Below, piece after piece: positions 1 to 64,000 of a stretch of DNA of 64,000 bases (position 1 is the first letter of the stretch; each line of letters begins with the position of its first letter). A model generated the notes under the pieces. It had not been told where the DNA came from. It did no database searches and saw nothing but the letters and a program-made list of their open reading frames with translations. This stretch comes from an uncultured Pseudomonadota bacterium (lineage in GTDB: Bacteria > Pseudomonadota > Gammaproteobacteria > Xanthomonadales > Wenzhouxiangellaceae): assembly GCA_937138395.1 (NCBI GenBank), contig CAKZPB010000137.1, positions 13,355-77,354 of the forward strand, given 5' to 3'. The position numbers were made by a program, and so were the translations under genes.

Positions 1-393
1 CTTCGGGGAACCGGAGTCAGCGTGACCCGGCGTGGTGATGAAATCATCCTGAATATGCCCGGTAACGTCACGTTTGATTTCGGCAGTGCAGCACTTAGGC
101 CCGAGTTTTTCGAGGTTTTGAATTCAGTCTCACTGGTCGTCAATGAATTCGACCAGACCGTGCTGGTCGTCGATGGGCATACGGACTCGGTCGGCAGTGA
201 GGCATTCAATCTCGATCTGTCCGCTGAGCGCGCCGACAGTGTCGGCCGATACCTGATGGCACAGGGTGTTCAGCCGGTTCGTATCGCGACCTATGGTTAT
301 GGAGAGGGCTACCCGATTGCGTCGAATCAAAGTGATTCCGGTCGACGTCAAAACCGCAGAGTCGAGTTGACCTTGATGCCTATTACTGGTTGA
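1..393 (+). CDS. OmpA-family peptidoglycan-binding domain protein (C-terminal part; 5' end lies outside the window)
   Basis: The frame is open from nt 1. OmpA C-terminal-like motifs are present: VVDGHTDSVGSEAFNLDLSAERADSV and RRQNRRVEL. Confidence 0.8.
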   Translation, partial: LRGTGVSVTRRGDEIILNMPGNVTFDFGSAALRPEFFEVLNSVSLVVNEFDQTVLVVDGHTDSVGSEAFNLDLSAERADSVGRYLMAQGVQPVRIATYGYGEGYPIASNQSDSGRRQNRRVELTLMPITG

Positions 394-468
394 CCACCCA
401 CTTACTCGAAAACCTGCCGGGCGTGCTGCGAGAATTTTGGCAATTGCCGCCAAAGGCACACCAAAAAG

Positions 469-500
469 CACTAAACTATTGTTTAGTGGATTTGTTTTTT
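469..500 (+). terminator. Possible intrinsic terminator after the OmpA-like gene
   Basis: 8-bp stem CACTAAAC/GTTTAGTG (469-476 / 481-488) with loop TATT, followed by GATTTGTTTTTT. The stem is AT-rich and therefore weak. Confidence 0.35.
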
Positions 501-542
501 CGGGTCCCCAGCGCCCGGTAAAGCCGATCAATCGTTTTTTAG

Positions 543-587
543 CAGTGGCCCCAGTTGACCGTTGACTGGGGCCACTGATGGTTTTTA
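543..587 (+). terminator. Strong hairpin plus T-run immediately upstream of ndk (terminator or 5'-UTR structure)
   Basis: Perfect 13-bp stem CAGTGGCCCCAGT/ACTGGGGCCACTG (543-555 / 565-577), followed by ATGGTTTTT. It lies about 20 nt before the ndk start codon. Confidence 0.45.
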
Positions 588-607
588 TGCGCATACTGGA
601 GCACATC

Positions 608-1012
608 ATGCAACGTACCTTATCCATCATCAAACCCGATGCGGTTGCAAAGAACGTGATCGGGCAAATTTATACGCGCTTCGAGCAGGCCGGCCTGAAG
701 ATTATCGCTGCACAAATGAAGCATCTGAGTACCGAAGATGCCGAAGGGTTTTATGCCGTCCATAAGGCGCGTCCTTTTTTCAATGACCTGGTCAAGTTCA
801 TGACCTCGGGCCCGGTCATGATCCAGGTTCTGGAAGGGGACGATGCCATTGCCAAGCATCGGGAGCTGATGGGCGCAACGGATCCGAAAGAAGCCGCACC
901 CGGCACGATTCGCGCTGATTTCGCAACCAGCATTGACGCGAATGCAGTGCACGGCTCCGACGCGCCCGAAACAGCCACTGAAGAAATCCGTTATTTCTTC
1001 GGAGATCTTTGA
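608..1012 (+). CDS. ndk: Nucleoside diphosphate kinase
   Basis: [13 protein letters not shown]...NAVHGSD is a classic Ndk sequence. The start is taken at the internal Met (608) of ORF 578..1012. Confidence 0.95.
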
Positions 1013-1048
1013 GCTATACTCAGAAAGAGTATTCAAACGTTCACTTAA

Positions 1049-2149
1049 ATGACTGAATTTGCCTGCAAAACAAACCTGCTTGGCCTGGATCGTGACCAGC
1101 TCGAAGCGTTTTTTGCCGAACGCGGCGAGGCGCCGTTCCGAGCACGGCAATTGTTGCAGTGGATGTATCAGCGCGGCATCGTTGATTTTGATCAGATGAC
1201 CGACCTGAGTCGGCCGTTACGCGAACGTCTGCAGCATGAAGCAAGCATCATCCCGCCGTCTGTGCTCGATGAGCAACGCTCGGAAGACGGTACGATCAAG
1301 TGGCTGATGTCGCTTCCCGGCGGCAGTGCAGTTGAAACGGTTTTCATTCCCGAGTCCGGGCGGGGCACGCTGTGCATTTCGTCCCAGGTGGGATGTATGT
1401 TGAACTGCACATTCTGTTCAACTGCGACCCAGGGCTTCAACCGCAACCTGTCGAGTGCAGAGATCATTGGACAGGTCTGGCTGGCTGATCAGGCCATTGG
1501 CGAACAGCGCATCACCAATGTCGTTCTGATGGGCATGGGCGAGCCGTTGTTGAACCTGGATCAGGTCATGCCGGCATTGTCATTGATGCGCGACGATCTG
1601 GCCTATGGACTGGCCGCCAGGCGTGTAACCGTGTCCACGGCCGGCGTCGTGCCTGGCATTGATCAATTGCGTAGCGGGCCGGACATTGCGCTTGCCGTAT
1701 CACTGCACGCGCCGAATGATGCGTTGCGCACTCGCCTGGTGCCGTTGAATCGGAAGTATCCGATCAAAGAACTGCTGGCCGCCTGCCAGCGATATCTGGC
1801 TGATCGTAAGCGCAAAGAATCCATCACCTTCGAGTACACGATGATTCGTGGCCTGAACGACACCCCGGCCATCGCCAGGCAATTGGTCCGATTGCTCGGC
1901 CAGTTGCCTTGCAAAATCAATCTGATTCCCTTCAATCCATTTCCCGGCACGCCGTTCGAATGTTCCGAGCCGATGGCGATCGAGCAATTTCAGCGAATTC
2001 TCCGCGCGGGTGGCCTGGTCACGACGGTTCGAAAAACGCGAGGTGATGATATTGATGCGGCCTGCGGTCAGCTTGTGGGTAAAGTATTGTCGCACAACAG
2101 CCGCCGGGCACTGGTGCAACGGCAGCTGGCACAACAGGCTCTCGCTTAG
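1049..2149 (+). CDS. rlmN: 23S rRNA/tRNA m2A methyltransferase RlmN (radical SAM)
   Basis: Radical-SAM motif [14 protein letters not shown] and C-terminal DIDAACGQL. Conserved position after ndk. Confidence 0.95.
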
Positions 2150-2934
2150 TGAAAACCCGATTGCTCGTGATAACAACGGCGCTGATCGCTTTGAACGGCT
2201 GTGCCTCCAATAACCTGGACGAGGTCTCGACCCAGCGCAGCGGCTCGGCAGTCGAGCGGATCAGCCCGGTTCGTGCAGCCGAAATCAATACCCGTCTCGG
2301 CGTTGGTTATCTGGAGCAGGGTCAGCTGCAGATTGCCATCGAGAAGCTGGAAGACGCAGTCCGTCAGGACCCACAGCATGCGCCAGCGTTTCTTGCGCTT
2401 GGCATTGCCTATGAGCGGATCAATCAGGTTGACCGCGCACTCCAGCATCTCGAACGTGCGGTGCGGCTTGCTCCAGACGATGGTTCAGCGCACAATAGCT
2501 ATGCAACACTGCTGTGCCGTAATGAACAATTCGAGCTGGCAGATGACCATTTTCGACGCGCACTGCAAGACCCGTTTTATCCGACGCCGCAGGTCGTCCT
2601 TGCCAATGCAGGTTCCTGTGCGCGGCGAAATGAAGCGTATGGAAATGCCGAGCGCTATTTGAGAGAAGCGCTGACGATCGAGCCGAACAATGAAATTTCA
2701 TTGTTCAATCTTGCAGGCTTGTTTTATGATCAGCAGGAGTATTTGCGAGCCCGGGCTTTTCTGCAGCGGCTGGAAGCGCTTTCACCGCTCGACCCGGATT
2801 CGCTATTGCTCGGTTATAACATCGAGCAGTCACTGGGCAGTGCGCGTGATGCACAACGCTACGCTTCGGCTTTGGAAACCAATTTCCCCAATACACCCCA
2901 GGCTTCAGAAATGAGGCGCCAAAACAATGAATAA
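2149..2934 (+). CDS. pilW: Type IV pilus biogenesis/stability TPR lipoprotein PilW (PilF in Pseudomonas nomenclature)
   Basis: Lipobox ALNGCAS and TPR-like repeats. GTG start overlaps the rlmN stop by 1 nt. Syntenic position between rlmN and rodZ. Confidence 0.75.
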   Translation: MKTRLLVITTALIALNGCASNNLDEVSTQRSGSAVERISPVRAAEINTRLGVGYLEQGQLQIAIEKLEDAVRQDPQHAPAFLALGIAYERINQVDRALQHLERAVRLAPDDGSAHNSYATLLCRNEQFELADDHFRRALQDPFYPTPQVVLANAGSCARRNEAYGNAERYLREALTIEPNNEISLFNLAGLFYDQQEYLRARAFLQRLEALSPLDPDSLLLGYNIEQSLGSARDAQRYASALETNFPNTPQASEMRRQNNE

Positions 2935-3853
2935 CAACGAAACGGAACACAATTCGATCGAAATCAAGGAGCCATCAATTGGCCGTCAATTTGTTCAGGC
3001 ACGTCGCTCAAGGGGGATCAGCGTGCGCCAGGTGTCTGAACAAATCAAGCTGCCGGGCTGGGTCATCGAAGCCCTTGAGAATGATGAGCATGAACGAATT
3101 GCACCGGTATTCCTGCGCGGATATATACGACATTACGCAAAATTCCTCGGCCTGGCCAGCCAACCGCTGCTAGCCGACGTCGCGGATCAACAGTCGAGCG
3201 AATTACGTTCAGTCTTGCCGGTCAGGCAGCCCGCAATCAGGCTCGAGCGTTGGTTTAAGTTATCAACGTATCTACTTGTAACTACTCTGATTGTTCCGCC
3301 TTTGATTTACTTCTTTGTGGTCGGTGGCGTCGCCGTTTTTGAGCATGAAGTGGTCAGCACTTCAGTCGAAAACGAGAGCGGCGAGCAGTCGGTCAACGTC
3401 AGTGAGCGGATTGCACAGGCACTTGCAGCTGCCGATTCTTCGGCTGATCCAACCAATCAGGATTCAAGCCCGATGTCAGCGTCAACGATTCCGCTTGCCC
3501 AACTGCGCTCGAACGAAACCGTACAAGATCAACCGGCTGAGCCCGTTCTGGAAACGACTCCTGAGGTCCTGAGTGCAACGCTGGTCCTGGAAATGAGTGA
3601 TGACAGTTGGGTTGAAATTCAGTCCGCCGATGGTCAGAGGCTCGAATTTGACTTGTTGCGCGCGGGCATGCAGCGAGAATATCAAGCCGAACCACCATTC
3701 ACCGTGCTGCTGGGGCGTGCCAGCGCGGTGCAGATCGAACTGGACGGGCAGCCAGTTGCATTCCCGGGTCATGATCAAGCCAGCGTTGCCGAATTCGAGT
3801 TGGGACTGAACAACAGCGCCGAGTCAGCGCCTTCAGCTGATTCCAGCGGATAA
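2927..3853 (+). CDS. rodZ: Cytoskeleton protein RodZ (HTH, TM segment, C-terminal DUF4115-like domain)
   Basis: N-terminal HTH (IGRQFVQARRSRGISVRQVSEQIKL), a central TM segment, and a C-terminal VLLGRASAVQIELDGQPV region. Confidence 0.8.
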   Translation: MNNNETEHNSIEIKEPSIGRQFVQARRSRGISVRQVSEQIKLPGWVIEALENDEHERIAPVFLRGYIRHYAKFLGLASQPLLADVADQQSSELRSVLPVRQPAIRLERWFKLSTYLLVTTLIVPPLIYFFVVGGVAVFEHEVVSTSVENESGEQSVNVSERIAQALAAADSSADPTNQDSSPMSASTIPLAQLRSNETVQDQPAEPVLETTPEVLSATLVLEMSDDSWVEIQSADGQRLEFDLLRAGMQREYQAEPPFTVLLGRASAVQIELDGQPVAFPGHDQASVAEFELGLNNSAESAPSADSSG

Positions 3854-3937
3854 TTGAACTGCGGCTGATGACAACCGCACGGCTTCTTTCGACGGGTTAC
3901 AGCACCTTAAAAACCTGAGCCTATCCGGATTTATGGC

Positions 3938-5206
3938 ATGAAGACTCTCCAAGCCGTTCGCGGCATGCACGACATCCTGCCGGACGACAGCGCAGCGTGG
4001 CAGTGGCTGGAATCAATTCTGAAAACGCAGTTCGAGGCGTATGGCTACGAGGAAATTCGTACCCCTCTGGTAGAACAAACTGAATTGTTCACCAAAGCCA
4101 TGGGTCAAAGCACCGATGTCATCGAAAAAGAGATGTATGCGCTTCAGGCGCGGGGTGATGCTCACTTGTCACTTCGGCCTGAAGGCACGGCAGGTGTTGT
4201 TCGTGCGGTATTGCAGCACGGCTTGTTGAATCCGCCCGGACTGAAAGCCTGGTACTGCGGTCCGATGTTTCGCTATGAGCGACCCCAGAAAGGCCGACAG
4301 CGCCAGTTCTATCAGGCCGGTCTTGAAGCGTTCGGTATCGAAGGGCCGTCGATTGACGCTGAATTGATCGCATTGATTTCACGAATCTGGCGGGCACTGG
4401 GCATCGACCGTCATGTCGTGCTCGAAATCAACAGCCTGGGCGATCGTGCAGACCGTGCGCAGTATCGAGAAACGTTACTGGACTACCTGACGCCACTTCG
4501 CGATCAACTCGATGAAGACAGTCAGCGCCGCCTCGACTTAAATCCACTGCGCATTTTCGACTCCAAAAACGCAACGACGCAGGCAATCATGCTGGATGCG
4601 CCGAAGCTGAGCGATGCGCTGGGACCTTCAGCTCGAACGCATTTCGAGCAGCTCTGTGGGTGCTTGGACGCGCTGGATATCAACTACACCATCAATCCGG
4701 GGCTGGTTCGTGGACTGGACTATTATGGCCGCACTGTATTTGAGTGGAAGACCGAACAACTGGGTGCCCAGGGCACGATCTGTGCAGGTGGTCGCTACGA
4801 CGAGTTGATCGAAATGCAGGGTGGACGCGCAACCCCCGGTATCGGCCTTGCGATGGGCATGGAGCGCTTATTGGAATTGATCCGCGACCAGCAGCAGGGT
4901 GGTTTCAAAACATCCCCTGATGCCTATCTGGTCAGTGCATTGGCTGCTGAGCATACGCTCGCGATTGCAGAGCGACTGCGGACAGATGGGCCGGCACTGC
5001 GCCTGATTGCCGATCTACAAGGCGGCAGCTTCAAGGCACAGTTCAAGCGAGCCGATCGCTCTGCTGCGCGCTGGGCGCTGGTGCTTGGAGATGACGAGCT
5101 GGAGCAGGGCACGATCACGGTCAAGGATTTGCGTGGTAACGCGGAACAACTGACCTTGAACCTGAACCAGGCTGCCGAATGGCTTGAACAGAACAGACCA
5201 GGCTGA
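3938..5206 (+). CDS. hisS: Histidine--tRNA ligase
   Basis: GMHDILP start, class II aaRS motifs (FRYERPQKGRQRQFYQ, GGGRYD) and typical length (422 aa). Confidence 0.95.
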   Translation: MKTLQAVRGMHDILPDDSAAWQWLESILKTQFEAYGYEEIRTPLVEQTELFTKAMGQSTDVIEKEMYALQARGDAHLSLRPEGTAGVVRAVLQHGLLNPPGLKAWYCGPMFRYERPQKGRQRQFYQAGLEAFGIEGPSIDAELIALISRIWRALGIDRHVVLEINSLGDRADRAQYRETLLDYLTPLRDQLDEDSQRRLDLNPLRIFDSKNATTQAIMLDAPKLSDALGPSARTHFEQLCGCLDALDINYTINPGLVRGLDYYGRTVFEWKTEQLGAQGTICAGGRYDELIEMQGGRATPGIGLAMGMERLLELIRDQQQGGFKTSPDAYLVSALAAEHTLAIAERLRTDGPALRLIADLQGGSFKAQFKRADRSAARWALVLGDDELEQGTITVKDLRGNAEQLTLNLNQAAEWLEQNRPG

Positions 5207-5236
5207 ATCGCATGACGAATACCCGTTCAGGCTGTT

Positions 5237-5263
5237 CTGCAATGGCCTGGGTTGCGGTTTTTT
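5237..5263 (+). terminator. Possible intrinsic terminator after hisS
   Basis: Stem CTGCAA/TTGCGG (5237-5242 / 5252-5257, one G-U pair) followed by TTTTTT. Confidence 0.35.
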
Positions 5264-5369
5264 AACTGTTTTTCCATTATCATTCAACTTGAATTTACTA
5301 GAACTGCGAACCAGCGGCTTTTGAACCGCAGGTTCTATCAACCCATATCACGAAGTACCGGATCCAGTC

Positions 5370-6020
5370 ATGTCAGTAGAAATGTACGATGAACACGAAC
5401 AAAGTCAGCGCGTGCAGCACTGGCTGCGCGAAAATGGTTTGTCATTGATCATGGGCGTGGCCCTGGCGTTGGCTGCAATTTTCGGTTGGCGACAGTACCT
5501 GGAATACCAGTCAGGCCAAGCCCATCTGGCCTCCGATTACTACACCGCAGTCCAGCTTGAACTGGAGGAAGATCGACTCGAGGATGCCATCGCGCAGCAT
5601 CAGGTGATGCGTGAATCGGTGCCATCACACAGCTACACTGTCCTGGCCGGCATGTTGATTGCTGCGCGCCAGGTTGAAGACGGAGCGCTACAGCCGGCCA
5701 TTGATCAATACCGTGATCTACTGGCCAATCAGGAGCTCGAGTCGCTGGAGCCGATCGCGCGTCTTCGCTTGGCCCAATTGCTGGCCGCAACCGACCAAGC
5801 CAGCGAAGGCATTGCAGTGCTTGTCGGTGATGCGCCGTTTGGCTTCGAAGCCCTGTGGCTTGAAACGCGTGGCGACCTGCTGCTTGACCAGGGTCAGCTC
5901 CAGCCGGCTGAACAAGCCTATCAGCAAGCACTGGATCAGTTGCGCGGCGAAGGCGGCAACATTCGCATCCTGGAAACCAAACTCAACGCGGTCCGGTCTT
6001 CAGAAACCGAAGTCTCATGA
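5370..6020 (+). CDS. yfgM: YfgM-family membrane-anchored TPR-like protein
   Basis: N-terminal acidic segment followed by one TM (LSLIMGVALALAAIFGWRQY). Position between hisS and bamB matches E. coli and Pseudomonas. Confidence 0.8.
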   Translation: MSVEMYDEHEQSQRVQHWLRENGLSLIMGVALALAAIFGWRQYLEYQSGQAHLASDYYTAVQLELEEDRLEDAIAQHQVMRESVPSHSYTVLAGMLIAARQVEDGALQPAIDQYRDLLANQELESLEPIARLRLAQLLAATDQASEGIAVLVGDAPFGFEALWLETRGDLLLDQGQLQPAEQAYQQALDQLRGEGGNIRILETKLNAVRSSETEVS

Positions 6021-7195
6021 AGCTTGAATCGGACTTTCGTATCAGACGCCTCATCACCCTGATTGTCGCTACGATGCTGGTCACAGGTTGTGGCTGGTTT
6101 GGTGGTGACGAAGACGAACAGCAGCAACCGCTGGAACTCATCGAGTTCGAGCCCCGCTTCAACGTCGATGAACTCTGGTCGACCGCGACCGGCGAGGGAC
6201 TGGATCGTCGCGCGCCCAATCTCCATCCTGAATACACCAATGGCCAGATCTGGATTGCCGATGTCGAAGGCCGGCTGGTGTCCATTGATGCAGAAAATGG
6301 CGAGCGAAGATCGGACTTTGAACTCGACATGGACCTGTCCGCCGGGCCATCAGTCTATGGAAACCGCGTGCTTCTGGGCACGTTCGAGGGCCAGCTGTTG
6401 AACGTCAATGCGAACAGTGGTCAGATTGAATGGCGCACACAGCTTTCATCCGAGATTCTGGCCAAACCGGTACTGCAGGACGGCATTGTGGTTGTGCGCT
6501 GTATCGATGGCCGAATCTTTGGCCTGAACGCTGAAACTGGCCGCCGGGAATGGGTCTATGATCGCAGCATTCCACTGCTGACTTTACGCGGCAATTCGAC
6601 ACCGATCATTCGCGGCGGACAATTGTTCAGCGGCTACGATGACGGCAGCGTAGTGGCGATCCGGGTTGCCGATGGCACCGTGCTTTGGGAGGCCCGCGTC
6701 AGCACGCCGGAAGGTCGCAGCCAGCTCGATCGATTGGCCGATATTGACGGTTCTCTTGTGATTGTTGGTGGCGACTTGTATGCTGTCACCCGCCACGGCC
6801 GGATGGCATCACTCGCGCTCGATTCCGGGCGGATTCAATGGGTCAAGGACGTGCGTTCGCACAGTGGCATCAGCGTCTCCAGAACCCAGATTGCGGTCAC
6901 CGACACCGATGATGCCATCTGGGTAGTGGACCGACAGAGCGGCGATACGATCTGGCGCAGTGAAGATTTACTTCGCCGCGGTCTGACTCAGCCAATCGCC
7001 ATGAGTGACCAATGGGTGGTTGCCGACCGTGAAGGCTATCTGCACTGGTTTGACGCCGACACCGGTCAACTGACAGCACGTACGCGCGCCAGCAAGGAGC
7101 GTCCGGCAGAAAAACCCTTTCTGGTCGGCAATACGCTGTATTTCTATGACGTTGAGGGCCGTCTGAGCGCCTGGCAAATTCGCGAATCCAGCTGA
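6017..7195 (+). CDS. bamB: Outer membrane protein assembly factor BamB (PQQ-like beta-propeller lipoprotein)
   Basis: Lipobox LVTGCGW and repeated beta-propeller blades. 4-nt overlap with yfgM; der lies downstream. Confidence 0.9.
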   Translation: MKLESDFRIRRLITLIVATMLVTGCGWFGGDEDEQQQPLELIEFEPRFNVDELWSTATGEGLDRRAPNLHPEYTNGQIWIADVEGRLVSIDAENGERRSDFELDMDLSAGPSVYGNRVLLGTFEGQLLNVNANSGQIEWRTQLSSEILAKPVLQDGIVVVRCIDGRIFGLNAETGRREWVYDRSIPLLTLRGNSTPIIRGGQLFSGYDDGSVVAIRVADGTVLWEARVSTPEGRSQLDRLADIDGSLVIVGGDLYAVTRHGRMASLALDSGRIQWVKDVRSHSGISVSRTQIAVTDTDDAIWVVDRQSGDTIWRSEDLLRRGLTQPIAMSDQWVVADREGYLHWFDADTGQLTARTRASKERPAEKPFLVGNTLYFYDVEGRLSAWQIRESS

Positions 7196-7208
7196 ATCCG
7201 GTGCCCTC

Positions 7209-8723
7209 ATGAATGTTGATCTCCCGGTCGTTGTCATTGCCGGCCGTCCCAACGTCGGGAAATCAACGCTGTTCAACGCGCTGACCCGAACCCGCGATGC
7301 ATTGGTCGTTGACCAGCCGGGCGTCACTCGAGACCGGATCTACGGGCGCGCTCGACTGTCACAACAATCATCAGCTCAAGCCGCGGAAAATCCGGACGTA
7401 CAGTCCGTCAAACATCACCGCAACCGGCCCAGGGCCCATGCCGCTGATGCATCGGCAGATATGACTGCAGATGACCCATCACAATATCGTGAGGTCCTGC
7501 TGGTCGATACCGGCGGTCTCGACCCTGACGCCGATTCGTTGAATCAACGCGCACAGCACCAGACTCAGCTCGCGCTGGATGAGGCTGACGTCATTGTGCT
7601 GGTTGTTGATGGACGCGGCGCCGTCAGCGCTGAAGATCTGGATATTGCAGCCAACCTCAGACGCCGGGGTACGCCGCTGCTGGTCGCGGTCAACAAGACC
7701 GACGGCATTGATGAACAGACTGCACTGGCTGAGTTTTCTGCGCTCGGCCTGGGAGACCTGGTGCCAATTGCCGCAGCACATCGGCGTGGGCTTGAACGCC
7801 TGTCGATGAAAATCAGTGCATTGCTGCCTGAACCGGCCGAATCCGAGCCACTGCGCAGCCCGGGCGATACCCTGCGTCTGGCGCTGATCGGTCGACCCAA
7901 CGTCGGCAAATCAACGCTGCTTAACCAGCTGCTGGGTGACGAGCGGGCAGTGACGGCAAACCAACCGGGCACAACCCGTGATCCGGTCGAAGGTGAAGTC
8001 GAGCGCGATGGCCAACGCTATCATCTGGTTGATACTGCGGGTATCCGCAGACGCCGGGCCCAGCATGAAACGGTCGAATCGCTCAGCACGCTCAAGGCCC
8101 TGCAAGCAATGGCGAACGCCGATGTGGTGTGTTTGCTGTTGGATTCGACCGAGGGAGTGACTGACCAGGATGCTCGTCTGGCCGGCCATGCGCTTGATGC
8201 CGGCCGCGCGATTGTGCTTGTGCTGAACAAGTGGGACGGTTTGAACGACAAGCAGCGTCAGCAGATTCTCAAAGATGCGGGCGATAAGCTGAAATTCGTG
8301 ATCTGGTCGCCGGTAGTGATTCTATCGGCGTTACACGGTAGCGGCCTTGGTGAGCTGACGGATGCCATCGACACGGTCTATGCTGCGGCGTGTCAGACCC
8401 TCAGCTCGGGTCGATTATCGAGAACACTGAATCGCGCAACTGAAGCGCATCCACCGCCCGTGGTTCAGCGGTTTGCGCCCAAGTTGCGGTTTGCCCATCC
8501 AGGTGGCAATTTCCCCACTCGAATCGTGATCCACGGCAATCGCACAGAGCATGTTTCGGATTCCTACAAACGCTACCTGGTCAACCGGTTTCGCGACGAG
8601 TTCGACCTGGTCGGTGTGCCGATCCGGCTGCTGTTTCGTGATTCCGAGAATCCATTCGCCGGCCGCAAAAACACGCTGACCCCTCGACAGATCAAGCGAC
8701 GACAGCGCATTCGAAAACGCTGA
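7209..8723 (+). CDS. der: Ribosome-associated GTPase Der/EngA (two G domains plus a KH-like domain)
   Basis: Two P-loops (GRPNVGKST occurs twice), DTGG and DTAG motifs, NKTD and NKWD motifs. Carries an extra low-complexity insert in G-domain 1. Confidence 0.95.
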   Translation: MNVDLPVVVIAGRPNVGKSTLFNALTRTRDALVVDQPGVTRDRIYGRARLSQQSSAQAAENPDVQSVKHHRNRPRAHAADASADMTADDPSQYREVLLVDTGGLDPDADSLNQRAQHQTQLALDEADVIVLVVDGRGAVSAEDLDIAANLRRRGTPLLVAVNKTDGIDEQTALAEFSALGLGDLVPIAAAHRRGLERLSMKISALLPEPAESEPLRSPGDTLRLALIGRPNVGKSTLLNQLLGDERAVTANQPGTTRDPVEGEVERDGQRYHLVDTAGIRRRRAQHETVESLSTLKALQAMANADVVCLLLDSTEGVTDQDARLAGHALDAGRAIVLVLNKWDGLNDKQRQQILKDAGDKLKFVIWSPVVILSALHGSGLGELTDAIDTVYAAACQTLSSGRLSRTLNRATEAHPPPVVQRFAPKLRFAHPGGNFPTRIVIHGNRTEHVSDSYKRYLVNRFRDEFDLVGVPIRLLFRDSENPFAGRKNTLTPRQIKRRQRIRKR

Positions 8724-8734
8724 CGGACGCCGTC

Positions 8735-9820
8735 GTGAGCCTCAGCACAATCACCCCGCAGCAGGCCTTGAACGCCATTCAACGGAATCGGCTTACCTTG
8801 CTTGATATTCGTCAGCCGCACGAGCAGCTTCAAGGCATGGTCGAGGGTTCAATTGCGGTGTTGCCTGAAGCACTGAAAGACTGGTGTAATCAGAACGAGG
8901 AGATCGAACTCGGGTTGATTTGTCAGCGCGGCGTTCGATCTGAACGGCTCTGTCAGACGTTGTCGAGCACTTTCGACCGAGTTGTTTCCGTTCAAGGCGG
9001 CATTGAAGCCTGGCTCGATGCTGACCTGCCGCTGGTGCGTCCGGATTCACGTCTTGATGCGGCCGAGGTTCAACGCTACAGGGCGCAGCTGGCTCTGCCT
9101 GCAATCGGAATTGAAGGTCAGGTTCGGTTGAAAAGAAGCCGGGTGCTGGTCATCGGTGCTGGCGGTCTGGGTTGCCCGGCCGCAATGTATTTGGCAGCAG
9201 CCGGCGTTGGGCACCTGAGTATTGTCGATCATGATCGAGTCGAACTGAGCAATTTGCAGCGCCAAGTGCTGCATTCCATCGAGCGGCTCGGTGTGAACAA
9301 GGCATTGTCGGCTCAACAGCGCTTATCCGGACTCAACGATCAGATCCGGATCGAAGCGCATCCGATGCGCGCAGATTCAGCGTCAATCAGAACCCTGGTT
9401 GACCGACATGACCTGATTGTCGATGGCAGCGATAATTATGCGACGCGATATCTGGTCAATCAGGCCTGCCTGAAGGCGGCCAAGCCGCTGGTGTACGGTG
9501 CCGTTGAACAGTTTGCTGGTCAGCTCAGCCTGTTCGATTTCAGTGTCCGGCAGCCACACTCCTCGCCATGTTACGAATGCCTTTTCCCGGCGCACGAACA
9601 CGCCGGTGAAGCCCCCAGCTGCAGCGAGCGGGGTGTGCTCGGCGCCTTGCCCGGTCTGATCGGTTGCATGCAGGCCATCGAGACCATCAAGTGGTTGAGC
9701 AATGTGGGCGAGAGTCTGTGCGGGCGGCTATTGACGGTCAATGCCATGACCATGCAGTTTCGAGAAACCCGCCTTGATCGTGATCCAGCCTGCAGTGCCT
9801 GCGCACAGAACAGCAGCTAA
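8735..9820 (+). CDS. ThiF/MoeB-family adenylyltransferase with an N-terminal rhodanese domain
   Basis: GTG start. Rhodanese-like N-terminus with CQRGVRS active-site loop. Then IGAGGLGCPAAMYLAAAGVG and DHDRVELSNLQRQ (E1-like), plus two CxxC motifs (CYEC, CSAC). Confidence 0.8.
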   Translation: MSLSTITPQQALNAIQRNRLTLLDIRQPHEQLQGMVEGSIAVLPEALKDWCNQNEEIELGLICQRGVRSERLCQTLSSTFDRVVSVQGGIEAWLDADLPLVRPDSRLDAAEVQRYRAQLALPAIGIEGQVRLKRSRVLVIGAGGLGCPAAMYLAAAGVGHLSIVDHDRVELSNLQRQVLHSIERLGVNKALSAQQRLSGLNDQIRIEAHPMRADSASIRTLVDRHDLIVDGSDNYATRYLVNQACLKAAKPLVYGAVEQFAGQLSLFDFSVRQPHSSPCYECLFPAHEHAGEAPSCSERGVLGALPGLIGCMQAIETIKWLSNVGESLCGRLLTVNAMTMQFRETRLDRDPACSACAQNSS

Positions 9821-9852
9821 GCACTGGTTCAAACCAGCCCGATGCTTCCGGG

Positions 9853-9881
9853 CTTGAAAACCGGGCACAAAGGCCCTAACT
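9853..9881 (+). promoter_or_regulatory. Putative sigma-32 (heat-shock) promoter of ibpA
   Basis: CTTGAAA (9853-9859), a 14-nt spacer, then CCCTAACT (9874-9881). This compares well with the consensus CTTGAAA-N13-15-CCCCATNT. A heat-shock gene follows. Confidence 0.5.
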
Positions 9882-9973
9882 AGTATCTTGAGGACGCCAA
9901 TAGGGTTCTCATTGACCTGGCCGGATTGGCCGGCAGGTTTAGACCAATCTATTGCTCAAAGGAGAATAGTGCA

Positions 9974-10438
9974 ATGAATACATTTGACTTAACCCCTCTT
10001 TATCGTACGGCGATCGGTTATGACCGTCTGGCTGACATGCTGACTCGCGCCTCACGCGCTGATGGCGGCAATGGCTATCCGCCGTATAACATCGAAGCGG
10101 TAGGCGATGACGACTATCGCATAACGATGGCCGTTGCTGGTTTTGCCGAAAACGAGCTGAATATCGTTTCCGAGCAGAATACGCTGACCGTTTCCGGTGC
10201 TCAGAAACCGTCTGACGACAACGAGCATCAATTCCTGTACCGCGGTATCGCGACACGATCGTTTGAGCGGCGTTTCCAGCTCGCAGATCATGTACGAGTC
10301 GAACATGCATCACTGGAAAATGGCTTGCTACATATCGAATTGCGTCGTGAGTTGCCAGAGCAAATGAAGCCACGGACTATTTCCATCAACGGCAAGGAAT
10401 CGTTGATCGAATCGCAGGAAAAATCGAAAGCAGCCTGA
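9974..10438 (+). CDS. ibpA: Small heat shock protein IbpA/Hsp20 family
   Basis: MNTFDLTPLYRTAIGYDRLADML...YPPYNIE...ENGLLHIEL is typical of IbpA. AAGGAG Shine-Dalgarno sequence 8 nt upstream. Start taken at the internal Met of ORF 9926..10438. Confidence 0.92.
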   Translation: MNTFDLTPLYRTAIGYDRLADMLTRASRADGGNGYPPYNIEAVGDDDYRITMAVAGFAENELNIVSEQNTLTVSGAQKPSDDNEHQFLYRGIATRSFERRFQLADHVRVEHASLENGLLHIELRRELPEQMKPRTISINGKESLIESQEKSKAA

Positions 10439-10460
10439 TTAATCGCTGTCGTTTCGAATC

Positions 10461-10487
10461 AAAGGGGCGTCCTTGGGGGCGCCCTTT
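10461..10487. terminator. Hairpin between convergent ibpA and the 204-aa gene (possible bidirectional terminator)
   Basis: Stem AAGGGGCG/CGCCCTTT (10462-10469 / 10480-10487, one G-T pair), with A-rich and T-rich flanks. Confidence 0.45.
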
Positions 10488-11102
10488 CTATTTACGTCGT
10501 TGAAAAAGATATTCCTGCATACCATTGCCAAGCAGACGGCTTCGATCAACCTTGAAATTAGTCATCCATTTTTCCAGGAATTTCGGTGAATAGCGTGGTG
10601 CCTTGATGGTTGGTCCGTTGTCCGTTCCAAGTGTGACATTAAATGAATCCCTGATCGAAAAACGTGCCGGCTTTGCGGGCATTTCCGGCTTGGCTGAATA
10701 AATCAGCGCGTGCATTCTGGCGTTGCGGGCAGCCGTGTCTGCCAGCACTGCATCCAGCAATTGAATCTGATTACTGTCAAAGAAATTGACAAAATCCCAA
10801 GTCAGAATCAGATCAAATTGTTGAGCCGAATGTCGGGGAATTGCATTTTGCAATCGATCGACCAGCTGAACGTTCTTCAGGTCCGATGTGCCGATGTCCA
10901 TAACCCGAAGCTTTCCGCCAAACCGCTGCATTCGACCGACCAGGTGCGGTTGAACCACGCCAAAATCCAATATGGCGTGAGGGCTTGCATCGGCTTTTTC
11001 GAACCACCCACGCAATAACGGAAGATCAAAGCGGGCTGGACCGGTCTGATCGGACGTCGTGGTTTCAACTCGGGCATGCACGGGCACTGGGCTCAGCTTC
11101 AA
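10488..11102 (-). CDS. Hypothetical protein, class I methyltransferase-like fold with a degenerate SAM motif
   Basis: 204-aa ORF (TTG start; start uncertain), 21 nt downstream of the bactofilin gene. ILDFGVVQP, KLRVMDIG and FDLILTWDFVNFF resemble methyltransferase motifs I-III, but GxGxG is absent. Confidence 0.5.
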   Translation of the reverse strand: MKLSPVPVHARVETTTSDQTGPARFDLPLLRGWFEKADASPHAILDFGVVQPHLVGRMQRFGGKLRVMDIGTSDLKNVQLVDRLQNAIPRHSAQQFDLILTWDFVNFFDSNQIQLLDAVLADTAARNARMHALIYSAKPEMPAKPARFSIRDSFNVTLGTDNGPTIKAPRYSPKFLEKWMTNFKVDRSRLLGNGMQEYLFQRRK

Positions 11103-11123
11103 TCAGTGATTTACAGCGATGCT

Positions 11124-11699
11124 TCAGGCAGCTCCGCTGATCTCCTTGCTCGATGCGGATTGCTTGACATCCGTACTGGACGCAGGCTTGCTGTCGACAT
11201 CGCTTTTACCAGGTTTGTTGTTCGCCGAGGCCTTGTTGATATTCGCCGGATGATTGAATGTGTTGCGAAATTTTTCCGACTCGGTATCCATGTCGATCGA
11301 GCCGCGAAAGCGAGCGCCGTCCTGAAGACTGATTCGAGGCGCAAGAAGATTACCTTCAACGCGCGCCGACTGGCTGATGTTGATTTGCTCGGAGGCCACG
11401 ACGTCCCCATTGACTTCGCCATTGATCTGAACAACGTGGGCAAAGATTTCCGCCTTGACCTTGCCATTATTGCCGATCGTCAGCGTGTGGCTCTTTAAAT
11501 TGACTACGCCATCGACATGACCTTCAATAACCAGATTTTCTTCTCCTTGAACTTCCCCTTTGATGTGGACCGATGCGCCAATGGTTGCCGTCGGCCCCTG
11601 ACTACTGGAGCGACCGGCTGGTTGTGAAGGCTGAGGCGGGCTTGCGGGCGCATTGCTTGGATCTTGATCCTGCTCGATCTGGTCTCGTTTGTTGAACAT
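11124..11699 (-). CDS. Bactofilin (polymer-forming cytoskeletal protein, DUF583)
   Basis: Beta-helical repeat core (VHIKGEVQGEENLVIEGHVDGVV...INGEVNGDVVA...VEGNLLAPRISLQDGARFRGSIDM) with Pro/Ser-rich N- and C-terminal tails. GGAG Shine-Dalgarno sequence upstream. Confidence 0.85.
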   Translation of the reverse strand: MFNKRDQIEQDQDPSNAPASPPQPSQPAGRSSSQGPTATIGASVHIKGEVQGEENLVIEGHVDGVVNLKSHTLTIGNNGKVKAEIFAHVVQINGEVNGDVVASEQINISQSARVEGNLLAPRISLQDGARFRGSIDMDTESEKFRNTFNHPANINKASANNKPGKSDVDSKPASSTDVKQSASSKEISGAA

Positions 11700-11889
11700 G
11701 GGGAAACTCCATCATGCTGGTTGGGGAGTCCTGAAAGTACCGTTGATCAGGTTAAGCACCGGTTAAGGGTCCTTGTTCTCGGTGCCCGAGCATCGGTCTT
11801 TAAGCGGCTGCATCATTCCCGAACAGGTCGAGCGAGAGCATTGTTGCTGTGATCAGTGCCGCAAAGTGTTGAACAGAAAGCAGGTCTGG

Positions 11890-13065
11890 TCACTGATGAA
11901 TCGCGCTGGCCACAACCTCGATCGCCTGGTCCAACTGTTTTTTCGGCGTGTAGAAATTCGGCGATAAACGAAGCCACTGGCCCCGTTGCGCGCACTGCAT
12001 TCCGGCTTCCGTGAAAACACTGAATAATCGAGAAGAGGGGATCTTCGAGTGACGGAAACTGGCGATTCCAGCATGCCGCTGTCGTTCGGCGGGTGTGACC
12101 AACTGGATGCCGTCCATCCGCCTCAGGGCCTGCTGCAGATAAGCGCAATTGTCGAGCAGCTGCCTTGACGAGCGTTCCACGCTGATCTCGAGCAATAATT
12201 GAACGGCCGCTTGCAGCCCGTGGATACCGGCCATATTCAGCGTGCCGGGTTCAAACCGACGGGCGGTGTCTGGTGCCTGCCAGCTTGTTCGCTCGAAATT
12301 GAACGGGTCGTGCCACATACGCCAGCCCACCTGTGCAGGGCGAAGGCCGGCGCGCGCCCCGGCGCTTGACCAGAATACTGCGAGCCCTTCGGGTGCCATC
12401 AGCCATTTATGGCTACCCGCAACCAGAAAGTCGATGGGTGACTGCTTTACATCGATCGGCAACGCACCCAACTGCTGGATGGCGTCGACCACGAACACGC
12501 TGCCGTGATGCCTGCAGGCATGGCCAATCCGGTCAATGTCGAGTCTCATGCCGCTGTCATACCGCACTGCACTGACTGCCACCAGCCGTACCCGTTCGTC
12601 GATCACGTCAATCAGCGCCTGTTCCGGGTCCGGCAGGGGCAGACCCTGCGGATCGTGCAGGTCAACCTGTCGAACTTCTACGCCCAATCGACTCAGGCTG
12701 GTCCAGGGCAGTACGTTACTGGGGAAATCCTTGGCGCAGCAAACCACCACGTCACCCGGCTGCCAAGTCAATCCATTTGCAATCAGATTCAGGCCATCCG
12801 AGGTATTCTTGACCAGGGCGATATCGTCCGGTGATTCTGCGTTCAGCAACTGGCTGAGCTGCGTTCGTAACTGCTGCTCGATATCCAGCCACCGTTGATA
12901 TTCAACCGGTCCATTCAGCGCATTGTGCTGGACATACCCGCGCATGGCTTCGATCACCGGTTTTGGCCAGGGGCCGATCGCCGCGTGGTTCAACCAGGCA
13001 GGTCGCCGAATGGCCGGAAACAGGTCTTCATTCTCAAACGGGTTTTGCGTAAACGAATTCGACAT
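11890..13065 (-). CDS. Aminotransferase class V-fold PLP enzyme (cysteine desulfurase / SufS-CsdA-like)
   Basis: PLP-lysine context AGSHKWLMAPEG, plus FVVDAIQQLG. Start set at the Met giving MSNSFTQNPF (13065), to avoid overlap with dinB. Confidence 0.8.
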   Translation of the reverse strand: MSNSFTQNPFENEDLFPAIRRPAWLNHAAIGPWPKPVIEAMRGYVQHNALNGPVEYQRWLDIEQQLRTQLSQLLNAESPDDIALVKNTSDGLNLIANGLTWQPGDVVVCCAKDFPSNVLPWTSLSRLGVEVRQVDLHDPQGLPLPDPEQALIDVIDERVRLVAVSAVRYDSGMRLDIDRIGHACRHHGSVFVVDAIQQLGALPIDVKQSPIDFLVAGSHKWLMAPEGLAVFWSSAGARAGLRPAQVGWRMWHDPFNFERTSWQAPDTARRFEPGTLNMAGIHGLQAAVQLLLEISVERSSRQLLDNCAYLQQALRRMDGIQLVTPAERQRHAGIASFRHSKIPSSRLFSVFTEAGMQCAQRGQWLRLSPNFYTPKKQLDQAIEVVASAIHQ

Positions 13066-13087
13066 GCAACCATCAACCTCAAAAACC

Positions 13088-14143
13088 ATGCGCGCCATTA
13101 TGCATGTAGACATGGACGCATTCTTTGCCAGCGTCGAACAACGTGATCATCCCGATCTGCGTGGTCGCCCGGTTGTCGTTGGCGGCAGCAGTCAGCGTGG
13201 TGTGGTGGCAGCTGCCAGTTATGAAGCCCGTAAATTCGGCATTCGCTCGGCCATGCCGGCAGCTGTAGCGCGGAAACTGTGCCCGGAGGCCATATTTGTC
13301 AAAGGGCGACATGCGCATTATCGAGCCGTATCCGCTGGGGTATTTGAATGTTTTGCCCGCATCACAGACTGCATTGAGGGTATCAGCATTGACGAAGCCT
13401 ATCTCGACCTGAGTCAACAGGTACACACACAGGCCGATATGCTTGCCATCGGCCGGCAATTGAAGCAAACCATCTCCAGCGAGTTGGGTCTCAGTGCCTC
13501 GGTCGGAATGGCCGGCAGCAAGCTGGTGGCCAAGCTGGCTTCTGATTACGACAAGCCAGATGGCTTGATCTGGATTCCTGATGAAGCGGTACAGCGCTTT
13601 CTGGATCCGATGCCGGTCAGTCGATTGCCAGGCGTGGGCCCCAGCACTGCGAGCAAGCTGCATGATATTGGCATTCTGACCATCGGCCAGCTGCGCCTGT
13701 CACCGCTGGAACTGCTGACGCCGGCATTGGGCAATCATGCTGTGGCCTATCAGGCACGCGCTGCCGGTCTGGATGACCGTGCCGTCAAGTCCGAGCGAAA
13801 ACGGCGTTCGATCAGCCAGGAAACAACGCTCAATGAAGAGCTTCACACGTTGGACGACATCGAACGGATCATTCATCAGCAGGCCGGGCAGTGCGCCGAG
13901 CGATTGCTGCAGAAGGGCCTGTTTGCCAGAACGGTCCATCTGAAGCTGCGATCAGCAGGTTTTTCTACGCTAACGCGCAGCCGCACGCTGGACGCTGCCA
14001 TGCGTGACCCGGAGCGAATCACGAAACCGGTCATCGAACTCGCCCGCGCATGGGCCCGATATCAGACCCGGATCAGCGTTCGGTTGATCGGTGTTGGTGT
14101 ATCAGGACTGGTTCAGCATCCGGATCGGGATGATCTGCTGTAG
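13088..14143 (+). CDS. dinB: DNA polymerase IV (Y-family)
   Basis: MRAIMHVDMDAFFASVEQRD, SIDEAYLD and LPGVGPSTASKL. Start chosen to match the canonical DinB N-terminus. Confidence 0.93.
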   Translation: MRAIMHVDMDAFFASVEQRDHPDLRGRPVVVGGSSQRGVVAAASYEARKFGIRSAMPAAVARKLCPEAIFVKGRHAHYRAVSAGVFECFARITDCIEGISIDEAYLDLSQQVHTQADMLAIGRQLKQTISSELGLSASVGMAGSKLVAKLASDYDKPDGLIWIPDEAVQRFLDPMPVSRLPGVGPSTASKLHDIGILTIGQLRLSPLELLTPALGNHAVAYQARAAGLDDRAVKSERKRRSISQETTLNEELHTLDDIERIIHQQAGQCAERLLQKGLFARTVHLKLRSAGFSTLTRSRTLDAAMRDPERITKPVIELARAWARYQTRISVRLIGVGVSGLVQHPDRDDLL

Positions 14144-14164
14144 CCGATCCTTTGATCGGTGTAC

Positions 14165-14186
14165 AAAAAAACCGGCACGGGGCCGG
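14165..14186 (-). terminator. Intrinsic terminator of fadD
   Basis: On the minus strand: CCGGC-CCCGT-GCCGG followed by TTTTTTT (plus-strand A-run 14165-14171; stem 14172-14176 / 14182-14186). Confidence 0.6.
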
Positions 14187-14211
14187 GTCAAATCAAGCTT
14201 GAATGGATGCT

Positions 14212-15906
14212 TCAGGAGCTTTTCGCTTCACCAAACTGATCGCGTAGCTCGCGTCTGAGGATCTTGCCGACGTTGGTTTTCGGCAGCTCATCGACAAACT
14301 CGATGTAGCGGGGCACCTTGTAGCCGGTCAATTCTTCCTTGCAGTGAGCGCGGAGTTCATCGACCGTCAACGAATCGTCCTTGCGAACGACAACGGCTTT
14401 CACCAGTTCGCCGGATTTGGCGTCCTCGACGCCGATAGCACCCACTTCGAGCACTTTTGGATGAGCTGCAATGACGTCCTCGATCTCATTCGGATACACG
14501 TTGAAACCGGACACCAGGATCATGTCTTTCTTGCGGTCAACAATGAAGAAATACCCTTTTTCATCGCGCGCAGCCATGTCGCCGGTTTTTAACCAGCCGT
14601 CACTATCCATAACCTTGGCCGTCTCTTCAGGACGCTGCCAGTAGCCTTTCATGACTTGCGGGCCACGAATGCAGAGTTCCCCTGGCTCACCAACCGCTAC
14701 ATCGTTGCCTTCACCGTCCACCACCCGGCATTCGGTCGAGGGGATGGGCAGTCCGATGGCACCGTTGTAGTCTTTCAAATCCATTGGATTGATGCAGGCT
14801 GCAGGCGAAGTTTCAGTCAGACCGTAGGCTTCGACCAGCGTCACGCCCGTCACCTCTTTCCACTTTTCAGCGACTGCGCGCTGCACGGCCATGCCGCCGC
14901 CCAGCGTAAATCGTAGATTGCTGAAATCCACTTCATCAAAGCCGGCGGTGTTCAACAAGCCGTTGAACAGGGTATTGACCCCGGTAATCGCGGTGAACCT
15001 CGTACCTTTCAGGGTCTTGACGAATCCCGGCATATCGCGCGGGTTGGTAATCAGGACGTTGCGGCCGCCAAATTTGATGAATACCAGGCAGTTCGCGGTC
15101 AAGGCAAAGATGTGATACAGCGGTAGCGCCGTGATAATCACTTCCTGACCGTAGTCGATGTTGTTACCCAGCCAGGCTGCCGATTGTTGAACGTTGGCCA
15201 CAATGTTTCCGTGCGTCAGCATTGCGCCTTTTGAAACGCCGGTTGTTCCTCCTGTGTATTGCAGGAAGGCGATGTCATCGTGGCCCATGTCCGAACTTTC
15301 AAGCGACTTGCTGGCGCCGGCCGACAGCGCGGCACTGAAGCGCATCGAGCCATCAATTGAAAACGCTGGCACTTCTTTTTTGACGTGACGGAGCACGAAA
15401 TTGATCAGTGAGCCCTTCGGAAATCCAAGCATGTCGCCAACGCCGGTGACGAACACATGCTCAACCGGACTATCGCCGATCACGCTTTGCAGCGTATGAG
15501 CAAAATTCTCCAGCACGATGATGGCTTTCGCGCCGGAATCATTCAACTGGTGCTTCAATTCTCGCGCGGTGTAGAGCGGATTGGTATTGACCACAACCAG
15601 ACCGGCGCGCAGGATGCCGAACAGGGCAATCGGATATTGAAGCAGGTTGGGCAACATGATAGCGACACGATCGCCGCGCTCCAGGCCCAGTGACTGGAGG
15701 TATGCACCGAAAGCCCGGCTTTGTTGCTCGAGCTCTCGGTAAGTGATGGATTTGCCGAAATTAACGTAGGCTTCCTTATCGGCGAATCGCTCGCAGCTCT
15801 GATCAAAAATATCGACGACTGAAGAAAATTCTGAAAGATCGATTTCAGATGGAACGCCGGCAGGATATTGATCCAGCCAGCACTTTTCGATAGCGTGCTC
15901 TGTCAT
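14212..15906 (-). CDS. fadD: Long-chain-fatty-acid--CoA ligase
   Basis: AMP-binding motif LQYTGGTTGVSKGAMLTH, plus GWLKTGD and PKTNVGKILRREL. 564 aa, typical of FadD. Confidence 0.92.
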   Translation of the reverse strand: MTEHAIEKCWLDQYPAGVPSEIDLSEFSSVVDIFDQSCERFADKEAYVNFGKSITYRELEQQSRAFGAYLQSLGLERGDRVAIMLPNLLQYPIALFGILRAGLVVVNTNPLYTARELKHQLNDSGAKAIIVLENFAHTLQSVIGDSPVEHVFVTGVGDMLGFPKGSLINFVLRHVKKEVPAFSIDGSMRFSAALSAGASKSLESSDMGHDDIAFLQYTGGTTGVSKGAMLTHGNIVANVQQSAAWLGNNIDYGQEVIITALPLYHIFALTANCLVFIKFGGRNVLITNPRDMPGFVKTLKGTRFTAITGVNTLFNGLLNTAGFDEVDFSNLRFTLGGGMAVQRAVAEKWKEVTGVTLVEAYGLTETSPAACINPMDLKDYNGAIGLPIPSTECRVVDGEGNDVAVGEPGELCIRGPQVMKGYWQRPEETAKVMDSDGWLKTGDMAARDEKGYFFIVDRKKDMILVSGFNVYPNEIEDVIAAHPKVLEVGAIGVEDAKSGELVKAVVVRKDDSLTVDELRAHCKEELTGYKVPRYIEFVDELPKTNVGKILRRELRDQFGEAKSS

Positions 15907-16107
15907 TTGATATGTTCTCGTTATTTGAATTGGTCTACCCGATTACTAGATTGGCACAGCTTGAATCGCGGCACAAGACTTTAGGTGGTTTTTCGGCTAA
16001 AAACCCTGAAAAATATGGGGTTTGTTGAATTCTCTGTTCCCGTATAGTATGTGTCTTGAGCAAGTCGTGAAGTTAACAAAAACCAAAACTATCCACCGGG
16101 GAAATCG

Positions 16108-18033
16108 ATGGGTGAACAGAATGTATTGCCGAATACCGATGTAGAAGCGCGCAGGGCGTTCATGAAGGCCCTGCTGAACGAGGTTCGGGCAATGGAGCAT
16201 ATGCTTGCCAACGGCATGTTCGAATCGGATATCCGCAGGATTGGCGCTGAACAGGAAATGTTCCTGACCGATCGTGCCTATCGCCCTGCGCTGACTGCCA
16301 TGCAGGTACTGGATCGAATTGAAGACCCTCGCTTTACTCACGAATTGGGTCTGTTCAATATGGAAGCGAACTTATCGCCACTGGAACTGGGCGGCGACTG
16401 CCTGCGGAAGCTTGAACAAGAAACCGAGGAAGTGTTGGCCATCGCGCGCCAGCAGGCGGACCAGGTCGACACGAAGATTGCACTGGTCGGCATTCTCCCG
16501 ACCCTGACGCGTGAGCATTTATCGCTGGACGCCATTGTGCCTAAAGCACGTTATTACGCGCTGAATGATGCGTTGAAGCATCTTCGAGGCTCGGATTTCA
16601 AGATTTCGATCAAGGGCATCGATCAACTGGATTTTCAGCACGATAACCTGATGCTGGAGGCTTGCAATACCAGCTTCCAGGTGCATTTCCAGGTCGGTGC
16701 CGATGAGTTTGCCTCGCTCTACAACATCGCCCAGGCCGTGACCGGTCCGCTGCTGGCATCGTGTGTCAATTCACCCATACTGCTCGGCAAACGATTGTGG
16801 CATGAAAGCCGAATTGCCGTGTTCGAGCGTTCGATTGATGCGCGTTCCGATGCACACGCGGCGCGCGGGCTGAAGCCACGTGTCCATTTTGGCGATCACT
16901 GGATCGAAGATTCAGTCATTGAAATCTTCAAGGAGGACATTGCACGTTTTCGGGTCATTCTGACGACCGAATTCGAGAACGACCCGATCGGTATGGCCGA
17001 ACGCGGTGAAATTCCAAAGCTCAAGGCCCTATGCCTGCACAACGGCACGGTGTACCGCTGGAACCGGGCCTGTTACGGGATTTCTGACACCGGCAAGCCA
17101 CACCTGCGGATTGAAAACCGCGTCATTCCCTCGGGCCCGACGGTGTTGGACGAGATCGCCAACGCCGCGTTTTTCTTCGGCATGATGTCCAAGCTGTCGC
17201 ACCATATCGACGACATCCGGGATCACATGTCCTTTGCTGATGTAAAAAGCAATTTTCTGTCGGCTGCTCGCGATGGACTCAAGGCACAGCAAATCTGGTT
17301 GGATGAAAAGCAGATGCCGGCCCAGGAATTGATTCTGGATATTCTGCTGCCGCTGGCGCGCGAAGGACTGCAGGAATGCAATATCGACTCACAGGACATC
17401 GATCGCTACCTTGGCGTAATACAGAACCGCGTTGAGCAGCGTCGGACTGGAGCCCGTTGGCAGCTTGAGTCACTGGAAAAAATGAAAGGCGAGGGCACGC
17501 CCCACGAGAAGCTGCGTGAACTGACCGGGAGCATGGTGCAGCAGCAGGAATCAGGCAAGTCTGTGGCCGAGTGGACATTGGCTGAATTTTCCGGCAGCCA
17601 GGATTGGCGCGAGAGTTATCGGACGGTTGGCCAGTTCATGGCGACTGACCTGTTTACCGTGCGCCCGGATGATATTGTCGATTTCGCCGCCAGCCTGATG
17701 GAGTGGCGCTATGTGCGGCACGTACCGGTGGAGGATGATTCCGGCCGATTACTCGGCCTGGTCAGTCACCGCCAGCTGCTGCGCTTGGTTGCTCGAGGTC
17801 TGACCAAGGATGCCGAACCCGTCATGGTTCGCGACATCATGCGGCCCGAGCCAATCTCGGTTTCGCCGGACAGCAGCACGGTCGAGGCCATCCGCTTGAT
17901 GCGAAAGAACAAGCTGAGTTGTCTGCCGGTCACCGAGGATGACAAGCTGGTCGGCTTGATCACCGAGTACGACCTGATCACCGTTGCATCGAAGCTGCTC
18001 GAGGAAGTATTGGATGATCGCCCGGCTGAATAG
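16108..18033 (+). CDS. Glutamate-cysteine-ligase family 2 (GCS2/YbdK-like carboxylate-amine ligase) domain fused to a C-terminal CBS pair
   Basis: RIGAEQEMFL, SFQVHFQVG and ASCVNSPILLGKRLWHESRIAVFE resemble GCS2 motifs. The last ~130 aa form two CBS motifs (VGQFMATDLFTV... and VRDIMRPEPISV...LPVTEDDKLVGLITEYDL). Confidence 0.7.
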   Translation: MGEQNVLPNTDVEARRAFMKALLNEVRAMEHMLANGMFESDIRRIGAEQEMFLTDRAYRPALTAMQVLDRIEDPRFTHELGLFNMEANLSPLELGGDCLRKLEQETEEVLAIARQQADQVDTKIALVGILPTLTREHLSLDAIVPKARYYALNDALKHLRGSDFKISIKGIDQLDFQHDNLMLEACNTSFQVHFQVGADEFASLYNIAQAVTGPLLASCVNSPILLGKRLWHESRIAVFERSIDARSDAHAARGLKPRVHFGDHWIEDSVIEIFKEDIARFRVILTTEFENDPIGMAERGEIPKLKALCLHNGTVYRWNRACYGISDTGKPHLRIENRVIPSGPTVLDEIANAAFFFGMMSKLSHHIDDIRDHMSFADVKSNFLSAARDGLKAQQIWLDEKQMPAQELILDILLPLAREGLQECNIDSQDIDRYLGVIQNRVEQRRTGARWQLESLEKMKGEGTPHEKLRELTGSMVQQQESGKSVAEWTLAEFSGSQDWRESYRTVGQFMATDLFTVRPDDIVDFAASLMEWRYVRHVPVEDDSGRLLGLVSHRQLLRLVARGLTKDAEPVMVRDIMRPEPISVSPDSSTVEAIRLMRKNKLSCLPVTEDDKLVGLITEYDLITVASKLLEEVLDDRPAE

Positions 18034-18472
18034 CGCTGTATCACTAAGCGCTGTACTACTAGTGGCCACGCTGGTTCTGGCGTCGGCCTGCAGTGCACCG
18101 ACCGATGACGAGCAGCAGATTCGCGATCATCTCGACGCAATGAGCCTGGCGCTGGAGGAAGACCATGTGCGCGACTTCATGCGCCCGATTGCCGAAGACT
18201 TCATTGCCGGTACCGGTAGCCTGAACCGTAATGCGCTGATGCTGCTGGTGAGACGCGAGCGCATGGCGCGCGAAGAGGTCCGCATTCAGCGCATGAATAC
18301 CCGGGTTGAACTGGTCAGCAGCGATCGGGCAACCGCGACTTTCCAGGCCATCGGCACCGGTGGCACAGGCCTCATCCCGGATGAAGGCCAACTCTGGAAC
18401 GTCGAAACCGGCTGGCGCAAACAGGAGGACGACTGGCAGATGATTTCAGCGCGCTGGGAGCGCGCGCTCTAA
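18014..18472 (+). CDS. Hypothetical lipoprotein (NTF2/DUF4440-like, tentative)
   Basis: Start taken at MIARLNSAV...LVLASACSAP (lipobox LASAC). Overlaps the upstream gene by 20 nt. The fold assignment is only a guess. Confidence 0.6.
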   Translation: MIARLNSAVSLSAVLLVATLVLASACSAPTDDEQQIRDHLDAMSLALEEDHVRDFMRPIAEDFIAGTGSLNRNALMLLVRRERMAREEVRIQRMNTRVELVSSDRATATFQAIGTGGTGLIPDEGQLWNVETGWRKQEDDWQMISARWERAL

Positions 18473-18539
18473 CGCCTGGCCCTTTTTTCAAGTCATTGCA
18501 CCGATTACCATTCCAATTGATTTCAACCAGCATTCAGTA

Positions 18540-18740
18540 GCCCTGCCGATATTCCGAACGGAGTGAAACGGAGATCCGGAATCGGGTAACGCCACCGCTA
18601 ACCCAGGAAACAAGACCGCCAGGCGAGATTCCGGGTTCCGGCGATGCCGGCCCCGGAATGACGGAGGGGGCTTGCTGAGGGCGGTATCCGATTCCATGTC
18701 CAATTGCAATCCGGTCTTGCCCCTCCGCTCCGACGGGCAA
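18540..18740. ncRNA. Candidate structured RNA or palindromic element in the lhr upstream gap (family unknown)
   Basis: Sits in a 450-bp gap with no credible ORF. Nested hairpin 18628-18635/18652-18659 with inner stem 18638-18642/18646-18650. A 16-position long-range helix 18578-18593/18680-18695 (14 Watson-Crick pairs, 1 G-U). Additional 8-bp complementarities are present. Confidence 0.3.
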
Positions 18741-18921
18741 TCCTTAGACCTCAACGAATCAATCTACACGCCTGCCGACAGGTAATTCAACCCGACGACG
18801 CACTCCATCCGGGGTTCATCCTCAAAGCCATCGAACCGTCCGGTTGGGTCGTTATTCGGCCTGTTGTTCAGGGTGCCAGGTGTTCTCAGGTTTTGAGAAG
18901 CCCAACACCGATGCTTCGAGC

Positions 18922-21900
18922 ATGAGCAACATGCTTCAAACCGGTTTATTCACGGAGCAGATCCTTGAATGTTCAAGACCCACCCTGAAGGCATTGGAGG
19001 GCTGGTGCCAGCAGCGATTGGGCCCGCCAACGGCCGTTCAGCAGGCGGCCTGGCCGATCATACGCGAGGGCCGGCATGCCTTGCTGTTGAGTGCAACCGG
19101 ACAGGGCAAGAGTCTGGGCGGGTGGCTGCCGCTAGTGGAACGATGCCTCGAATCGGGGGCAGTCCAGGGGCAACTGCAAGCACTGCACATTGCCCCGCTG
19201 AAGGCGCTGGCCTGCGATATGACGCACAACCTGCAGCCGCTGATGCTGGCGGCCAGTGCTATTTCCCGTCGAAAGATCGTGATGGAACACCGCAGTGGTG
19301 ATACCTCGGGCTACGAGCGAGATCGACAGCTGCGCAAACCGCCGGCGTTTCTGGCTACCACGCCGGAAACGCTGTTCATTCTGCTGTCGAGCCAACGGGG
19401 TCGCAGGTTGCTGCGCACGGTTCGGACGGTTGTGATCGATGAGCTGCACGCCATGGCCCAGAGCAAGCGCGGCGCGCACCTGGCGCTGAGTCTCGAGCGC
19501 TTGGATCGGTTGACGCGCAAGCCGGTGCAGCGCATCGGGCTCTCCGCCACGGCGCGACCCGCCGATACGCTGGCCGACTGGCTGACCGGTGGTCGCGACT
19601 GCGAGATCATTCAAGCGGACTCGAAAAAGACCTCGACGGTGCAGATCGAGCGATTGGCAGCGCCACTCGGGCCGTTTCCGCATCACGGCCACTGGCAGCA
19701 GGTGCATGAGCGAATCGCGGAGCTGGCCATCGCGCTTCGTCCTGGAGCAGGCATGTTGGTGTTCTGCTCGACGCGTGGACAGGTCGAACAGACGTCTGCG
19801 GCGTTGGCCGAACGGATCGGTCAATCCAATATCGGCGCACATCACGGCAGCCTGGATCGCAAACACCGCGAACAGATCGAACAGCGCTTTCGAGCCGGCG
19901 AGTTGAGCGTGATTGTCAGCAGTGCCTCGCTGGAACTGGGCATTGATCTGGGTGAAATCGAGTGTGTCTGCCAAATTGGCAGCATCGGTTCAATTAACCG
20001 TTTATGTCAACGTGCAGGCCGCAGCGGACATCGTCCAGGCGCTCGTACCATCGCGCACGTGTTTCCACTGACGTTGAATCAATGGCTCGAGGCAGAAGCG
20101 GCATCGGATGCAATCCAGCAATCAGAAATCGAAGCGACAGTACCCATTCCGGCACCGCTGGATGTGTTGGCGCAGCAAGTCCTGGCCGTCGTTGTTTCTT
20201 CAGGAGCTTTGAAGGCAGATGACGTGTATCAATGGGTCACGCAGGCGTATCCTTGGCGTAACCTGTGTCGCGATTCGTTTGACGAAGTTATTCAAGCGTT
20301 ATTGTTGCAGCCGGTCAATGGCGTTGGAGATCAATCGACATTGCTGAGCCAGACAGAGGGACAACGCTTACAGGCCCACCCGCATGCCGCAAGGCTCGTG
20401 ATGAGCAACGCCGGTACCATTCCGGAGTGGTTTCAGTACGACGTTGTTGATGCCGCCAACCAGCAGCTGCTCGGCCAGCTGGACGAGGAGTTTGCCTTCG
20501 ATTCGTCGGTCGGTGATGTGATTCAGCTTGGCAACCGCCCGTATCAAATTGTTCGTACCCGACCGGGCACGATTCAAGTGCTGCCCTATGACGGCGATGC
20601 GGTGCAGGTGCCGTTCTGGTTCGGTGATGGTGCAGGTCGCTCGCCTGAACTGAGCGCGCGACTGTTGAGGCGGCTTGAGTCGGGTCAGTGTTCACCAATG
20701 GTTCGTGATTGGTTGAAACGAATCCACAATGTGTTCGGTGCACTGCCGGCCCGGCATCGACTATTGATCGAACGCTTTCGCGATCCGAACAACGATCGCC
20801 ATATCGTGCTGCACACCTTTGCCGGGGCCCGAATGAATCGAGCCTGGGGCCTGGCACTGCGCAAGCGCTTCTGCCGGCAGTTCAATTTCGAACTGCAGGC
20901 CGCGGCCACTGATGACGGCATCCTGATCTCGATCGGTACAGAAAGCACATTCGACGTCGACGCTATTGTGCGTTTTGTGACGTCCAAGACTGCCCGCGGT
21001 GTAGTAATCCAGGCGCTGCTCGACACGCCGCTGTTCGTGACGCGTTTTCGATGGTGTGCCAATACTGCGCTCAGCGTGCTGCGGGTCGATGCACAGGGTC
21101 CGGTCTCGCCGCAGATTCAGCGCAACCGGACCGAGAACCTGATCGAACAGGTATTCCCCGACCAGCTGGCCTGCCTGGAGAACCTGAGCGGTCCGCGCGA
21201 AGTGCCGGATCATCCGCTGGTGCAGCAGGCGCTGAATGATTGCCTGCACGAGCATATGGACATTGAGGGCCTCGAAACCTACCTCGAAAAGATCGAGTCG
21301 GCCAGGATCAAGGTCATCGCGCTGGACCTGGATGAACCCTCGCCATTGGCCGAAAGCCTGATCCACGCGCCGCCACATAGCTTCCTGGACGAGGAGGCAG
21401 CAGAAGAGCGTCGCACGCGCAGTTTCGAGTCCAGGCCGGGTTCACCCTTTGATGCAAGGCGCATGAAACAGCGAAGTCGGCATCAGTCATCTGTTGGTTC
21501 CAGTCACCCGATCGTACTGCCATCCGGAACCGAATCACTGCTTGCCTTGCTGGATCGAGTAGCTTATTTGCGATCCGATGAAGGGGAGGCCGGTATCGGG
21601 CAATCCGGACAAGTGGTCCAAGGTGGCTGGACTGCTGCTTTTCAAGCATTGATGCGACGCCGAGAGGCATTTGCGATTCGACCGGATGGTGGGTCCAGCC
21701 ATTCAATCACCCTTTGGACTAGTCGAGTCCACCTCGCGGCTTTTTATCGATTGATGCCAGAGGCCTTGATCAGGCCCTGGATGCCAGGCTCGCTGGTTTC
21801 TGAGCAGTCCATGGATTTTCAGGCGTGTTTGCGTCGCCTCGTTCGATCTCGAGTCAAGCTATGGAATGAGTATGACCCCGTCGGTTTGTCTCGTGAGTTG

Positions 21901-21963
21901 CATTGCAGTCCCGCGATGATCGATGAAGTTGCCGGGCGAGTGGTGGCAAGTTCTACTCTGTAA
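18922..21963 (+). CDS. lhr: Lhr-family DExH-box ATP-dependent helicase
   Basis: PTAVQQAAW (Q-motif-like), SATGQGKSL (Walker A), VIDELH (DExH), helicase-C region (HHGSLDR, QRAGRSGH), followed by a long Lhr-type C-terminal region. Start chosen at MSNMLQ (18922). Confidence 0.85.
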   Translation: MSNMLQTGLFTEQILECSRPTLKALEGWCQQRLGPPTAVQQAAWPIIREGRHALLLSATGQGKSLGGWLPLVERCLESGAVQGQLQALHIAPLKALACDMTHNLQPLMLAASAISRRKIVMEHRSGDTSGYERDRQLRKPPAFLATTPETLFILLSSQRGRRLLRTVRTVVIDELHAMAQSKRGAHLALSLERLDRLTRKPVQRIGLSATARPADTLADWLTGGRDCEIIQADSKKTSTVQIERLAAPLGPFPHHGHWQQVHERIAELAIALRPGAGMLVFCSTRGQVEQTSAALAERIGQSNIGAHHGSLDRKHREQIEQRFRAGELSVIVSSASLELGIDLGEIECVCQIGSIGSINRLCQRAGRSGHRPGARTIAHVFPLTLNQWLEAEAASDAIQQSEIEATVPIPAPLDVLAQQVLAVVVSSGALKADDVYQWVTQAYPWRNLCRDSFDEVIQALLLQPVNGVGDQSTLLSQTEGQRLQAHPHAARLVMSNAGTIPEWFQYDVVDAANQQLLGQLDEEFAFDSSVGDVIQLGNRPYQIVRTRPGTIQVLPYDGDAVQVPFWFGDGAGRSPELSARLLRRLESGQCSPMVRDWLKRIHNVFGALPARHRLLIERFRDPNNDRHIVLHTFAGARMNRAWGLALRKRFCRQFNFELQAAATDDGILISIGTESTFDVDAIVRFVTSKTARGVVIQALLDTPLFVTRFRWCANTALSVLRVDAQGPVSPQIQRNRTENLIEQVFPDQLACLENLSGPREVPDHPLVQQALNDCLHEHMDIEGLETYLEKIESARIKVIALDLDEPSPLAESLIHAPPHSFLDEEAAEERRTRSFESRPGSPFDARRMKQRSRHQSSVGSSHPIVLPSGTESLLALLDRVAYLRSDEGEAGIGQSGQVVQGGWTAAFQALMRRREAFAIRPDGGSSHSITLWTSRVHLAAFYRLMPEALIRPWMPGSLVSEQSMDFQACLRRLVRSRVKLWNEYDPVGLSRELHCSPAMIDEVAGRVVASSTL

Positions 21964-22005
21964 TCATGCTGCCGGAAGGTCCGGCTGCATGCATTGGTGG
22001 CGCAC

Positions 22006-22398
22006 TCAGGGCTCAATTTGTCCGTCGTCTTCTTCGATTTCATTGCCTCGCATCAGGCAGAAACCGGTGTAATCGATGATGAAATCACCAGCTTCCGTGG
22101 TTTCCCCGAAGCCATTGACCGTCAGGCGGCAGCGGATCCTCGGGCCGGCCAGCGAATCCATCATCAGGATGCGACCGACGGTCTGGCCGGTGTTGAGGTT
22201 GACGTCGAAGCGAAATTCATCATCCTGGAGTTGGATCCGGGCAATCCTTTCGGTACCCAGTTTTTACTGGCGCTGTATGCACTGAATGAGCGAAAGAGTG
22301 ACGTTGATAAACTACTGGAATCCATCAGCGTTGAGCTTGCCTATCATCCTGCCGTCAGAATCAGTCGATTCCTGGGTATTGTTGAGACGCTTCGACAT
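22006..22398 (-). pseudogene. Possible disrupted small gene (two in-frame stops). Competes with a Met-less + strand ORF at 21994..22401
   Basis: The minus frame has an AGGG Shine-Dalgarno-like sequence, an ATG and 131 codons. It is interrupted by TAG (22314-22312) and TAA (22266-22264). The last 85 codons read like a natural beta-rich protein. Confidence 0.25.
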
Positions 22399-22531
22399 TA
22401 ACCCTGAGTTTCAGGCTCTGCTGGATCAGGTACGCACGATTTGGTCGAATCGATTTCAGGGAAAGACAGTTAAATAACAGTAGTGCGGTACTATTAGCAG
22501 ATCAATTAACGCCAAGCACTTCATCGATTCA

Positions 22532-23533
22532 ATGACGCAGAGCGCACCGACCAATCAGATTCCCATCACCGTCAAAAGCGGTGAGAAAGTCCAGAAACCA
22601 CAGGGCTTCACGGCCATTCGTGACGGTATCAAGCGTCAGCGGGATCCGAATATCGCGCCGATCGGGCGCAAGCCGGAGTGGTTGCGCGTGCGGCTGCCGT
22701 CCGGCGGCAAATACGAGCAGGTCAAGACCAACGTCAAGACGCATCGGCTGGCCACGGTCTGCGAGGAATCCAAGTGTCCGAATATCGGCGAGTGCTGGAA
22801 CGCCGGCACGGCCACGATCATGTTGATGGGCGATGTCTGCACGCGCGCCTGCCGCTTCTGTTCTGTGGATACCGGCAACCCGCGCGGCTGGCTGGATCCG
22901 GATGAACCGGCCAATGCCGCCGAGTCGGTCCGCCTGATGGATCTGAAATACATCGTATTGACCTCGGTCGACCGCGATGATCTGGCCGATGGCGGGGCCG
23001 GGCACTATGCCGACTGCGTGCGCGCAATCAAGCAGGTCAATCCGCAAACGGCGGTCGAAGCACTGACGCCGGATTTTCAGGGTCGCAATGAATGCGTCGA
23101 AACCGTGGTTGATTCGGGCCTGGAGGTGTTTGCGCAGAATGTCGAAACCGTCGAGCGCCTGACCCACCCGGTGCGTGATCCGCGCGCGGGCTATGAACAG
23201 ACGCTGGACGTGCTGGAGCACGCCAAACAACATCGGCCAACGGTGTTGACCAAGACCAGTTTGATGCTGGGGCTGGGCGAAACCGACGACGAGGTGTTGC
23301 ACTGCATGGACGACTTGCGCGAGCGCAACGTGGATATCGTGACCTTTGGACAATACCTTCGCCCGACCATCAATCACTTGCCGGTCGAACGATACGTTAC
23401 GCCCGATCAATTCCACTATTTTCGGGAACAGGGGCTGGAGCGGGGATTCCTCGAGGTCGTGTCTGGACCGCTGGTCCGCTCCAGCTATCGAGCCGAGCGC
23501 GTGCTGGAGAAAAACAACGTTGGCCTTGGCTAG
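22532..23533 (+). CDS. lipA: Lipoyl synthase
   Basis: [13 protein letters not shown] and [10 protein letters not shown] cluster motifs, plus a typical LipA C-terminus. Confidence 0.96.
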
Positions 23534-23545
23534 CTCCGCTACGCA

Positions 23546-23911
23546 GTGAACGAGAATCAAGACGAGTTGATCGCTGCGCTCAGCAGGATTCTCGAACAAA
23601 CACGGCTACAATATTCCACTTTGACGTATGTGCAGGCCGCAGATGCAGTACCTGTTCCTGCGCCCTACAGAATACATACGCTGACCATGCTGCTGGAAGC
23701 ACTGATGGATCGGGATGCCGCGGATCAGAAACCACTGCGGGCAGCGCTCGTGATCAGCCGGCGTCGAAATGGTCTGCCGGCAGACGGGTTTTTCATCAAA
23801 GCCGAAGCACTGGGGCTTTTTGATGGAACGGATCCAGGGCAATTTCATCAACGCTGTCTTGATGCGCTCTATAACCGCGCTGGTGCGGCTCCAAATCCGC
23901 CTGGCCATTGA
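23546..23911 (+). CDS. Hypothetical protein (121 aa)
   Basis: GTG-start ORF 13 nt after lipA on the same strand. No motif recognised. Confidence 0.5.
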   Translation: MNENQDELIAALSRILEQTRLQYSTLTYVQAADAVPVPAPYRIHTLTMLLEALMDRDAADQKPLRAALVISRRRNGLPADGFFIKAEALGLFDGTDPGQFHQRCLDALYNRAGAAPNPPGH

Positions 23912-23933
23912 AAGCAATTTCGGGAGTTACTGA

Positions 23934-26141
23934 ATGAAAAAGGATTATTGGATGATATTGACACTGCTAAGTGCAGTCACGCTTGGGGGATGTGCTGATC
24001 CGTCGGAGAATTCCGTCGAGGAACCGGCTACCTCTGACTCTTCAGTCGCCGTTACAGCAGCGAATGACCCTGCGGTGCCTGACACGGTACCACTTCCGCC
24101 GATTGCCGAGAAACGCCCTCATACCGTCAGCGCCCCGGGCGGCGATCGAGTCGATCCGTATTACTGGATGCGTGATGATACGCGCGAGGATCCTGAAGTC
24201 ATTGCCTGGCTTGAGGGTGAGAATGAGTACATTGAAGCACGCCTTGCGCATACTGAAACACTCCAGGACACGCTGGTCGATGAGCTCAGAGGCCGGATCA
24301 AGGAAGACGATAGCTCGGTTCCCTTTGAATCGAACGGCTACTTTTATTACACGCGCTATGAAGCCGGCAGCGAATACCCAATCTATGCGCGACGCCAGGG
24401 CAGCATGGACGGGGAAGAGCAGATCATGCTGAACGTGGCCGAGATGGCCGAAGGCAAGGACTTCTTCCAGATCGGGAACTGGGCAGTCTCGGAAAACGGT
24501 CGTCATCTGGCCTGGCTTCAGGACGAAGTGGGTCGCAGGCAGTTCAAGCTGATGTTCAAGGATCTGGACACCGGTGAAGTGATAGACACCGGCCTGACGG
24601 GCATTTCATCGATCACCTGGGCGGCGGATAACCAGACGCTGTTCTACGTCGCCAATGATCCGGAAACGCTCCGCTCGCGGTTTGTGCGTCAATATATTCT
24701 GGGCGCTGAAAATACCGCAGAGAATCTGTACGACGAAGACGATGCTTCGTTCTACACCGGGGTCAGTAAAACAGCATCCGGTCGCTTTAATTTCATTTAC
24801 GTGGGCTCGACCGTATCGTCGGAAATGCGCATTTTCGATAGTCAGAATCCCGAGCTAGGCTTTCAGGTGCTGTTTCCGCGTGAGCGTGATCACGAATACA
24901 TTGCTGACCATGCCAATGGCCGCTGGGTGATTCGAAGCAACTGGGAAGCACCCAACTTCAGGCTGATGCAGGCTGCTGAAGATCAGATCAACGACCGTGA
25001 TCAATGGTCGGATCTCATTGCTCATAGCGAAGACAATTTTATCCACAACTTCAACCTTTTCAATGAGTTCGTAGCCGTAAGCGAGCGGTCTGACGGCTTG
25101 CGTCGACTGCGCGTGCTTAACTTCGCAACTGGCGATTCAGAACTGATCGAGTTTGATGAAGCGGCCTACGCGGCCTATCTGAGCACTAATGAAAACCCGG
25201 CGAGTCAGCGACTTCGCTACGCCTATACCTCCATGACTACACCAACATCGATTTTTGAAATTGACGTGGTCAACGGTGATCGAGAGCTACTCAAACAACA
25301 GGAAATCCCGAGCGGGTTTGATTCGGCCGATTACCAGACCGATCGACTCTGGATTGAAGTACGCGATGGCACCATGGTGCCGGTCTCGATTCTGCACCAT
25401 GTCGACACACCGCTGGATGGCACTGCGCCGTTATATCAATATGCGTATGGTTCGTATGGCTCATCAAGCGAACCAACGTTTTCGACCAACCGCCTGAGCC
25501 TGGTCGACCGGGGATTTGTATTTGCCATAGCGCATATCCGAGGCGGGCAGGAAATGGGACGCACCTGGTATGACCAGGGCAAACTTCTTAATAAAATCAA
25601 TACGTTTTCTGATTTTATTGATGTAACTTCTGGGTTAGTGGACCGCAACCTGGTCGATCCGGACCGGGTGTTTGCCATGGGCGGAAGCGCGGGTGGATTG
25701 CTGATGGGCGCCGTGGCCAATATGGCCCCTGACCACTATGCGGGCATTATTGCTCACGTGCCGTTCGTGGACGTGGTCACGACGATGCTGGACGAATCCA
25801 TCCCGCTGACAACCAACGAATTCGATGAATGGGGTAACCCCATGAAGCCCGAGTTCTATGACTACATGCTGTCTTACTCACCCTACGACAACGTCAGCGC
25901 CCAGGCCTATCCTGCGATGCTGGTAACAACCGGTCTTTGGGATTCTCAGGTCCAGTACTGGGAGCCGGCGAAGTGGGTCGCGCGTTTGCGTGAGCTCAAG
26001 ACCGATCGCAACCCCCTGTTGTTGTACACCGACATGGAGGCCGGCCACGGCGGCAGCTCCGGCCGGTTTGAACGCCTGGAACGCGTGGCAATGGAGTACG
26101 CCTTCGTGCTGGATCAGGCCGGGATGATCGGCGCTGATTGA
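23934..26141 (+). CDS. ptrB: Oligopeptidase B / protease II (S9A prolyl oligopeptidase family), lipoprotein signal
   Basis: Lipobox TLGGCAD, DPYYWMRDD, catalytic Ser context GGSAGGLLMG, and C-terminal EAGHGG. Confidence 0.9.
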   Translation: MKKDYWMILTLLSAVTLGGCADPSENSVEEPATSDSSVAVTAANDPAVPDTVPLPPIAEKRPHTVSAPGGDRVDPYYWMRDDTREDPEVIAWLEGENEYIEARLAHTETLQDTLVDELRGRIKEDDSSVPFESNGYFYYTRYEAGSEYPIYARRQGSMDGEEQIMLNVAEMAEGKDFFQIGNWAVSENGRHLAWLQDEVGRRQFKLMFKDLDTGEVIDTGLTGISSITWAADNQTLFYVANDPETLRSRFVRQYILGAENTAENLYDEDDASFYTGVSKTASGRFNFIYVGSTVSSEMRIFDSQNPELGFQVLFPRERDHEYIADHANGRWVIRSNWEAPNFRLMQAAEDQINDRDQWSDLIAHSEDNFIHNFNLFNEFVAVSERSDGLRRLRVLNFATGDSELIEFDEAAYAAYLSTNENPASQRLRYAYTSMTTPTSIFEIDVVNGDRELLKQQEIPSGFDSADYQTDRLWIEVRDGTMVPVSILHHVDTPLDGTAPLYQYAYGSYGSSSEPTFSTNRLSLVDRGFVFAIAHIRGGQEMGRTWYDQGKLLNKINTFSDFIDVTSGLVDRNLVDPDRVFAMGGSAGGLLMGAVANMAPDHYAGIIAHVPFVDVVTTMLDESIPLTTNEFDEWGNPMKPEFYDYMLSYSPYDNVSAQAYPAMLVTTGLWDSQVQYWEPAKWVARLRELKTDRNPLLLYTDMEAGHGGSSGRFERLERVAMEYAFVLDQAGMIGAD

Positions 26142-26191
26142 TGATGGCATGCCTGGTCCTCAAACCGGGTCATGCAGTCATGCACTAGCGG

Positions 26192-26731
26192 ATGCGCTGG
26201 GCCCGACTTAAGTTTCTGCGTGGTTCCAGGCAGCAGCGTAGTCGAATTCGCGAGTGGCTCGAGAATCGCCCGGGCGTGGCCCGCGTATTGCGTCGGGGTG
26301 GTGGGTTGCACGTCACCGAGTATTCATTGGCCAGGGGCGTTGCCCTGGGCCTGTTTATCGGCCTCACACCGACGGTGGGGCTTCAGTTCATTCTGCTGGT
26401 CATTGCTTGTATCATTTTCCGCGCGAATTTTCCGGCTTCGCTGATCATTTCTCTGGTCAGTAATCCCTTCACCATGGCGCCGCTGTACTTCGGCTACAAC
26501 CGGATCGGCCAGTACCTGCTGCCCCTGATTCCGTTTGCTGCCCAGCCTGCCGATGAAATCGGCGTAGAAATCGCTCGTGAAACGCTGGCCCTGATTCTCG
26601 GAAGCCTCGTGGTAGCCATTCCGTGCACCGTTATGGGCTATTTCGGCTTTTTGTGGGCATGGCGAATGCTGCGTCTGAAACTGCCCTATACAGCCCGGCT
26701 GGACATTGACGAACAGCCACCGTCCTCTTGA
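26192..26731 (+). CDS. DUF2062-family membrane protein
   Basis: SLARGVALGLFIGLTPTVGLQFILLV...NPFTMAPLY is characteristic of DUF2062. Confidence 0.75.
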   Translation: MRWARLKFLRGSRQQRSRIREWLENRPGVARVLRRGGGLHVTEYSLARGVALGLFIGLTPTVGLQFILLVIACIIFRANFPASLIISLVSNPFTMAPLYFGYNRIGQYLLPLIPFAAQPADEIGVEIARETLALILGSLVVAIPCTVMGYFGFLWAWRMLRLKLPYTARLDIDEQPPSS

Positions 26732-26734
26732 TGG

Positions 26735-27304
26735 CTAAGCGCGCAAATTCAGAAACACCCGCACAATACTGGGAAATTCGTCAAGTTCCCTGACCTTGAA
26801 GCCGAGCCGCTCGGTCAATCGAAGCATGCCGTGGTTTTCGAGCATGACATCACCGTATACCTGATGGAGTCTTTTCTTGCGACACCACTCGATCATGCGA
26901 CGCATCAGGTACTCACCCAGACCAAAACCACTGAGTTCACGACCAATAATGATCGCAAACTCCGCTTCTTTTCCATTCGGCTCCACTGCGGCACGAACCA
27001 CACCGCCAATCAGCGCAACCGGCGGCGGATCCAGCTCAACGACGACCAGCGCGAACGCCTGCTTCGGGTCAATGGTGCTCAACTGGCGTGCATAGGCAGG
27101 CGTCAGCTCAGTCATCGGGTGCAAAAAACGAAAGCGGATCTCTTCGGCAGTCAGCAGGCCGAAACTGGTTCTCAAGGCTGCATCATCATCCGGTTCAATC
27201 GGCCGAATCAGCAGCCGCCTGCCATTGGCAAGCTCGATGGCCTCGCACCACGGCCGCCCCAGTGGTAAACGACGAAATCTAGGCGTTCTACGGCTGCTTG
27301 TCAT
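26735..27304 (-). CDS. GNAT-family N-acetyltransferase
   Basis: Acetyl-CoA pocket-like segment IIIGRELSGFGLGEYLMRRMIEW; 189 aa. Confidence 0.75.
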   Translation of the reverse strand: MTSSRRTPRFRRLPLGRPWCEAIELANGRRLLIRPIEPDDDAALRTSFGLLTAEEIRFRFLHPMTELTPAYARQLSTIDPKQAFALVVVELDPPPVALIGGVVRAAVEPNGKEAEFAIIIGRELSGFGLGEYLMRRMIEWCRKKRLHQVYGDVMLENHGMLRLTERLGFKVRELDEFPSIVRVFLNLRA

Positions 27305-27368
27305 TCGGCCCTCGGCCCACCCTTGGTTAGCCGTATCATGACAGCTTCAGTGGACTATGTAACGATTG

Positions 27369-27635
27369 ATGAGTGATTTCGACTTGCAGACAGACCTGTT
27401 CCAGGAACGTGAACGAAAACTGATTGCACAAGCGCTTCAACTGGATCAGACCGATGGCTCTCAAGCGGCACTCTTGATTCGCAGCCGAATCCGGAATTTG
27501 TTGAACAAGTATCGCGCACTGGTCAAACGCCGCCGCTTGCGATCGGAAATCGATCAGCGGGATGTCGAGCGCACAGAATATCTTGCCTGGTTGCTTGAAC
27601 AGATCACTCCGACGTCATCTTCGCCGTCTCGATAG
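27369..27635 (+). CDS. Hypothetical small helical protein (88 aa)
   Basis: ATG-start ORF divergent from the GNAT gene. Its 3' end overlaps the convergent hydrolase gene by 32 nt. No motif recognised. Confidence 0.35.
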   Translation: MSDFDLQTDLFQERERKLIAQALQLDQTDGSQAALLIRSRIRNLLNKYRALVKRRRLRSEIDQRDVERTEYLAWLLEQITPTSSSPSR

Positions 27636-28809
27636 CGGCAGGCGCCAGTCGGGGCAGGGTTGCACTCCAGAACGCGCTGTTCAATTCACTGATCGCCCGT
27701 GATTCCGCGTTCATCAACAGCACGATGCCAAGATCATGTGCATGAGAAAGCGCAATTTCGGCCCGGTATCCGGCGACCCAGCCACTATGCAGCGCGAGCG
27801 ACTCATTGCCGATGCGGTAGATACGCCAGCCAAGCGCATAATGCGCATCGGTCAGAGCGCCTCGCCAGCTCCGATGACGGAGCTCGTTTCGAGTCCGAAC
27901 TGCTGGACGTAGACTGGTTTGAATGGCTTCTGGTGAGATCACTTCCGGAAAATGGCCGAGCATGGCGTTGGCCCAGATCGCCATGTCGCGAATACTGGCG
28001 TTGATGCCGGCTGCCGAGCTGACTTGATAATAGCTGCTCCTTGGTCGGATTTCTCGCCAGCCTGAGCGGGTTTTGACGTGCGGCTCCGCACGATTACCGG
28101 CGCTGTTCAACGCCTCATAGCCGACCGAGGCATTGACCATCTGCAGCGGGTCGAAAATGCGCTGCTGCAGCAACTGCGGGTAGGGTACGGACGTGGATCG
28201 CTCGACGACATCTTCAACCAGGCTGAATACGCTGTTCTGATAGCTGTAGCAGGTGCCCGGCGGGCAGACCGGCGCCAAAGCTTCGAAATGGCCATAGATC
28301 TGCTGTCTCGGCATACCCGATTCGATCAGATTGTCATATGCATTGGGTACCAGTCCACTGCGCTGACCAAGTACATCTTCAATCGTCAAGTGGTCCGCAG
28401 CCGGTGAATTGAAGCGAAATGACGGTGCATAACGTTGGATCGGGTCCTGCAGATTGATCTGACCTTCAACGGCCAGCATCGCTGCCAATACTCCGGCAAA
28501 TCCCTTTGATACAGAGGCAATGCGAAACACCGTGTCCGGATTGATGCGAGCCGAGCGGCTCGAATCGATAAAGCCCCGGCCGGACAAATCGACGATTTCA
28601 CCCTGATGGACCACGGCCCAGGCAACGCCGGGAATGCGCGCTTCCGTCATCGTGTTCTCGAGTCGATCAGACCACTGCGCAGTGGTCTGTTCAACGGTAG
28701 CTTGTGCGGCTGCAACGGCAAGCAGCGGGGTTCCGGCTACCAGCAGAGCCATCACGAGGGCTGCGAGAATGAACAAACGGTTAGCGCGATTCAAAATCAT
28801 CGACCGCAT
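27604..28809 (-). CDS. Serine hydrolase, beta-lactamase / penicillin-binding-protein family
   Basis: Signal/TM segment, SxxK motif (ASVSKGF) and YxN-like motif (YSYQNS). Confidence 0.8.
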   Translation of the reverse strand: MRSMILNRANRLFILAALVMALLVAGTPLLAVAAAQATVEQTTAQWSDRLENTMTEARIPGVAWAVVHQGEIVDLSGRGFIDSSRSARINPDTVFRIASVSKGFAGVLAAMLAVEGQINLQDPIQRYAPSFRFNSPAADHLTIEDVLGQRSGLVPNAYDNLIESGMPRQQIYGHFEALAPVCPPGTCYSYQNSVFSLVEDVVERSTSVPYPQLLQQRIFDPLQMVNASVGYEALNSAGNRAEPHVKTRSGWREIRPRSSYYQVSSAAGINASIRDMAIWANAMLGHFPEVISPEAIQTSLRPAVRTRNELRHRSWRGALTDAHYALGWRIYRIGNESLALHSGWVAGYRAEIALSHAHDLGIVLLMNAESRAISELNSAFWSATLPRLAPAAIETAKMTSE

Positions 28810-28845
28810 TGTAGTTCGACGGTCGCGAGGACAGTGAACGCATGC

Positions 28846-29295
28846 TTAGCCATCGGTTGGATTCGGCTTTTTTCGCAGCTTCAACGTCTGGCTACGGCGC
28901 TTTTTCGTTTCGATGCGACGTTTTTTCTGAGCCTTGCTCGGCTGGGTCTTGCGGCGGGGTTTTGGCACTTGATGGGCTTGCCGAATCAGCTGCGCCAGCC
29001 GCGTTCTTGCATCCTGGCGATTTCGATACTGGCTTCGGTGTTCACTCGCCTGGATGGTGATGACGCCATCCTGATCAATGCGCTGACCGGCAAGCTTGAA
29101 TAACCGACTACGCACGGCAGGGGGCAGACTCGGACTGTTGACAGCATCGAAGCGCAGCTGAACGGCAGTTGCCGAACGATTGACGTGCTGTCCGCCAGCG
29201 CCGCTGCTGCGAATGAACCGCTCACTCAGCTCGGCTTCATCCGGCAGGTAAGCTGCCAGGCTGGTATTGGTCAATGAAACAGGTCGGCAATCCAT
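28846..29295 (-). CDS. arfB: Alternative ribosome-rescue factor ArfB (peptidyl-tRNA hydrolase, YaeJ)
   Basis: GGQ motif SGAGGQHVNRSATAVQLRF and a basic C-terminal tail KPRRKTQPSKAQKKRR. Confidence 0.9.
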   Translation of the reverse strand: MDCRPVSLTNTSLAAYLPDEAELSERFIRSSGAGGQHVNRSATAVQLRFDAVNSPSLPPAVRSRLFKLAGQRIDQDGVITIQASEHRSQYRNRQDARTRLAQLIRQAHQVPKPRRKTQPSKAQKKRRIETKKRRSQTLKLRKKPNPTDG

Positions 29296-29345
29296 GGGAC
29301 TTACAACGTCGAATTAGTATCTGGTTTCATGCGAAAATCCATTGC

Positions 29346-30278
29346 ATGCTAGGAACAATTGACTATGCGCTGCGCGTTGCATTTGGTGTGACCTTGCTTG
29401 CACTGAACACTATTGTGCACGTGCTACCGCTGCTTTTGGCTACTGTGCTGCGTCTGCTGATGCCGACCGCAAGGTCGCGCAACGTTGTGCGCGGCCTGCT
29501 GACATCCATTGCCGAGAGCTGGATCGGCTTCAATTCCTGGATGATCGACCGCCTGACGAATACCGACATCCGTATTCAGGGGGAATTGCCGGTGGATCCC
29601 AAGGGACAGTATCTGGTCATATGCAACCACCAAAGCTGGGCCGACATCCCGATCCTTCAGAAACTGTTCAACCGTCGTCTACCGCTGCTTCGGTTTTTTC
29701 TGAAAAGCCAACTGATCTGGGTTCCATTGCTGGGCCCGGCCTGGTGGGCACTGGATTTCCCGTTCATGAAGCGCTATTCACGAGAGCAGGTTGCCAGAAG
29801 GCCCGAGCTTGCAGGACGCGATATCGCCGAGACGCGCAAGGCCTGCGAAAAATTCAAAACTCTGCCGGTGGCGTTGATGAACTTCGTCGAGGGTACCCGC
29901 TGGACCAGACACAAGCATAAGCAACAAGGTTCTTCGTATCGTCATTTGCTCAAACCGCGCAGCGGGGGCGTGGCCTTTGTGCTCGAAACCATGGGCGATT
30001 CAATTGATCAGATCGTGGATGTCAGTATTGTCTATAGTCTGAGCCAACCCAGGCTCAGTGACTTGTTTGCCAACCGGGTCCGAACAATTCACGTTGCGCT
30101 GCGCACGCTGGACATCCCAGACCAGTTCAAAGGTCTTGATTATTCCGGCAATGCGGAGCAAAAACAGGCATTCCGAGAATGGATCAATCGCTTGTGGCAG
30201 CAGAAAGACGAGCAAATCGAGGCACTGCTCGAGCAGATTGAGTCAATAGAGCCCACTGCGGACAGCATCACCATCTGA
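29346..30278 (+). CDS. Lysophospholipid acyltransferase (PlsC/YihG-like)
   Basis: HX4D motif NHQSWADIPIL, plus FVEGTRW. Start taken at the internal Met (MLGTIDY) so that it does not overlap arfB. Confidence 0.8.
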   Translation: MLGTIDYALRVAFGVTLLALNTIVHVLPLLLATVLRLLMPTARSRNVVRGLLTSIAESWIGFNSWMIDRLTNTDIRIQGELPVDPKGQYLVICNHQSWADIPILQKLFNRRLPLLRFFLKSQLIWVPLLGPAWWALDFPFMKRYSREQVARRPELAGRDIAETRKACEKFKTLPVALMNFVEGTRWTRHKHKQQGSSYRHLLKPRSGGVAFVLETMGDSIDQIVDVSIVYSLSQPRLSDLFANRVRTIHVALRTLDIPDQFKGLDYSGNAEQKQAFREWINRLWQQKDEQIEALLEQIESIEPTADSITI

Positions 30279-30281
30279 CCG

Positions 30282-33038
30282 TTACGCTGCCGCTTGATTG
30301 CCACCGGCTGGATCAGTATCAGCCAGCTGGCGCAATACATAGTGCAGAATGCCGCCATGCTTGTAATAGTCCACTTCCTTGGGCGTATCCAGCCGCACAT
30401 TGACGGTAAACGTTGTCTCTTTGCCGTCGTCATTCCGTGCGATTACGGTTGCTGAGGTCGACGCTCCAATATCAAGATCCTGAATCGAAAAGGTCTCGAA
30501 ACCATTCAGGCCCAGCGACTTGCGGGACTCGCCTTCCACAAACGTCAGTGGCAACACGCCCATACCGACCAGATTCGATCGGTGAATTCGCTCATAGCTT
30601 TCGCATATAACCGCCTTGACGCCCAACAGCAGGGTGCCCTTGGCCGCCCAATCGCGCGACGAGCCTGAACCATATTCCTTGCCCGCCAGCACGATCAGTG
30701 GCGTACCGTCCTGTTGATATTTCATGGCTGCATCGTAGATTGGCATGACTTCACCGGATTCAACGTGTGTGGTCAATCCACCCTCGGTACCTTCAGCCAT
30801 TTCATTGCGAATGCGCACATTGGCGAAGGTGCCGCGCATCATGACCTGATGATTGCCTCGACGTGATCCGTAGGAATTGAAATCCACCGGCGATACACCC
30901 TGAGCCTGCAGGTACTGACCAGCAGGTGTGTTCGGTCCAATTGCTCCCGCGGGTGAAATATGATCGGTCGTTACCGAGTCACCCAGCATGGCAAGGCATC
31001 GTGCATTTTCGATATTGCCAGGTTTCGGCAATTCCAGTGTCATACCTTCAAAGTAGGGCGGATTCTGAATATAGGTCGAATCATCGGACCAGGCAAACAT
31101 CTCGCCAGTTGGCGTATCCATGCTTTTCCAGCGTTCATCACCTTCAAACACGCTGGCGTAGTTGCGCAAATATTTTTCACTGGACACGGTGCTGGTAATG
31201 AAATCCTGCAGCTCATGCGGATCCGGCCAGATATCCTTCAGGTAGACCGGATGGCCATCCTGATCTTCACCCAACGGATCATTGATCAGATCGACCTGCA
31301 TGTTGCCTGCGATGGCATAGGCTACGACCAGTGGGGGCGAAGCCAGATAGTTGGTGCGCACATCCGCATGGATACGGCCTTCAAAATTCCGGTTGCCGGA
31401 CAGCACCGATGCGACCACAAGATCCTTATCGCGCACGGCCTCGCCAATCGGCTTGGGTAGCGGGCCGGAATTGCCGATGCAGGTCGTACAACCATAGCCG
31501 ACGGTGTAAAAACCCAGGGCCTCGAGATCATCCAGTAGCTCCGCATCCTTCAAGTAGTCGGTCACGACCTTTGAGCCCGGCGCCAGTGACGTCTTGACCC
31601 ATGGTTTGACGGTCAGGCCTTTGGCGCGCGCGTTCCTGGCCAGCAGCCCGGCACCCAGCATGACGGCCGGATTGGAGGTGTTGGTACAAGAGGTAATGGC
31701 TGCAATGACCACGGCACCGTCCTGAAGGTAGAAATCCTCGTCCTTGTAGTTCACCTTGGCCACGCCGGGTGTCTCGACCGCACCGATTGCAGTGCCGCCG
31801 CCTTCATAGGCAAACTTGGATTCATCACCGGCACGCTTGGCCGTCATGGTTTTCAGCACTTCAGCAAATGCCGGCTTGGCATTGCTCAGTGGGATACGGT
31901 CCTGCGGGCGCTTGGGTCCTGCCAGCGAGGGTTCGACGTCTTGCATATCCAGCTCGACGATTGACGTGTAATCAGCGTGAGCTTGACCGTCTTCGCGCCA
32001 CAGCCCCTGGGCCTTTGCATACGCTTCAACCAGCGCCAGACGCTCTTCACTGCGACCGGACAGTTTCAGATAGCGGATGGTTTCCGCATCGATCGGAAAG
32101 ATTGCACAGGTCGAGCCGAACTCCGGCGACATATTGCCCAGTGTTGCGCGGTCGGCCAGCGGCAGGCTGCTCAGCCCGTCGCCGAAGAATTCGACAAACT
32201 TGCCGACCACACCGTGTTCACGCAGCATTTCTGTCACGGTCAGCACCAGATCGGTTGCGGTGGAGCCGGGTTTCAATTTTCCGTTCAGCTTGAAGCCGAC
32301 GACCTGTGGCAGCAGCATGGAAATCGGCTGACCGAGCATGGCGGCTTCGGCTTCGATCCCACCCACACCCCAGCCCAGAATGCCGAGGCCGTTGATCATC
32401 GTGGTGTGTGAATCAGTGCCTACCAAAGTGTCTGGCCAGGCCATCAACTCGCCATCGATTTCTTCGCCAAACACCACTCGACTCAGATGCTCGAGGTTGA
32501 CTTGATGAACGATGCCGGTATTGGGCGGTACGACCTTGAAATTATCGAACGCACCCTGGCCCCAGCGTAAAAACGCGTAGCGTTCCTTATTACGCTCGAA
32601 TTCGATTCGGTTATTCAGGTCGAGGGCATCGGCACTACCGTACTGATCGACCTGGACCGAATGATCAATCACCAGTTCAGCCGGTGACAACGGATTGATC
32701 TGATTTGGTGTGCCGCCGAGCTGCCGCATTGCATCACGCATGGCGGCCAGGTCAACAATCGCCGGTACACCAGTGAAATCCTGCAGCACAACGCGGGCCG
32801 GCGTAAATGCAATCTCTTCGCTGGGCTTGGACTGCGAATCCCAGTTCAGGATGGCCCGAATATCCTGCTCGGTAATGTTGACGCCGTCTTCATGTCGCAA
32901 GACGTTTTCCAGCAGGATCTTCAGAGAAAAGGGCAGGCGTGACAATGACTCGGACTGCTGCAGTTTGGTCAGGCTGTAGAAATGAAACGTCTTGCCGTCA
33001 ACGTCCAACTGGTCCAGACAATTCAACGCGTCGCGCAT
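30282..33038 (-). CDS. acnA: Aconitate hydratase A
   Basis: 918 aa. Motifs [26 protein letters not shown] and SGNRNFEGR. Confidence 0.96.
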
Positions 33039-33200
33039 GATGATCTCCGTTCGTGGTGGTGTGATTCGACTGATCGTACAGTGTCCCTGAGCCTTTACAG
33101 CGGTCGGCTGCCCGTTCCGGGCGACTGCGTTAGACCAAGCCTTACCTTACCAACATCGAACGGCCAGCGGGAACAACTTGGCGAACCGATGCAGGTGAGA

Positions 33201-33815
33201 TCAAGTCAGCTCCTGAAGCGCCATGAACATTTTTCGACGCTGAAACAGCAGACGCCAGGGTCGGCCACCCAACTGGTACCAGAGATGGGCTGAGCGCAGA
33301 CCGGAAAGTAATAATGCTCGAATGGTGGCGACCTTTTCCTGTTGCTTCAGAATGGTTGGCTGGCCACCCACCTGGATTCGGAAGCCCATCGTTGAGATGC
33401 AGTTCCTGTAGATGTCAGCGAGCTGCGCAATGACGCTGTCGTCATAGGCCTGGGCCGCGCGTTGCCGAATGGGTTCCACCAACTTGAGCTCCTCGGACAG
33501 CGTTCGCTGTCGCTGGGGATCGCGGCGAAGATATTTGGCCAATCGCAGCAGTCCCGAGGCATATTGAAGGCTGACCATGGCCTGCTGGGAGTCAGCGCGG
33601 CTGATTTCAGCAGCAATGGTCAGGCCCAGTCTGAGCCCTTCGATACCCCCGTAGACATCAACGGTGCGATCCGGGCTTGTGACAAACAGGCTGTCAATGC
33701 TGGCGCGAGCGGCCTGTTGACTGCATTGGCCCGTGGTTGCGATCTGTCGAACCAGCTCGGCGGACTGGAGGATGCCGCAAAAAGCCATCGCCTGTTGTTT
33801 GATGCTGTGTCTCAT
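33201..33815 (-). CDS. hflD: High-frequency-of-lysogenization protein HflD (DUF489)
   Basis: AFCGILQSAELVRQIATTG... Located immediately downstream of mnmA, as in E. coli. Confidence 0.85.
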   Translation of the reverse strand: MRHSIKQQAMAFCGILQSAELVRQIATTGQCSQQAARASIDSLFVTSPDRTVDVYGGIEGLRLGLTIAAEISRADSQQAMVSLQYASGLLRLAKYLRRDPQRQRTLSEELKLVEPIRQRAAQAYDDSVIAQLADIYRNCISTMGFRIQVGGQPTILKQQEKVATIRALLLSGLRSAHLWYQLGGRPWRLLFQRRKMFMALQELT

Positions 33816-33891
33816 GAAGACCTATTGTAGAGGTGGCGTGCGGATCAAGTGCATTAAAACGCTTGACGAGCCATCGGGTTTCTGGGCGGTG

Positions 33892-34998
33892 TCAAAGCTG
33901 CGGTATGACGCGATCCGAATCATGAATAATGCCACCGCCCAGGCAGACATCGTTGTCGTACAACACAACCGACTGACCGGGCGTGACCGCCCGCTGGGGC
34001 TGCTTGAACCGGATCTCCATTCTGTCCTGCTGCTGATTCAGGTCAACCAGTTCGATGTCCTGATCGGATTGACGATAGCGGATCTTTGCTTTCAGCCGCG
34101 CGTTCGGCTCTGGCGGCAGGCCCGCGATCCAGGTCAGTTGCGACGCCGTCAATGCAGTTGAACACAGGTGTGGATCCTCTGCATCCTGGGTCACGAACAG
34201 ATGGTTGTTGTTCACGTCCTTGTGCACCGTATACCAGGGGGCCTCCGGGAAACCGCGAACACCGCCGATACCCAGACCCCGACGCTGACCCAGCGTGTAA
34301 TGAATCAAACCACGATGGCGACCAATACACCGACCGTCGGTCGTCACGATATCGCCTGGCTGGCCGGTCAGGTAGCGCTCGATGAAGGCATCATAATTGC
34401 GCTCACCGATAAAGCAGATGCCGGTGGAATCTTTCTTGGACGCCGTTGGCAAGCCAGCCTGACGGGCCATGGCGCGCAACTCAGTCTTGCGCAATTCCCC
34501 AATCGGAAACTCAGCCTGCTGCAGCTGCTCCTGAGTCAGCATGTAGAGAAAGTAACTCTGGTCCTTGTCAGGGTCGACACCTTTGAGCAAGCGCGCCTCG
34601 TTCGAGCAATCCTGCCGACGCGCATAGTGTCCGGTCGCCATTCGCTGAGCGCCCAGGTCGCGCGCATGTTCAAGAAAGACTTTGAATTTGATTTCGCGAT
34701 TACACAGCACGTCCGGGTTGGGTGTGCGGCCGGCTTTGAGCTCTGACAGGAACTCTTCAAACACCGACTCCCAGTACTCCATGGCAAAGTTTCGCGCGTG
34801 AAAAGGGATGCCCAGTTGCTCTGCCACGCTTCGTGCATCAGCCGCGTCCTGCTCGGCGCTGCAGGCACCGTCGACATCATCGTCTTCCCAGTTCTTCATG
34901 AACAATCCGGCAATGGGTCGGCCCGATTGCTGCATCAACCAGGCCGTGACGGAGGAATCCACACCCCCGGACATTGCAACCATGGTGAAATCGTTCAT
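33892..34998 (-). CDS. mnmA: tRNA 2-thiouridine(34) synthase MnmA
   Basis: PP-loop VAMSGGVDSSV, plus KDQSYFL and CLGGGII. Confidence 0.95.
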   Translation of the reverse strand: MNDFTMVAMSGGVDSSVTAWLMQQSGRPIAGLFMKNWEDDDVDGACSAEQDAADARSVAEQLGIPFHARNFAMEYWESVFEEFLSELKAGRTPNPDVLCNREIKFKVFLEHARDLGAQRMATGHYARRQDCSNEARLLKGVDPDKDQSYFLYMLTQEQLQQAEFPIGELRKTELRAMARQAGLPTASKKDSTGICFIGERNYDAFIERYLTGQPGDIVTTDGRCIGRHRGLIHYTLGQRRGLGIGGVRGFPEAPWYTVHKDVNNNHLFVTQDAEDPHLCSTALTASQLTWIAGLPPEPNARLKAKIRYRQSDQDIELVDLNQQQDRMEIRFKQPQRAVTPGQSVVLYDNDVCLGGGIIHDSDRVIPQL

Positions 34999-35044
34999 GA
35001 CTACCTAAATGGGGCAGGGTGCCGCCATTCGCAAGGCTGATTCT

Positions 35045-35974
35045 TCAAGCATCCTGGACCGGCTGGGCAAACGGGTCGGTAATCAGGTCCGGCGACATCA
35101 GATCGATAAAGCGGCGTGCCTGGGGAGTCAAGTAGGCCCCTTTGCGAACCACAACGCCATAGGTACGTTCCGGGAACCACTGGCTGACGTCATGTGCAAC
35201 CAGCAGCTTACGATCGGTCTCAGTCAGGCAAAAACTGGTCACGATGGACACGCCCAATCCACTGGCAACATACTTCTTGATGACCTCCCAGCCACCGACC
35301 TCCATCGTCACTCGAAACGGCAGACGATGTTTCTGAAAAACGCGGTCAATCAGCGTGTAGGTTGTCAACCGCTGAGGCGGAAGAATCAAGCCATAGGGGC
35401 TGATATCGGCCAGGCTGACCTGGCTGCGTCTAGCCAGCGGGTGATCGCGACTGGCAATCAGTACCGGTCGAAAGCTGTAGATCGGGCGATATCGAATGTC
35501 GTCCGGTACGTCGATCATGGAGCCGACCGCGAAGTCAACCTGATCGGAGCGCAGCATGCCCATACCGTCGGCACCGGTGACGTTATGCAGGTGCACATAA
35601 ATACCCGGATAGCGAGTTCGAAATCGCTGAATCAGGGAGGGCAGCAAATGCAGAATGGTCGACTCGCCGGCCGCAATGCGAATTTCGCCGGAATCGAGCC
35701 GGCCGAACACGCGGTCGAATTCATCGGGCAATGCATCGAGTTGATCAACCAGCGGTGCGGCCATATCCAATAGCGTTCTTCCGGCCGGCGTCAGATTCAG
35801 TCTAGGACCCTGGCGCTCGAACAAGCGGTGGTCCAATTCCTGCTCCAGCGATTTCACCTGCTGACTGATCGAGGGCTGCGATAGAAACAGACGATCGGCT
35901 GCGGCCGACACGCTACCCAAACGTGCCGTCTGAACAAATGCGCGTAAGTGTTTGAGAAGATTTCCTTTATACAT
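35045..35974 (-). CDS. LysR-family transcriptional regulator (divergent from aceBA)
   Basis: HTH LRAFVQTARLGSVSAAADRLFLSQPSISQQVKSLE and a LysR substrate-binding domain. Confidence 0.9.
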   Translation of the reverse strand: MYKGNLLKHLRAFVQTARLGSVSAAADRLFLSQPSISQQVKSLEQELDHRLFERQGPRLNLTPAGRTLLDMAAPLVDQLDALPDEFDRVFGRLDSGEIRIAAGESTILHLLPSLIQRFRTRYPGIYVHLHNVTGADGMGMLRSDQVDFAVGSMIDVPDDIRYRPIYSFRPVLIASRDHPLARRSQVSLADISPYGLILPPQRLTTYTLIDRVFQKHRLPFRVTMEVGGWEVIKKYVASGLGVSIVTSFCLTETDRKLLVAHDVSQWFPERTYGVVVRKGAYLTPQARRFIDLMSPDLITDPFAQPVQDA

Positions 35975-36033
35975 TGATCTTTATTGCCGCGATTGATCCG
36001 GGCGATTTCACGCCCCAGCCAGCCGATTATTAT

Positions 36034-36048
36034 ATTGGAAATTCCAAT
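36034..36048. promoter_or_regulatory. Perfect 15-bp palindrome, candidate LysR-type (T-N11-A) operator
   Basis: ATTGGAAATTCCAAT lies in the AT-rich LysR/aceB divergent intergenic region. Further inverted repeats occur at 36061-36082 and 36096-36121. Confidence 0.45.
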
Positions 36049-36178
36049 GATCAATATCTGAATATTTAATTTGTCAAATATTGGATTTCCCACTACGCTA
36101 CGCAGGTTTTCAATCGTAGCGAATCGTTGCCGCGCTTCAGCGCCAACCGCATAACCACCAGCAGAGACCAGTGATTGC

Positions 36179-37792
36179 ATGAATGAATCAACCGACGCAA
36201 GCAGCTCAGGGCAGGCTGTCGTTCGCTTGCTGAAACCGGCACCAGACGGAACACAGGATGTACTCAGTGCAGATGTGCTTGAAGTGTTGGCCAGGCTTGG
36301 CGCGCACTACCGTCGCCCCGTTGACGAACTGCTGGCTGCACGCAAAGCAACACAGGCCAGACTGGATGCAGGTGAAGTGCCTGATTTTCCAAAGGAAACG
36401 GCCGACATTCGCAGCGCTGACTGGACGGTAGCGCCTATCCCGAAGCAACTGATGGATCGACGGGTCGAAATTACAGGTCCAGTTGACCGCAAGATGATCA
36501 TCAACGCGCTCAACTCGGATGCGCTGGTGTTCATGGCCGATTGCGAGGATTCGAGCTCGCCCAGCTGGAGCAACATGATGCACGGCCAGCGCAACCTGGC
36601 TGATGCCGTCAATGGCACGATCGAATTGACCGCAACGAACGGCAAACATTATGCGCTGGAAGCAGATCCTGCCATATTGATGGTTCGTCCACGAGGCTGG
36701 CACCTGGATGAACAGCAAGTCGAGATCGATGGGCGGGCGATACCCGGCGGTATCTTCGATGCCGTTGTGTTTCTGGTCAATAACGCCCAGAAGCTGATTG
36801 ACAGCGGTCGAGGTCCGTATCTGTACCTGCCAAAGCTTGAAAATCGGCACGAAGCTGCACTGTGGGAGCAGGTGTTGTCCGACATCGAATCGTCCATTGG
36901 TCTGCCCACAGGCACGGTCAAGGTGACGGTGCTGATCGAAACCATCATGGCCGTATTCGAGATGGATGAAATCCTGTACGCCCTGCGCAATCGAATCGTG
37001 GGACTGAACTGTGGTCGTTGGGATTATATTTTCAGTTATATCAAGCGCTTCAAGAATCATCCTGACAAAGTGCTTCCAGATCGTGAGCAGGTCACAATGA
37101 CCGTTCCGTTTCTGAAGGCCTACGCCCAGCTTTTGATTCAGACCTGTCACCGGCGCGGTGCTTTTGCCATGGGCGGCATGGCCGCGCAAATCCCGATCAA
37201 GGGAGACGATGAAGCCAACCGGGCAGCGCTTGAAAAAGTACGTAACGACAAGAAGCGCGAAGCCAGCGAGGGCCATGACGGCACCTGGGTCGCGCACCCG
37301 GGCCTGATCCCGATCGCTCGTGAGATTTTTGATGAATACCTGCACGGACCCAATCAGCTGAACAAGGCACGCCGCGATGTTCAAGTCACTGCCAAGGACC
37401 TGCTTGAACCGGCCAAGGGCACGATTACCGAGGCTGGCGTCAGGGGCAATATCGAAGTCGCTATCCGCTACCTTGCAGCCTGGTTGGGTGGCCTGGGCTG
37501 TGTTCCGATCCATCATTTGATGGAGGATGCCGCAACCGCCGAAATCGCGCGAGCACAGCTCTGGCAGTGGATTCGTCACCCGGCCGGCGCCCTGGACGAT
37601 GGTCGCGATATCGATCTTGACCTGGTGCGTAACTGGCTGACCGAATGCCTTGAGAACATCAAACTGGAGATCGGTGAAGCCGAGTATGCCAACGGCCACT
37701 TTCAGCAGGCAGCCGATCTACTGGAACGAATTACTGCCGAAGACGAATTTATCGAATTTATCACTCTACCTGCCTATGAGCAGTTGGACTAG
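36179..37792 (+). CDS. aceB: Malate synthase A
   Basis: 537 aa, with GLNCGRWDYIFS, HDGTWVAHPG and MEDAATAEI motifs. Confidence 0.95.
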   Translation: MNESTDASSSGQAVVRLLKPAPDGTQDVLSADVLEVLARLGAHYRRPVDELLAARKATQARLDAGEVPDFPKETADIRSADWTVAPIPKQLMDRRVEITGPVDRKMIINALNSDALVFMADCEDSSSPSWSNMMHGQRNLADAVNGTIELTATNGKHYALEADPAILMVRPRGWHLDEQQVEIDGRAIPGGIFDAVVFLVNNAQKLIDSGRGPYLYLPKLENRHEAALWEQVLSDIESSIGLPTGTVKVTVLIETIMAVFEMDEILYALRNRIVGLNCGRWDYIFSYIKRFKNHPDKVLPDREQVTMTVPFLKAYAQLLIQTCHRRGAFAMGGMAAQIPIKGDDEANRAALEKVRNDKKREASEGHDGTWVAHPGLIPIAREIFDEYLHGPNQLNKARRDVQVTAKDLLEPAKGTITEAGVRGNIEVAIRYLAAWLGGLGCVPIHHLMEDAATAEIARAQLWQWIRHPAGALDDGRDIDLDLVRNWLTECLENIKLEIGEAEYANGHFQQAADLLERITAEDEFIEFITLPAYEQLD

Positions 37793-37813
37793 ACGAACCT
37801 GGAGAGCAGCACT

Positions 37814-39109
37814 ATGAACGAAGCCAACAACGTCAGCCAGATCATTCAGATGGAGCGTGAATGGACCGAAAGCCCGCGCTGGCAAGACGTCGAACGTACC
37901 TACGATGCCGCCGAGGTACTGCGTTTGCGTGGTTCGATCACGATCGAACACACGCTGGCCCGGCACGGCGCAGAAAAGCTCTGGACGATGATGCACGAGT
38001 TGCCGTACGTCAACGCCCTGGGCGCACTGACCGGAAACCAGGCCATGCAGCAGGTTCGTGCCGGCCTCAAGGCCATCTACCTGTCTGGTTGGCAGGTGGC
38101 CGCAGACGCCAACAATGCCGGCCAGATGTATCCCGATCAGTCGCTGTATCCGGTCAGCTCAGTGCCCGAGGTGGTGCGGCGCATCAACAACACGCTGCTG
38201 CGAGCCGATCAGATTCAGCATTCTGAGGAATCCGGTGACATTGACTGGTTCGCACCGATTGTGGCCGACGCCGAGGCCGGTTTTGGCGGCGTCCTGAACG
38301 CACATGAACTGATGAAAGACATGATTTCCGCAGGCGCTGCCGGCGTGCATTTTGAAGACCAGCTGGCGTCCGCCAAGAAGTGTGGTCACATGGGCGGTAA
38401 AGTGCTCGTGCCAACCTCCGAGGCAGTGCAAAAACTGGTTTCGGCTCGACTCGCAGCGGATATCAGCAATGTGCCAACCATTATCGTGGCTCGCACGGAC
38501 GCGATGGGTGCCAACCTGTTGACCTCTGACGTTGATGAGCGTGACCACGAGTTTACGACCGGCGAACGCACCGTCGAAGGCTTCTATCAAGTGCGCTCCG
38601 GCATAGAACAGGCGATTTCGCGCGGTCTTGCATACGCACCCTATGCCGACCTGGTCTGGTGTGAAACGTCCACGCCCAGCCTTGATCAGGCCAAGCAGTT
38701 TGCCGAAGCAATTCACGAAAAATATCCGAACAAGATGCTGGCCTACAACTGCTCGCCGTCGTTCAACTGGAAAAAGAATCTGTCTGAAAGCGATATTGCA
38801 CGGTTTCAGAACGAGCTTGGCGCCATGGGCTACAAATTCCAGTTCATCACGCTGGCCGGTTTCCACGCGCTGAATTTCAGCATGTTCAACCTGGCACGCG
38901 GCTACAAGGCGCGACAGATGGAAGCCTATGTCGAGCTGCAGGAGGCGGAATTTGCGGCTGAAGATGTCGGTTACACGGCGACTCGCCACCAGCGTGAAGT
39001 CGGTACCGGGTATTTTGATCAATTGACCCAGGCGATTTCCGGCAATCAGTCATCGCTCTCGGCTCTGTCCGGTTCGACCGAAGAAGAACAGTTCGAGAAA
39101 TCGGCCTGA
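37814..39109 (+). CDS. aceA: Isocitrate lyase
   Basis: [13 protein letters not shown] signature and 431 aa. Follows aceB after 21 nt. Confidence 0.96.
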
Positions 39110-39135
39110 TTCATAGGTTTCAAGCTTGATCGATC

Positions 39136-39159
39136 AACGGGCCTGCGGGCCCGTTTTTT
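39136..39159 (+). terminator. Intrinsic terminator of aceBA
   Basis: AACGGGCC-TGCG-GGCCCGTT (8-bp perfect stem) followed by TTTT. Confidence 0.75.
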
Positions 39160-39336
39160 GTTGCATTCAGCGTTCGGGCCGGGCGGTCATGGCGCACCGA
39201 AGCGGCGGAATCGACTTGTGACACCATGTATACAGCCCGTTAAGCGGTCAATTGATACATGCTGAAACGTGAACCGATCTGTGACTGGTATGCGATAGAA
39301 TTTAGCCAACATTACGAGTAAACGCTGTAATCCATC

Positions 39337-39663
39337 ATGAGCGATCTGCCCGAAAACGAACAGCAGCAAGGCGACAGCCTGGCGTTACAAGAAGCAAGGC
39401 CCGAAGTCAAAAAACCGCCGTTGTACAAGGTTGTCATCCTCAACGATGACTACACGCCGATGGAGTTTGTTGTCGACGTGTTGCGACGATTTTTCAGCAT
39501 GTCTCAAGACAAGGCCACTCAGGTCATGCTGAACGTGCACACCCGGGGTCGTGGTGTCGCCGGAATCTACACGTTTGAGATCGCTGAAACCAAGGTCATC
39601 ATGGTCAATGATCACGCACGAGAACACGAACATCCATTGCAGTGTACGCTCGAGGAATCGTGA
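39337..39663 (+). CDS. clpS: ATP-dependent Clp protease adaptor ClpS
   Basis: [24 protein letters not shown]...THGRG-like core; 108 aa, upstream of clpA. Confidence 0.95.
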
Positions 39664-39770
39664 TCCACTCCAGGAACCCAATGGCGCTGGTTCGGGTCGG
39701 AATATACAGTACGATAGCGCTCATGGTCATCAGCCCATGATCTCGAACCACGGTCAGGAGAACGCACAAC

Positions 39771-42047
39771 ATGTTTAGCAAGGATCTCGAACTCTCCATA
39801 TCCCAGGCCTATCAGGCAGCCCGTAGCCGCAGACATGAATTTCTGACCGTCGAGCATCTCTTGCTGGCCCTGCTGGAAAATCCGTCTGCACGTTCAGTAC
39901 TGAACGCCTGCAACGTGGATCTGAACGTTCTGGCTGAGTCACTGAAACAGGTACTCGACGAGACCATCCCGGTACTCTCAGCAGGTGACCAACGCGATAC
40001 ACAGCCCACCGTTGGCTTCCAGCGGGTGCTGCAACGCGCGCTGTACCACGTGCAGTCTGCCGAGCGCACTGAAGTGCTCGGCGCCAACGTCTTGGCCGCT
40101 ATTTTCAGTGAGAAGGACTCGCACGCCGTCTACCTGATGAGCAAACTGGACTTGACGCGGCTGGACGTGATCAACTTCATATCGCACGGCATCACCAAGA
40201 CCGATGAACCGATGTCCATCGATCCGGGCATTAGCGAGGATCCGCAGCAGGTCCAGGAGGAAGAAAAGAAGTCGCCGCTGGCCAGTTTTGCCACCAACTT
40301 GAATGAACGCGCACGGGCCGATCGCATCGATCCATTGATTGGCCGTGAAAAGGAAGTCGAACGAACCATTCAGATTCTGTGCCGGCGCCGCAAGAACAAC
40401 CCGCTGTATGTCGGCGAATCCGGCGTCGGCAAGACTGCGCTGGCCGAGGGCTTGGCCTTGCGCATCGTCGAGGGCGATACGCCAGCGGTGCTGCACAACA
40501 CCGAGATCTGGGCGTTGGACCTGGGTGCCTTGTTAGCCGGTACGAAATATCGCGGGGATTTCGAAAAACGCCTGAAAGCGGTCCTGGGCGAGCTGCGTGA
40601 GCGCAATAACGCTGTCCTGTTCATTGATGAAATTCATACCATCATTGGTGCCGGCGCAGCTTCTGGGGGCGTCATGGATGCTTCGAATCTGATCAAACCC
40701 GTTCTGGCCAACGGTGAACTCCGCTGTATTGGTTCAACCACGTTCGAGGAATATCGCGGCGTTTTCGAAAAGGACCGCGCGCTGGCTCGACGTTTCCAGA
40801 AAATCGACATTGTCGAGCCCACCGTGGCCGAAACCATCGAAATTCTAAACGGGTTGAAGCACCGCTTCGAAGAACATCACGGCGTCGAATATCTGCCCGA
40901 GGGGCTTGAGGCCGCTGCAACGCTTTCGGCACGCCATATCAATGACCGGCATCTACCCGATAAGGCCATTGACGTGATTGATGAAGCGGGTGCACGTCAG
41001 CGGCTGATGGAAGAAGAGCAGCGCTCCGATGCCATTGGTGTGACCGAGGTTGAAGATGTGATCGCGCGCATGGCGCGCATTCCGCCCAGACAGGTTTCGC
41101 GATCCGACAGGGATGCATTGAAGACTCTCGAGCGAGATCTGAAAATGACCGTATTTGGTCAGGACCAGGCCATCAAGACATTGTCCTCGGCCATCAAGAT
41201 GGCGCGTTCGGGATTGGTCGATCAGGATCGCCCGATCGGTTCCTACTTGTTTTCCGGTCCTACCGGGGTTGGCAAGACCGAAGTCACGCGTCAGCTTGCG
41301 TTGACCATGGGCATCGAATTGATCCGTTTCGACATGTCGGAATACATGGAAGCGCACACGGTATCGCGACTGGTTGGTGCTCCACCGGGCTATGTCGGGT
41401 TCGATCGCGGCGGCCTTCTGACCGAAGCGGTGACCCAGAATCCACATGCAGTCCTGTTACTGGATGAAATTGAAAAGGCCCACCCGGATGTCTACAACTT
41501 GCTGCTACAGGTGATGGACCATGGCCAGTTGACTGACGCGAACGGACGAAAGGCCGATTTCCGCAATGTCATCATCGTGATGACGACGAATGCAGGGGCC
41601 ATTGATATCAGTCGCCGAATGATCGGCTTCACCGACAGTGATCGGGAAAGCGACAGCATGGAAGCCATACGCCGCCAGTTCACGCCGGAATTCAGGAATC
41701 GGCTGGACGCGGTCATCCAGTTCAGCCCGCTTTCGTTGGACGTCATTTTGCAGGTCGTCGATAAATTCATCATGGAGCTGGAAAACCAGCTGGCGGACCG
41801 CAACGTGCATCTGGAAATCAACGTCGAAGCGCGCAAGTGGCTTGCGGAACATGGCTTTGATCCGGCCATGGGCGCACGTCCGATGAAGCGGGTTATTCAG
41901 GAACAGATCAAACAGCCGTTGGCCGACGCGCTGCTGTTTGGCCAGCTTGGGGAAGAGGGCGGAACGCTGAAAATCGAACTGGAAGAAAGTGGCGAACGCC
42001 TGAAGCTGATTTACCCGGAGCCGGCAGAATCCATTCTCGAGGAATGA
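39771..42047 (+). CDS. clpA: ATP-dependent Clp protease ATP-binding subunit ClpA
   Basis: Clp N-domain and two AAA+ modules ([18 protein letters not shown]). 758 aa. Confidence 0.96.
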
Positions 42048-42143
42048 ATCAACGTCGCTGCCGGCCAGGGAATTTCTGTACCGCGTGGCTCGGTCAAGCT
42101 TGCACAGCGTGATTCAGTGGTGCCCTTGGCGGCACCGGGCAGT

Positions 42144-42362
42144 CTATTTCATTCGATAGGTGATACGACCCTTACTCAGATCGTAGGGGGTCATTTCAAC
42201 CTTGACGCGATCACCGGTCAGAATCCGGATGTAATGTTTGCGCATGCGCCCGGAAATATGCGCGGTGATCGTGTGGCCATTGTCCAGCTCGACGCGGAAC
42301 ATGGTATTGGGCAGCGTTTCCAGCACGCGGCCTTCCATTTCGATTTGTTCGTCTTTTGCCAT
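42144..42362 (-). CDS. infA: Translation initiation factor IF-1
   Basis: [30 protein letters not shown]...; 72 aa. Confidence 0.97.
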
Positions 42363-42470
42363 GGGTCTCCATAGATCTGGCGTTTAACAGCGCGCTATTG
42401 TGCCACTATCCCGTGCTGATTTGGTGGATACTCTCCAGCAGCCGACTTTCGCACAGCAAGCAGCCTGCCG

Positions 42471-45080
42471 TTATTCCGGCCTATGGCCAGGGTAGCGCAA
42501 CTGCTCGCTCCTGAAACCGTCGGCAAATCGATAGTACAGCCGCTGCACAGGACGGCCCTCACGCTCGATGATGCGCATTTCAAGCGGCCCCAATCCGATC
42601 AATGCGCCTCCGAGCCATGGCGCGTTGATCAGTTTGGGCTCGTGGTGTATCAGGATCACGGGTCGATCCGGTGATTGACTTGAATCGAACCAGCGCTCCC
42701 ATTGAGATCCACCCAGCCCGACCAGGTTCCTCGCCGTGATGTTATCGACCCTGCCATCCACATCATGAAAGCTGAGCGCGGCTGACACCCCCCATTTGGC
42801 CATGCCGGCCACGATCGGCCGCTGGCCCGTCTGTCGTTCGACCTCGACTTCCAACTCATACACCGCCTGGGCAATTTCAGGCCATCCAAGATAGCCCAGT
42901 CGATATTCCTTGATCGGTACCGCTGGCAACCCCTGAGTGACGTGCTGAAGTCCCAGCCCGAATGCGATCAAGGTCGCTGGTAGCGCTGCAGGCCAGAGCC
43001 GCCGAAGTCCATTCAAGAATGGACGGATACGGGCATCGACCAGTCCATGTGATGCACTATAAATAGTGCAGGCAATCAACGGAAGCAACCCCAGCCAAAT
43101 CGGCATGACCCAGTGAAACTTGGTTGAAGTCAGTGTGCCAAACAGCGCAAGAAAAGCCAGCGGAACCAGCGTGAAGACGAGCATGAACTGGCGTTTCCGT
43201 GCATCATGAATCAGCTGCTTGCGCACCGGGCCCAGTGCATACAGCGCAGCAATACCGGCCAGTGGTGCGAGCATGACCAGCGTGTGAAAAACCAACCAGT
43301 GGCTGCTGAAGCGGGCGTCCTCATCGATTCGACGGGTGGTCTGAAATACAAACGAAGCCCAGTCATTCTGGTAGTTCCAAATCAGCACCGGTGAAACCAG
43401 TAACACGGCGAAAAAGCCGGCCAGCCAGGTCCGCCAATTCCACAACCAGTGGCGCAAGCCGGGCTGAATCAGAATCAACAGCAACGCAGCCGGTGCCAGA
43501 AAAGCGATGGTGTATTTCGACAGCATGCCAAGACCCATGCCCAATGAAGCCAGAACCCAGCCGTCGGACCGGTTCTGGATGAAGACCCGCTGAAAACCCA
43601 GCAGGGCCGTAAGCCATGCAACCAGTTGAGGCGCATCCGTGATCATCAAAAACCCACTGGCAAACCATGCCGGCACGACCGCAATCAACATCGCACATAA
43701 CAGGCCCGTGGTTTTGTCGACCATGGCCTTCCCATAGTAATAGGCCAGCACGACGGCCAGCGGCATCAGCAGCAGCTGCAGCAAACGGACACCCAGCGGC
43801 GTATCGCCTGCGAGGGCTGAACCGATGGCAATCAGCCATGCTGTCAACGGCGGATGATCCAGATAAGACAGGGCAGGGTACAGGTTGTACGTCCAGTAGT
43901 ACATCTCATCAAAAATCAAATCGGCCTGTGGCAAGTACAAGCTCCGTAACAGCAACGACAGGCCAATCAGTGCCAGCGCAGCCAAGTGCCAGCGCGCTCG
44001 AGAATTCAGCGGTGCATGCCGGTCTGGAAACACGTAGAAGATTGCCGCAAGCCAGAGCACGCCGACGCCTGCCATGCTGGCCAAACCGGAGGCGATGGCC
44101 GGGCCAGCATTTTCCAGCAGCGTGTAAACAGGCGCGCGCACCGCCCAGGCCAGCCCGACGGCAATCAGCAAACGAATACTCCAATACCGGGTGGACCGGT
44201 CGACCACACCGAAGCGAGTCAGAAACAGCCACGCAAACAGCACAACCGCTGGCACGAAACCCAGCATCTGTGCTTGATTATCTGGCAAAGCCAGAGAGCC
44301 CAGTATGCGTACCGCAGCCAGGTCCACAAGGCAGCAGAGCATCAGGACCATCATCATGATTCCGGCTTTGCCGGCATAGTCCTGGGCGCCGGCAAAAATC
44401 GATAGTCGCCGCACGAAAAGCCATTGGATCGCAGCCGTCATTTTTGAAGCCCCGGCATCGCGATCGGTAAACCAGAATGGAACCTCAAGCACTTCGGGTT
44501 CCGGCGTTGTTCGAATCAACAATTCAAGCAGAATCTTGTAGCCGACCCGTTCGACCGGAAGCTCCAGAAGACGATCACGCCGGGTTGCAAACAGGCCCGA
44601 CATCGGGTCTGTTACCGACGTGAATGGCCAGGCCAGCAGTGATGCAACGCGCGAAACCCAGCGTCGCCAGAGCGGCCAATCCCTGATACCACCACCTGCT
44701 GTATGTCGACTGCCAACCGTGATATCGGCTCGACCGTCCATCAACGGTTGAATCAGTTCGGGAATGAGCTCGACCGGGTGACTGCCGTCGGCGTCCATGA
44801 CGAGGACCCACTGACCATGTGCCATTCGAGCGGCTTCCAGCACCGAAGCACTCAAATCGGGGCGGCCTGTGCGCTGCAGCAGCCGAACCGGAAGCCTGGC
44901 TTGCCGGTCACGGACCTCGGATACGGTGTGATCGCCGGATGCATCGTCGGCAACGATGATTTCGAACCGGCCACGAATCGACTCGATCTGCTCGATCCGG
45001 TCAAGCAACCGACCGATCGTATCGCCTTCGTTCAGGGTGGGCACGATGATACTGAATAACGGTGCCGTACCGGATTTCAC
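42471..45080 (-). CDS. Fusion protein: N-terminal GT2 polyprenyl-phosphate sugar synthase-like domain, then multi-TM PMT/ArnT-like (GT39/GT83-type) glycosyltransferase, then a C-terminal soluble domain
   Basis: FSIIVPTLNEGDTI...IIVADDASGDHT...VMDADGSHP (GT2/DPM1/ArnC-like). Then more than 10 predicted TM segments, with a loop DE motif (LIFDEMYYWTY) and YLDHPPLTAWL (PMT_2/ArnT-like). Confidence 0.75.
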   Translation of the reverse strand: MKSGTAPLFSIIVPTLNEGDTIGRLLDRIEQIESIRGRFEIIVADDASGDHTVSEVRDRQARLPVRLLQRTGRPDLSASVLEAARMAHGQWVLVMDADGSHPVELIPELIQPLMDGRADITVGSRHTAGGGIRDWPLWRRWVSRVASLLAWPFTSVTDPMSGLFATRRDRLLELPVERVGYKILLELLIRTTPEPEVLEVPFWFTDRDAGASKMTAAIQWLFVRRLSIFAGAQDYAGKAGIMMMVLMLCCLVDLAAVRILGSLALPDNQAQMLGFVPAVVLFAWLFLTRFGVVDRSTRYWSIRLLIAVGLAWAVRAPVYTLLENAGPAIASGLASMAGVGVLWLAAIFYVFPDRHAPLNSRARWHLAALALIGLSLLLRSLYLPQADLIFDEMYYWTYNLYPALSYLDHPPLTAWLIAIGSALAGDTPLGVRLLQLLLMPLAVVLAYYYGKAMVDKTTGLLCAMLIAVVPAWFASGFLMITDAPQLVAWLTALLGFQRVFIQNRSDGWVLASLGMGLGMLSKYTIAFLAPAALLLILIQPGLRHWLWNWRTWLAGFFAVLLVSPVLIWNYQNDWASFVFQTTRRIDEDARFSSHWLVFHTLVMLAPLAGIAALYALGPVRKQLIHDARKRQFMLVFTLVPLAFLALFGTLTSTKFHWVMPIWLGLLPLIACTIYSASHGLVDARIRPFLNGLRRLWPAALPATLIAFGLGLQHVTQGLPAVPIKEYRLGYLGWPEIAQAVYELEVEVERQTGQRPIVAGMAKWGVSAALSFHDVDGRVDNITARNLVGLGGSQWERWFDSSQSPDRPVILIHHEPKLINAPWLGGALIGLGPLEMRIIEREGRPVQRLYYRFADGFRSEQLRYPGHRPE

Positions 45081-45204
45081 AATGACAACTCAACAAATGG
45101 GGTTTAGCGGCCTGAACAGGATTCAAACCGGGAAGATCAAGCGTATGATTTTACCTGAGCGACTGCTACAAGGGAATTGTTCGATCATTAATTGCGAATT
45201 ATGC

Positions 45205-45232
45205 TTGACAGATAATTTTCAACTTATAAAAT
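45205..45232 (+). promoter_or_regulatory. Sigma-70 promoter for the tRNA cluster
   Basis: TTGACA (45205-45210), 16-nt spacer, TAAAAT (45227-45232). tRNA-Gly starts 13 nt downstream. Confidence 0.55.
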
Positions 45233-45244
45233 GATGGGCTGATT

Positions 45245-45320
<76 letters not shown>

Positions 45321-45330
45321 GTTTCAAGCA

Positions 45331-45359
45331 AACCCCGGTGGCGATGCCTCCGGGGTTTT
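45331..45359 (+). terminator. Hairpin plus T-run after tRNA-Gly
   Basis: AACCCCGG/CCGGGGTT 8-bp stem (45331-45338 / 45350-45357), followed by TT. Confidence 0.5.
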
Positions 45360-45471
45360 CAGTATCAGGTGCAAAGCCGCGGGGAAATTCAACCCGGTAT
45401 TGTTGCCCAATGAAATGACTCCAGGCTCAATTGGGGTTAGAATCTGGCTGTACGAGTAAAACCTGTCCCAT

Positions 45472-45545
45472 GGCTAGGTGGCAGAGTGGTTATGCAGCGG
45501 CCTGCAAAGCCGCGGACCTCGGTTCGATTCCGGGCCTAGCCTCCA
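45472..45545 (+). tRNA. tRNA-Cys (anticodon GCA)
   Basis: Acceptor GGCTAGG/CCTAGCC, anticodon loop CTGCAAA, T-loop TTCGATT, encoded CCA. Confidence 0.92.
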
Positions 45546-45583
45546 TTTTCATGGTTACACCCCGACGTCGGATCTTTTCATCA

Positions 45584-45670
45584 GCCCGGGTGGTGGAATT
45601 GGTAGACACAAGGGACTTAAAATCCCTCGGCTTAACGGCCGTGCCGGTTCGATTCCGGCCCCGGGCACCA
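45584..45670 (+). tRNA. tRNA-Leu (anticodon TAA), class II with long variable arm
   Basis: Acceptor GCCCGGG/CCCGGGC, anticodon loop CTTAAAA, long variable arm CGGCTTAACGGCCGT, T-loop TTCGATT, encoded CCA. Confidence 0.92.
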
Positions 45671-45704
45671 TTCCAATCGATCAGAGATATCGAGGGCCGC
45701 CGGC

Positions 45705-46949
45705 ATGACAATCCCCATCCAGCTGAATTCAGAAATCGGTCGACTCGAAACCGTCGTCGTGCACACGCCGGGCCAGGAGTTGGAAAACATGACGCCGGAC
45801 ACGGCGGCAGAAGTGCTGTATGACGATATCCTGAATCTACAGCTGGCGTTGCGCGAGCATCAGCAGCTGACCGGCGTGCTGGGCAACATCGCACGCGTCA
45901 TCGAATTCAGCTCGCTGCTTGCCGAAGTGGTGAAAAAAGACCGGGTTCGAAGGGCGCTGATTGAGGAATTATGCCGCCTGTTTGAATGTCCGGAAATGAT
46001 CGGCGAGCTCGTGGATATGCCGGCCGATGCCTTGGCCAGTCAATTGATTCAGGGCACGCCCAAGCGCACGGATAGCCTGGAAAAATACCTCGATCCATCG
46101 CGCTATGCGATACCACCGTTGCCCAACACGTTCTTTACGCGTGATGCCACCATGTGCCTCAATGACCGGATCATTATTGGTTCGATGGCGTATCGTGCCC
46201 GCGTCGCCGAAGCGTTGCTCTTGAAAGCCGTATTCAAATACCACCCGGCGCTGGCCAGCCGCGGATTTTATTTTGATGGCACAGACAGCCCGAATGCGGA
46301 TGTCACCATTGAAGGCGGTGATTTGCTGGTTATCCGCGAAAACCTGGTCGTCATCGGCTACAGCGAGCGCACCTCGGTCGCCGGCATCGATCGACTGATG
46401 CGCGCTATTGCCAGCCAGGGTCCTGTGACCGATTTCGTTATCGTCGAGATCCCGAAAACCAGGGCCACGATTCATCTGGACATGATTTTTACCATGGTTG
46501 ATCGGGATGCCTGCGTGGTGTTTCCGCCGCTGATTACAGGATCACAGCACTGCAAGGCCTTTCACTGTCGTTTTGACAACGGCCAGGGCGCTCGCATCAG
46601 GGAATATCCAAAAGTGCTTGAAGCGCTAGCAACGCTCGATGTGGATCTCGAGCCGATCGCCTGCGGTGGACCGGATACCTTCAATCAGGAGCGTGAACAA
46701 TGGGCCAGCGGCGCCAATTTCTTTGCATTCGGACCGGGCCAGATTATCGGCTACGGGCATAATCTGCATACGCTTGAAGCGCTGTCCGACGCCGGATTTC
46801 AGATTGTCGACTCCAACCAGGTCACTCAGGGCGACCAGCCACTGCCGGAAGAAGGACGTGTAGCAGTTAGCATCGACGGCGCTGAACTCAGCCGCGGCGG
46901 TGGTGGTTGCCGCTGCATGACCATGCCGCTGGCTCGACAGGCCCTGTAA
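45705..46949 (+). CDS. arcA: Arginine deiminase
   Basis: N-terminal SEIGRLETVVVHTPGQE, FTRD, and C-terminal catalytic Cys context GGGGCRCMTMPL. 414 aa. Confidence 0.9.
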   Translation: MTIPIQLNSEIGRLETVVVHTPGQELENMTPDTAAEVLYDDILNLQLALREHQQLTGVLGNIARVIEFSSLLAEVVKKDRVRRALIEELCRLFECPEMIGELVDMPADALASQLIQGTPKRTDSLEKYLDPSRYAIPPLPNTFFTRDATMCLNDRIIIGSMAYRARVAEALLLKAVFKYHPALASRGFYFDGTDSPNADVTIEGGDLLVIRENLVVIGYSERTSVAGIDRLMRAIASQGPVTDFVIVEIPKTRATIHLDMIFTMVDRDACVVFPPLITGSQHCKAFHCRFDNGQGARIREYPKVLEALATLDVDLEPIACGGPDTFNQEREQWASGANFFAFGPGQIIGYGHNLHTLEALSDAGFQIVDSNQVTQGDQPLPEEGRVAVSIDGAELSRGGGGCRCMTMPLARQAL

Positions 46950-47118
46950 ACCGATCAAGCTGCAGAATGCAGTCAGATCTGGTCTATATCACGCCAAAAC
47001 TTCATTTTTATTCTTGAATGTTTCTATAAATAATTGTTTAATAACATTATTTTCATTCAATTAACCATAAGCAATTCCTATAGGCATGCACAGATAGGTC
47101 ACATGGATATCACTCAAT

Positions 47119-47146
47119 ATTTAACATAATATACATTATGCGAACT
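47119..47146. other. dif: dif, the XerC/XerD chromosome dimer resolution site
   Basis: The reverse complement reads AGTTCGCATAA-TGTATA-TTATGTTAAAT, against E. coli dif GGTGCGCATAA-TGTATA-TTATGTTAAAT. The XerD arm and central hexamer are identical, and the XerC arm matches 8/11. Lies in an AT-rich intergenic region. Confidence 0.85.
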
Positions 47147-47344
47147 ATAAAAATAATCGATGTCCAAGTAATCAATGAATCGATTCGCCTCCGAAGGGTC
47201 GTTGGACTGGTGTATGTAGACCACGACCTATTCCAATCGGGTGGTTTTTCATTCAGTTCGAGACCGCGGTTGGTAACTCGAGGGGTTCACGATGAGGAGG
47301 TTCTCTTATAGACTGGTTGCCATTCAACGCTTGAGAGGAATCTC

Positions 47345-47563
47345 ATGGACCGAAAAGAATTAATCAACGCGCTGTTTGAGGAATTCGACACGAACAACGA
47401 TGGCGTCATTTCACGCGGTGAATTTATTGGTCTGATCGACTGCCTGCTTGGAACGCATGGGGTCAAGACTCGATCAGAAATATTCAACGAGTTCGACGAA
47501 AACCATGACAACGTGATCTCGCGCGATGAGCTGGTCAATCTGGTGATTGAGTACGCAATCTGA
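47345..47563 (+). CDS. Small EF-hand calcium-binding protein (two canonical EF loops, 72 aa)
   Basis: Loops DTNNDGVISRGE and DENHDNVISRDE fit DxNxDGxIxxxE. GAGAGGA Shine-Dalgarno sequence upstream. GC looks lower than neighbouring genes. Confidence 0.7.
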   Translation: MDRKELINALFEEFDTNNDGVISRGEFIGLIDCLLGTHGVKTRSEIFNEFDENHDNVISRDELVNLVIEYAI

Positions 47564-47718
47564 ATACCTGTTGCAGTTCAACACCGTAAGCGCAGGCGCG
47601 CTGATCACCCGACCGTTAACACGCGTCGCGTAATCGGATCGATCACCATTGAAAAGCCATACTGGCATCCTTTCCAACGTCTTGCCTAAGCTCCCAATCC
47701 GGTCATCAAGCCTGAGCA

Positions 47719-48060
47719 CTAGCTATTGATCGAGTCATTGGCCCGGGCTTTGGGCTGAACCGGGCCCAACCGGTCGCTGCCGGAAACTTCGCCGACATGG
47801 CTGTGCGTATCGACCAGCCCCTTCATGATGACATGTGCAGCCGTCGATCAATGACGTCTGCGTGCGCAGCGATATGGACCGATCCCCGCTTGCTGGCCGC
47901 TTGAATCTTTTCGTCGGTAACCACCAAGGGACCATCCGACAATACTGGTCAATCGATTTGAGTCAATTTCGAACTCAGCCATACCCTGCTCTCCGAAAAG
48001 CAGCGCTTTGGCAGATGCAGAAAAAACAATAGGGCAAGAATAACAACTGAACGAATCCAT
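47719..48060 (-). pseudogene. Frameshifted, 3'-truncated amidohydrolase (COG1228-type metal-dependent hydrolase) fragment
   Basis: My hand translation of the minus strand gives ...VVTDEKIQAASKRGSVHIAAHADVIDRRLH in one frame, then VIMKGLVDTHSHVGEVSGSDRLGPVQPKARANDSINS* in another. This matches the N-terminal pattern dGkI..vG....a.vID..G..vmPGlID.H.H of the family. The rest of the gene is absent. Confidence 0.55.
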
Positions 48061-48208
48061 TACGACGGCGAGGCCAACGTCTTCGGTATCAGGGTCGTTG
48101 CGCGATGGCAGATACAACGATAAGCATCAATTTCCTCTTGGGCTGCCTAAGAATTTCAGGATATTTGATCTGGACGACTGCCCTACTCTGCCACAAAGAG
48201 GTGCTTCG

Positions 48209-48793
48209 ATGAATACAAGAAATACAATGTTGCCCGAGCTGGTCCCGATCATCGGTTGTTTGCTGGTAGCGCTAGCGTATGGCGATCAACCACCACAGAA
48301 TAACGAACCACAGTGCGCCGGTGACGGTTCGCCCTGGCGAGACTTTGACTTTTTTATCGGTGACTGGGACGTGATCGACCCGGACAGCGGCCAGCGCTAT
48401 GGGCGCAACACGCTGGTCATGAGTGAACAAGGCTGTCTATTAATGGGTCGATGGGTCAATATCAACGGCGGCACAGGAACCAGCATGAACTTCTATGACC
48501 CGCTGAAAAAACAATGGCGGCAAATCTGGCAAAGTGCGCCGGCCATGACCGATCAAACCGGTGGGCTGGATGATCAGGGCCGCATGCAGATGGAAGGTCA
48601 GATCTATTACCACGCGACCGGCCTGAGGGCTCCGTTCAGGGGCACCTGGAGTCCGATCGGTCCCGATCGCTTCCTACAGGAATTCTGGCAGTATGATGTC
48701 GCTGAAGATCAGTGGAACTTGTGGTTCCGCGGAGAATACAGACGAATCGACGAGCCATCCAGTGACGAAAGGGGCATGGAGAATGCTCCATGA
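48209..48793 (+). CDS. Secreted hypothetical protein, tandem paralog 1
   Basis: Signal peptide, then conserved core PWRDFDFFIGDW...GCL...GTSMNFYDPLKKQWRQIWQ...GGLDDQGRM...APFRGTW...QEFWQ. AGAGG Shine-Dalgarno sequence before Met 48209. Confidence 0.7.
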   Translation: MNTRNTMLPELVPIIGCLLVALAYGDQPPQNNEPQCAGDGSPWRDFDFFIGDWDVIDPDSGQRYGRNTLVMSEQGCLLMGRWVNINGGTGTSMNFYDPLKKQWRQIWQSAPAMTDQTGGLDDQGRMQMEGQIYYHATGLRAPFRGTWSPIGPDRFLQEFWQYDVAEDQWNLWFRGEYRRIDEPSSDERGMENAP

Positions 48794-49344
48794 ATACCAG
48801 TATATTCATCTCAGCATGCATTGCACTGTTCGTGCTTGTCATCGGTCCGACCCACTCCAGCGAAATCGACCGCGCTGAACCCATCGCGAACTGTAGCGGT
48901 GATCAGCCTCCGTGGCGCGACTTTGATTTCTGGGTCGGAGAATGGACGGTATTTGATCCGGAAAGCGATCGAAAATACGGCGATAATCGGGTCGAAAAAA
49001 AGGAACGTGGCTGCCTGATTCTGGAACAATGGACCAGCGTTGACGGCACCACCGGCATCAGCATGAACTTCTATGATCCGCTGACCAAGCAATGGCGCCA
49101 GGTCTGGCAAAACGCCGGGATCTTCATTGATTACGCCGGTGGGCTGGATGATCAGGGCCGCATGTTGCTGGAAGGGACGATCTTCTATCATGGCAATGGT
49201 CAGCAAGCCCCGTTCCGGGGGCGCTGGACGCCCAACGAGGACGGCTCGGTTCTACAGGAATTCTGGCAGTTCAACGCTGAAACCAGCCAATGGGACGGCT
49301 GGTTTCGAGGGTTGTACAAGCAGGCTGCTGGCAGTTCAGAATAG
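48790..49344 (+). CDS. Secreted hypothetical protein, tandem paralog 2
   Basis: Same conserved blocks as paralog 1, more than half of aligned core positions identical by eye. 4-nt overlap with paralog 1. Confidence 0.7.
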   Translation: MNTSIFISACIALFVLVIGPTHSSEIDRAEPIANCSGDQPPWRDFDFWVGEWTVFDPESDRKYGDNRVEKKERGCLILEQWTSVDGTTGISMNFYDPLTKQWRQVWQNAGIFIDYAGGLDDQGRMLLEGTIFYHGNGQQAPFRGRWTPNEDGSVLQEFWQFNAETSQWDGWFRGLYKQAAGSSE

Positions 49345-49471
49345 TGTAAAGCTTGCGGGCTAACGTAAGCATCAGTACTAAAACGAATCTATCGCCCGTG
49401 GAACGAGGTCGATTCACTGGCTCCACGCCAAATGAGTGCAGTACAATTAATCCAGTTTCGTTGCCAGTGAA

Positions 49472-50671
49472 TTGATCGTGCTACGCTCTAAACTCACTTC
49501 TGCTCTTTCGATCGTACCCCTTACGCTTGTGCTGATAACCAGTCTGCTGCTGATCACAGGTTGTTCAGAAGAGCAGTCAAGCACCGTGCCGCCGCCCCGC
49601 CCCGTTCAATTTATCGAAATACAGTCTGCGGACATGCCTGCTCAGTTCGAGTTTTCGGGAAGGACCGCCAGTTCTCGCTTGGTCGAGATTCGTGCCCGGG
49701 TCAGTGGATTTCTGGATGACATCGTGTATCGCGAAGGCAGTATGGTCCAGCAGGACGACGTGCTGTTTCGGATCGATCCACAGCCCTTCCAGGCTCGCCT
49801 GAATGGGGCCCTGGCCTTGCAGGCTCAGCAACAGGCCCGACTCGACAATGCGCAATCGCTGTTGAATCGGGTCATACCGCTGGCCGAAGCACGCGCCGTC
49901 GCTCAAAAAGAACTGGATGATGCGCGCGCTCTCGTCGCTGAAGCCAGTGCGGCGCTGGAAGGCGCCGATGCCCAGGTGTTCGAGGCAGAGCTCAACCTGG
50001 GCTATGCAACCATTCGCTCACCGGTCACGGGCATTGCCGGTGCCGCTGCCCTGCGCCAGGGCGCCTTGATAGGTAGTTCCAGCGAATCACTGACTCAAGT
50101 GGCTCAGATCGATCCGCTCTGGGTCGAGTTCAGCGTGGCAGAAAACCAGCTGTTGCAAAGTGCACGCCGGCAACGCGGAGGTGAGATCCGCTTTCCGGAG
50201 GATGATCGCTTCGAGGTTGAGGTCGTGCTCGGTGACGGTACCGTGCATCCTGAAACAGGACGTATCTCATTCGCTGATGCAGCCATCAGCGATCGCACCG
50301 GCACGCTGTTGTTTCGTGCTGAAATACCCAATCCGGAAGGCAGTTTGAGGCCAGGACAGTTTGTTCGGGCCATTCTCAAGGGTGCTGTCCGCCCTCAGGC
50401 CATTGTCGTTCCGCAACGCGCCGTTCAACAGGGGCCGCAAGGCGCTTTTGTCTGGCTTGCCAACGACAACGATGAGGCTGAAATCCGCCCGGTGCTGACC
50501 GCCGCCTGGATCAACAACGAGTGGTTGATTCGCGAAGGCCTGTTTCCAGGCGATCGTGTCATTGTCGATGGGCTGGTTGGCCTCAGAGCCAATGCAGCCA
50601 TCGCGCCGCGTCCGTACGCCGAGGCTGCCCAAGCGGATGCAAACAATTCCGGCGGACAGGACCAGAGCTAA
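49472..50671 (+). CDS. RND efflux periplasmic adaptor (membrane fusion protein, lipoprotein)
   Basis: Lipobox LITGCSE, coiled-coil hairpin region, and typical MFP blocks (FRIDPQPFQA, LGYATIRSPVTG). Confidence 0.9.
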   Translation: MIVLRSKLTSALSIVPLTLVLITSLLLITGCSEEQSSTVPPPRPVQFIEIQSADMPAQFEFSGRTASSRLVEIRARVSGFLDDIVYREGSMVQQDDVLFRIDPQPFQARLNGALALQAQQQARLDNAQSLLNRVIPLAEARAVAQKELDDARALVAEASAALEGADAQVFEAELNLGYATIRSPVTGIAGAAALRQGALIGSSSESLTQVAQIDPLWVEFSVAENQLLQSARRQRGGEIRFPEDDRFEVEVVLGDGTVHPETGRISFADAAISDRTGTLLFRAEIPNPEGSLRPGQFVRAILKGAVRPQAIVVPQRAVQQGPQGAFVWLANDNDEAEIRPVLTAAWINNEWLIREGLFPGDRVIVDGLVGLRANAAIAPRPYAEAAQADANNSGGQDQS

Positions 50672-50676
50672 ACTCG

Positions 50677-53600
50677 ATGCTGTCGACCATCTTCGTTCAC
50701 CGCCCTATCCTGGCGTCGGTCCTGTCGATCGTAATCGTGCTGGCAGGGACCGTGGCCGGCCTGAATCTTCCAGTCAATATGTATCCGGATATTGCGCCGG
50801 TTCAGGTCACGGTATCGGCCAACTATCCTGGCGCTGATTCCGAGACCATTGCCAACACGGTCGCTTCTCCGCTGGAAACCAGAATCAACGGCGCCGACGG
50901 GCTGCTCTACATGCGTTCTTCGTCATCGGCCACCGGACAGATGAGCCTGACCGCGTACTTTGAACTGGGCACGGACCCGGATACCGCTGAAGTTCAGGTT
51001 CAGAATCGAGTCAATCTCGCCCTGCCCGGGTTGCCTGAAGCGGTGCGCAATACCGGCGTCAAGGTCCAAAAGCGCTCAACCGGTTTTTTGATGCTGATTG
51101 CCCTTTATTCAGACGACGGCCGCTTCGATGAAGAGTACGTCGGTAATTACGCCAATCTGTATGTGCTTGATGCGCTGAAACGTGTCGAAGGTGCGAATCA
51201 GGCGGAAATCATGGGGCTGCCCGATCTGGCCATGCGCATCTGGCTGAATCCTGAGCGCATGGCCAGCCTGGATATCACTTCCGCCGAAGTCAATGCTGCG
51301 ATCGCCCGACAGAATCAGCAGTTTGGTGCCGGTGTCTTGGGCCAGGCCCCGATGGACCGCCCGATTGAACTGACCGTGCCCCTGGTTACTGAAGAAAGCT
51401 TTTCAACGCCAGAAGAATTCGAACGCATCATAGTACGTGCCGAATCAGAAGGCACCAGCGTGATTCGGCTCGGCGATATTGCCCGTGTCGAAGAGGGTAT
51501 TCAAGCCAATCTGCTGCGCTCGGACCTGAACGGCACGCCGGCTACTTTTATTGCGGTGTATCAGCAGGCAGGCTCAAACGCATTGGCTGTGGCATCGGCA
51601 GTCACCGAACGGCTCGATCAAATGAGCGATAGCTTTCCGGACGGCATCGAGTATGCGGTGTCATTCGATACTACCAAGGTGGTTCAGGCCTCCATCGATG
51701 AAGTGATTGAAACGCTGATCATCGCGATCATTCTGGTCATCCTGGTGACCTATTTGTTCCTGCAGAACGCGCGTGCCACGCTGATACCCACGATCGCGAT
51801 TCTTGTCGCAGTCATCGGCACCTTCACCGGCATGCTGTTGCTCGGCTTCAGCCTGAACCTGATGACCCTGCTCGGACTGGTGCTGGCCATCGGCATCGTG
51901 GTCGACGATGCCATTGTCGTCGTCGAAAATGTCGAACGAAGCATGCATGAGAAGAAGCTGCCCGCCAAGCAAGCCACGATCGAGGCCATGGGCGAAGTGA
52001 TCGGCCCGGTGATAGCAACCACGCTGGTATTGATCGCGGTTTTCATGCCAGTTGCCTTTCTGGGTGGCTCCACCGGCGTGCTCTACCAGCAGTTTGCCGT
52101 CACGATTGCAATTTCCGTGTTCATTTCCAGCATCGTTGCCCTGACGCTGACCCCTGCTCTTTGTGGTGTGCTGCTGAAGCCACGACAAGGGGAACCCGCG
52201 GCACCATTTCGCGCATTCAACCGAATGATCGATGGTCTGACCGATCGCTATGGTCAGGGTGTTGAAATCGTCATACGCAGGAGCTTTTTCGGTGTTTTGC
52301 TTGTGGCTTTGATGTTTGCAGCCATTGCTGGACTGTTTCGAATCGTGCCGTCCAGTTTTGTGCCGGAAGAAGATCAGGGCATTTTATTTGCGTCTATTCT
52401 TTTACCCGATGGTGCAAGCCTGGATCGCAGTGAACGCGTCACGAGAACGGCTGCGGATTTATTCTTGAGTCACCCCGCTGTTGAATATGCCTCCAGCATT
52501 ACAGGATTCAGTTTGCTTGATGGTCAGTTCAAGACCAATGGCGGTACCATCTTCGTATCGCTCAAGGATTTTGAAGAGCGGACTGATGCCGAACTGTCAC
52601 TCGATCAATTGATGCAATTCGTCCGCCCCCGGCTGCTGGGGCTGAATGACGGGCTGGGCATTCCGATCAACCCACCTGCAGTCCCCGGGTTGGGCAGCCA
52701 GGGTGGATTCGAGTTCTGGATCGAGAGCCGGGAATCGGGTGATCCCCAGGTACTGTCCGCGGCCGTCAAGAATTTTCTAGGCCAGGCTAATACACGCCCA
52801 GCGCTGACTGGATTGACCTCGACATTCAATCCCAATGCGCGTCAACTGCTGATCCGCGTTGATCGAGTTCGGGCCGAAACGCTGGGTGTGCCGGTGGAAT
52901 CCATTTATGCCGCCATGCAAACCATGTTTGGTGGTGCTTATGTCAGCCAGTACAACAAATCGGGGCGCGTCTGGAACGTGATCGTCCAAGGCGATGCTAC
53001 GTTTCGAGATGACACGAGTGATCTTGAACGCATCAAGATTCGACAGCGCAATGGTGCGCTCGTGCCCCTATCCGCTGTGGTTACGCATGAATTCCGTCCC
53101 GGTCCTGACTTTGTCACTCGATTCAATGGCGCAATCGCTGCACGCATTACTGGTGATGCCGCGCGCGGCTTCAGTTCCGGCGATGCCATTGCGGCAATGG
53201 AAGCTGTAGCGACTGAATCACTGCCTGATGGCATGAGCTTCTCGTGGTCCGGTCAGGCATTTGAAGAAAAGCAGGCCGGCTCTACCTCGGCGATTGCCTT
53301 TGCCTTTGGCCTTGTGCTGATCTTTCTGATACTGGCCGCGCAATATGAGCGTTGGTCGCTTCCCCTGGCTATCATTACAGCCGTTCCGTTTGGTGTATTC
53401 GGTGCCATCGTTGCGGTCTGGTTACGTGGCATGGAAAATGATGTGTACTTCCAGATCGGCCTGATTACGTTGATAGGCCTGTCGGCAAAAAATGCCATCC
53501 TGATTGTAGAATTTGCCCAGATCAAATTCAATCAGGGGCTGCCGGTTGCTCAGGCTGCTGTCGAGGCGGCCCGACAACGCCTGCGTCCGATTCTCATGAC

Positions 53601-53805
53601 TTCGCTGTCGTTTATCCTGGGTACCTTGCCACTGGTTATTGCCTCAGGTGCCGGTGCCAATGCACGTCATTCCATTGGGACGGGCGTCATGGGCGGGATG
53701 ATTGCAGCGACCTCGCTTGCACTCTTCTTTGTGCCGTTGTTTTATGTGCTGATCATGCGCAGGGCCAAACCGCCCAGCACAGGTGAACCAAAGGAAGCCG
53801 CGTGA
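50677..53805 (+). CDS. RND multidrug efflux permease (AcrB/MexB family)
   Basis: MLSTIFVHRPILASVLSIVIVLAG start, about 1040 aa, 12-TM architecture. The ORF-track N-terminal extension (50521-50676) was rejected. Confidence 0.93.
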   Translation: MLSTIFVHRPILASVLSIVIVLAGTVAGLNLPVNMYPDIAPVQVTVSANYPGADSETIANTVASPLETRINGADGLLYMRSSSSATGQMSLTAYFELGTDPDTAEVQVQNRVNLALPGLPEAVRNTGVKVQKRSTGFLMLIALYSDDGRFDEEYVGNYANLYVLDALKRVEGANQAEIMGLPDLAMRIWLNPERMASLDITSAEVNAAIARQNQQFGAGVLGQAPMDRPIELTVPLVTEESFSTPEEFERIIVRAESEGTSVIRLGDIARVEEGIQANLLRSDLNGTPATFIAVYQQAGSNALAVASAVTERLDQMSDSFPDGIEYAVSFDTTKVVQASIDEVIETLIIAIILVILVTYLFLQNARATLIPTIAILVAVIGTFTGMLLLGFSLNLMTLLGLVLAIGIVVDDAIVVVENVERSMHEKKLPAKQATIEAMGEVIGPVIATTLVLIAVFMPVAFLGGSTGVLYQQFAVTIAISVFISSIVALTLTPALCGVLLKPRQGEPAAPFRAFNRMIDGLTDRYGQGVEIVIRRSFFGVLLVALMFAAIAGLFRIVPSSFVPEEDQGILFASILLPDGASLDRSERVTRTAADLFLSHPAVEYASSITGFSLLDGQFKTNGGTIFVSLKDFEERTDAELSLDQLMQFVRPRLLGLNDGLGIPINPPAVPGLGSQGGFEFWIESRESGDPQVLSAAVKNFLGQANTRPALTGLTSTFNPNARQLLIRVDRVRAETLGVPVESIYAAMQTMFGGAYVSQYNKSGRVWNVIVQGDATFRDDTSDLERIKIRQRNGALVPLSAVVTHEFRPGPDFVTRFNGAIAARITGDAARGFSSGDAIAAMEAVATESLPDGMSFSWSGQAFEEKQAGSTSAIAFAFGLVLIFLILAAQYERWSLPLAIITAVPFGVFGAIVAVWLRGMENDVYFQIGLITLIGLSAKNAILIVEFAQIKFNQGLPVAQAAVEAARQRLRPILMTSLSFILGTLPLVIASGAGANARHSIGTGVMGGMIAATSLALFFVPLFYVLIMRRAKPPSTGEPKEAA

Positions 53806-55223
53806 GGTCGATTGCCCGCTTACTGCTGATGCTGGGCTCGCTGCTACTGACCGCCTGTGCAGTCGGTCCGGCTTATCAAGCGCCAGCTGATCCCTCCCCT
53901 GTCGCGTTTCGAATTCCGCATCCAGAGGCCTCGGAGACGGCCGACCTGCTCTGGTGGCAATCATTCAATGATCCTGCGCTGGATCGCTTGATTGAACTGG
54001 CGGTTAGCAATAATCTCGATGTACAGATTGCCGCGGCACGAATCGATGAATTTGCGGCACGCGTTGGTCTGGCGCGTTCTGCTGGTCTGCCTCAGGTGGG
54101 CTATGGCGTTGGCGCAACTCGAAACTGGCTATCGCGCGAAATAGCGCCCGGGTCCACGCCCGGTATCGATCGAACGAGCGATGCATTCGAGGCCGCACTG
54201 AATCTGAGCTGGGAGCTGGATCTCTGGGGCCGCATACGTCAGTCACGAGTTGCAGCGCAGGGTGAATTCGAGGCCAGCATCGAGCAGCGCAATGCGCTGG
54301 TCCTGTCGCTGGTGAGCAACGTGGCGCAGAGTTATATCCAATTACTCAGCCTTGATGCTCAGTTGAAGGTCGCCAGGAATCGAGTCAATGCTCGCCAGGA
54401 AACACTGGACCTGTTCATGTTGCAGCTCGAAGAGGGCGTCTTGTCTGAACTGGAAGTCGCTCAGGTGCGATCCGAGTTTGAGCGAACACGCGCAGCAATC
54501 CCTGCACTGGAGCGTGAGATCGCAACGCTTGAAAATGCCTTGTCGGTCCTGTTGGGCCGCCCGCCGGGTGTAATCGAGCGAGGACGAACGCTGCAAACAT
54601 TGAATGCACCGTCACTTCCTGGCGGCCTTCCATCGGATCTGTTGGTGCAGCGGCCGGATATTCGTGCGGCAGAGCGACAGCTCGTATCGGCCAATGCCCG
54701 GATCGGGGTTGCCATGGCCGAGCGGTTCCCGAGAATTTCATTGACCGGGCTGCTCGGTCAAGCCAGTGATGACCTATCCAATCTGACCAGTTCATCGGCA
54801 AATTTTGGCCAGGTCAATGCAGGTCTGATTGGCCCGATATTCGCCGGCGGGGCAATCAATGCGCAAATCGAAGCTGCCAAGGCCAGCGAACAAGCCGCAG
54901 CGCTCAACTACGAGGCCGTTGTTCTGACCGCGCTGCGCGAAGCGGAAGACGCCCTCGTGATTCGCGCGACCACGTTTGAAGAAGCCGAAGCCCAGCAACG
55001 ACGCCTGACAGCGCTAGAGGACTACCTGAAGTTTGCAGAAATGCGGTACGACAACGGCTATTCCAGTTACCTGGCAGTTCTGGACGCTGAACGAACACTG
55101 TTTGACGCAGAGCTGTTGACGCTACAGGTTCGTGCTGCCGCACTAGCTTCGGTCATCGGTATCTACAAGGCGTTTGGGGGTGGATGGGTCACAGAGGTGC
55201 AATCGAGCCTGTCAGGCGAGTGA
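53802..55223 (+). CDS. Outer membrane efflux lipoprotein (NodT/OprM family)
   Basis: Lipobox LLTACAV and tandem OEP repeats. 4-nt overlap with the RND gene. Confidence 0.9.
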   Translation: MRSIARLLLMLGSLLLTACAVGPAYQAPADPSPVAFRIPHPEASETADLLWWQSFNDPALDRLIELAVSNNLDVQIAAARIDEFAARVGLARSAGLPQVGYGVGATRNWLSREIAPGSTPGIDRTSDAFEAALNLSWELDLWGRIRQSRVAAQGEFEASIEQRNALVLSLVSNVAQSYIQLLSLDAQLKVARNRVNARQETLDLFMLQLEEGVLSELEVAQVRSEFERTRAAIPALEREIATLENALSVLLGRPPGVIERGRTLQTLNAPSLPGGLPSDLLVQRPDIRAAERQLVSANARIGVAMAERFPRISLTGLLGQASDDLSNLTSSSANFGQVNAGLIGPIFAGGAINAQIEAAKASEQAAALNYEAVVLTALREAEDALVIRATTFEEAEAQQRRLTALEDYLKFAEMRYDNGYSSYLAVLDAERTLFDAELLTLQVRAAALASVIGIYKAFGGGWVTEVQSSLSGE

Positions 55224-55227
55224 ATCC

Positions 55228-55254
55228 ATTGTGGCGCCGTGAGCGCCACAATGA
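55228..55254. terminator. Perfect 11-bp hairpin between the convergent OMF gene and ffh (probable bidirectional terminator)
   Basis: CATTGTGGCGC-CGTGA-GCGCCACAATG. There is no clear T-run on either side. Confidence 0.5.
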
Positions 55255-55258
55255 CTGA

Positions 55259-56632
55259 TTACATACCATAACCCGGCGGCATACCGCCACCGCCACCCGG
55301 CAGGCGCTTCATCAGTTTCTGCATGGCGCCTTTATTGCCCACCTTTTTCATCATTTTCTGCATCTGCTTGTGCTGTTTCAGCACCTTGTTGACGTCTTGA
55401 ATCTGAACGCCCGAGCCCTGTGCGATGCGGCGTTTGCGTGAGCCGTTGATGGTATCCGGATAGCGCCGCTCCTTCGGCGTCATCGAATTGACGATCGCAA
55501 TCATTCGCCGGGTCTGGCGATCATCCAGCTGTGCCTTGGCTGCTGCCGGCAGGTTACCCATGCCGGGCAATTTGTCCGCCAGTGAACCCAGTCCGCCCAG
55601 TTTTTCCATCTGCTCGAGCTGGCTCTTGAAATCATCGAGCCCGAAGCGCCGGGAGCCCTTGCCGACTTTGCCGGCCAGCTTTCTGGCCTGCTTCTGGTCA
55701 ACTTTGCGCTGAACATCCTCGACCAGGCTGAGCACGTCACCCATGCCGAGGATGCGCGAGGCCAATCGATCCGGATGAAACGGCTCCAGCCCATCCAGCT
55801 TTTCTCCGGTTCCAAGAAACTTGATCGGCACGCCGGTAATCTGACGAACTGATAACGCCGCACCACCTCGGGCATCACCATCGATTTTGGTCAGGACCAC
55901 GCCCGTCAGCGGCAAGGCATCATGGAAGGCCTTGGCAGTATTGGCCGCATCCTGGCCGGTCATCGAATCAACGACGAACAGGATCTCGGCAGGTTGCGTG
56001 GCAGCCTGTATGCGACGGATCTCGTCCATCATTGCTTCATCGATGGCCAATCGACCGGCCGTATCGATAATGACCACGTCGGCCTGGCTGCGCCGCGCTT
56101 CGGCGACTGCGGCCTCGGCAATGGCGACGGCATCGTTCTGATCTGGATGCCGGTAGAATTCCGCTTCAGCTTGTGCCGCGACGGTTTCGAGCTGGTCAAT
56201 GGCAGCCGGTCTGTAGATATCGGCACTGGCAACCAGCACACGCTTGCTATTGCGCTCCTTGAGCAGTTTCGCCAGCTTGCCTGTAGTCGTGGTTTTACCC
56301 GCGCCCTGCAACCCGGCCATCAGCATGACAACCGGCGCCTGTTGATCCAGGTTCAGCGGTGCATGCTCTTTACCCAGGGTCTGGATCAGCTCGTCATGCA
56401 CGACCTTGACCAGTGCCTCGCCAGGCTTCAGGCTCGACAGAACCTGCCGACCAACGGCCTGCTGACGCACCTGCTCGATAAAATCACGGACCACCGGCAG
56501 TGCGACATCGGCTTCGAGCAAAGCCCGCCGCACGTCGCGCAGCGCATCAGAAATATTGTCGTCAGTCAGCGTGCCGCGCCCACGCAGCGAATTCAGGGTG
56601 TCGCCCAAACGTTGGGTAAGTTGATCAAACAT
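55259..56632 (-). CDS. ffh: Signal recognition particle protein Ffh
   Basis: NG domain (GLQGAGKTTT, DTAGR, TKIDGDARGG) and a Met-rich M domain. Confidence 0.97.
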   Translation of the reverse strand: MFDQLTQRLGDTLNSLRGRGTLTDDNISDALRDVRRALLEADVALPVVRDFIEQVRQQAVGRQVLSSLKPGEALVKVVHDELIQTLGKEHAPLNLDQQAPVVMLMAGLQGAGKTTTTGKLAKLLKERNSKRVLVASADIYRPAAIDQLETVAAQAEAEFYRHPDQNDAVAIAEAAVAEARRSQADVVIIDTAGRLAIDEAMMDEIRRIQAATQPAEILFVVDSMTGQDAANTAKAFHDALPLTGVVLTKIDGDARGGAALSVRQITGVPIKFLGTGEKLDGLEPFHPDRLASRILGMGDVLSLVEDVQRKVDQKQARKLAGKVGKGSRRFGLDDFKSQLEQMEKLGGLGSLADKLPGMGNLPAAAKAQLDDRQTRRMIAIVNSMTPKERRYPDTINGSRKRRIAQGSGVQIQDVNKVLKQHKQMQKMMKKVGNKGAMQKLMKRLPGGGGGMPPGYGM

Positions 56633-56739
56633 GGCTGTGGGTTGTGCTTTGAATCATGAGTGAAGATCTAAGAGGCTAAAGCGACAGTATATCGCCACGT
56701 CGATTCGACGGTTATACTGCGATTTCTATTGTTGGAACT

Positions 56740-57582
56740 TTGTGTGAATTGATTCCTGTGAGTTCGTCAAGCCTGTTGTTGCTGGCCGGTGCACTGTACA
56801 TCATCGCAGGGCTGGCATTGATTACCGCCATGCTGAAGAAAAGCAAGTTGCTGTTTGCCATTGCGATTGCACTTGGCATGTTGGCGACGATCACGCATGG
56901 CCATCAGTTATTTCTGGAAATGCAAATCCTGCAGGGCATCAACGCAGATTTCTTTGCTGCATTGTCGCTGGTCGCTTTCATTGTCGTTGCGCTGCTGCTG
57001 ATTTCGGCAATCCGCTTGCCGGTGATGGAAATTCTACCTATTGCATTTTTTGGTGCGGCTCTGATGGTCCTGCTCAAGGCCCTGATCGGGCCAGCACCGA
57101 CCCCGCTCCTGCTGGAAAGTCGATGGCTCGAACTGCACGTCATTGCATCGCTGCTTGCCTATGGCGTCTTGTCGATTGCAGCCATCAATGCACTGTTCAT
57201 CAGCGTGCAGCACAACATTCTGCACCGTCACTTCAGTTCCGGTCTGCTGGATGTGCTGCCACCACTGACTACCATGGAGAAACTGTTGTTCCAGCTGATC
57301 CTGGCCGGCTGGCTGATCCTGACTGTCGGTCTGGCCAGCGGAATCGTGTTTATCGATAGCCTGTTCGCGCAACACCTGGCGCACAAGACCGTGCTGTCCA
57401 TTCTGGCCTGGCTGATCTTCGGCCTGCTGCTGTATGGCCGTTTTCGCTTTGGCTGGCGCGGTATGCGCGTTGTACGTCTCTGCCTGATTGGTATGGCAGT
57501 CCTTGTGCTGGCCTACTTCGGCAGTAAAGCGGTGCTTGAACTGGTGTTGGATCGCCGCTGGCAATCGATCGAAGGCGCATGA
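56740..57582 (+). CDS. ypjD: Cytochrome c assembly family inner-membrane protein YpjD (CcsA-like)
   Basis: Polytopic membrane protein divergent from ffh, as in E. coli. The start is uncertain (TTG at 56740 or GTG at 56757). Confidence 0.8.
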   Translation: MCELIPVSSSSLLLLAGALYIIAGLALITAMLKKSKLLFAIAIALGMLATITHGHQLFLEMQILQGINADFFAALSLVAFIVVALLLISAIRLPVMEILPIAFFGAALMVLLKALIGPAPTPLLLESRWLELHVIASLLAYGVLSIAAINALFISVQHNILHRHFSSGLLDVLPPLTTMEKLLFQLILAGWLILTVGLASGIVFIDSLFAQHLAHKTVLSILAWLIFGLLLYGRFRFGWRGMRVVRLCLIGMAVLVLAYFGSKAVLELVLDRRWQSIEGA

Positions 57583-57589
57583 AGCACAC

Positions 57590-58876
57590 ATGAATTCAAT
57601 TCCGCTGGAAATTCTGCTGCTGTTGATGGTGTTGTTGCTGACCCTGTCGGCCTTTTTCTCCAGCTCGGAGACCGGCCTGGTCGCGCTGAATCGCTATCGC
57701 ATGCGGCACAAGGCCCAGGGTGGGCACCGCGGCGCGAAACTGGCCCAGAAGCTGCTGAACAAGCCGGATCGAATGTTCGGTTTGATTCTGCTTGGCAACA
57801 ACCTGGTCAATATACTTGCAGCGTCAATCTCAACGGTCATATTCCTCCGTTTACTCGGCGATGCTGGTATCTGGGTCTCCACGCTGGTGCTGACGGTCAT
57901 CATCCTGATCTTTGCCGAAGTGGCACCCAAAACCGTCGCCGCCGTTTACCCCGAGCGGGTCGCCTATCCAGCCAGCTATGTTCTGAGCCTGCTGATGCGA
58001 CTGCTGTATCCACTGGTCTGGCTGATCAATCTCGCGGCTTCCGGACTGCTGCGGATGATTGGCATCAAGCGCGCTGCAATGAATCAGGACCATCTGACTC
58101 GCGAAGAACTTCGCACGCTCGTCAAGGAAGGCGGTCGAACGATTTCGAATGACCACCAGCAGATGTTGATCAATATCCTGGACCTTGAATATGGCACGAT
58201 CGACGACGTCATGGTGCCGCGCCAGGATGTCGTCGGCATCGACCTGGAAGATGACTGGGAAACCATTCTTCATCAACTGACGCGGAGCATCTATACCCGA
58301 CTCCCCGTGTGGCGTAATGATCTGAACGAAATGGTTGGATTGCTGCACATTCGCACCGTGATGGTCAAGTTGTCCCAGGGCAATCTGAATCGACACGAAC
58401 TCGAGCGCTCCATCCGAACGCCCTACTACATCCCCGAAGGCACCTCGCTGACTCAGCAACTGCTGGAATTCCAGAAACGGGAGCGGCGCATGGGCATGGT
58501 GGTCGACGAGTATGGCGATATCCAGGGCCTGGTGACGCTGGACGACATTCTGGAAGAAATCGTTGGTGAATACACGCCGGAAGGCACTGCCCGCCAGCGC
58601 CAGTTGCGTAAGCTGGACGACGGCAGCTGGCTGGTCGCGGGTAACACCACCGTGCGGATGCTGAATCGTCGCATGGAATGGAATTTGCCGACCACGGGCG
58701 CCAAGACCCTGAATGGACTGATGCTGGAACAACTTGAATCGCTACCCGATGGCCATACATCCATTCGACTCGGCGAGCATATTCTGACCATCGTGGATCT
58801 GGGTAGCAACCGGATCCGTAAGGTGCTGTTCAAGCCCTGGCGACTGCGCGACCAGGCAGAAGCCGACCAGGATTGA
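57590..58876 (+). CDS. yfjD: CNNM/HlyC-CorC family transporter (DUF21, CBS pair, CorC_HlyC domains)
   Basis: N-terminal FFSSSETGL (DUF21), CBS pair, C-terminal transporter-associated domain. 428 aa. Synteny with ffh-ypjD. Confidence 0.85.
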   Translation: MNSIPLEILLLLMVLLLTLSAFFSSSETGLVALNRYRMRHKAQGGHRGAKLAQKLLNKPDRMFGLILLGNNLVNILAASISTVIFLRLLGDAGIWVSTLVLTVIILIFAEVAPKTVAAVYPERVAYPASYVLSLLMRLLYPLVWLINLAASGLLRMIGIKRAAMNQDHLTREELRTLVKEGGRTISNDHQQMLINILDLEYGTIDDVMVPRQDVVGIDLEDDWETILHQLTRSIYTRLPVWRNDLNEMVGLLHIRTVMVKLSQGNLNRHELERSIRTPYYIPEGTSLTQQLLEFQKRERRMGMVVDEYGDIQGLVTLDDILEEIVGEYTPEGTARQRQLRKLDDGSWLVAGNTTVRMLNRRMEWNLPTTGAKTLNGLMLEQLESLPDGHTSIRLGEHILTIVDLGSNRIRKVLFKPWRLRDQAEADQD

Positions 58877-59013
58877 TGCTCGCTCCTGGCGGCGGTTCAG
58901 GCGTCGGATTGCGCCCGGAGTCTGGCGGTCAGGAGTCTGGCTGTTAGAATTCCTGACCAGAAATGATCCCGATGCTTGTCCGGTCGTCGATCTCGCTTGG
59001 TTGAAGGTCGGTC

Positions 59014-60090
59014 ATGCTGCCGCTGCCGATCGATCGCGCGGTCAATCACGCAGTCAAACACAAAGAAACGAAGACCAATCAGAGCGCTGTGAATTCACGA
59101 CCAGATCATTCAACCGACACGCTGAATCAGCCGTTGGTCGCCATCATCAATCCGCAGAGTTTTCGCATGAGCCTGCGTGATCGAGCTGAACAAAGCATCC
59201 GGATCGTCGAGACCGCAGGCGGCAAGGTCTATCGGGCAAGCCAGCTCTCCGAGATCGAAGGGGCATTGGCACAAGCGTTTGCTGGAAGCACTGCAGCGCT
59301 TCCAGCACGTCTGGTGATCGCCGGCGGTGACGGCACGCTCCAGGCTTGCGTCAGTTGGCTGGGCCAACACCTTGATGCCGAACAGTGGCCGGATGTTATT
59401 CTGCTCGGCGCAGGAAGAACCAACTATGTCGCACACGATATCGGCACTGGACGCAATTTCCTCAAAACCCTCGACGCGATGTTGACCCAACCGCCTGGCG
59501 CGCTGCAGACGGTTCGCCGTCATACGCTACAGCTCGAGCACCCCGATCTCGGTCAGCAGATCGGATTTTTCGTTGCCGGCGGGCTGGTAGACGATGTGAT
59601 TCGCGAGATTCACCAATGGCGTGCCGAAAAACCAGGCTGGCACCGAACCAACCGCGCCGCGACCGCCATCGGGCTTGTGCGTGAGGGGCTGCGATGGCTG
59701 TCGGGCAAGACCCGCTATACCGCCAGACCCATGACCATTAGAGCCGAGCCGCTCGGTGAATTGAACGGGCCCTGCAGGCTGATCATCATGACCACGCTCA
59801 TTTTATCCGGCAAGTGGATCAATCCCTATAACAGTGTCGGCATCGGGCCGCTACGCATCAATGCCATACGGCAGGATGCGCCCGCGTTCAAACGCCGCTT
59901 TTTGCGGCTGTTGGTGGGTCGGTTTACGCCATTGATGAATCTAGAAAACGGTTATTTATCAGGATATTGCAGTACAATATCAATAAGCAACATCAAAAAT
60001 ATCATGATTGACGGTCAAGCCTTTGATCTCAAACCATCCAGCCCGCTTCGGATCGTGGCCGGCCCGACCGTACGATTTCTACTGCCATGA
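59014..60090 (+). CDS. Diacylglycerol/lipid kinase catalytic-domain protein (DAGK_cat/YegS/LCB5-like fold)
   Basis: LVAIINPQSFRMS, LVIAGGDGTL and ILLGAGRTNYVAHDIG correspond to DAGK_cat motifs (NP.sG, GGDGT, P.GT.N). Confidence 0.7.
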   Translation: MLPLPIDRAVNHAVKHKETKTNQSAVNSRPDHSTDTLNQPLVAIINPQSFRMSLRDRAEQSIRIVETAGGKVYRASQLSEIEGALAQAFAGSTAALPARLVIAGGDGTLQACVSWLGQHLDAEQWPDVILLGAGRTNYVAHDIGTGRNFLKTLDAMLTQPPGALQTVRRHTLQLEHPDLGQQIGFFVAGGLVDDVIREIHQWRAEKPGWHRTNRAATAIGLVREGLRWLSGKTRYTARPMTIRAEPLGELNGPCRLIIMTTLILSGKWINPYNSVGIGPLRINAIRQDAPAFKRRFLRLLVGRFTPLMNLENGYLSGYCSTISISNIKNIMIDGQAFDLKPSSPLRIVAGPTVRFLLP

Positions 60091-61046
60091 AAGACCTGAC
60101 CACTGTCGATTTGATGCATCAAGATCTGACCGGCAGCCTGCCCGAGGGTCTTGAACCGCTGTTGAGCAAGCTGCACTCGCGCTTCGGCGAAGCGCTATGC
60201 GGCGTGGTGCTGTACGGGTCATGCCGCCGTATGGACGATACCAGTGAAGGCCTGGTCGATTTGATGGCCATTGTATCCAGCTATCGTGCAGTTCACGGCC
60301 GGGGGCTTTCGGCGGTGTTGAATCGTCTAGTGCCACCAAACGTCTACTATCTTGAAGCGCGGTCCGATGCGTCCGGATCCAGTGCGGAACACATCATTCG
60401 CTGCAAGTACATTGTCATCACGGCATCACAGCTGCAGCAGCGCTGCAGTACTGGATTGGACGCGTATTTCTGGGCGCGCTTCACCCAGCCCTGCCGCATG
60501 GTGTGGCAGCGCAATCCAAGCGAGCTGCAGGCCATGACACGTTGCCGCGTCAATGCAGCAGAACGATTCGCACGTAAAGCAGCGCTGCTTGGGCCTGCCG
60601 AACTCAGTGGCGAAGCATTCTGGGTTCGTGCCATCCAGGCCAGCTACGGCTGCGAACTTCGACCGGAAGCGCCCGCTGCAGCAGCTCGACTGGTCGCGCA
60701 TGATCAGCAGTTCTGGCAGCAGCTGACTGCCGCTGTGGCTCAAGATTCAATGCTGATCCAACTACAGCACGATCAGCGCAACCAGTACCGAATCAGACTG
60801 ACGTCGACTCAACGGCTGTCGGGCACCGTTGAATGGGCGCTGCGCCGCGTATGGGGAAAAACCAAGAATGCCCTGCGTGTGCTCAAAGCCGCAGGCACAT
60901 TCACAAATGGCCTGGATTACCTGGTCTGGAAAATCGAGCGCCACAGCGGCATCCGCGTAGAGCCAACGGAGCGGATGCGACGCCATCCACGATTGGCTGC
61001 CTGGGGTCTGGTATTTCGTCTTTGGCGTGAAGGCGCGTTTCGATGA
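60087..61046 (+). CDS. Tam41/Mmp37-like nucleotidyltransferase (putative phosphatidate cytidylyltransferase fold)
   Basis: VVLYGSCRR, LVDLMAIVSSY, PPNVYYLEA...IRCKYIVITASQL and YFWARFTQPCRMV run parallel to yeast Tam41 blocks FGYGSGVF, IDIILGV, GVYFNPF...VKYGVVS and YLAGRLQKPV, as recalled from memory. Confidence 0.6.
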   Translation: MKDLTTVDLMHQDLTGSLPEGLEPLLSKLHSRFGEALCGVVLYGSCRRMDDTSEGLVDLMAIVSSYRAVHGRGLSAVLNRLVPPNVYYLEARSDASGSSAEHIIRCKYIVITASQLQQRCSTGLDAYFWARFTQPCRMVWQRNPSELQAMTRCRVNAAERFARKAALLGPAELSGEAFWVRAIQASYGCELRPEAPAAAARLVAHDQQFWQQLTAAVAQDSMLIQLQHDQRNQYRIRLTSTQRLSGTVEWALRRVWGKTKNALRVLKAAGTFTNGLDYLVWKIERHSGIRVEPTERMRRHPRLAAWGLVFRLWREGAFR

Positions 61047-62830
61047 ACAACGCCGTTACATCCGCAGCTGAATCGCCCGATTCGACCACTACCAGCGGCA
61101 GCGGCCGGATGCTGTTTGCCTTTTTGAGGCGTTATCCGGCGCGCAGCGGCCTGGTGCTGATTGCACTGCTGGCCTCCAGCCTGCTGGACGGCGTTGGTTT
61201 GTCAGCTATTCTGACCATGCTGTCCCAGGCAACTGAAAGCATCACATCGGACGGTTCATTGAGCCAGCACTCGTTGCCTGAACAGTGGATCGCGCAGGTG
61301 TTCAGCGCACTGGGGCTGTCCTTCAACTTGTTCAACCTGCTGATTTTCTCGATCGTCATCATGCTGTTCAAAGTCCTGCTGGTGCTCGTGGCCAATCGTC
61401 AGGTTGGCTATGCCGTGGCCCAGGTCGCTACCGACTTGCGCCTGGACTTGCTGCGCGCGGTGGTCAACAGCCGCTGGCGATACTATCTGTCCAAACCACT
61501 CGGCAGCCTGTCCAATGCCATGGCTACCGAAGCTCAGCGTGCTTCAGAAGGATATCTGCAAGGCGCCGTTATGGCCACTCAGATCATCAGCGCGGCGATC
61601 TACACGATGCTGGCGCTGATGATTTCCTGGCAGTTCAGCCTGGCCGCGCTCGGTCTATCGCTGCTGGTGTTGTTGAGTCTGAATCTGTTGGTTAGAATCG
61701 CAGGAAAAGCCGGTCGTCAGCAAACCGGCTTATTGAAATCGATCCTGACCGTCATGACCGACCAGCTAACCGCCATCAAGCCGCTCAAGGCCATGGCACG
61801 TGAACACCAGATGGACACCATACTCACGACACAAACCGAGGACCTGAACCAGGCGCTGAGAAAGCAGGTGTTCAGCAAGGAAGCGATGAAGGCGCTGCAG
61901 GAAGGATTACTGGTCATACTGGCGGCCATCGGCCTCTACATCATGCTGGCCAGGCTTGACATGCAGGCCGGTGCGGTGATGATTCTGATCCTGCTCCTGG
62001 TTCGTATTACCGGTTTCTTGTCCAAGGCCCAGCGCGCCTGGCAGGAAACAGCCATCAGTGAAAGCGCATTCTGGTCGCTGACAGAAGCCATTGACGAGGC
62101 ACGCGTCGAACATGAACCACGACACGGACTTGCCCAACCCGAGTTAAGCGGACAGATCCGGTTTCGGGCGGTATCGTTCAGTCATCCAGGCAAGCCGGTC
62201 TTTGACCAGGTCAACTTCGATCTTCCAGTCCGGAAACTGAGTGTGATTGTTGGTCCTTCTGGAGTCGGGAAAACCACGCTGATCGATCTTGTCGTTGGAT
62301 TGCTCGAGCCGGATGCCGGGGAAATCATTATTGGACAGACCCCGCTGCAGACCCTGGACCAGTTCCAGTGGCGACGCATGATCGGGTATGTGCCCCAGGA
62401 AGCGCTGTTGGTCAATGACACGATTGCAAAAAACATCACCCTGGGCAGCCCTGAACTATCCGATCAAGACGTTCGGGAAGCACTGAACGCGGCCGATGCA
62501 CTGGAGTTCGTGGAGCAAATGCCACACGGTATCCATACCATGATCGGTGAGCGCGGCGGACAGTTGTCTGGTGGCCAAAGACAGCGTCTGGCCATCGCGC
62601 GGGCATTGGTGCAGCGTCCAGCACTGCTCATCCTTGATGAGGCCACCAGCAATCTGGATCAGGGCTCCGAACAGGCAGTGCTCCGGACGATCGAGCGGTT
62701 GAAGGGCTCACTGACCATGCTGGCAGTCACGCACCATCAGCCGCTCAAGCAGATTGCAGACATTGTGTTGCAGCTGGATCAGGATGGTGTCGCTTCCAAT
62801 TCTCACCCGTCTATACAAGGCGCTGACTGA
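61043..62830 (+). CDS. ABC exporter, fused permease/ATPase (MsbA-like type I exporter)
   Basis: Six-TM N-terminal half, Walker A GPSGVGKTT, signature LSGGQRQRLAIARAL, Walker B LILDEATS. Confidence 0.9.
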   Translation: MNNAVTSAAESPDSTTTSGSGRMLFAFLRRYPARSGLVLIALLASSLLDGVGLSAILTMLSQATESITSDGSLSQHSLPEQWIAQVFSALGLSFNLFNLLIFSIVIMLFKVLLVLVANRQVGYAVAQVATDLRLDLLRAVVNSRWRYYLSKPLGSLSNAMATEAQRASEGYLQGAVMATQIISAAIYTMLALMISWQFSLAALGLSLLVLLSLNLLVRIAGKAGRQQTGLLKSILTVMTDQLTAIKPLKAMAREHQMDTILTTQTEDLNQALRKQVFSKEAMKALQEGLLVILAAIGLYIMLARLDMQAGAVMILILLLVRITGFLSKAQRAWQETAISESAFWSLTEAIDEARVEHEPRHGLAQPELSGQIRFRAVSFSHPGKPVFDQVNFDLPVRKLSVIVGPSGVGKTTLIDLVVGLLEPDAGEIIIGQTPLQTLDQFQWRRMIGYVPQEALLVNDTIAKNITLGSPELSDQDVREALNAADALEFVEQMPHGIHTMIGERGGQLSGGQRQRLAIARALVQRPALLILDEATSNLDQGSEQAVLRTIERLKGSLTMLAVTHHQPLKQIADIVLQLDQDGVASNSHPSIQGAD

Positions 62831-63756
62831 TGCGTATGCTATTCAAACGGCTGGTTCGTCGCATCAACAGCATGTGGGTCATCGGCATTGCCAACTGGGC
62901 CAGTCGTGGCGGCATAGAGCGGGTTCAGCGCACCGGCCATGTGCTGGGCAGCCTGCATTACTATCTGGCCTGGCCTTTCAACGCCAAACTCAGGAGAGAT
63001 ATTGGATCTGCGCTCGAGCTGACAAAACGCGAGGCGCGCGCCGTGCTCAAGCAGAGCTGGATTCTGAATGATCAGGCCGCATTTCAGATTCTTTGTCAAG
63101 GCAGCCCGGCGTTTGATCCAGCCCCGTTGATCGATTCTGTGACGATCCAAGGTACCGAGAAACTCCGTCCATATCGCGACAATAAGCAGGGCGCGATCCT
63201 GCTCAGCATGCACATGGGCAATACCCTGCTCGCAGCCTCCAATCTGATTCAGCAGGGCTATGGCATCCGTGCTGTATTCAGGGAACCTCACCGCCTGCCG
63301 AAAGGCTATCTCGAGCAGTGCATGGATCGTGTCGGCCTGCGCCCGATGGGCATGGATCGGGCCGATCCTTCGAAAATAGCCATTGAAATGCTGAATACTA
63401 TTCAGATGGGCGAAATGGTGTTTGTTTTGATGGATCAGGGCAGCAAGAAGCAAGGCCTGCCGGTTACTTTCCTGAACAAGCAAGTACTGATGCCGAGCGG
63501 AATCGTGCGAATTGCCGAGAAAACGGGTGTGCCGGTGTTTCCGGTCAATACCATAGCGGTTCAACCGGATATGCATTTTGAAGTCGGAGAGCCCATTCTC
63601 ATGGGCCCGGACCGCGATGAGAATATCCGAATGCTGAGTCGTCAGATGGAACAGCACATCATCCGATATCCGCACCTGTGGGCCTGGCATCACCGACGAT
63701 GGAAGCGGTATGATTTGCTACAGGATACTGAAACTGAATCAACCGGTCCAAGCTGA
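62830..63756 (+). CDS. LpxL/HtrB-family (lipid A biosynthesis-type) acyltransferase homolog with an atypical catalytic motif
   Basis: C-terminal YPHLWAWHHRRWK resembles PEQYLWLHRRFK. The HMGNTL segment (63211-63228) sits where LpxL has HFMSLE (HX4E). Confidence 0.7.
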   Translation: MRMLFKRLVRRINSMWVIGIANWASRGGIERVQRTGHVLGSLHYYLAWPFNAKLRRDIGSALELTKREARAVLKQSWILNDQAAFQILCQGSPAFDPAPLIDSVTIQGTEKLRPYRDNKQGAILLSMHMGNTLLAASNLIQQGYGIRAVFREPHRLPKGYLEQCMDRVGLRPMGMDRADPSKIAIEMLNTIQMGEMVFVLMDQGSKKQGLPVTFLNKQVLMPSGIVRIAEKTGVPVFPVNTIAVQPDMHFEVGEPILMGPDRDENIRMLSRQMEQHIIRYPHLWAWHHRRWKRYDLLQDTETESTGPS

Positions 63757-64000
63757 TGCCCCTGATCACTCAACGCGTAATGAAAGGGCTGTTGCCATTT
63801 CTGAATCCGCACCAGACTCCAAGGCAGCGCAATCGCCCTGAAAAGATCATTCTGGGTGTCAAATCGGGCCATCGTCCGTCAGACAAACCTCCAGTGCGGA
63901 TCTTTCTCGGTACCGAACGCCAACAATTTCGTGCTGAACGCGTATTTCTATGGTCGGTCGAAAAACATCGCGACCCATCAAGAATCTACGAGATTTATCT
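63756..64000 (+). CDS. Hypothetical protein, 5' part only (runs off the window)
   Basis: ATG overlaps the upstream TGA (TGATG). My translation gives MPLITQRVMKGLLPF...VRIFLGTERQQFRAERVFLWSVEKHRDPSRIYEIYL. The frame is open to the window end, and the family is not recognised. Confidence 0.55.
   Translation, partial: MPLITQRVMKGLLPFLNPHQTPRQRNRPEKIILGVKSGHRPSDKPPVRIFLGTERQQFRAERVFLWSVEKHRDPSRIYEIY

Follow-up and report, generated by a model that had tools for sequence, protein, structure and literature searches.

A conserved gene cluster of Wenzhouxiangellaceae that probably encodes the later steps of bacterial sphingolipid synthesis

Five overlapping genes at the end of a 64,000-nucleotide stretch of DNA from an uncultured Wenzhouxiangellaceae bacterium (the window) appear to encode the late steps in the making of a bacterial sphingolipid, namely head-group building, acylation and membrane flipping, a reading to which we assign a probability of roughly 0.6. 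The preliminary description of this DNA had assumed a diacylglycerol-like substrate. A ceramide-based lipid is most likely instead, because the kinase/Tam41-like module formed by the first two genes has its counterpart in cpgB-cpgC, part of the ceramide (di)phosphoglycerate pathway of Caulobacter crescentus (cpgABC, CC_1159-CC_1161; Zik 2022, PMC9393093; Dhakephalkar 2023, PMC10331486; Olea-Ozuna 2024, PMC11324152), and sister genomes join the cluster to the ceramide genes aasR-cerR-acp-spt. The module is thus already known genetically, and the earlier view that the whole system is undescribed has to be restricted to the attachment of an ABC exporter, a PatA-like acyltransferase and a GT8-ELM1 glycosyltransferase to it, a combination for which no description was found in the literature.

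The open reading frames read off the window sequence form a set of five consecutive + strand genes with an overlap at each junction, exactly as claimed before. The features are listed below; L001 is a public contig with 100% identity to the final 1000 nt of the window.

Spacer, 58877-59013, + strand: 137 nt, from a corB/CNNM-like gene to gene 1
Gene 1, 59014-60090, + strand: 358 aa, divergent DAGK_cat lipid kinase, CpgB-like
Gene 2, 60087-61046, + strand: 319 aa, Tam41-fold nucleotidyltransferase, CpgC-like
Gene 3, 61043-62830, + strand: 595 aa, half-transporter ABC exporter (TMD-NBD)
Gene 4, 62830-63756, + strand: 308 aa, LpxL/PatA-superfamily acyltransferase
Gene 5, 63756-64000, + strand: initial 81 of 764 aa, running past the window end
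Gene 6, L001:10434-10925, off-window: 163 aa, 4-nt overlap with gene 5

The overlaps are ATGA at 60087-60090 (genes 1/2) and 61043-61046 (genes 2/3), and TGATG at 62828-62832 (genes 3/4) and 63754-63758 (genes 4/5); translational coupling would provide for balanced stoichiometry of the products. Extension past 64 kb, which had been recommended as a check, completed gene 5 (764 aa, L001:8143-10437) and added the sixth overlapping gene, whose product has a hydrophobic, signal-peptide-like N-terminus and which is followed by a convergent gene. The 137-nt spacer is the likely promoter position for the cluster; a consensus scan detected no sigma-70-like site in it, and such sites were overall not commoner than in shuffled sequences. 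In relatives of the same subclade the position of the spacer is occupied by a fatty-acid-desaturase gene, which is absent from the window.

The gene order is retained in about 50 species-level genomes, mostly Wenzhouxiangellaceae, and order and strand are kept in 56 genome loci, including loci with differing flanks. Genes 1 and 2 overlap in 53 of 55 loci (by 4 nt in 52), genes 2 and 3 in 53 of 55, and genes 3 and 4 in 40 of 47; the spacing between genes 4 and 5 is at most 24 nt in all 45 loci. The recurrence of these close junctions in about 50 related genomes shows that the tight packing is not due to chance, and the proposal of a single, co-conserved operon is borne out.

The assignment of the gene 1 product to the DAGK_cat family was confirmed by Pfam (E 5.4e-9, 36.2 bits, cut-off 23.6) and by the presence of the GGDGT motif in the context VIAGGDGTLQ; the protein scored under all NCBIfam DAG-kinase/YegS cut-offs. 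It is 39% identical to the kinase of the W. limi spt operon (see below). Identity is 25-28% with the kinases encoded in sphingolipid loci of Roseomonas and Pseudomonas; these were taken as CpgB-like from gene order. Among family genomes, 50 of 51 have the kinase gene immediately 5' of the Tam41-like gene, as do 33 of 51 distant metagenome loci, and a natural fusion of the two proteins (P0317) was found. Judged by homology and synteny, gene 1 may encode a ceramide kinase, for which Caulobacter CpgB provides the biochemical precedent (PMC9393093; PMC11324152).

The Tam41-like character claimed for gene 2 was not apparent from the protein itself, which gave no Pfam or NCBIfam match, but it was supported by the fold and by transitive sequence evidence. 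When the AF2 model (pLDDT 89.5) was compared with the PDB using Foldseek, the top five matches were all Tam41 (6ig4, 7ecd, 6ig2; E 6.6e-8 to 2.3e-6, TM 0.48-0.61, 280-299 columns), followed by aminoglycoside nucleotidyltransferases with TM 0.29-0.37. The gene 2 family comprises 1355 representatives; PF09139 matched 30 of the 145 scanned, and two of those checked exceeded the gathering score. The NTase motif of the family has a single invariant Asp (G44, D58), and K107, R131, R192 and K282 are also invariant, a pattern that agrees with the atypical active site of Tam41 (PMC11646218). No membrane-spanning segment was predicted, thus the enzyme would need to reach the membrane lipid phosphate from the cytoplasm. 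We propose that gene 2 encodes a CTP:ceramide-1-phosphate cytidylyltransferase. In Caulobacter, CpgC is needed for the conversion of ceramide-1-phosphate to CPG (PMC9393093; PMC11324152), and CpgC homologues bear IPR015222 (Tam41) (PMC9393093; PMC11324152 and S1 Text). No report of CDP-ceramide was found in the literature.

Gene 3 had been described as a fused exporter of the MsbA type. It does encode a fused ABC exporter (Pfam ABC_membrane E 1.2e-17, ABC_tran E 3.9e-31) with several hydrophobic segments N-terminal to the NBD, but a score of 226 bits with the MsbA model TIGR02203 (cut-off 602) rules out an MsbA orthologue, and no NCBIfam equivalog cut-off was reached. In 47 of 48 family loci gene 3 comes directly after gene 2, and unrelated metagenome loci (L071, L144, L113, L140) carry homologues with 43-52% identity close to spt or a Tam41-like gene. 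We propose that it is the inner-membrane flippase for the finished lipid, a role without precedent, since the flippase candidate of Caulobacter is Wzx-like and not an ABC protein.

Gene 4 is, as suspected, an atypical LpxL-family acyltransferase: it matched Pfam Lip_A_acyltrans (E 1.8e-18) and stayed far under the cut-offs of all NCBIfam LpxL, LpxM and PatA equivalogs. The motifs HMGN, MDQ, FL.K...P.G and P..W.WH.RRW are conserved across 46 orthologues, in which the position +5 from the His is unconserved; gene 4 itself is missing the acidic residue of HX4D/E. Among solved structures, the mycobacterial PIM acyltransferase PatA is nearest in sequence (E 1.5e-4; LpxM E 0.35), and in the PatA alignment H128 falls on the motif His and D202 on the Glu of the 'AERD' segment. 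An LpxL-like acyltransferase was found near the gene 2 homologue in 1 of 41 distant loci, thus this feature is almost confined to the lineage of the window. The similarity to PatA, which acylates a sugar in the head group of a glycolipid, suggests that gene 4 could be an O-acyltransferase of a glycosylated head group.

The fifth protein, which had been left unplaced and does run off the window, can now be placed as a fusion of an N-terminal GT8-like (GT-A, DxD) and a C-terminal ELM1/GtrOC1 (GT-B) glycosyltransferase. Pfam Mito_fiss_Elm1 matched aa 440-656 (E 4e-13). Foldseek searches with the AF2 model (pLDDT 84.8) gave GlyE, 3tzt (TMt 0.61), LgtC, WbbM and UGGT as GT8 matches, and TreT, heptosyltransferase II, MGD1 and a TagF-like capsule polymerase as GT-B matches. 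N118-D119-x-D121-Q122 and H209-FTTLHTQPW218 are invariant motifs. A similar ELM1/GtrOC1 protein is encoded in a Pseudomonas plasmid sphingolipid locus.

The link to ceramide is most direct in W. limi, where the ceramide genes and the cluster form a single tightly packed + strand operon in the order AMP-binding (AasR)-epimerase (CerR)-ACP-Spt-desaturase-genes 1 to 5-2OG oxygenase-gene 6. Spt-like genes (52-57% identity) lie 5' of gene 1 in at least 13 family loci. Within the subclade of the window, where about 270 kb separate the cluster from the ceramide genes, one cluster contig (L008) also carries AasR-CerR-ACP-Spt, together with a divergent cerS-like gene, an NTP-transferase and LptF-LptG. 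Its Spt scored 583.6 with the NCBIfam serine palmitoyltransferase model (cut-off 500), PGAP names Spt orthologues serine palmitoyltransferase, and the cerS-like gene has 44% identity to the one that occupies the cerS position in the Roseomonas sphingolipid locus. No spt, cerR, acp, cerS or lptF/G paralogue was found in the 64-kb window or its extension; we infer ceramide synthesis in its organism from a relative whose gene 2 is 54% identical. Among distant kinase/Tam41-like loci, LptF/G paralogues were present in 17 of 41, AasR in 11 and Spt in 7. The Roseomonas marmotae locus encodes a metallophosphoesterase, a CDP-alcohol transferase, a DAG-kinase-family protein and a gene 2 homologue, with Spt and ACP coming next on the opposite strand, and matches Caulobacter CC_1158-CC_1163 in content and order (PMC11324152).

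In the pathway that we envisage, ceramide would be supplied by aasR-cerR-acp-spt and the cerS-like gene, contiguous in Wenzhouxiangella proper and located elsewhere in the subclade genome. Homology and synteny suggest that CpgB-like gene 1 would phosphorylate it to ceramide-1-phosphate, which gene 2 and CTP would turn into CDP-ceramide in parallel to the Tam41 conversion of phosphatidate to CDP-diacylglycerol, a step suggested by fold, active-site pattern and Caulobacter genetics. More speculatively, the GT-B/ELM1 domain of gene 5 may link a sugar or polyol to the activated ceramide phosphate, and its GT8 domain may attach an alpha-linked hexose from a UDP-sugar. PatA-like gene 4 would then O-acylate the sugar, adding a third acyl chain. 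Gene 3, as a homodimeric ABC exporter, would flip the product to the periplasmic leaflet. From there, transfer to the outer membrane would fall to LptF/G paralogues, whose genes adjoin the spt operon in related genomes.

The same genes could be arranged in a glycerolipid pathway. Genes 1 and 2 would then convert diacylglycerol through phosphatidate to CDP-diacylglycerol, and the other genes would assemble an acylated glyco-phospholipid and export it. This would be a Gram-negative counterpart of acylated phosphatidylinositol mannosides or of MPIase, a pyrophosphate-linked glycolipid. All biochemically characterised Tam41 enzymes, one of them bacterial, use phosphatidate (PMC11646218; PMC7018664), gene 1 is in the DAG-kinase catalytic family, PatA acts on a glycerophospholipid glycoside, and the ceramide genes are distant in the subclade and spt is absent from the window. 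Taking into account that the orthologous W. limi cluster shares its operon with spt, acp, cerR and aasR, that the wider kinase/Tam41-like family sits in sphingolipid loci (distant loci, Roseomonas, Pseudomonas), and that Caulobacter genetics place the gene pair in ceramide phosphate chemistry, we consider this pathway unlikely.

A function in LPS/LOS synthesis, with gene 3 as an MsbA paralogue for lipid A-core, gene 4 as a late lipid A acyltransferase, gene 5 as core glycosyltransferases and genes 1 and 2 supplying a phosphorylated or CMP-activated substituent, agrees with the family memberships of genes 3, 4 and 5: GT8 is the WaaI/WaaJ/LgtC family, the Acinetobacter outer-core protein GtrOC1 belongs to ELM1, and the bacterial ELM1 literature found by family name concerned the A. 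baumannii LOS outer-core locus only. It is nonetheless improbable, as genes 3 and 4 widely miss all curated MsbA, LpxL and LpxM cut-offs, gene 4 is without the HX4D/E acid, the annotated neighbours showed no lpx, waaA or kds, and the cluster shares an operon with spt in W. limi. LptF/LptG lie immediately 5' of gene 2 homologues in some loci, which speaks for this reading, but these copies agree with the sphingolipid-specific LptF2/G2 paralogues that act in Caulobacter (bioRxiv 10.64898/2026.04.12.717747). We give very little credence to gene 4 being the N-acyltransferase (ceramide synthase analogue) of the lineage, in which case the cluster would both form and decorate ceramide. The 12-gene W. 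limi operon has aasR, cerR, acp and spt and no recognisable GNAT-type bCerS, and the acyltransferase is nearly lineage-restricted; however, a cerS-like gene exists elsewhere, beside the NTP-transferase and LptF-LptG, cerS is always in a separate operon from spt (PMC11324152), and PatA is an O-acyltransferase.

The ceramide pathway preferred here has parts in common with several known systems. Tam41/Mmp37 CDP-diacylglycerol synthase (mitochondrial, with a Firmicutes homologue; 6ig4, 6ig2, 7ecd) shares with gene 2 the two-domain fold, one conserved acidic NTase-motif residue with conserved basic residues, and a peripheral-membrane character consistent with the lack of a predicted span. In contrast, sequence identity is 12-15%, PF09139 misses the window protein, the C-terminal helical part departs from Tam41 (TM about 0.5-0.6), and ceramide-1-phosphate, not phosphatidate, is predicted as substrate. 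The LPS machinery (MsbA, LpxL/LpxM, GT8 core transferases, GtrOC1) belongs to the same superfamilies as genes 3, 4 and 5, and LptFG has paralogues accompanying the ceramide genes in related genomes, but no cluster gene meets curated orthologue thresholds, gene 4 has an atypical catalytic motif, and the cluster genes travel with sphingolipid and not with lpx or waa genes.

In the synthesis of plant GIPC, inositol-phosphoceramide is glucuronosylated by the GT8 enzyme IPUT1. As in the role proposed for gene 5, a GT8-family enzyme there extends a ceramide phospho-head group; the plant system is eukaryotic and Golgi-located, and its acceptor derives from phosphatidylinositol and not from CDP-activated ceramide. 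The early phosphatidylinositol-mannoside operon of mycobacteria is pgsA1-patA-pimA. Its logic is similar, leading from a CDP-activated lipid to a phospholipid head group, glycosylation and sugar O-acylation by an LpxL-superfamily enzyme, but the backbone is PI there and probably ceramide phosphate here, and the glycosyltransferases are GT4 there and GT8 plus ELM1 here. To our knowledge, the mycobacterial operon contains no kinase, Tam41-like enzyme or ABC exporter.

The closest counterpart of genes 1 and 2 is Caulobacter cpgB-cpgC (CC_1160-CC_1161), matched by gene order, domains and literature. In both, the gene for a DAGK_cat/LCB5-type kinase directly precedes one for a Tam41-domain protein, the pair is linked to spt-acp-cerR-aasR and LptF/G paralogues, and the expected product is an anionic outer-membrane sphingolipid. 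The operon studied here is without the CDP-alcohol phosphatidyltransferase CpgA, the metallophosphoesterase CC_1158 and CpgD (PMC12275187), and has instead a PatA-like acyltransferase, a GT8-ELM1 double glycosyltransferase and an ABC exporter. The last is its flippase candidate; the candidate of Caulobacter is Wzx-like. Because of these differences, the head group is probably glycosidic and acylated, and not a phosphoglycerate.

Five + strand open reading frames (ORFs) were located at the 3' end of the window, where the preliminary description had put five coupled genes, and the junction overlaps that it claimed (ATGA, ATGA, TGATG and TGATG, in gene order) were all read in the sequence at their places. 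The genes and those preceding them are the following.

5' of the cluster, opposite strand: ffh, named by reading the translation
5' of the cluster: Cytochrom_C_asm (ccsA-type) gene
57488-58876, 5' of the cluster: CNNM/CorC gene, a mechanical ORF of 462 aa with a TTG start
59014-60090, + strand: gene 1, kinase
60087-61046, + strand: gene 2, Tam41-like protein
61043-62830, + strand: gene 3, ABC exporter
62830-63756, + strand: gene 4, acyltransferase
63756 onward, + strand: gene 5, glycosyltransferase

Extension of the sequence past 64 kb, which had been proposed as a check, completed gene 5 (764 aa) and revealed a sixth gene. In L001, a public contig identical to the final 1000 nt of the window, gene 6 (163 aa) shares 4 nt with gene 5 and is followed by a convergent gene; the unit therefore consists of six genes. 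Gene 6 starts with a hydrophobic segment resembling a signal peptide and its Pfam scan returned no recognisable family; an assignment to the DUF4124 type, suggested by a motif, was dropped for want of Pfam support. Past the window end, L001:10954-14089 carries a convergent gene for a 662-aa fusion of a fatty-acyl-reductase-like part (NAD_binding_4) and an SDR (PRK07201, 995 bits), followed by genes for an acyl-CoA-binding protein and then a TetR regulator. These three are 80-84% conserved in the subclade of the window, far above the cluster, and are missing beside the cluster of Wenzhouxiangella proper. As parts of the system they were rejected, being convergent, limited to one subclade and far better conserved.

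Scanning a single genome from each species gave 56 loci, mostly in Wenzhouxiangellaceae and a few in other gammaproteobacterial MAGs; cultured Wenzhouxiangella species also have this cluster. When gene neighbourhoods were compared, the order of genes 1 to 5 on a single strand was found to be kept even between unrelated flanks. In 50 of the 51 loci of this family gene 2 comes straight after the kinase gene, and in 47 of 48 it is followed directly by the ABC gene. Genes 1 and 2 overlap in 53 of 55 loci (by 4 nt in 52 of the 55), genes 2 and 3 in 53/55 and genes 3 and 4 in 40/47, and the spacing between genes 4 and 5 was 24 nt or less in every locus compared. With junction overlaps and gene order conserved across loci, the proposal that the genes form one operon is well supported. 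A promoter and terminator scan detected sites that were no commoner than in shuffles. The GC content is even over cluster and flanks (0.55-0.58), and recent transfer therefore shows no sign.

The CNNM/CorC ORF runs about 95 nt into the preceding ccsA-like gene, and its start at 57488 is probably over-extended, because the gene calls of the identical contig give a protein of 428 aa. In several relatives (L003, L006, L007, L008, L010, L012 and L052) a fatty-acid desaturase gene, the product being 51-55% identical to the desaturase of the W. limi sphingolipid operon, is inserted between corB and gene 1. In the window a spacer of 137 nt (58877-59013) is all that stands at this place, so its organism appears to have lost the desaturase gene or never to have gained one. 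Further upstream, at 49472-55223, three overlapping + strand ORFs (399, 1094 and 473 aa), the 473-aa one with an N-terminal lipoprotein-like signal and a likeness to an outer-membrane efflux factor, resemble a tripartite efflux operon, as a putative assignment.

The preliminary description had likened gene 2 to the CDP-diacylglycerol synthase Tam41. On the protein's own Pfam membership this did not hold: gene 2 gave no match to PF09139 (Tam41/Mmp37, IPR015222) at E up to 1, and its Pfam and NCBIfam scans returned noise only (TetR_C_20, E 0.5; HalB, E 0.05). A profile of 31 homologues run against PDB sequences found weak generic nucleotidyltransferase matches only, Tam41 chains being absent at E up to 10. 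The AlphaFold model built from the 31-homologue alignment (pLDDT 89.5, pTM 0.88) has the two-domain Tam41 fold. Its five best PDB matches were all Tam41 (E 6.6e-8 to 2.3e-6; TM 0.48-0.61 over 280-299 columns), the matched structures including two from yeast (6ig4, 6ig2) and 7ecd, a Firmicutes enzyme with CTP-Mg, and the next class, aminoglycoside nucleotidyltransferases, reached TM 0.29-0.37. An exhaustive HMM search collected 1355 family representatives (50%-identity clusters) at E up to 1e-3, 494 of which match at E up to 1e-30. Thirty of the 145 representatives scanned match PF09139 at E up to 0.01; two of those checked, P0357 (37.2 bits) and P0255 (34.3 bits), exceed the gathering score of 24, and no rival Pfam family was seen among the 145. 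Taking the fold together with the PF09139 matches of family members, the Tam41 assignment is therefore right as remote homology.

In the family alignment a single Asp (D58), following G44-S45, is invariant, as are K107, R131, R192 and K282. The active site of Tam41 is unusual for a nucleotidyltransferase in having one of the three acidic residues, with basic residues for CTP (PMC11646218), and the conserved residues of gene 2, as read from the alignment, are consistent with that description. NCBIfam gave zero matches in three family members scanned. The family is large and mostly overlooked by the present Pfam and NCBIfam models. The Pfam Tam41 model catches only about one fifth of its members, and the named homologues among the matches listed were all called 'hypothetical protein'.

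Gene 1 proved to be a DAGK_cat kinase as described (PF00781, 36.2 bits against a gathering score of 23.6, E 5.4e-9, aa 41-159), and the GGDGT motif was seen in its translation. It falls below the YegS/BmrU/DgkB cut-offs of NCBIfam (best TIGR00147, 24.1 bits against 118.65) and scores 15-20 bits with the NCBIfam DAG kinase models, which have cut-offs above 340; phmmer against PDB sequences gave nothing useful. A biochemical precedent is CpgB of Caulobacter, which phosphorylates ceramide (PMC10331486). The context typical of CpgB, a kinase gene directly 5' of a Tam41-like gene and linked to spt, was found across related loci; within the 64 kb of the window spt was not found. A natural fusion, P0317 (662 aa, L059:4390-6378), joins a DAGK_cat kinase (aa 19-127) to a Tam41-like domain (aa 364-661) and is a Rosetta-stone link between genes 1 and 2. 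Its gene starts 17 nt after that of a 412-aa protein having a weak NTP-transferase N-terminus and a CDP-alcohol phosphatidyltransferase domain.

More remote homologues of gene 2, 33-41% identical to it, were followed in metagenomes with a 58-sequence subset as query. A kinase gene is directly upstream in 33 of 51 of these loci, and the common neighbours are LptF/LptG, fatty acyl-AMP ligase (FAAL), ACP and a KBL-type aminotransferase. This gene set is that of a bacterial sphingolipid locus, and the literature agrees. The Caulobacter operon CCNA_01217-01219 (CC_1159-1161) encodes CpgA, whose domain is of the PgsA/CDP-alcohol transferase type, CpgB, identified biochemically as a ceramide kinase, and CpgC, which is required for conversion of ceramide-1-phosphate to ceramide phosphoglycerate (PMC9393093, PMC12275187). 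Homologues of CC_1161 bear the Tam41 InterPro domain and might make an NDP-activated ceramide (Olea-Ozuna et al., PMC11324152 and its S1 Text). A CDP-alcohol phosphatidyltransferase gene is common beside the distant gene 2 homologues, often 5' of the kinase and Tam41-like pair. That gene 2 feeds CDP-diacylglycerol to such an enzyme was rejected, its gene being absent from the window and the family loci. At L082:7545-19706, which may be a sulfated glycosphingolipid locus, lptF, lptG and a Tam41-like gene, with no kinase gene directly upstream of the latter, are followed by DUF3108, two sulfotransferase genes, three ELM1-family genes and a gene encoding a GT8-ELM1 fusion of 800 aa; Spt, ACP and FAAL lie upstream, and L091 and L093 are similar.

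Within Wenzhouxiangellaceae, W. limi has a single tightly packed operon, AasR-CerR-ACP-Spt-desaturase-genes 1 to 5-2OG oxygenase-gene 6, and Spt genes lie 5' of gene 1 in at least 13 family loci. In the subclade of the window the cluster is placed after ccsA and corB instead. One genome of this subclade, with a gene 2 product 54% identical to that of the window, carries AasR-CerR-ACP-Spt about 270 kb from the cluster on the same 1.15-Mb contig, divergent to a cerS-like gene, an NTP-transferase gene and LptF-LptG, and the score of its Spt clears the cut-off of the curated model for serine palmitoyltransferase. No ceramide genes were found in the window and its extension, so that ceramide synthesis in the window's own organism is something we infer. 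A gene of the 2OG-Fe(II) oxygenase or Asp/Asn beta-hydroxylase type occurs in or beside the clusters at L145:12246-12968 (W. limi) and L148:13907-14674 and on a contig of Logan SRR26421370, and is lacking from the cluster of the window; its putative product may hydroxylate the lipid.

The description of gene 3 as MsbA-type was right for the TMD-NBD exporter architecture and did not extend to MsbA itself, since the score with the MsbA equivalog TIGR02203 was 226 bits against 602; with PRK11176 it was 176 bits against a cut-off of 867. Other lineages (L113, L071/L144) have ABC genes related to gene 3 beside spt or close to it. Gene 4 has the Lip_A_acyltrans domain of the LpxL family (67.2 bits against a gathering score of 22.3), all its scores with the LpxL/LpxM equivalogs being far under the cut-offs. 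It is atypical, as had been noticed: HMGN is kept, and position +5 after the His is neither acidic nor conserved in 46 orthologues. Lacking the HX4D/E dyad, it does not qualify as a late lipid A acyltransferase of the LpxL/LpxM kind. The best PDB sequence match was the mycobacterial PIM acyltransferase PatA (E 1.5e-4; NCBIfam PatA equivalog, 44 bits against 209). In the alignment H128 pairs with the motif His of PatA and the conserved D202 (MDQ) with the Glu of its 'AERD' segment. An LpxL-like gene was near gene 2 in one of 41 distant loci, the acyltransferase being thus almost confined to the lineage of the window.

Gene 5 contains an ELM1/GtrOC1 domain (PF06258, 49.6 bits against a gathering score of 27, aa 440-656), and PGAP names its orthologues 'ELM1/GtrOC1 family putative glycosyltransferase'. 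In Foldseek its model (pLDDT 84.8) matched both GT8 and GT-B enzymes, the GT8 matches being 3tzt (TMt 0.61), LgtC, GlyE and UGGT, with query ranges not reported. The N-terminal half has an invariant D119-x-D121 (DxD) and an HFTTLHTQPW motif; Glyco_transf_8 was not matched in the Pfam scan, and a profile run against PDB sequences gave nothing useful. Judged by the model, gene 5 encodes a double glycosyltransferase with a putative GT8-like half and an ELM1 half. Literature under the name 'ELM1' consisted of yeast kinase and plant fission papers, and under the Pfam family names of Acinetobacter OC-locus papers only.

By homology, synteny and published genetics, gene 1 would phosphorylate ceramide and gene 2, by analogy with Tam41, would use CTP to activate the product as CDP-ceramide. 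For the later steps we infer that gene 5 would build the polar head, gene 4 would O-acylate a sugar in the manner of PatA and gene 3 would flip the finished product. The ELM1 domain is a candidate user of activated ceramide, because ELM1-family genes recur directly 3' of kinase and Tam41-like pairs in loci that have no CpgA-type gene (e.g. L142, L094 and L132). The flipped product would be extracted by LptF2/G2 with LptB, as demonstrated in Caulobacter (bioRxiv 10.64898/2026.04.12.717747). A bolder reading, to which we give a probability of roughly 0.3, is that Wenzhouxiangellaceae, together with some other Gammaproteobacteria whose loci are related, produce a sphingolipid resembling LPS, namely a ceramide phosphate to which sugars and one additional O-acyl chain are attached. 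Paralogues of LPS proteins (MsbA-like, LpxL/PatA-like and core-glycosyltransferase-like) would have been recruited to assemble it via CDP-ceramide, a previously unreported intermediate that the Tam41-like enzyme would make; bacterial sphingolipids would have in gene 3 their first dedicated ABC flippase, and in the ELM1 domain the missing enzyme that uses up activated ceramide.

A glycerolipid (DAG or PA) is a possible substrate in place of ceramide: phosphatidate is the only known substrate of Tam41 enzymes, and the window is without spt. Genes 3, 4 and 5 belong to superfamilies that suggest an LPS-core locus, an explanation weakened by the failure of the genes to reach the orthologue thresholds and by the co-operonic position of spt with the cluster. 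That gene 4 could be the ceramide synthase is unlikely, because a separate cerS-like gene exists.

Bacterial sphingolipids can partly replace LPS in the outer membrane. The steps at issue in their biology are the CpgC reaction, the enzyme using activated ceramide and the inner-membrane flippase, and the cluster offers concrete candidates for such steps. The Tam41-like structure predicted with high confidence for gene 2 leads to a directly testable mechanism for the CpgC step, in which CTP and ceramide-1-phosphate would yield CDP-ceramide. A literature search found nothing on CDP-ceramide or on Wenzhouxiangella sphingolipids, nor any sphingolipid pathway in which an ABC exporter, an LpxL-like acyltransferase or an ELM1/GT8 enzyme takes part.

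The preliminary description knew of no bacterial system of this composition. The kinase and Tam41-like module is already known genetically, and the cluster is therefore not a wholly undescribed system; for the addition of the other genes no published description was found. Two plasmid loci make the correspondence with Caulobacter explicit. Plasmid pPNP1 of Pseudomonas sp. JS425 carries CerR, FAAL, NTP-transferase, lptF, lptG, kinase and a gene 2 homologue, and also encodes an ELM1/GtrOC1 relative of gene 5 that is 781 aa long. On a Roseomonas marmotae plasmid, genes for a metallophosphoesterase, a CDP-alcohol transferase, a DAG-kinase-family protein and a gene 2 homologue stand in a row, with Spt and ACP next on the opposite strand and two LptF/G genes besides; in the genes present and in their order the locus agrees with Caulobacter CC_1158-CC_1163. 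In the cluster studied here, a pair of the CpgB/CpgC type is coupled translationally to an ABC exporter, a PatA-like acyltransferase and a putative GT8-ELM1 double glycosyltransferase.
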